From IMG/VR virus record IMGVR_UViG_2734482579_000003: a stretch of 16,647 nt of DNA; one strand, written 5' to 3'. How positions within the stretch are numbered: the first letter of the stretch is position 1; the number at the start of each line of letters is the position of its first letter. This DNA comes from a virus (lineage: Duplodnaviria; Heunggongvirae; Uroviricota; Caudoviricetes). The notes beneath the pieces are model-generated. The model saw only the letters and a program-made list of their open reading frames with translations. It had not been told where the DNA came from and searched no databases. This document shows, piece after piece, positions 1-16,647 of the stretch. The translations under genes and the position numbers were made by a program.

Positions 1-66
1 CTGCGTGGACTTCAGGTTGTCCTTCGCTTCGCGCGGGGTATGCCCCTTACTGCTGCCTTTACCCAT
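1..66 (-). CDS. J: Tail tip / host specificity protein J, N-terminal 22 codons (gene continues beyond window start)
   Basis: Reverse complement of 1..66 translates to MGKGSSKGHTPREAKDNLKSTQ, which I recognise as the lambda gpJ N-terminus. Start codon ATG at 66..64, about 60 nt downstream of the I stop as in lambda. Confidence 0.8.
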   Translation of the reverse strand, partial: MGKGSSKGHTPREAKDNLKSTQ

Positions 67-126
67 TCGTCATGCTCCATAAACGATAAAACCGCCCGGA
101 GGCGATTTCACATAAAACATTTTGCA

Positions 127-798
127 TCAGCGACCAATCACCACAACCTGACCACCGTCCCCTTCGTCTGCCGTGCTGATCTCCTGAGATACCACACGTG
201 ACCCCACGCGCATTTCACCATACAGAACAGGCATAACATTGCCCTGGGCAACCATGTTATCCAGTGAGGAGAAATAGGTGTTCTGCTTACCGTTATCCGT
301 TGTCTGTGTGCGGGGAGTTCTGGCTTTCGGTGCCAGCATCTGAGCCACACCGCCGAGCACCATACTGGCACCGAGAGAAAACAGAATGCCGGTCATACCA
401 CCGGCACCAATGGCAGCCCCCCATGCTGCAAGGGTGGCTCCGGCGGTAAAGAATGATCCGGCAATGGCGGCTGCTCCCAGGACAATCTGGAATACACCAC
501 CTGACTTGGCCCCGGCGACTCTGGGAACAATATGAATCACAGCGCCGTCAGGCAGAGCCTCATGTAACTGTGCCGTTAATCCGGACGTGCTAACATCCTG
601 CCCGGCAATACGCACCTGATACCAGCCGTCGCTCAGCTTCTGACGAAACGCAGGGAGCTGTGTGGCCATCGCCCGGATGGCTTCGGCACCCGTTTTCACA
701 CGAAGGTCGATGCGGCGGCCAAATCGTTGCAAATCCCCGTAAAGGCAGATGCGTGCCATGCCCGGTGACGCCAGAGGGAGTGTGTGCGTCGCTGCCAT
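127..798 (-). CDS. I: Tail tip assembly protein I (223 aa)
   Basis: ORF 127..798, 223 aa, same length as lambda gpI. Hydrophobic Gly/Ala-rich C-terminal half. Overlaps the 3' end of K by 103 nt in another frame, as in lambda. Confidence 0.9.
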   Translation of the reverse strand: MAATHTLPLASPGMARICLYGDLQRFGRRIDLRVKTGAEAIRAMATQLPAFRQKLSDGWYQVRIAGQDVSTSGLTAQLHEALPDGAVIHIVPRVAGAKSGGVFQIVLGAAAIAGSFFTAGATLAAWGAAIGAGGMTGILFSLGASMVLGGVAQMLAPKARTPRTQTTDNGKQNTYFSSLDNMVAQGNVMPVLYGEMRVGSRVVSQEISTADEGDGGQVVVIGR

Positions 799-1358
799 TT
801 GTCGGTATACCTCTCTCGTTTGCTCAGTTGTTCAGGAATATGGTGCAGCAGCTCGCCGTCACCACAGTAAATGGCGGCATGATTCGGCACCGATGAACCA
901 AAACAGCACAGCAGCACATCGCCCGGCTGCGCCGCTGACAACGGCACCTGATACAGCCCTGTGGCCTCCAGATTATCCAGATAGAGATTCTGACCGTGAC
1001 GCCACCAGTCATCCTCACGATGAAAATCCGGCATCTCAATCCCCGCCAGATGGTAAGCATCCCGGAACAGCGTGTAACAGTCCGTCACCCCGTGCTCAAA
1101 GCGCCGCCCGGTAAGATGTGGCACACAGCGGAACTTGTGAATCGCCCCCCGGCAGACCAGCCACCACGGCAAATCACTCTGCACCTGCAGCCGCCGGTCG
1201 GCCTCACTCAGCCAGGGCAGACCACCGTCCGGCTCACCGGAGATATTCACGCAGGGGAAATATCTTTCCCCCTCCGGCGTTCTTACCACGAAGCCGCACG
1301 ACTCCGCTGGAGCACATCGCCGGGCGTGCGCCAGAATCGCTGATTCTGTCTCTGTCAT
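696..1358 (-). CDS. K: Tail tip assembly protein K (MPN/JAB-like N-terminus, NlpC/P60-like C-terminus); 220-aa ORF, true start uncertain
   Basis: ORF 696..1358 sits between L and I. The motif GVTDCYTLFRDAY is consistent with an NlpC/P60 catalytic Cys region, and the N-terminus (ILAHARRCAPAESCGFVV) looks like an MPN-fold start. I remember lambda gpK as 199 aa, but the codon at the corresponding position here is GGC, not a start, so I kept the ORF start 5 nt after the L stop. Confidence 0.8.
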   Translation of the reverse strand: MTETESAILAHARRCAPAESCGFVVRTPEGERYFPCVNISGEPDGGLPWLSEADRRLQVQSDLPWWLVCRGAIHKFRCVPHLTGRRFEHGVTDCYTLFRDAYHLAGIEMPDFHREDDWWRHGQNLYLDNLEATGLYQVPLSAAQPGDVLLCCFGSSVPNHAAIYCGDGELLHHIPEQLSKRERYTDKWQRRTHSLWRHRAWHASAFTGICNDLAAASTFV

Positions 1359-1363
1359 GGGAT

Positions 1364-2062
1364 TTACTGCGAAAGTTTGTTAATGGAAAGGAAGCCGCCA
1401 AAGTTGCCGACGTTATTGCGAAACTTACAGCCACTCAGGCATTTGCTGCATTTATCCTTCGTGATGTCGGACGTTGGCTGGTCATATTCATCCGCGACCG
1501 CCGGACCGTGATAACCGCACTCATCGCCGCGATAGGTCCAGGTGCAGGTGTTGGCCAGCATGATACGTCCCGGAAAAACAGCGCCATCTGTTTCCGTCGG
1601 CGTGGACAGTACAAAAGAGGCACTCACCGCGCTCAGTTCGCTGCACTGCTCAATGCGCCAGCGGCTGATCACCTCCTGCTCCGGATCGGCGTCACTGTTT
1701 CCGTTGACGAAGTTCACCGCATCCAGAAAACGGGCGTAAACCTTACGCCGGACCACCGTTCCGCCGACCAGACTCTGTAGATCTTCCGCCATCCCGGTGA
1801 CCATACCGTACAGGTTAGAAACCATCAGCGTGGGGCGCGTACTGGTGCCTTTGCCATTCAGTTCAAAACCACTCCCCTGAATGGGATACGGCTGATACTG
1901 TCGCCCCTGCCAGGTGACCGGCTCACCTTTTTCGTTCTGCTCATTACAGAAAAAATAACGTTCTCCACCGACCTCTGTCAGATCGATTTCCCAGAGCACC
2001 ACGCTGGCCGACTGCTCCGCACGGGTGCATTCATTCAGTGTTTCCTGCCGGATATCCTGCAT
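1364..2062 (-). CDS. L: Minor tail / tail tip protein L (232 aa)
   Basis: ORF 1364..2062, 232 aa, same length and position as lambda gpL. Cys-rich C-terminus (CSKCLSGCKF) consistent with the gpL metal-binding region. Confidence 0.9.
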   Translation of the reverse strand: MQDIRQETLNECTRAEQSASVVLWEIDLTEVGGERYFFCNEQNEKGEPVTWQGRQYQPYPIQGSGFELNGKGTSTRPTLMVSNLYGMVTGMAEDLQSLVGGTVVRRKVYARFLDAVNFVNGNSDADPEQEVISRWRIEQCSELSAVSASFVLSTPTETDGAVFPGRIMLANTCTWTYRGDECGYHGPAVADEYDQPTSDITKDKCSKCLSGCKFRNNVGNFGGFLSINKLSQ

Positions 2063-2391
2063 CAGTTCACCACCTGTTCAAACTCTGCGCTGAACTCAAC
2101 ACGCAGCATACTGACCCGCGACGACCATTTTGCGCAGGTCACCTTTATCTGCCGCCACTCATAAGGCGGCGTCCACAGAAAGGCTTTCCAGCCCCCGTGC
2201 TCTTCCAGAAACGACTCCAGTACCATGGCCTCCTCACGGGGGACAGAAAGCGTCACGCTGTACGTTTTCAGGTTGGCATTCAGCCCGGCAGGCGCTCGCT
2301 GGGAATAGCCATCACCAAAGCGCACCTTTCTTACAGAAGGGGCCGAAGCCACATCCATACCGGGTTTCACTTTCCAGCGGAAGGTTTTCAT
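2062..2391 (-). CDS. M: Minor tail protein M (109 aa)
   Basis: ORF 2062..2391, 109 aa, same length as lambda gpM. Its stop overlaps the L start by 1 nt and its start overlaps the H stop, typical translational coupling. Confidence 0.9.
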   Translation of the reverse strand: MKTFRWKVKPGMDVASAPSVRKVRFGDGYSQRAPAGLNANLKTYSVTLSVPREEAMVLESFLEEHGGWKAFLWTPPYEWRQIKVTCAKWSSRVSMLRVEFSAEFEQVVN

Positions 2392-4949
2392 CGTCCACCT
2401 CCGGAGAACAGGCCACCATCACGCATCTGTGTCTGAATTTCATCACGGGCACCCTTGCGGGCCATGTCATACACGGCCTTCATCATCTGTGGACCTGGCA
2501 GACCATTCGTACCGTCGTTCTGAATCACCACGTGATTGTTCTGATTAAAATTAATGCCTTCAGCCCGCCGCATCTGCGCCGGACTTCCGGCACCGCCCAC
2601 ATAACCACCTTCCGCATAGCCGCGCATCAGCCGGTAGAGATTCCCCACGCCAATCCGGCTGGTTGCCTCCTTCGTGAAGACAAATTCACCACGGTGAACA
2701 ATCCCCGCTGGCTCATATTTGCCGCCGGTTCCCGTAAATCCCCCGGTTGCAAAATGGAATTTCACCGCAGCGGCCTGAATGGCTGTACCACCTGACGCGG
2801 ATGCGCCGCCACCAACAGCCCCGCCAATGGCGCTGCCGATACTCCCGACAATCCCCACCATTGCCTGCTTAAGCAGAATTTCTGTCATCATGGACAGCAC
2901 GGAGCGGGTGAAGCTGCGCCAGTTCTGTTCACTGCCGGTCAGCATCGCCGCCATATTCTGTGCAATACCATCAAAGGTCTGCGTGGCTGCACTTTTAACC
3001 TGTGACATACTGTCCGTGGCGCTCTCTTCCCACTCACTCCAGCCGGACTTCAGGCCTGCCATCCAGCTCCCGCGAAGCTGGTCTTCAGCCGCCCAGGTCT
3101 TTTTCTGCTCTGACATGACGTTATTCAGCGCCAGAGGATTATCGCCATACTGTTCCTTCAGGCGCTGTTCCGTGGCTTCCCGCGCTGCCTGCCGGTCAGT
3201 CAGCCCCCGGTTTTTCGCATCAATGGCTGCCCGTTTTGCCCGTTGCTGCTGTGCGAATTTATCCGCCTGCTGCGCCAGCGCATTCAGGTGCTCCTGATAC
3301 GTAACCTTGTCACCAAGTGCAGCCAGCTGGCGTTTGTACTCCAGCGTCTCGTCTTTATGCGCCAGCAGGGATTTCTCCTGTGCGGACAGCTGGCGACGTT
3401 GTGCCGCCTCCTCCAGTACCGCGAACTGACTTTCTGCCTTCCACAAATCCCGGCGCTGCTGGCTGATTTTCTCATTCGCTCCGGCATGCTTCTCCAGCGT
3501 CCGGAGTTCTGCCTGAAGCGTCAGCAGGGCCGCATGAGCACTGTCTTCCTGACGATCGCCCGCATACACCTTCACGCCGGACTGTTTCGGCTTTTTCAGC
3601 GTCGCTTCATAATCCTTTTTCGCCGCCGCCATCAGCGTGTTGTAATCTGCCTGCAGGATTTTTCCGTCTTTCAGTGCCTTGTTCAGTTCTTCCTGACGGG
3701 CGGTATATTTCTCCAGCGGCGTCTGCAGCCGTTCGTAAGCCTTCTGCGCCTCTTCGGTATATTTCAGCCGTGACGCTTCGGTATCGCTCTGCTGCTGCGC
3801 ATTTTTGTCCTGTTGACGCTGTTGATCTACCCTCTTTTGGGCTGCATCCCGCTCCAGGCGTTTTTTTTCACGATCATCCCAGTAACGCGCCCGTGCTTCA
3901 TCGTTAACGAAATAATCATCCTTGCGCAGATTCCAGATGTCGTCTGCTTTCTTAAACGCAGCCTCTGCCTTAATCAGCATCTCCTGCGCGGTATCAGGAC
4001 GACCAATATCCAGCACCGCATCCCACATGGATTTGAATGCACGTGCAGTCCTGTCTGCCCAGGTCTCCAGCGTGCCCATGTTCTCTTTCAGGCGGCGGGT
4101 CTGGTCATCAAACCCTTTCGTTGCGGCCTCGTTCGCCGCCTGCAATGCCCCGGCTTCATCGCCGGAACGCTGCAACTGAGCAACATACGCAATCTGCTCC
4201 GCCGTCACGTTATGGAACTGGCGTGCCATCGCCGTCAGCCCCGACGTCGGGTCTGTGGTCAGCTTCCCGAAGGCTTCAGCGACCTTGTCCACCTCCACGC
4301 CGGATGCATAGGAGAAACGCGCCACACTCTGGCTGATGGACGCAATCTGAGCCTCACCGCTTACCCCCGCCTTAACCAGTGCGCTGAGTGACTCGCTGGT
4401 CTGGTTAAACGTCAGCCCTGCCGCCTGCCCGGCTCTGGACAGGACCAGCATACGATCTGCCGTCAGTCCCGCCTGATTACCGGAAAGGACCAGCGTTTTG
4501 TTGAAATCGGACAGGGTTGAGTTGCCCTGATACCAGGCATACGCCAGCGCACCGGTCGCCACCGCCAGCGAGGTGGCCCCCACCATCGGCAGGGTGATCG
4601 CGCCGGCAAGCCCCCTGAACATGGGGATCATCCCGCCGAAGGAGTCCTTAACCTGACCACCCTGTTGCAGCAGGATCAGCCAGGGATTCTGCCCCCCTGC
4701 AAGCTGCGTGGCCACGTCGGTGAACTGTGCAGGCAGCATACGCATGGCGGCTTTATACTGCCCGACGGAAATCCCCGCTTTCTGTGCAGCCAGCGCCTGT
4801 CGGCTCAGCGACTGTTCAACGACTGCCGCTGTTTTTTTCGCATCACTTTCCGTACCGGAAAAATGACGCCTGACTCTGGCCATCTGCTCGTCAAATCTGG
4901 CCGCATCCAGACTCAAATCAACGACCAGATCGCCTACCGGTTCAGCCAT
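2388..4949 (-). CDS. H: Tail tape measure protein H (853 aa)
   Basis: ORF 2388..4949, 853 aa, same length as lambda gpH. N-terminus MAEPVGDLVVDLSLDAARFDEQ, long coiled-coil-like central region rich in E/K/Q/A, Gly-rich C-terminus. Overlaps the T-frame stop by 8 nt as in lambda. Confidence 0.95.
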   Translation of the reverse strand: MAEPVGDLVVDLSLDAARFDEQMARVRRHFSGTESDAKKTAAVVEQSLSRQALAAQKAGISVGQYKAAMRMLPAQFTDVATQLAGGQNPWLILLQQGGQVKDSFGGMIPMFRGLAGAITLPMVGATSLAVATGALAYAWYQGNSTLSDFNKTLVLSGNQAGLTADRMLVLSRAGQAAGLTFNQTSESLSALVKAGVSGEAQIASISQSVARFSYASGVEVDKVAEAFGKLTTDPTSGLTAMARQFHNVTAEQIAYVAQLQRSGDEAGALQAANEAATKGFDDQTRRLKENMGTLETWADRTARAFKSMWDAVLDIGRPDTAQEMLIKAEAAFKKADDIWNLRKDDYFVNDEARARYWDDREKKRLERDAAQKRVDQQRQQDKNAQQQSDTEASRLKYTEEAQKAYERLQTPLEKYTARQEELNKALKDGKILQADYNTLMAAAKKDYEATLKKPKQSGVKVYAGDRQEDSAHAALLTLQAELRTLEKHAGANEKISQQRRDLWKAESQFAVLEEAAQRRQLSAQEKSLLAHKDETLEYKRQLAALGDKVTYQEHLNALAQQADKFAQQQRAKRAAIDAKNRGLTDRQAAREATEQRLKEQYGDNPLALNNVMSEQKKTWAAEDQLRGSWMAGLKSGWSEWEESATDSMSQVKSAATQTFDGIAQNMAAMLTGSEQNWRSFTRSVLSMMTEILLKQAMVGIVGSIGSAIGGAVGGGASASGGTAIQAAAVKFHFATGGFTGTGGKYEPAGIVHRGEFVFTKEATSRIGVGNLYRLMRGYAEGGYVGGAGSPAQMRRAEGINFNQNNHVVIQNDGTNGLPGPQMMKAVYDMARKGARDEIQTQMRDGGLFSGGGR

Positions 4950-5780
4950 ACCGGACTCCTCCTGCGATCCCTTCTGATACTGTCATCAGCATTACGTCAT
5001 CCTCCGTCATGTCCGCCACATCCGGGGAAGCGGGGATAACTTCATTCCCGTCCGGGCCAAAGCGGACACCTCCGGCAAGCCCTGCCGCTTTCTGCATCAG
5101 CACATCATCTTCAGGCTCTTCGTCAGCCTCGCGCCGGTTCAGCAGACTGAAATCCAGCGGATGCATCTCCGGATCGCTGAAAAACAGGCTGAGCACGGTG
5201 TACGTCAGCCCGGAAAAGTGCATATCCAGCAGAACATCATGAAAATAATGGGTACTGTAAAAGCGGTGCCAGTCGGCATACTCCGTGGATGACATCCCGG
5301 CAAGCATGGCGCGCCAGTCGGGTCGCCCCATCTCACGCGCCAGTTTCAGGGCAAAACTCAGCTCACCGTCGAACACTTTCCCGCAGAAACAGGCTCTGCA
5401 GGCCCGGCGTCCTCTGCCTGTTCAGGAGCATCATTCACCACAAACTCATACATACCGGACAGCCGGTACACCACGTTTTCAGCATGAGAAATTGCCTCTG
5501 TGGGCCAGGTGGTAAGCACTTCCTGCTCAATCTGTTTAACGGCTTCATTCATGGACGGCATCTGCGTCTTCTTCGGATGGTTATGCCACAGGGACATCGC
5601 AACCACAAAAGCGCCGGTTCTGATGGCGTCTTCCACAGTAAACTTCCGGTTGCTGTCTGACTCCGCCTGTTCTGCCTGCCGTTTCATCAGGTCGAGATGC
5701 TCAATACGCTGCAGGGCTGACAGTTCAGAAAGCGTGACGGTCACACCGTTATGTTCAAATGATTCGGTTTTCAGGAACAT
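4942..5780 (-). CDS. G-T: Tail assembly chaperone G-T fusion made by programmed -1 ribosomal frameshift (G frame 5780..5379, then T frame to 4942)
   Basis: The T-frame ORF 4942..5376 (144 codons, as lambda T) is in the -1 frame relative to G and begins at the slippery site. T has no independent AUG; the tracked ORF starts on GTG inside the heptamer. Confidence 0.85.
5358..5780 (-). CDS. G: Tail assembly chaperone G (140 aa)
   Basis: ORF 5358..5780, 140 aa, same length as lambda gpG. Contains the slippery heptamer near its 3' end (Gly134-Lys135). Confidence 0.9.
   Translation of the reverse strand: MFLKTESFEHNGVTVTLSELSALQRIEHLDLMKRQAEQAESDSNRKFTVEDAIRTGAFVVAMSLWHNHPKKTQMPSMNEAVKQIEQEVLTTWPTEAISHAENVVYRLSGMYEFVVNDAPEQAEDAGPAEPVSAGKCSTVS
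5376..5382 (-). promoter_or_regulatory. -1 programmed ribosomal frameshift slippery heptamer G GGA AAG (G to G-T)
   Basis: Plus strand 5376..5382 is CTTTCCC, so the minus strand reads G GGA AAG with GGA and AAG as G codons 134-135. This is the classic X XXY YYZ motif and the sequence known for lambda G-T. Confidence 0.85.
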
Positions 5781-5795
5781 CGCTGACTCTCCGGA

Positions 5796-6536
5796 TTAAC
5801 TGGCGGTGACGTTGATTTCTGCAACCGCAGCAAACTCACCATTACCAGATACGACCGGAATGTTGACCTTGCCTGCAGCAACACCTTTCACGGTGATGGT
5901 CATACCACTGACCGACACGGTGGCTTTTGTTTTATCCGCAGACACCGCACGGAAGCTCTTGTCGGTTGCGCCATCCGGCTGGAATGCCACGGTCAGCGTG
6001 GTGCTCTGCCCTTTCACTACGGAAGCACTGGCGGGTGTCACCGTCATGCCGGTCGTCGCCGTCACCGTGCTGCGATCTTCTGCCATCGACGGACGTCCCA
6101 CATTGGTGACCTTCACCGTGCGGGTAATCACCTCCTTCGCCGTCACCGCCTTACCGATACTGCTGACCCAGCCACGGAACACATCGACCGTGCCGTTCGG
6201 GAAGCGGATTTTATAGGCACGGGTATCACCTTCATTAAACCACGCCAGCAGCGCCTGCTGCCCCTGCTCTCCGGGCATCCACGCCAGCGTGAAGCTGGTA
6301 TCTCCGGCAGATTTCTGCCCCTGCCCGGTCGCAGTCCAGTCTGCATCTTCATCATCGAGATAGCTGTCGTCATAGGACTCAGCGGTCAGTTCGCCGGGCG
6401 TCAGGTCTTTAACTTTTGCCAGACGCGACCAGTCAACGTCTGAAAGCGGGTTCGCATAAGGGTCACCGCTCCCCTTATAAACCCACAGGGTGGTCCCGGC
6501 ACCTTTCACCGGCATTGTAGGATTTGGTACAGGCAT
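5796..6536 (-). CDS. V: Major tail tube protein V (246 aa) with C-terminal Ig-like domain
   Basis: The tracked ORF (5796..6566) extends upstream, but the lambda gpV start [12 protein letters not shown] maps to the ATG at 6536..6534, giving 246 aa as in lambda. C-terminal about 90 aa ([21 protein letters not shown]...) resembles a bacterial Ig-like domain. Confidence 0.9.
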
Positions 6537-6543
6537 AGCGTCC

Positions 6544-6939
6544 TCACATTTCATAGATAATGACATAAGTCAGATCGGCTGAACTCCACAGGCCCGCATC
6601 ATCGTCGCGCCGGTAGTCATAGCCGCTGGCCACCATACTGGTGATCAAATCTGACAGTGCCGGGATATCGCTCATCACAGGATAAATCCGGGACTCCATC
6701 CACGAATCCAGCTCTGAATCCGGCACCTGAGCAGGCAGGAAAACTTCAATATGCAGCTCCGCCTGCCAGGTATCGCTGTCCAGCTCTTCGCCCGTGTATT
6801 CAGCGCCGGTGAGATAAACGGCAATTGCCGGAAAATCTTCCTCATCAAAAACAGCGGGGCGACCATCAAAAAGCGTCGCCCCGGTGTCATGCTTCTCCAG
6901 TGCATCCAGTACGGCTGCACGGAGTTCAGTATGTTTCAT
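6544..6939 (-). CDS. U: Tail terminator protein U (131 aa)
   Basis: ORF 6544..6939, 131 aa, same length and position as lambda gpU. N-terminus [17 protein letters not shown]. Confidence 0.9.
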
Positions 6940-7514
6940 CGCTTTATTACCATTCTCAGTTGATGCTGCAGCGCATAGCCCAGCTCTTTCGGAAGACGTT
7001 CACGCCGTATCCGTTCAATATTCTGTTTAAACGCCGTGGTCAGCGGCACCGCCATCGGGATTTTCACCACATCAATGGGGTAACGGTTTTTCCCGGCCAC
7101 ACGCTGCATAACATGCCACCGGCCGTTTTTCAGTTGCTGAATAAACGCGCCGGGAATACGACGGTTACCCACCACAAGCACGCTGCCGCCACCTTTCAGG
7201 GATGAACGCTGCCCCTTTTTATGACGCCTGCGGCGGGACAGGACAACCCGCGCATTACCCAGCTTGATTACGGGCAAATCCCCCCGGTTAACTTTGATTC
7301 TGGCCTGCGGATTTTTGACCGTGGCCCTTTTCAGCCTGGCCCTTTCCTTTACCAGTTTCCGGCGTACCTTTGTCTCACGGGCAACCTGTGACGCAGACTG
7401 CGATATCGCGGATGAAGCAACGCGGTTAATGGCCATTGCGGCGGCACCGGGCACCGCCGTTTTGCTGATACGGCTGAGGTTTTCAACGGCCTGCTCAAGA
7501 CCTTTTATGGCCAT
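6936..7514 (-). CDS. Z: Tail completion protein Z (192 aa)
   Basis: ORF 6936..7514, 192 aa, same length as lambda gpZ. Very basic protein; 4-nt overlap with the U start. Confidence 0.9.
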   Translation of the reverse strand: MAIKGLEQAVENLSRISKTAVPGAAAMAINRVASSAISQSASQVARETKVRRKLVKERARLKRATVKNPQARIKVNRGDLPVIKLGNARVVLSRRRRHKKGQRSSLKGGGSVLVVGNRRIPGAFIQQLKNGRWHVMQRVAGKNRYPIDVVKIPMAVPLTTAFKQNIERIRRERLPKELGYALQHQLRMVIKR

Positions 7515-7525
7515 ACATCCCCCTT

Positions 7526-7879
7526 TCAGCGGCGACGGTTAACGGCAGGCGGTACGCCCCGTCCAAGCCAGAGATGACAACTTCCGCCATCATCCGGCGA
7601 AACCCGATCTACCCAGAAATTTTCCTCACCGATGGTCAGCGTGTCTCCACGCCGCAGCTGCCGCACCTCATCAGTCCGGACAAACAGGGACGGGCTGGAG
7701 CCTTCAACGCGCACGCCCTGTCCGGCATAGCTGATATTTTCAGGGTCATCAAAAACACCACGTATCACCGCACCTGACTGCTCACCGGATGTCATGGTGG
7801 CTGACGTTCCCATGTACCCGCGTATCGTTTCATCGGCGCGGGCAATGGCAGCATCGAACAGGTTATCGAAATCAGCCAC
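7526..7879 (-). CDS. FII: Head-tail connector / head completion protein FII (117 aa)
   Basis: ORF 7526..7879, 117 aa, same length as lambda gpFII. N-terminus MADFDNLFDAAIARADETIRG. Minus-strand sequence AAGGGGGA lies just upstream of the Z start. Confidence 0.9.
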   Translation of the reverse strand: MADFDNLFDAAIARADETIRGYMGTSATMTSGEQSGAVIRGVFDDPENISYAGQGVRVEGSSPSLFVRTDEVRQLRRGDTLTIGEENFWVDRVSPDDGGSCHLWLGRGVPPAVNRRR

Positions 7880-7890
7880 AGCGCCTCCCG

Positions 7891-8289
7891 TTATTGCATT
7901 CTGGCCAGGCCGCGCTCTGTCATTTCGGCTGCCACACCGGCAGAGACACGAAACGCCGTTCCCGGCAGCACAAATGCCACAGGTTTATCCCGCGTGGCGT
8001 GAAGTGCATCAGTATGCAGCGTCACCAGTGCCACGACCGTGACCAGTTCAGCCGTATCCTGAATCACGGTATCCGGCTGCGCTGATACCACCTCATTTTC
8101 ATGCCCGGTCAGCACATTTTCCCGGCTGAGAGGGGTGTCCTGACCGGCAGTTTCATCCGTGTCATCAAGCTCTTCTTCCAGCTCTGCCACACGAAGCGCC
8201 AGTTCTTCTTTCGTTCCCGTCAAACTGACATCGCGGTTCAATTGCTCACCCAGCTCCTGAAGACGGGCAATCAGTTCATCTTTCGTCAT
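7891..8289 (-). CDS. FI: DNA packaging accessory protein FI (132 aa)
   Basis: Tracked ORF is 145 aa, but the lambda gpFI start MTKDELIARL maps to the ATG at 8289..8287, giving 132 aa. GGAGGAG Shine-Dalgarno lies 5 nt upstream of that ATG on the minus strand. Confidence 0.85.
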   Translation of the reverse strand: MTKDELIARLQELGEQLNRDVSLTGTKEELALRVAELEEELDDTDETAGQDTPLSRENVLTGHENEVVSAQPDTVIQDTAELVTVVALVTLHTDALHATRDKPVAFVLPGTAFRVSAGVAAEMTERGLARMQ

Positions 8290-8310
8290 GAACTCCTCCA
8301 CAGAGAGAAA

Positions 8311-8328
8311 ATGGCCCCGAAGGGCCAT
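8311..8328 (-). terminator. Stable stem-loop (7-bp GC-rich stem, UUCG tetraloop) followed by a U-rich stretch, between E stop and FI start
   Basis: Minus-strand RNA reads UAA-UC-AUGGCCC-UUCG-GGGCCAU-UUUCUCUCUG-UGGAGGAG-UUC-AUG. Plus strand 8311..8328 is atggccccgaagggccat, a perfect inverted repeat. Confidence 0.4.
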
Positions 8329-8330
8329 GA

Positions 8331-9356
8331 TTACGCCAGTTGAACGGACACGAACTCATCAGGATCAGCCAGCAGCATCAGCGGTGCTGACTGAATCATG
8401 GTGAACTCACGCGCCGGATCGCCGGTGGTCACCCAGTTTTTCGGGTAACGGGCAGAAGCGTTAATGCCTTCGCGCTGTGCGTCCGCATCCTGAATGCAGC
8501 CATAGGTGCGCAGACCGCGAGCCTGAGTGTTCCCCAGCACCATCGTGTTGTCCGGCAGGAAGTTCTTTTTGACGCCGTTTTCCACGTACTGTCCGGAATA
8601 CACGACGATGGCCACATCGCCATACATTCCCTTATAGGACACCGCTTTGCCCAGGTCTTTTACCGCTGTCTCCAGCTCGGAATGAGAGCCGCGACGGGTA
8701 TCCAGCTTCTCCTTGACGGCTTTGAAGGAACGGAACAGCGCCCAGCCTTTCGGGTCAAACACGATGATATTCACCACACCGCTGGCGTTCAGCGCGTAGG
8801 CTTCGATATCGTCGGTCGGGTCATACGTGGACTTGTCACGCTTGCTCCACTCCGTGACGCCGGACTGTGTGATGTTGTTCGCCGCACTGCGGCCCATATC
8901 CACCTCAACCGGATCGAAGGCTTCACCGGTCATGGTGTATTTGCCCTTGAGCACGGCAGAAACTGCCTGCATCTCTTCGACCTGAGCAATGGCCAGCTCT
9001 TCGTCACGCATGTTCTGCATGATGATGCGACGGCGGCGGTAAGCCGGGTCCGCCAGATTCTGCGGATCTTCATCCGGCAGGCGACGCAGGGTCATCTGCG
9101 GATTCACCTCATGCTTGGGTTTGACATATCCCGGCGTAAATTCAGAGGTGGAGCCGCCACGGGAACGGATAACCTCACCGGAAACAATCGGCGAAACGTA
9201 CAGCGCCATGTTTACCAGTCCCGGAATTTGTGAGAGATAGACTTTCTCCGTAGTGAAGGGATAGCTCTCACGGAAAAAGAGACGCAGAAACAGCGGATCA
9301 AACTTAAATTTCTGCTCATTTGCCGCCAGCAGCTGGGCGGTTGTGTACATCGACAT
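8331..9356 (-). CDS. E: Major capsid protein E (341 aa)
   Basis: Lambda gpE N-terminus MSMYTTAQLLAANEQKFKFDPLFLRLFF maps to the ATG at 9356..9354, giving 341 aa as in lambda. The tracked ORF starts 9 codons upstream. Confidence 0.95.
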   Translation of the reverse strand: MSMYTTAQLLAANEQKFKFDPLFLRLFFRESYPFTTEKVYLSQIPGLVNMALYVSPIVSGEVIRSRGGSTSEFTPGYVKPKHEVNPQMTLRRLPDEDPQNLADPAYRRRRIIMQNMRDEELAIAQVEEMQAVSAVLKGKYTMTGEAFDPVEVDMGRSAANNITQSGVTEWSKRDKSTYDPTDDIEAYALNASGVVNIIVFDPKGWALFRSFKAVKEKLDTRRGSHSELETAVKDLGKAVSYKGMYGDVAIVVYSGQYVENGVKKNFLPDNTMVLGNTQARGLRTYGCIQDADAQREGINASARYPKNWVTTGDPAREFTMIQSAPLMLLADPDEFVSVQLA

Positions 9357-9371
9357 AAAAAAATCCCGTAA

Positions 9372-9396
9372 AAAAAGCCACACAGGCGGCCTTTAG
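9372..9396 (-). terminator. Terminator-like hairpin plus U-tract in the D-E intergenic region
   Basis: Minus-strand RNA AAAGGCCGCCUGUGUGGCUUUUUU can form a stem of about 9 bp (two G-U pairs) with loop CUGU, followed by ACGGGAUUUUUUU and then the E AUG. Confidence 0.3.
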
Positions 9397-9411
9397 TGAT
9401 GAAGGGTAAAG

Positions 9412-9744
9412 TTAAACGATGCTGATTGCCGTTCCGGCAAACACGGTCCGTTTTTTCGTCTCGTCGCTGGCAGCCTCCGGCCAGAGCACATCCTCATAAC
9501 GGAACGTGCCGGACTTGTAGAACGTCAGTGTGGTGCTGGTCTGGTCAGCAGCAACCGCAAGAATGCCAACGGCAGCACCGTCGGTGGTGCCATCCCACGC
9601 AACCAGCTTACGGGTGGAGGTGTCCAGCATCAGCGGGGTCATTGCAGGCGCTTTCGCACTCAATCCGCCGGGCGCGGTTGCGGTATGAGCCGGGTCACTA
9701 TTGCCCAGCGGCTGGTAATGGGTAAAGGTTTCTTTGCTCGTCAT
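9412..9744 (-). CDS. D: Capsid decoration protein D (110 aa)
   Basis: Lambda gpD N-terminus [12 protein letters not shown] maps to the ATG at 9744..9742, giving 110 aa as in lambda. The tracked ORF starts 2 codons upstream. Confidence 0.95.
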
Positions 9745-9753
9745 AAACATCCC

Positions 9754-10359
9754 TTACACTGGTGTGTTCAGCAAATCGTTAACGGCATCAGATGCCGGGT
9801 TACCTGCAGCCAGCGGTGCCGGTGCCCCCTGCATCAGACGATCCAGCGCAGTGTCACTGCGCGTCTGTGCACTCTGTGGTGCTGCGGCCAGAATACGGCG
9901 GGCCGTTTCCACGGTCATACCGGGGGTTTCGGCCAGCACGCGTGCCTGTTCTTCGCGTCCGTGAGCCTCCTCACAGTTGAGGATCCCCATAATGCGACTG
10001 TTTTCTGCCGCAACCGCTGCGGTGATCTGCGCGTTCACGTCCGGCTGCGCCGCGCTGGCGTTCTCGCCCTCCGTCGCTTGCACCACGCCAGTAACGTCAG
10101 CCTGCGAAGCAGTGGCTGAAACAGTTGTTGATTGAGTCTCTTTGGTCATTCGCCCTCCTGAGAGACGGGATTTACGTGCATCCAGTGCATCACGCATGAC
10201 GGTGATCGCATCGGTACTGTTAACAAGTTCATCAGCCAGTCCGGCATCAATGGCCTCCTGACCGCTGTACACTGCAGCCTCGGTATCCAGCACAGCCTGC
10301 ACGGACAGGCCGGTATATGCCGACACCTTCTGTGCAAACATCCGGCGGGTTGCATCCAT
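9754..10359 (-). CDS. Nu3: Capsid scaffolding protein Nu3 (201 aa), in-frame internal start within C
   Basis: In-frame ATG at 10359..10357 begins MDATRRMFAQKVSAYTG and shares the C stop. Length of 201 aa matches lambda Nu3, the known nested arrangement. Confidence 0.8.
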   Translation of the reverse strand: MDATRRMFAQKVSAYTGLSVQAVLDTEAAVYSGQEAIDAGLADELVNSTDAITVMRDALDARKSRLSGGRMTKETQSTTVSATASQADVTGVVQATEGENASAAQPDVNAQITAAVAAENSRIMGILNCEEAHGREEQARVLAETPGMTVETARRILAAAPQSAQTRSDTALDRLMQGAPAPLAAGNPASDAVNDLLNTPV

Positions 10360-11053
10360 CCGGGACTGCAATGTTTCCCGGACATCATCCGGTAGATGGC
10401 TGTAGGGGTTGCCATCCACCTTATGGCTGCCGCTGTAAATCAGCGTGATTTCCACGCCCTGTTTCTCCAGTGCAGCGCCGTAATTACTGTGAGCCATCAT
10501 GACGCCGATGGAGCCTGTCCGGGCGGTCTGCGTGACCAGACGCCGGGAGGCGGCACTGGCAAGCAGCTGACCTGCGCTGCAGTTCATGTCATTGGCCAGC
10601 GCCCATACCGGCTTTATGTCACGCACACGGGCGATGATGTCAGCGCAGTCAAATGCTCCCGCCACCATTCCGCCCGGTGTGTCCATATCGAGCAGAATGC
10701 CGTCCACCATCGGGTCGCTGGCAGCCTGTTGCAGACGGGCGATAATGCCGTTGTAACCGGTCATCCCCGAGTACGGCTGCAGCGCCCGCGTCCGGCTGAC
10801 CAGCGTGCCGGACACCGGCAGCACGGCGATGCCGTTCATTACCTGATAACTGCGGGCCTGTCGTGGTCCGTCATCATCACCGGATAACGCCAGCGCCGCG
10901 GGTGCCTCTCCGGCAGTCAGGCTGTCGCCGGATACTGCATCCGTCAGGCAGCTGATCCCAAGCTGGCCTGCAAGCGCACAAAAGAAAACCCGCGCATAGG
11001 CGGGTTCAAGCATCAGCGGCTCATTAAAAGCCATGCTGGCAATATGCGGGAGA

Positions 11054-11073
<20 letters not shown>
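9754..11073 (-). CDS. C: Prohead protease / minor capsid protein C (439 aa, GTG start)
   Basis: Lambda gpC N-terminus (M)TAELRNLPHIASMAFNEPLMLEPAYARVFF begins at codon V46 of the tracked ORF. The codon at 11073..11071 is GTG. This gives 439 aa and a 20-nt overlap with the B 3' end, both as in lambda. ClpP/SppA-like serine protease features. Confidence 0.9.
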
Positions 11074-14754
<3,681 letters not shown>

Positions 14755-14780
<26 letters not shown>

Positions 14781-15300
14781 TCAGCAACCCCGGTATCAGT
14801 TCATCCAGCGCGGCTGCTTTGTTCATGGCTTTGATGATATCCCGTTTCAGGAAATCAACATGTCGGTTTTCCAGTTCCGGAAAACGCCGCTGCACCGACA
14901 GGGGGATCCCGTCGAGAATACTGGCAATTTCACCTGCGATCCGCGACAGCACGAAAGTACAGAATGCGGTTTCCACCACTTCAGCGGAGTCTCTGGCATT
15001 TTTCAGCTCCTGTGCGTCGGCCTGCGCACGCGTAAGTCGATGGCGTTCGTACTCAATAGTCCCTGGCTGGAGATCTGTCTCGCTGGCCTGCCGCAGTTCT
15101 TCAACTTCCCGGCGCAGCTTTTCGTTCTCAATTTCAGCATCCCTTTCGGCATACCATCTTATAACGGCGGCAGAGTCATAAAGCACCTCATTACCCTTGC
15201 CACCGCCTCGCAGAACGGGCATTCCCTGTTCCTGCCAGTTCTGAATGGTACGGATACTCGCACCGAAAATGTCAGCCAGCTGCTTTTTGTTGACTTCCAT
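14755..15300 (-). CDS. Nu1: Terminase small subunit Nu1 (181 aa)
   Basis: ORF 14755..15300, 181 aa, same length as lambda gpNu1. N-terminus MEVNKKQLADIFGASIRTIQNWQEQGMPVLRGGGKGNEVLYDS (winged-HTH DNA-binding domain). Sits directly downstream of cosB. Confidence 0.95.
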
Positions 15301-15321
15301 TGTTCATTCCACGGACAAAAA

Positions 15322-15441
15322 CAGAGAAAGGAAACGACAGAGGCCAAAAAGCCCGTTTTCAGCACCTGTCGTTTCCTTTCTTTTCAGGGGGTGTTTTAAA
15401 TAAAAACATTAGGTTACGGCGAAGAAGAACGGAAACGCCTT
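15322..15441 (-). other. cosB: three Nu1-binding R elements (R1 about 15322..15340, R2 about 15365..15385, R3 about 15422..15441) with an IHF-type AT-rich site (about 15390..15412) between R3 and R2
   Basis: Repeated GGAAACG / CGTTTCC cores (cagagaaaggaaacgacag, cctgtcgtttcctttcttttc, gaagaagaacggaaacgcc) in the same arrangement I remember for lambda cosB. The AT-rich gtgttttaaataaaaacatta lies between R3 and R2. Confidence 0.75.
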
Positions 15442-15477
15442 AAACCGGAAAATTGTCATAAATAGCGAAAACCCGCG

Positions 15478-15489
15478 CGCCTTCCGCCC
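15478..15489 (-). other. cosN cohesive-end region, variant sequence relative to canonical lambda
   Basis: Flanks match lambda (GCGAAAACCCGCG on one side, CGTAACCTG on the other). The 12-nt core reads CGCCTTCCGCCC on the plus strand, i.e. GGGCGGAAGGCG in lambda orientation, versus canonical GGGCGGCGACCT as I recall it. Confidence 0.6.
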
Positions 15490-15505
15490 CGTAACCTGTC
15501 GGATC

Positions 15506-15519
15506 GCCGGAAAGGACCC
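15506..15519 (-). other. cosQ-like element (packaging termination signal)
   Basis: Sequence ccggaaaggaccc about 17-30 bp from cosN on the right-end side corresponds to the GGGTCCTTTCCGG segment of lambda cosQ. Boundaries are approximate and from memory. Confidence 0.45.
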
Positions 15520-15525
15520 GCAAAA

Positions 15526-15540
15526 TGATAATAATTATCA
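15526..15540. promoter_or_regulatory. Perfect 15-bp palindrome TGATAATAATTATCA matching the Fur-box 7-1-7 consensus
   Basis: Read directly from sequence: TGATAAT-A-ATTATCA, perfect dyad symmetry, immediately distal to cosQ. Confidence 0.4.
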
Positions 15541-15688
15541 TCTACATGTCACAACGTGCATCTACGCCATCAAACCACGTCAAATAATCAATTATGACGC
15601 AGGTATCGTATTAATTGATCTGCATCAACTTAACGTAAAAACAACTTCAGACAATACAAATCAGCGACACTGAATACAGGGCAACCTC

Positions 15689-15922
15689 ATGTCAACGAAG
15701 AACAGAACCCGCAGAACAACAACCCGCAACATCCGCTTTCCTAACCAAATGATTGAACAAATTAACATCGCTCTTGTTCAAAAAGGGTCCGGGAATTTCT
15801 CAGCCTGGGTCATTGAAGCCTGCCGCCGGAGACTGTGCTCAGAAAAAAGAGTTTCGCCTGAAGCAAACAAAGAAAAGAGTGACATTACTGAATTGCTCAG
15901 AAAACAGGTTAGACCAGATTGA
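15689..15922 (+). CDS. Small ribbon-helix-helix (Arc/MetJ/CopG-like) putative DNA-binding protein, 77 aa
   Basis: ORF 15689..15922. After a basic Arg/Thr-rich N-terminal tail, the segment NIRFPNQMIEQINIALVQKGSGNFSAWVIEACRRRL fits the RHH beta-strand / helix / Gly turn / helix pattern. No strong Shine-Dalgarno; start uncertain. Confidence 0.5.
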   Translation: MSTKNRTRRTTTRNIRFPNQMIEQINIALVQKGSGNFSAWVIEACRRRLCSEKRVSPEANKEKSDITELLRKQVRPD

Positions 15923-15979
15923 AGCAATTTAGATAATCGTGCAGACTACGCCCCCTCATATCACATGGAAGGTACTACA

Positions 15980-16390
15980 ATGGCTCAGGTTGCCATTTTT
16001 AAACAAATATTCGATAAAGTGCGAAATAATTTAAACTATCACTGGTTTTATTCTGAACTAAAACGTCACAATGTCTCACATTACATTTACTATTTAGCCA
16101 CAGAGAATATTCATCTTGTTCTTGAAAACGATAATACGGTTTTAATAAAAGGACAGGGTAAGGTTGTAAATGTAAGATTTTCAAAAAATAAATGCCTTAT
16201 AGAAGCCACCTTAAAAGGATTCAAATCAGGAGAGTTATCATTTTACGAATACAGGAAAAATCTTGCTACAGCAGGGGTTTTCAGATGGATTACAAATATC
16301 CACGAAAACAAAAGGTATTACTATACCTTTGATAATTCATTACTCTTTACTGAGAACATACAGAACACTACACAAATATTTCCGCACTAA
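15980..16390 (+). CDS. YbcV/DUF1398-like hypothetical protein (136 aa), AT-rich moron-type gene
   Basis: Tracked ORF 15965..16390; the ATG at 15980 ([11 protein letters not shown]...) is preceded by GGAAGG at good spacing and gives 136 aa. The gene is visibly AT-rich compared with the GC-rich structural genes. Resemblance to E. coli DLP12 YbcV is from memory, not alignment. Confidence 0.6.
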
Positions 16391-16398
16391 ATCATAAC

Positions 16399-16427
16399 GT
16401 CCGGTTTCTTCCGTGCCAGAACCGGAC
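16399..16427. terminator. GC-rich hairpin (8-bp perfect stem gtccggtt/aaccggac, extendable to 10 bp with one bulge) just after the YbcV-like stop
   Basis: Inverted repeat read from sequence. No clear U-tract on the plus strand; a moderately U-rich stretch follows on the minus strand. Confidence 0.3.
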
Positions 16428-16558
16428 TCGCTGGCATGATGAAATATGTGTACCCGGTAACCCCGGTGTGCATCGTTTTTGATTATTCCCGCACACTCGC
16501 GCAGAAGGAGTTCCCCGTCGGGCTACGGTCTCTGTTAATACGGGAATACGGCGACGAT

Positions 16559-16647
16559 TGGATTTGCCCCTATATTTCCAGACATCTGTTATCACTTAAC
16601 CCATTACAAGCCCGCTGCCGCAGATATTCCCGTGGCGAGCGATAACC
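16559..16647 (-). mobile_element. IS2: Terminal ~90 bp of an IS2 insertion sequence (right inverted-repeat end), continuing beyond the window
   Basis: From 16559 the sequence tggatttgcccctatatttccagacatctgttatcacttaacccattacaagcccgctgccgcagatattcccgtggcgagcgataacc is the reverse complement of the IS2 right end as I recall it (...GGTTATCGCTCGCCACGGGAATATCTGCGGCAGCGGGCTTGTAATGGGTTAAGTGATAACAGATGTCTGGAAATATAGGGGCAAATCCA). Confidence 0.8.
16570..16647 (-). CDS. insD: IS2 transposase OrfB (InsD) C-terminal fragment, 5'-truncated by window edge
   Basis: Minus-strand translation of 16647..16573 gives ...GYRSPREYLRQRACNGLSDNRCLEI followed by stop TAG at 16572..16570, matching the IS2 OrfB C-terminus from memory. 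Confidence 0.7.
   Translation of the reverse strand, partial: GYRSPREYLRQRACNGLSDNRCLEI

Follow-up and report, generated by a model that had tools for sequence, protein, structure and literature searches.

A conserved hairpin on the message strand directly downstream of the major capsid gene E in a lambda-like phage

The gap between the major capsid gene E and the packaging gene FI of a lambda-like phage holds a hairpin, on the mRNA strand and directly behind the E stop codon, that is conserved at this position in related phages independently of its sequence and of the U tract that follows it. Evolution has kept this hairpin, which most likely protects or ends the capsid message and is an element of an ordinary kind. 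Among the specific functions we considered, we tentatively prefer that of a barrier to 3′ exonucleases, and so to decay, marking where the E cistron ends on its 3′ side.

The stretch of DNA analysed (the window; 16,647 nt) carries its late genes on the minus strand, and the features discussed here are collected in Table 1. E has 97–99.5% nucleotide identity with entries labelled lambda E or major capsid protein, and the protein encoded upstream of it matches the Pfam family of head decoration protein D. Across E–FI the nucleotide identity of the window is 97.3% with lambda (J02459) and 99.5% with phage Chlobot. The E–FI gap is 41 nt long and non-coding, and the junction reads, on the minus strand, CAACTGGCG TAA TC ATGGCCC TTCG GGGCCAT TTTCTCTCTGT GGAGGAG TTC ATG ACG. 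The 7-bp stem ATGGCCC/GGGCCAT with its TTCG loop, the U-rich stretch and the GGAGGAG motif, all described in a first-pass annotation of this DNA, are present on that strand. The counterpart of the hairpin in lambda lies at 7163–7180. Directly after the stem the tail reads UUUCUCUC in the window, with three U at once and T at five of eight positions, and UGUUUCUC in lambda, where the stem is followed by U-G-U, unlike the three U of the window. The tail as a whole could be a weak terminator U tract, a spacer accessible to endonucleases, or both.

Table 1. Features of the window and their positions
Feature	Position	Strand	Remarks
Gene E, major capsid protein, 341 aa	8331..9356	-	Pfam Phage_cap_E, E=8.5e-71
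E stop TAA	8333..8331	-	followed by TC before the hairpin
E–FI hairpin	8311..8328	-	begins 2 nt past the E stop
Hairpin 5′ arm ATGGCCC	8328..8322	-	sequence
Hairpin loop TTCG	8321..8318	-	sequence
Hairpin 3′ arm GGGCCAT	8317..8311	-	sequence
U/C-rich single-stranded tail TTTCTCTCTGT	8300..8310	-	sequence
FI Shine-Dalgarno GGAGGAG	8293..8299	-	sequence; the phage 434 record marks an RBS at the corresponding site
FI ATG	8289..8287	-	reads GGAGGAG TTC ATG ACG
Gene FI, DNA-packaging chaperone, 132 aa	7891..8289	-	Pfam Packaging_FI, E=2.6e-56; annotation of homologous records
D–E intergenic hairpin AAAG-GCCGC-CTGT-GTGGC-TTTTTTT	9370..9394	-	canonical intrinsic-terminator shape, directly upstream of E
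Second perfect 7-bp hairpin, at the FI start codon	8273..8294	-	AGTTCAT-GACGAAAG-ATGAACT
Small hairpin UUUCUCU/GGAGGAG	8293..8310	-	can cover the FI Shine-Dalgarno in the window's variant
220-aa ORF over the classical lambda 'L-K gap'	696..1358	-	starts 5 nt after the upstream stop
Perfect 7-bp hairpins in the 220-aa ORF	1348..1332; 1271..1254	-	
Joined cos region	15478..15489	-	12-nt cohesive-end position reads GGGCGGAAGGCG

By itself the hairpin has a folding energy of −12.3 kcal/mol, which makes it the joint most stable perfect hairpin of the window, and in contexts of 200–500 nt its pairs form with probabilities of 0.72–1.0, the core pairs reaching 1.0 in each context tried. Judged within this single genome it has no significance. 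The surrounding 66-nt region folds no better than its shuffles (z = −1.08), and the sense strand of the window holds four perfect stems that have 7 bp or more and five or more GC pairs, against 3.5 ± 2.4 in dinucleotide shuffles; about 0.009 such hairpins are expected per 41-nt gap. A simple terminator scan lists the hairpin as terminator-like, with the low specificity of 25 sites against 15.6 expected. Because the single-genome counts match chance, support for the hairpin has to come from its position and its conservation across relatives.

We therefore rely on a collection of 389 loci with E homologues from IMG/VR, GTDB genomes and GenBank phages, 348 of which were usable; past the stop codon these comprise 121 distinct sequences. 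A hairpin, defined as perfect, of −9 kcal/mol or better and at most 60 nt after the stop of the E homologue, is found in 100% of the distinct loci at an E protein identity of at least 95%, in 99% at 86–95%, in 83% at 60–86%, in 79% at 35–60% and in 17% below 35%. Coding controls of 60 nt from the same loci gave 3–10% in three groups and 37% in the group of at least 95% identity, that of lambda, because one coding hairpin is conserved there. At 68–75% identity unrelated hairpins occupy the same place, for example AGGCUCC-UUCG-GGAGCCU, AGGGGC-UACG-GCCCCU and GCAUGCCCC-UGAAU-GGGGCAUG, and a Pseudomonas-type group at about 40% identity has the hairpin CUGAGGCGCGC-NNNN-GCGCGCCUGCAG, with compensatory variants of its own. 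In relatives, 2 to 25 nt separate the stop codon from the hairpin, which in every group lies directly 5′ of the next gene's Shine-Dalgarno sequence, its end falling about 10–25 nt before the ATG in examples inspected by eye. Nucleotide similarity between lambda-type and phi80/mEp237-type phages stops at the E stop codon, and the hairpin core is common to both. Some GTDB entries in the collection (L087–L102 and L119–L157) carry lambda E at 96–100% identity on short contigs, whose names in many cases give a coverage of about 1x, in assemblies of such unrelated bacteria as Chromatium, Neobacillus, Pseudomonas, Bradyrhizobium, an Akkermansia MAG and others; these most likely represent lambda DNA contaminating the sequencing libraries.

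Among the enterobacterial phages the core GGCCC-loop-GGGCC is invariant and the rest of the gap cannot be aligned between lineages. The outermost pair occurs as A-U, G-C, G·U or U-A, and the second pair as U-A or C-G. Since a whole-gap MAFFT alignment split the outermost 3′ partner across columns, pairs were counted on ungapped 24-nt slices centred on the core. In this alignment, which was cut to fit the hairpin and so leans towards structure, 94.3% of the cells from 48 distinct enterobacterial versions are paired and 16 are double-change cells; the observed covariation score exceeds that of all 500 shuffles, and slid registers fall to 33–57% paired. The compensatory changes that the first-pass annotation had proposed looking for in lambda-like phages are thus found, in the outer pairs. 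Most of the stem provides no covariation evidence because its 5-bp core is invariant in these phages: five of the seven pairs are constant or changed on one side only and give little information either way. Within 107 lambda-group loci a single one of 14 stem sites varies, from A to G with retention of a G·U pair; the tail and Shine-Dalgarno sequence, the most variable part of the gap, vary at 9 of 21 sites.

The loop carries information on the strand. UNCG loops (UUCG, UGCG, UCCG) closed by a C-G pair occur on the sense strand in 31 of 49 distinct enterobacterial versions, and the C-UUCG-G of the window, with its UNCG loop and C-G closing pair, falls within the definition of this tetraloop; relatives of the N15/phi80 type have other loops (UGUC, UGUU, AUUC). 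We know of no stable tetraloop family of the form CGNA, the complement of UNCG. As the UNCG loops lie on the sense strand, the mRNA, and not the DNA or the antisense strand, is probably the selected form; as unrelated hairpins share the position and the outer pairs covary, selection would act on pairing and not on the DNA sequence. The comparison supports the view that the hairpin is under selection as a sense-strand RNA structure just 3′ of E.

Is the conserved feature a terminator? The D–E hairpin serves as an internal control. Its homologous place is annotated as a rho-independent terminator in the records of HK629, 434 and mEp237, and hairpin and U tract are kept together in 83–100% of distinct loci in groups spanning 35–100% E identity; this element is better conserved than the one between E and FI, down to about 40% E identity. 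With a U tract defined as at least five T in the 8 nt after the stem, distinct loci have one at D–E and E–FI, respectively, in 93% and 100% of cases at an E identity of at least 95%, in 100% and 37% at 86–95%, in 100% and 50% at 60–86%, and in 83% and 4% at 35–60%. Median T-weights are 4.2–5.0 for D–E; for E–FI they are 3.25, 1.77, 2.38 and 0.55 in the same four groups, in order of falling identity. Individual values are 3.22 for the E–FI tail of the window, 2.61 for that of lambda and 4.28 for the D–E tail, against a coding median of 0.33 and a coding 95th percentile of 1.74. In the group at about 40% identity the E–FI hairpin adjoins the GGAG of the next gene without a U tract. An intrinsic terminator should have a GC-rich stem of about 5–14 bp and a loop of 3–8 nt on the transcribed strand, followed at once by an unbroken U tract that begins with three U and has at least 5–6 U in 8. 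The E–FI stem itself has the expected form (7 bp, five GC pairs, a 4-nt loop, on the sense strand), but a U tract conserved together with the hairpin was not found across the identity groups. Because the tract is lost at E–FI and kept at D–E, the feature conserved downstream of E is the hairpin and not a terminator. Some termination by unmodified polymerase is plausible in the window and its closest relatives, where the tail is U-rich and three U follow the stem, but not as a family-wide constraint.

In conjunction with what is known of lambda transcription, we propose the following model. RNA polymerase modified by Q reads the lambda late operon and resists terminator hairpins, so that on late transcripts the E–FI hairpin would come into play only once clear of the polymerase. 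The modified polymerase would read through, and the hairpin would then fold in the released late mRNA. A 3′ end would arise downstream, either by an endonuclease cut in the U/C-rich tail or beyond it or by occasional termination, and 3′-to-5′ exonucleases trimming back from this end would stall at the GC stem capped by C(UUCG)G. The segment containing E may in this way outlast the FI-distal segment, shifting the ratio of E to FI mRNA and adding to the high yield of E. Such a protective role is consistent with a stable stem-loop on the mRNA strand just past the cistron (−12.3 kcal/mol, 2 nt after the stop), with the conservation among relatives of structure rather than of sequence or U tract, and with the presence of a hairpin directly after each of two abundant head-protein genes, D and E. 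On the other side, Sampson and colleagues are said to have concluded in 1988 that relative yields of lambda late proteins are set mainly by translation initiation; this would leave little need for an effect at the mRNA level and counts against a barrier. In the literature we found no paper on the E–FI hairpin, which the lambda sequence papers of 1982–83 may mention, and no data on transcript 3′ ends, abundance or half-life for the site. One may extend the model to E as a whole: bracketed by the terminator-shaped D–E hairpin and the hairpin-only E–FI element, which is conserved as far as Pseudomonas-type phages, it could form a discrete, long-lived capsid message within the 20-kb antiterminated transcript, a post-transcriptional gain control, independent of Q, for the most abundant protein of the virion; the hairpin of the N15/phi80 type would also hold the bases behind the E stop against the FI Shine-Dalgarno sequence and so couple FI translation to that of E. 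We consider this extension unlikely.

The first-pass annotation had suggested either a partial terminator or an RNase-protective structure. Selection on a sense-strand RNA structure just 3′ of E is supported, and the loss of the U tract in relatives favours protection over termination. A leaky Rho-independent terminator would halt polymerase without Q; it might also remove some Q-modified complexes and in that way step down transcription after E. Polymerase without Q at pR′ would stem from stray initiation inside the prophage or from read-in. The shape fits, with a GC stem and a 4-nt loop followed by TTTCTCTC, and the scan calls the site terminator-like, albeit in a list of 25 hits where 15.6 are expected. 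Three U follow the stem of the window, and the T-weights of window and lambda (3.22 and 2.61) exceed the coding 95th percentile of 1.74, but lambda itself has U-G-U after the stem, the base of the stem is A-U/U-A and not G-C, and, outside the group closest in identity, a U tract accompanies the hairpin in only 37%, 50% and 4% of loci while D–E keeps its own. Textbook versions do occur, such as ACGGCCC-TCCG-GGGCCG-T8 in locus L150 and CGGCCC-AGCA-GGGCCG-T6 in locus L228; the curated records of HK629 and 434, however, mark a terminator at D–E and not at E–FI. Polymerase modified by Q should in any case resist such a hairpin. The rationale for terminators inside an antiterminated operon is nevertheless sound: together with processive antitermination they filter spurious transcription (PMC8955417), and the same roles have been proposed for a predicted terminator in the late operon of phage L/P22 (doi 10.1101/2020.10.05.325894). 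On balance we regard leaky termination as the main rival reading, though a somewhat unlikely one. The accompanying argument from stoichiometry, that E is needed far above the genes downstream, is weak as a general rule and only partly convincing, because the better terminator shape lies, in the same antiterminated operon, between D and E, whose proteins are needed in roughly equal copy numbers, and because Q antitermination should blunt termination.

The position of the hairpin directly 5′ of the next Shine-Dalgarno sequence in all groups could also point to translation of FI. The hairpin might shield the FI ribosome-binding site from the intense translation of E, by blocking re-initiation or scanning and preventing pairs between the FI site and E coding sequence, or might take part in masking the Shine-Dalgarno sequence until a ribosome at the E stop opens the structure. 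In phages of the N15/phi80/mEp237 type, the bases ACUUCC after the E stop can form a helix around the hairpin with GGAGU, the FI Shine-Dalgarno sequence, and one lineage has AUUUCC/GGAAU, a compensatory change from C-G to U-A; this putative outer helix, exemplified by loci L003 (2676..2723) and L380, may couple FI translation to E termination. It adds only about 3 kcal/mol, however, and rests on a single compensatory event, and in the lambda type the 2 nt between stop and hairpin leave no anti-Shine-Dalgarno segment. In the window, the tail is able to pair with GGAGG and the FI AUG lies within another hairpin, but the tail and Shine-Dalgarno variants of lambda-group loci do not visibly covary, and the distance from stop to hairpin ranges from 2 to 25 nt. 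Control of FI is, on this evidence, distinctly improbable. Even less probable, in our estimation, is the absence of any selected RNA function, with the element being a DNA palindrome that marks a module boundary or recombination joint between E and FI, a target for a protein or transposase, or a hitch-hiker. The hairpin core does span the break in similarity at the E stop between lambda-type and phi80/mEp237-type phages, the hairpin is the exact insertion site of an IS4 that duplicated 12 bp of its target, and one such hairpin per genome is not improbable by chance. A DNA-level or neutral origin is nonetheless disfavoured: distant relatives have hairpins of unrelated sequence at this place, the outer pairs covary, the bias towards UNCG loops is strand-specific, and the stem varies far less than its flanks.

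Other candidates were rejected. RNase III needs about 20 bp or more of near-continuous double-stranded RNA, and the hairpin has only 7 bp, with no longer helix in folds of 200–500 nt. A stimulator of stop-codon readthrough or frameshifting is ruled out by the spacing of 2–25 nt among relatives; reading through the E stop would add only 14 codons before a TGA. Searched against Rfam, the whole window matched no family at the gathering score, and 8200–8420 gave only chance-level hits at an E value of 10 or less. To our knowledge the hairpin is not similar to REP/BIME elements.

Several observations on variants and neighbouring sites deserve mention. In phage PhiR70_1 (PV340577.1; L390 2073..2090 and L392 1470..1500), whose record gives E. 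coli C as host, the IS4 lies inside the E–FI hairpin, flanked by the 12-bp duplication GGCCCTTCGGGG; a truncated stem remains after E, a 5-bp core hairpin before FI, and the two genes are separated by about 1.4 kb. If this phage is viable, an intact hairpin next to E is not essential. In phi80 (NC_021190.1; L391 2088) the annotated FI start is a GTG 9 nt after the E stop, inside the hairpin GTGGCCC-TGTC-GGGCCAC; an ATG 39 nt downstream, preceded by GGAG, appears the likelier start. The hairpin at the FI start of the window (in RNA, AGUUCAU-GACGAAAG-AUGAACU) is perfect only with the window's T at 8291, the C of lambda producing a mismatch, and both variants, GAGTTCATG and GAGTCCATG, circulate. 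Elsewhere in the late operon, the 220-aa ORF suggests a K protein longer than that of the lambda annotation, which is 199 aa. This ORF covers the L-K gap, and its two hairpins are probably coding, so that the generalization that all large late-operon gaps carry hairpins was abandoned. At the joined cos region, where the window reads GGGCGGAAGGCG, the lambda cohesive end is GGGCGGCGACCT, and the flanks GACAGGTTACG and CGCGGGTTTTCGCTATTTATGA in the window match those of lambda.

What would be the relevance of such an element? If the hairpin prolongs the life of the E message or trims distal transcription, a layer at the level of mRNA would be added to the view that translation initiation sets the ratios of lambda late proteins, and the 'intra-operon terminators' that phage genome papers mention without explanation would gain a defined role. 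With the contrasting D–E and E–FI hairpins, termination and RNA protection could be cleanly told apart, and the 41-nt E–FI gap could act as a compact, naturally tuned insulator or stabilizer part. Should the hairpin have no measurable effect, it would serve as a reminder that a terminator shape within an antiterminated operon does not imply regulation.

Elements of this kind are familiar: hairpins or terminators follow the major capsid genes of T7-like phages, and intra-operon terminators have been noted in P22-like phages. In phage L/P22 a predicted terminator ends the procapsid gene module inside the late operon, with roles described by the authors as unknown (doi 10.1101/2020.10.05.325894). 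Like the E–FI hairpin, the P22/L and lambda D–E terminators are GC stem-loops in rare non-coding gaps of the late operon, at the end of a head-gene unit, and the late operons of P22/L and lambda are alike in being transcribed from a single promoter under Q-type antitermination. Within lambda the two sites differ: D–E keeps an A tract and U7 in groups of 35–100% identity and is annotated in curated records, whereas E–FI keeps only the hairpin and has no annotation in the records of lambda, HK629 and 434 that were inspected.

The T7 terminator after the major capsid gene is T-phi. LUZ100 has a terminator immediately downstream of its major capsid gene, 'similar to T7' (PMC10134795), and the inefficient terminators of T7 serve to balance expression (PMC9163698). 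In T7-like phages as at E–FI, a stable hairpin immediately follows the major capsid gene; in those phages it is thought to favour capsid over distal genes. They differ in that termination has been measured and involves a single-subunit phage polymerase, whereas the E–FI site is transcribed by Q-modified host polymerase and is only a putative terminator. The conAn system of pLS20, in which internal terminators and processive antitermination filter spurious transcription, offers terminators that were functionally tested, and three U right after the stem are the most conserved terminator feature there (PMC8955417); this feature is present in the window and absent from lambda and most relatives. 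Systems such as pLS20 and lambda N and Q resemble E–FI in combining a long operon, an antiterminated polymerase and terminator-shaped sites inside.

For a protective hairpin the closest comparisons are cellular. The malE-malF REP and Rhodobacter puf hairpins are intercistronic, block exonucleases and set operon polarity. In the gal operon, a hairpin downstream of galE (8-bp stem, 4-nt loop) likewise blocks exoribonucleases and sets polarity; the 3′ ends come from RNase E cleavage or Rho termination and are trimmed back to the hairpin, which is situated some 120 nt into the following gene and whose function was shown by RACE and Northern blots (PMC11925234). The likeness to E–FI consists in a short, stable stem downstream of the favoured cistron. 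The gal hairpin is located inside the next gene and experimentally established, whereas the E–FI hairpin is intergenic, 2 nt after the stop, and was recognized from its sequence. Extra-stable C(UUCG)G hairpins were reportedly first noted in intercistronic regions of phage T4, by Tuerk and colleagues in 1988. The E–FI hairpin has the exact C-UUCG-G motif, again on the mRNA strand of a phage intercistronic region, and C(UUCG)G/UNCG hairpins constitute a class of structural motif, not a functional family.

Follow-up and report, generated by a model that had tools for sequence, protein, structure and literature searches.

Phage-borne DNA can be tied to the host Fur regulon by a consensus Fur box, as it is at the Fur-regulated stx1 promoter. 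A second example is the fur box that precedes sitABCD in lambda phages of the intestine (PMC6969025); in both cases the box stands at the promoter of a cargo operon and moves with that operon. Two Fur sites of Escherichia coli K-12 are named after nohA and nohB (now nohD), genes homologous to Nu1 that lie in the cryptic prophages Qin and DLP12, respectively. In the table of strong Fur clusters of Chen et al. (2007, PMC2189734), nohB ranks third, with 25.3 bits and four overlapping Fur sites in a 28-bp cluster, while nohA, at -233, reaches 22.3 bits, and 150 nM Fur shifted a nohA (Qin) oligonucleotide in a gel. Both had already come to light in a Fur titration assay (Stojiljkovic et al. 1994) and through in vivo cloning (Vassinova and Kozyrev 2000). 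The literature assigns them to the Nu1 homologue, and the divergent small genes ynfO and ylcI were annotated only later.

In E. coli CFT073, Fur ChIP-exo gave a peak, P53 (1424699-1424711), in iron-replete cells only (Gao et al. 2023, PMC10164565). The peak is intergenic, between the unit TU53 and the terminase unit TU54, and the genes that flank it on both sides belong to the CFT073-specific Fur regulon (PMC10164565).

Here we analyzed a stretch of 16,647 nucleotides from a virus of the Caudoviricetes (hereafter the window), in which an initial annotation had pointed out a Fur-like palindrome between the packaging signals and two small plus-strand genes. The features discussed below are collected in Table 1.

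Table 1. Features of the window around the palindrome.
Feature	Position	Strand	Basis
gpA ORF, full-length	12855-14780	minus	
Nu1 terminase small subunit, nohA/nohD homologue, full-length ORF	14755..15300	minus	Pfam Phage_Nu1, E = 2.4e-101
Cohesive end, 12-nt (cosN), variant GGGCGGAAGGCG	15478..15489	minus	alignment with K-12 prophages and variant count
cosQ, packaging-termination signal, GGGTCCT on the minus strand	15513..15519	minus	mapped from phage 434
Extended conserved element AAAnGATAATnATTATCAnTTnCA	15523..15546	.	column conservation, 18 context representatives
Predicted sigma-70-like promoter GTGACA-16-TATCAT	15525..15552	minus	consensus scan, 10/12
Core Fur box, 7-1-7 palindrome TGATAATAATTATCA	15526..15540	.	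exact match, K-12 orthologues
Perfect FNR consensus TTGATCTGCATCAA, likely activator site	15615..15628	plus	single match in the window, 0.01 expected
DUF3950 (YnfO/YlcI family, RHH-like) gene	15689..15922	plus	Pfam PF13132, E = 2e-20
DUF1398 (YdfO/YbcV family) gene	15965..16390	plus	Pfam PF07166, E = 3.3e-43

Sequence of the palindrome and its orthologues

The palindrome consists of two 7-nt arms with perfect complementarity around a central A. It fits all 14 specified positions of the 7-1-7 Fur consensus TGATAATnATTATCA, of which it is the sole exact match in the window, and a count by hand gave 16 of 19 positions for the classical 19-bp consensus GATAATGATAATCATTATC at 15521-15539. When up to three mismatches were allowed, the window held four matches against 0.14 expected (none of 200 shuffles gave four), three of the four being the palindrome itself or its overlaps. 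The perfect match and 15-bp dyad that the initial annotation had reported are thus borne out in arms and coordinates, as is the spacing to the RHH start, given there as about 150 bp and measured here as 149 bp to the ATG. Its suggestion of an equivalent palindrome in lambda proved right as well: TGATAATCATTATCA lies at lambda 48452-48466 and differs from the window copy only in the central base.

Alignment of both K-12 loci to the window showed that the DLP12 copy is identical to it throughout the palindrome and for ~150 bp beyond; the DLP12 Fur site as a whole differs from the window site by a single base, which lies 13 nt to the left of the centre, and the Qin nohA copy has another base at the centre of the palindrome. 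The box lies upstream of Nu1, and its centre (15533) is 233 bp from the Nu1 ATG (15300), the same distance as the -233 of Chen et al. for nohA; counted from that paper's own nohA coordinates, the published position coincides with the palindrome centre. The window and the noh sites therefore share orthologous DNA with the same layout, 233 bp upstream of a Nu1 homologue and 6 bp beyond cosQ. They differ in that the K-12 copies sit in decayed prophages, whereas the window has full-length Nu1 and gpA ORFs.

Judged by its sequence, the palindrome is a genuine and very strong Fur operator, the orthologue of the K-12 nohA and nohB sites. A high score under a Fur model can be given by proxy, from the published 25.3 bits of the near-identical DLP12 site and 22.3 bits of the Qin site, and the matrix scoring and Fur gel shift that the initial annotation had proposed have in effect already been carried out on orthologous K-12 DNA (Chen 2007). 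The identification as a Fur box holds, and the suspicion that the site might be conserved rather than new agrees with the known nohA and nohB sites. The accompanying belief that it had never been described functionally does not stand, given the published K-12 Fur sites and the ChIP-exo peak on the CFT073 homologue. As a Fur site, the element has been known through the K-12 cryptic prophages for thirty years, and its recognition here adds little.

Conservation extends beyond the core. Among the 18 context representatives of the survey described below, the columns outside the selected positions that are conserved comprise AAA at -4..-2, A at +14 and T16/T17/C19/A20, and the natural variants of the box retain the Fur-consensus positions. 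The extended element probably represents overlapping Fur hexamers.

Surroundings of the box at cos

The region around the box is the lambda packaging region in reverse orientation, with the chromosome end at 15490, 36 bp from the box. We placed cosQ through the cosQ feature annotated in the phage 434 record (OL657227). The palindrome begins 6 bp beyond it, outside the 7-bp GGGTCCT, and the offset between the two varies from 4 to 9 bp among phages. Since cosQ is defined as 7 bp (PMC4669245), the circumstance named in the initial annotation as telling against a Fur role, that the palindrome might be part of cosQ, does not apply: the box is separate and starts at 15526.

The cos region itself showed some further peculiarities. 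The cohesive end GGGCGGAAGGCG differs from that of lambda, GGGCGGCGACCT, at positions 7, 8, 9, 10 and 12; these changes outnumber those that Feiss et al. cite for the variants in N15 or Gifsy-1, all of them fall in the half of the cohesive end reported as change-tolerant, and the same variant is found at three further surveyed loci (L061, L062 and L124). In cosB, a long inverted repeat at 15319-15386 (GAAAGGAAACGACAG ... CTGTCGTTTCCTTTC) comprises Nu1-binding R sequences. An Rfam scan of 15250-16647 returned nothing but sub-threshold microRNA-like matches on this inverted repeat, which we discarded as a hairpin artefact or noise.

Linkage of the box to cos across phages

To survey cos regions, public genomes and viral contigs were scanned for cosN and cosQ only (CCGCCCCGTAAC-N17-AGGACCC), the box not being used. 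Across the 97 unique cos regions obtained, the highest score for GATAATNATTATC in the 25 nt that follow cosQ was bimodally distributed: 66 regions reached at least 9 of 12 positions and 41 all 12, while matches of at least 10/12 occurred in 0.7% of windows drawn at random from these loci. Between cosQ and the box lay 4 to 9 nt. Clustering of the 300 nt beyond the box gave 33 contexts, four of which were spurious GC-rich matches; among the ~29 left, the box was present in 18 mutually unrelated downstream contexts and missing from ~12 (~40%), where a terminator hairpin often took its position. In box-containing contexts the nearest real gene often points toward cos, as do spanin genes abutting it. 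On the other side of cos, the box was found with 14 different cosB/Nu1 types, and identical types occurred both with and without it (U0, 49/5; U5, 5/3; U7, 1/4).

The box thus travels with the cos module and not with the RHH gene or other cargo genes, in contrast to the sitABCD and stx1 boxes: whatever the cargo, it moves with cos. Together, the results of the survey argue against an operator of the RHH protein, against an operator dedicated to plus-strand cargo and against an essential role in packaging.

This bears on several readings of the palindrome. That it serves as operator of the adjacent RHH (DUF3950) protein, as the initial annotation had offered in second place, would suit RHH proteins, which recognize short repeats close to the genes that encode them, and a gene of this kind indeed starts 149 bp downstream of the box. 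It is nonetheless the least credible of the readings considered here. A DUF3950 gene lies within 1.5 kb in only 2 of the 18 box contexts, being absent from the other 16, and 39 of 113 box-containing sites lack one over the same distance; at one locus (L056) an IS element parts the box from the RHH gene, with which the FNR box and the leader remain. The palindrome is therefore neither tied to the RHH gene nor placed at its promoter.

A second reading takes the palindrome for a packaging element recognized by terminase, an extension of cosQ whose likeness to a Fur box is due to chance. It adjoins cosQ and is conserved together with cos, and both belong to the shared equipment of lambda-type cos phages. 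The differences weigh more: cosQ is a 7-bp motif at a fixed distance from cosN, whereas the palindrome is separate from it, lies 4-9 bp away and is dispensable in many natural cos regions, about 40% of the contexts lacking it, including some of the same cosB type. Occurrence of the same cosB types with and without the box implies that it is no packaging requirement, and its absence from ~12 of 29 lambda-type contexts shows that it is not universal in cos regions. Moreover, Fur binds the orthologues in vitro and in vivo, and the variants keep the Fur-consensus positions. We regard this explanation as largely refuted already and as very improbable.

Fur might also be bound at the box in the service of cos itself and not of a promoter, either shielding cos against stray transcription or tagging the DNA end that is packaged last and injected first, such that iron would affect packaging or early infection. 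The constant proximity to cosQ (4-9 bp in 18 downstream contexts and with 14 cosB types), next to DNA that is unrelated beyond the box and has no co-conserved promoter, speaks for such a role. Against it stand the identical cosB/Nu1 types with and without a box, the ~12 lambda-type cos contexts that do without, and a distance from cosQ that is not fixed, unlike the spacing between cosQ and cosN, which Wieczorek and Feiss are said to have found critical in 2001. The searchable literature gave no experimental hint of it either. Our searches for a Fur box beside cos returned a single match, the unrelated sitABCD box. We consider this role improbable.

The segment that carries the box is common. 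The 201 bp at 15490-15690, spanning cosQ, the Fur box and the leader, occur in 3918 of 5426 complete E. coli genomes (72%), with a median of one copy per genome and up to eight; many strains hold several extra very-high-affinity Fur sites in this form.

Two groups of surveyed loci deserve separate mention. Four viral contigs (L041, L071, L073 and L103) carry two lambda-type cosN-cosQ matches in opposite orientation, ~0.5-0.8 kb apart, both without a Fur box and one facing head-like genes; they may be satellites or PICI-like elements. Ten genome contigs (L007, L008, L010, L015, L016, L019, L022 and L024-L026) have a lambda-identical or cosmid-like cos in unrelated assemblies (Shewanella, Oceanobacillus, Raphidiopsis, Archangium and others), one on a 48,542-bp low-coverage contig and another with a TetA-like ORF beside cos. 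All are almost certainly contaminants of the assemblies, derived from lambda or a vector.

Fur occupancy and fur-dependent expression in vivo

Evidence from living cells comes from CFT073 and from K-12. In the CFT073 locus, a cosQ-adjacent box, CGAGAATAATTATCA, lies at 1424694-1424708, directly beneath P53, and past the box the DNA shows no relation to the window. Deletion of fur raised expression on both sides, with log2 ratios (fur deletion/wild type) of +2.95 and +2.33 for TU53 and of +2.13 and +1.34 for TU54 on the terminase side (PMC10164565). This derepression could be indirect, through induction of the prophage in the fur mutant. The CFT073 locus resembles the window in the placement of the box relative to cosQ and cosN, and adds iron-replete binding and derepression of both flanks to the comparison; it differs in that its box is degenerate in one arm and that the gene of a small secreted-looking protein replaces DUF3950 and DUF1398. 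The same locus (L004; NC_004431.1 1423200-1426200) has a TonB-family protein gene at 1423654-1423980, just upstream of cos, and the secreted-looking ORF, which is Cys-rich, begins with MKIRNILAISLATSS and points away from cos. Both are possible iron-related cargo genes.

The picture in K-12 is different. The initial annotation had advised consulting Fur ChIP data over lambdoid prophages, and this gave support in CFT073, through P53 on the homologous box, and none in MG1655, whose ChIP-exo peak list (PMC10164565) has no peak at the Qin or DLP12 copy. Multi-mapping of reads as the cause of the missing peaks was not convincing to us, as several differences within 30 bp of the box set the two K-12 copies apart. 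MG1655 hardly expresses ydfO, ybcV, nohA and nohD, and loss of fur leaves their levels the same; in W3110, ynfO, ydfO, ybcV, ybcW and nohD go down in the deletion, not up. Particular to W3110, and not seen in MG1655, is wild-type expression of ynfO, ydfO, ybcV, ybcW, ylcI and appY that declines 4- to 40-fold once fur is deleted (PMC10164565 Dataset 3). For these DLP12 and Qin genes, the change runs in the direction opposite to that expected of repression by Fur.

An anti-FNR ChIP-seq peak centred at 1634625, the position of the Qin box, is listed among ten 'FNR peaks at Fur-repressed operons'; something was bound at the Qin box in K-12, and the peak is ambiguous as to what. For transcription starts at the K-12 copies, we found no gene-name matches in SMRT-Cappable-seq supplements and no coordinate-prefix matches in Cappable-seq supplements.

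Promoters at and beyond the box

In our consensus scan, the minus-strand element GTGACA-16-TATCAT was the only promoter-like element of the window to overlap the box. Its -10 hexamer lies in the left arm and its spacer inside the box, and it reads through cos to Nu1. This geometry, as predicted, fits classical occlusion by Fur as well as the historical assignment of the sites to nohA and nohB. The -10 of lambda and Qin is the weaker TATCAC, and the predicted promoter is specific to the subgroup of the window and DLP12. Across the 18 contexts, no conserved sigma-70 promoter was found in either direction, the best scores lying only ~1 sd above background. We also tried the conserved TATCA(N) together with TTGCA/CTACA as -10 and -35 elements, and rejected them: the base after TATCA takes all four nucleotides and the spacings fit neither direction, such that the conservation fits Fur hexamers better than a promoter. 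As to output, then, the box overlaps a predicted, non-conserved minus-strand promoter, with derepression in CFT073 and none in K-12.

The plus-strand genes likely have a promoter of their own with an FNR box. The FNR box TTGATCTGCATCAA accompanied the RHH gene at all 72 loci with that gene, and is also found in lambda (48364-48377), Qin, DLP12 and 434. Downstream of it, a -10-like GACAAT at 15650-15655 implies a start ~26 nt before the DUF3950 ATG, relative to which the FNR box would be centred at about -41.5. This arrangement suggests that genes of the ynfO/ydfO type may be induced anaerobically, and the published anti-FNR ChIP peak attributed to 'nohA' may be due to this FNR box. The Fur box lies ~130 bp upstream of this best candidate start, too far for simple occlusion.

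These results set limits to the first proposal of the initial annotation, that Fur controls the plus-strand RHH and YbcV-like genes. Direct repression of DUF3950 and DUF1398 from the box would make them lysogen genes induced by iron starvation, and has several points in its favor: the box is upstream of both genes on the same side of cos, loss of fur raises the non-terminase-side unit of CFT073 5- to 8-fold, and Fur boxes accompany other cargo genes of lambda phages, sitABCD among them. The box is, however, 149 bp before the ATG and ~130 bp from a candidate start that has its own FNR box, and no plus-strand promoter overlapping it passed the scan. Nor does deletion of fur derepress the K-12 genes ynfO, ydfO, ylcI and ybcV, and 16 contexts without these genes retain the box, the nearest gene pointing toward cos in several of them. 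On balance, we find such repression unlikely.

Literature on the function of YnfO, YlcI or DUF3950 yielded nothing informative. With regard to other regulators, AACAGGTTAGACCAGAT at 15903-15919, at the DUF3950 3' end and ahead of DUF1398, closely resembles the PdhR SELEX site at the Qin ynfO-ydfO junction, AAcaGGTcagACCAgaT (PMC7660256). In a pdhR mutant, ybcV and ybcW mRNA were ~10-fold lower (PMC7660256).

Discussion

The best explanation overall, and to our mind a probable one, is that the palindrome is an operator for host Fur belonging to the cos module, where it gates a terminase-side promoter in the prophage. The identity with known sites, the binding of Fur and the derepression at a homologue, and the linkage to cos are matters of observation; the promoter under control and the benefit to the phage are what we infer from them. 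In an iron-replete cell, Fe2+-Fur dimers would occupy the 7-1-7 core and the flanking hexamers, ~24-28 bp in all (15523-15546), on an element that is part of the lambda-type cos module and not of the neighboring cargo. In the window, bound Fur would occlude the predicted minus-strand promoter, which would read via cosQ, cosN and cosB into Nu1-A. With plentiful iron, Fur would in this way silence weak local transcription of the terminase side from within the prophage and, in some phages, the divergent outward unit too. The plus-strand DUF3950 and DUF1398 genes would more probably be driven by their own FNR-type promoter, ~115-130 bp further on.

A broader claim would be that selection maintains the Fur box as a component of cos, independent of cargo, in lambdoid phages of several enterobacterial genera, by which either terminase-side prophage transcription or the handling of the last-packaged, first-injected end is gated by iron status. 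We put this forward as a doubtful possibility. If it were true, prophages, with up to eight copies per genome, might measurably titrate Fur.

The aspects of the locus that go beyond published work are mildly novel only, namely the retention of the box 4-9 bp from cosQ, whatever lies beyond, by lambda-type phages of several genera and the possible effect of many copies on the Fur response of the host. Databases attach the site to nohA and nohB, whereas its true affiliation is with cos, in live lambda-type phages that include lambda. Since 72% of complete E. coli genomes contain the 201-bp segment, with as many as eight copies, the regulatory output of the box or the titration of Fur could affect how lysogens respond to iron limitation.

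Follow-up and report, generated by a model that had tools for sequence, protein, structure and literature searches.

The window, i.e., the whole stretch of 16,647 nucleotides that was analysed, carries on its minus strand a collinear lambda-type morphogenesis region running from gene I via H, V, E, B and A to Nu1. Over positions 1-16559 it shares about 96.5% DNA identity with lambda (in three aligned pieces) and 97-98% with isolated lambda-like phages. The order Nu1-A-W-B-C-D-E-FI-FII-Z-U-V-G-T-H-M-L-K-I is collinear with cos upstream of Nu1, as in a Lambdavirus-type late region. On identical loci of Shigella sonnei the gene lengths are those of lambda, and the exceptions found in the window are gene K, which is 27 codons short, and a variant cosN. 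Beyond cos follow a YlcI/YnfO-family gene and a DUF1398 gene, the latter oriented opposite to the phage late genes so that its 3' end faces the right inverted repeat (IRR) of an IS2 element (Table 1). IS2 starts 168 bp past the DUF1398 stop codon, in the stretch that separates the cos-proximal from the lysis genes, and the window ends inside it. Directly after the DUF1398 stop a perfect 8-bp stem lies at 16399-16427 (GTCCGGTT...AACCGGAC, 13-nt loop), which is largely conserved in lambda; as it lacks a T-run, it is not a canonical intrinsic terminator.

Table 1. Features at the cos-proximal end of the window and at its IS2 terminus (positions are those of the window).
Feature	Position	Strand	Remarks
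Nu1, terminase small subunit	14755..15300	-	Nu1/NohD in relatives and lambda; Pfam PF07471 on identical locus
cosN position	15478..15489		window CGCCTTCCGCCC, lambda AGGTCGCCGCCC; 5/12 bases differ (5 of 6 adjacent), flanks conserved
YlcI/YnfO-family (DUF3950) gene	15689..15922	+	Pfam PF13132, E = 2e-20; NCBIfam NF041551
DUF1398 (YbcV-like) gene	15965..16390	+	Pfam PF07166, E = 3.3e-43; 'DUF1398 domain-containing protein' in relatives
Left part of the ~590-bp unannotated spacer receiving IS2	16391..16558		spacer separates the DUF1398 gene from the 85-aa and KilA-N genes
Chimeric 69-aa ORF, most likely not a gene	16436..16645	+	41 codons of phage spacer and 28 codons across the IS2 IRR; junction marker
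ACGAT, left copy of the target-site duplication	16554..16558		right copy beyond the window, directly after the left inverted repeat (IRL)
IS2, terminal 89 nt, entered from the right end	16559..16647	- (transposase genes)	89/89 to K-12 IS2A
IS2 IRR, 41 bp	16559-16599		TGGATTTGCCCCTATATTTCCAGACATCTGTTATCACTTAA; identical to K-12 IS2A IRR; IRR length from PMC3299598
orfB (insD), last 25 codons and stop	16570-16647	-	

When reverse-complemented, the right end of IS2A from Escherichia coli K-12 MG1655 agrees with the terminal 89 bases of the window at all 89 positions, the reference being the MG1655 sequence taken with its mobile-element annotation. Thousands of E. coli records also contain these bases, with 100% identity (E = 3e-38), at sites annotated as 'IS3-like element IS2 family transposase'. 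The boundary between phage and IS2 is sharp to the base: positions 15300-16558 have matches of ~98-99% identity in more than 2,600 E. coli records, and all full-length matches listed for this interval stop at 16558, where the phage sequence ...ggcgacgat is directly followed by tggatttgcccctatatttccagacatctgttatcacttaaccc.... The identity of the terminus as IS2 is real and far beyond chance, which bears out the preliminary description, in which an IS2 terminus had been placed at 16559.

Of the insertion, the window contains only the IRR end and the left ACGAT; the opposite end of the element, the right ACGAT and the genes downstream were read from near-identical sequences of further S. sonnei isolates. 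Five IMG/VR contigs carry the 40-nt junction exactly, and in four of them the part that overlaps the window is 100% identical to it. Two complete chromosomes have the 69-aa junction ORF, and over 10,212 nt their identity with the window is 99.99% (CP104423.1) and 99.93% (CP032523.1). Four sequences extend through the element, namely the IMG/VR contigs L003 (34.9 kb) and L004 and the complete chromosomes L012 and L013, and their flanks are 99.9-100% identical to the window. In all four of them the complete IS2 measures 1331 bp and ends in ...GGGGGCCAGTCTA, with inverted repeat arms detected, and the 5-bp direct repeat ACGAT stands on both sides of it. The occupied site accordingly reads ...GGCGACGAT, IS2 and ACGATACAGCGC... 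in these four sequences, while the empty site in the prophage of E. coli strain 582 (L001) reads ...GGCGACGATACAGCGC..., i.e., ...GGCGACGAT directly continued by ACAGCGC, with ACGAT present once. The features by which IS2 is recognised are thus distributed over two sources, with the IRR found in the window itself and the length, the target duplication and the two reading frames found in the near-identical sibling sequences.

The IS2 copies at this locus differ from IS2A at 4-5 bases, and in three of the four (L003, L004 and L013) OrfA and OrfB are identical to InsC and InsD of K-12 and the A6G frameshift site (AAAAAAG) at IS position 409 is kept. Pfam detects HTH_Tnp_1 in OrfA and HTH_21, rve and rve_3 in OrfB. 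In the fourth copy (L012; CP104423.1, 10124-11454) the transposase genes are disrupted: a +1/-1 indel pair puts orfA out of frame between IS positions ~145 and 409, one A of the A6G run is lost, and OrfB carries a stop codon (Q210*). These lesions may reflect real decay or a sequencing error of the long-read homopolymer type. An IRR of 41 bp and an IRL of 42 bp, together with the structure of the ends and a preference for bent targets, have been described for IS2 (PMC3299598). As judged from the sibling loci, the element shares with K-12 IS2A its 1331 bp, OrfA/OrfB, the A6G site, the 41/42-bp imperfect terminal repeats and the 5-bp duplication, and differs from it in nothing of substance, being a Shigella-borne copy at a new position. 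It is complete and apparently active, as far as a capacity to transpose is suggested by the intactness of its sequence and by the presence of IS2 in many copies in Shigella (PMC7373316, PMC3299598).

Behind IS2 the phage goes on in order with the 85-aa gene, KilA-N/ORF11CD3, Rz, lysozyme, a P21-type holin, IS1, a porin gene, Q, YlcG, RusA, YbcO, NinE and YbcN, for which Pfam detects KilA-N, Phage_lysis (Rz), Phage_lysozyme, the P21 holin and a Q homologue (PF06530), and an intact lysis cassette lies ~1.4 kb beyond the IRL end of IS2. The interpretation in which we have high confidence is therefore a simple insertion of IS2 into a spacer of a lambda-like S. sonnei prophage, with the phage unchanged beyond it. 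IS2 (IS3 family, 1331 bp) has inserted 168 bp past the DUF1398 gene and thereby duplicated ACGAT, as one of the many IS2 copies that stem from the Shigella IS expansion. In the preliminary description the right arm of the prophage had been considered interrupted or rearranged at IS2; a rearrangement does not agree with the ACGAT repeats on both sides and the collinear phage DNA in all four sequences, and a simple insertion with intact downstream phage genes is the outcome that the description itself had named as speaking against its reading. It had further proposed to look for the other IS2 end, the 5-bp duplication and the DNA beyond; the window stops short of them, and it is in the four near-identical sequences that the ACGAT repeats, with the lysis genes beyond, were found. 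Read from these sequences, the packaging and lysis modules are not separated by a rearrangement.

Two other readings of the terminus start from the fact that so little of the element is seen. According to the first, this IS2 copy would be a rearrangement breakpoint in the isolate from which the window derives, with an inversion or deletion, caused by recombination between IS2 copies, separating the right arm from the packaging module; the far side lies outside the window, further IS copies in the same prophage could recombine, and a study on Shigella genomes (PMC8072062) reports high rates of IS-associated rearrangement. We regard this as highly unlikely, as the four of four sequences that run through IS2 show ACGAT repeats and collinear phage and are 99.9-100% identical to the window, and as the collapse of a repeat fully explains the end of the contig. 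As a caveat, the source isolate may differ from its siblings, given that Shigella genomes rearrange often at IS copies according to the same study (PMC8072062). According to the second reading, to which we give a close to negligible probability, the terminal 89 nt would not belong to a full element but be an isolated IS2 end or a chimera made in assembly, as might be thought from the shortness of the piece in the window; here the full 1331-bp IS2 that follows the same junction in L003, L004, L012 and L013, and the presence of the junction ORF on 341 contigs, stand against it.

The simple insertion is also in line with the way in which the window itself ends. The last base of the window is also the last of contig L007, and the draft contig CWYH01000055.1, which is 100% identical over window positions 1-11358, has a computed end equivalent to window position 16647. 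Moreover, many database versions of the 69-aa junction ORF are marked 'partial'. The end of the window and of its source contig is a short-read assembly break in a multi-copy repeat and not a biological boundary; only 89 nt of IS2 are visible because the short-read assembly broke inside the multi-copy element.

The preliminary description had put the insertion at the place expected for bor and the lysis cassette. The position holds in so far as IS2 does lie in the interval between the cos-proximal and the lysis genes, but bor is absent from this interval in the lineage: none of L001, L003, L012 and L013 has it between Rz and the DUF1398 gene, where the 85-aa and KilA-N genes are found instead. 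Since the KilA-N module occupies the bor position of lambda in this lineage, bor was not displaced by IS2. The gene bor itself is present in lambda, and iss is present in E. coli A7. The right end of lambda (Rz - bor - ybcV-like - ybcW - cos), like DLP12-type prophages, was compared with this lineage. Shared with lambda are the morphogenesis genes, Nu1 and the cos flanks (~96.5% identical) as well as YlcI- and DUF1398-type genes by cos. In lambda, however, the bor promoter and gene follow directly after the shared DNA, while this lineage has the 85-aa gene and KilA-N/ORF11CD3, its lysis genes are of the P21/DLP12 type (EssD, RrrD), and a porin gene stands between Q and the holin. In an alignment of L001, L009 (lambda) and L003, the homology boundary between lambda (bor) and this lineage (KilA-N module) falls ~8 nt right of ACGAT (equivalent to window 16554-16566). 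That a module boundary lies near the IS2 target may be a coincidence, or it may mark a locally bent or recombinogenic spot.

The spacer that received IS2 contains no gene annotated by RefSeq in L001, and an Rfam search gave no match at the spacer and target. Its only sizeable ORF, of 54 aa, is cut by IS2. This ORF has no Pfam or NCBIfam match and is unannotated by RefSeq in L001 and L002; lambda keeps the spacer DNA, but with frame-breaking indels in the ORF. The gene calls of some pipelines include it, as 'hypothetical' or, erroneously, as 'arginyl-tRNA synthetase'. Without a family match or a RefSeq annotation, and frame-broken in lambda, the 54-aa ORF is unlikely to be a gene, and as far as annotation and protein families indicate, IS2 interrupts no recognised gene.

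By joining the spacer to the IRR, the insertion creates the chimeric 69-aa ORF that serves as a marker of the junction. Its exact sequence occurs on 341 contigs, and the organisms named in its records as listed are all Shigella (11 'Shigella sonnei', 1 'MULTISPECIES [Shigella]'). By the records of this junction ORF, the host of the prophage is identified as S. sonnei; the E. coli or Shigella-type host that had been proposed from the window is thereby upheld and narrowed, the junction ORF being recorded almost only from S. sonnei. The uninterrupted 54-aa allele is recorded also from one S. sonnei entry, which may represent a strain without the insertion or a second copy of the prophage. Among 5,426 complete E. 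coli genomes searched, the exact junction was absent. Two full-coverage E. coli matches to the junction were set aside as different insertions, 255 and 459 bp away.

These two are independent insertions of IS2 or IS2-like elements in lambdoid prophages, in the same orientation, at 4335-5660 of L011 (E. coli S115) and 7718-8900 of L002 (E. coli LR-71-1). They lie 255 bp and 459 bp, respectively, past the homologous position, again in the interval from the lysis genes to cos, which suggests that this interval tolerates or attracts insertions of the IS2 type.

The orientation of the element bears on what it could do to its surroundings. Its transposase genes are co-directional with the late operon (Q -> S-R-Rz -> cos-Nu1-A onward), so that outward transcription from IRR would be antisense to the DUF1398 and YlcI genes and outward transcription from IRL would be antisense to the 85-aa and KilA-N genes. 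The preliminary description had suggested that IS2 at the edge of a moron locus can drive the expression of neighbouring genes, i.e., that it acts as a mobile promoter for moron-like genes. The abutted right and left ends of the IS2 minicircle do form a strong promoter, Pjunc (PMC3299598), and at the locus one promoter-like match, CTGACA-18 nt-TAGACT, spans the junction between phage and IRL. This match reads into IS2, though, and its spacer has 18 nt and not the 17 needed by Pjunc, and the four promoter-like sites found in total compare with a shuffle expectation of 3.8, which is chance level. At the IRR end no outward promoter-like site was found, and the DUF1398 and YlcI genes are located upstream of IS2 and converge on it, so that RNA leaving IRR would be antisense to them, as RNA leaving IRL would be to the 85-aa and KilA-N genes. 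Because of the antisense orientation at both ends, IS2 cannot be a sense promoter for its immediate neighbours, and the suggestion is to be given up as extremely unlikely.

A more direct effect could be expected on the late operon itself. Upon induction, RNA polymerase modified by Q would have to cross IS2, in the sense direction of the transposase genes, in order to reach cos, Nu1, which is the first late gene downstream of IS2 along late transcription, and the head and tail genes. IS2 might therefore stop late transcription ahead of Nu1, A and the genes for head and tail, in which case lysis would occur without virions and the prophage would be disabled. The location of IS2 on the transcribed strand, between Rz/KilA-N and cos/Nu1, is compatible with such an effect, and strong polarity in one orientation is known from classical IS2 insertions. 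Lambda late transcription, however, is made resistant to terminators by Q, a Q homologue (PF06530) is present in this prophage, and in classical experiments lambda antitermination relieved polarity caused by IS elements. Inside IS2 no terminator-like site was predicted. Taken together, a polar block is unlikely, and antitermination of the Q type should, by analogy to lambda, permit read-through of IS2. The simple insertion into the spacer is thus probably close to neutral for the host. A highly speculative and improbable corollary of read-through is that induction of the prophage floods IS2 with transposase mRNA and couples bursts of IS2 transposition to SOS and prophage induction, and that the extra 1.3 kb together with the other IS could exceed the lambda packaging limit; if this were true, bursts coupled to induction might contribute to the Shigella IS expansion.

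The preliminary description had also read the IS2 terminus, together with the variant cosN, as a sign of a possibly defective prophage. IS2 gives no evidence for this; a defect is possible for reasons other than IS2, namely IS1/IS21 at gene P, IS1 between the holin and porin genes, a deletion in gene K and the rare cosN. An IS1 fragment of 230 bp, itself interrupted by the left end of IS21 (istA), lies 30 bp before the stop of replication gene P (L013 19669-20210); phage homology stops there, and the early region beyond gene P may have been deleted. A complete IS1 of 768 bp with an 8-bp duplication (CCAATTTT) is located between the holin and porin genes (L013 14191-14958), ~2.7 kb right of IS2, and also stands in the path of late transcription from Q. 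In the window itself, the tail-tip gene K (ORF 696-1358, minus strand) shows an 81-bp in-frame deletion at 1227/1228 relative to S. sonnei chromosomes and lambda. K is thereby reduced from 247 to 220 aa, and the 27 residues lost, EAYFRMSPEDWLQAEMQGEIVALVHSH, include the H-x-H of the MPN/JAMM motif, such that Pfam no longer detects a JAB domain in the K protein of the window. The edges of the deletion share the 4-bp microhomology CCGG, and the deletion allele is found on only four contigs in a large collection. Tail assembly in this sublineage is probably defective as a result of the deletion.

The cosN variant is context and separate from the IS2 event. In phage orientation the site reads GGGCGGAAGGCG compared with GGGCGGCGACCT in lambda, and the variant is common to E. 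coli strain 582 and the S. sonnei contigs. With a 95-nt probe, the complete E. coli genomes yielded two records with at least 99% identity, 66 at 95-99% and 3,259 at 90-95%, so that the allele is rare, and among the records of the phage collection no full-length match was found. Whether particles can still be produced by this prophage depends on the other lesions and not on IS2.

The insertion is ordinary biology and already known in the sense that it is present and annotated in public S. sonnei genomes; for the accessions CP104423.1 and CP032523.1, no literature was found on either. As a clean insertion into a gene-free spacer, with the lysis genes behind it intact, the finding is real but ordinary. 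Classical IS2 insertions in the genomes of the phages lambda and P1 were selected as mutants with a phenotype. Like these, the present IS2 resides in the genome of a temperate phage and inside a transcription unit; unlike them, it is a natural copy on hundreds of S. sonnei contigs and without a known phenotype.

IS2 is among the five IS that are expanded in all Shigella (IS1, IS2, IS4, IS600 and IS911; Hawkey et al. 2020, PMC7373316). The prophage fits this picture with S. sonnei as its host and with IS1, IS2 and IS21, all of which are listed in that work for S. sonnei 53G. While the same paper stresses gene loss caused by IS (PMC7373316), this IS2 sits in a spacer, where it turns no annotated gene into a pseudogene. 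The finding fixes the source of the window as S. sonnei and explains why the contig stops where it does, and it matters little otherwise. With IS2, the complete IS1, the IS1 fragment and the start of IS21, four IS-derived pieces lie within ~10 kb of this prophage, an instance of the Shigella IS expansion reaching prophages.
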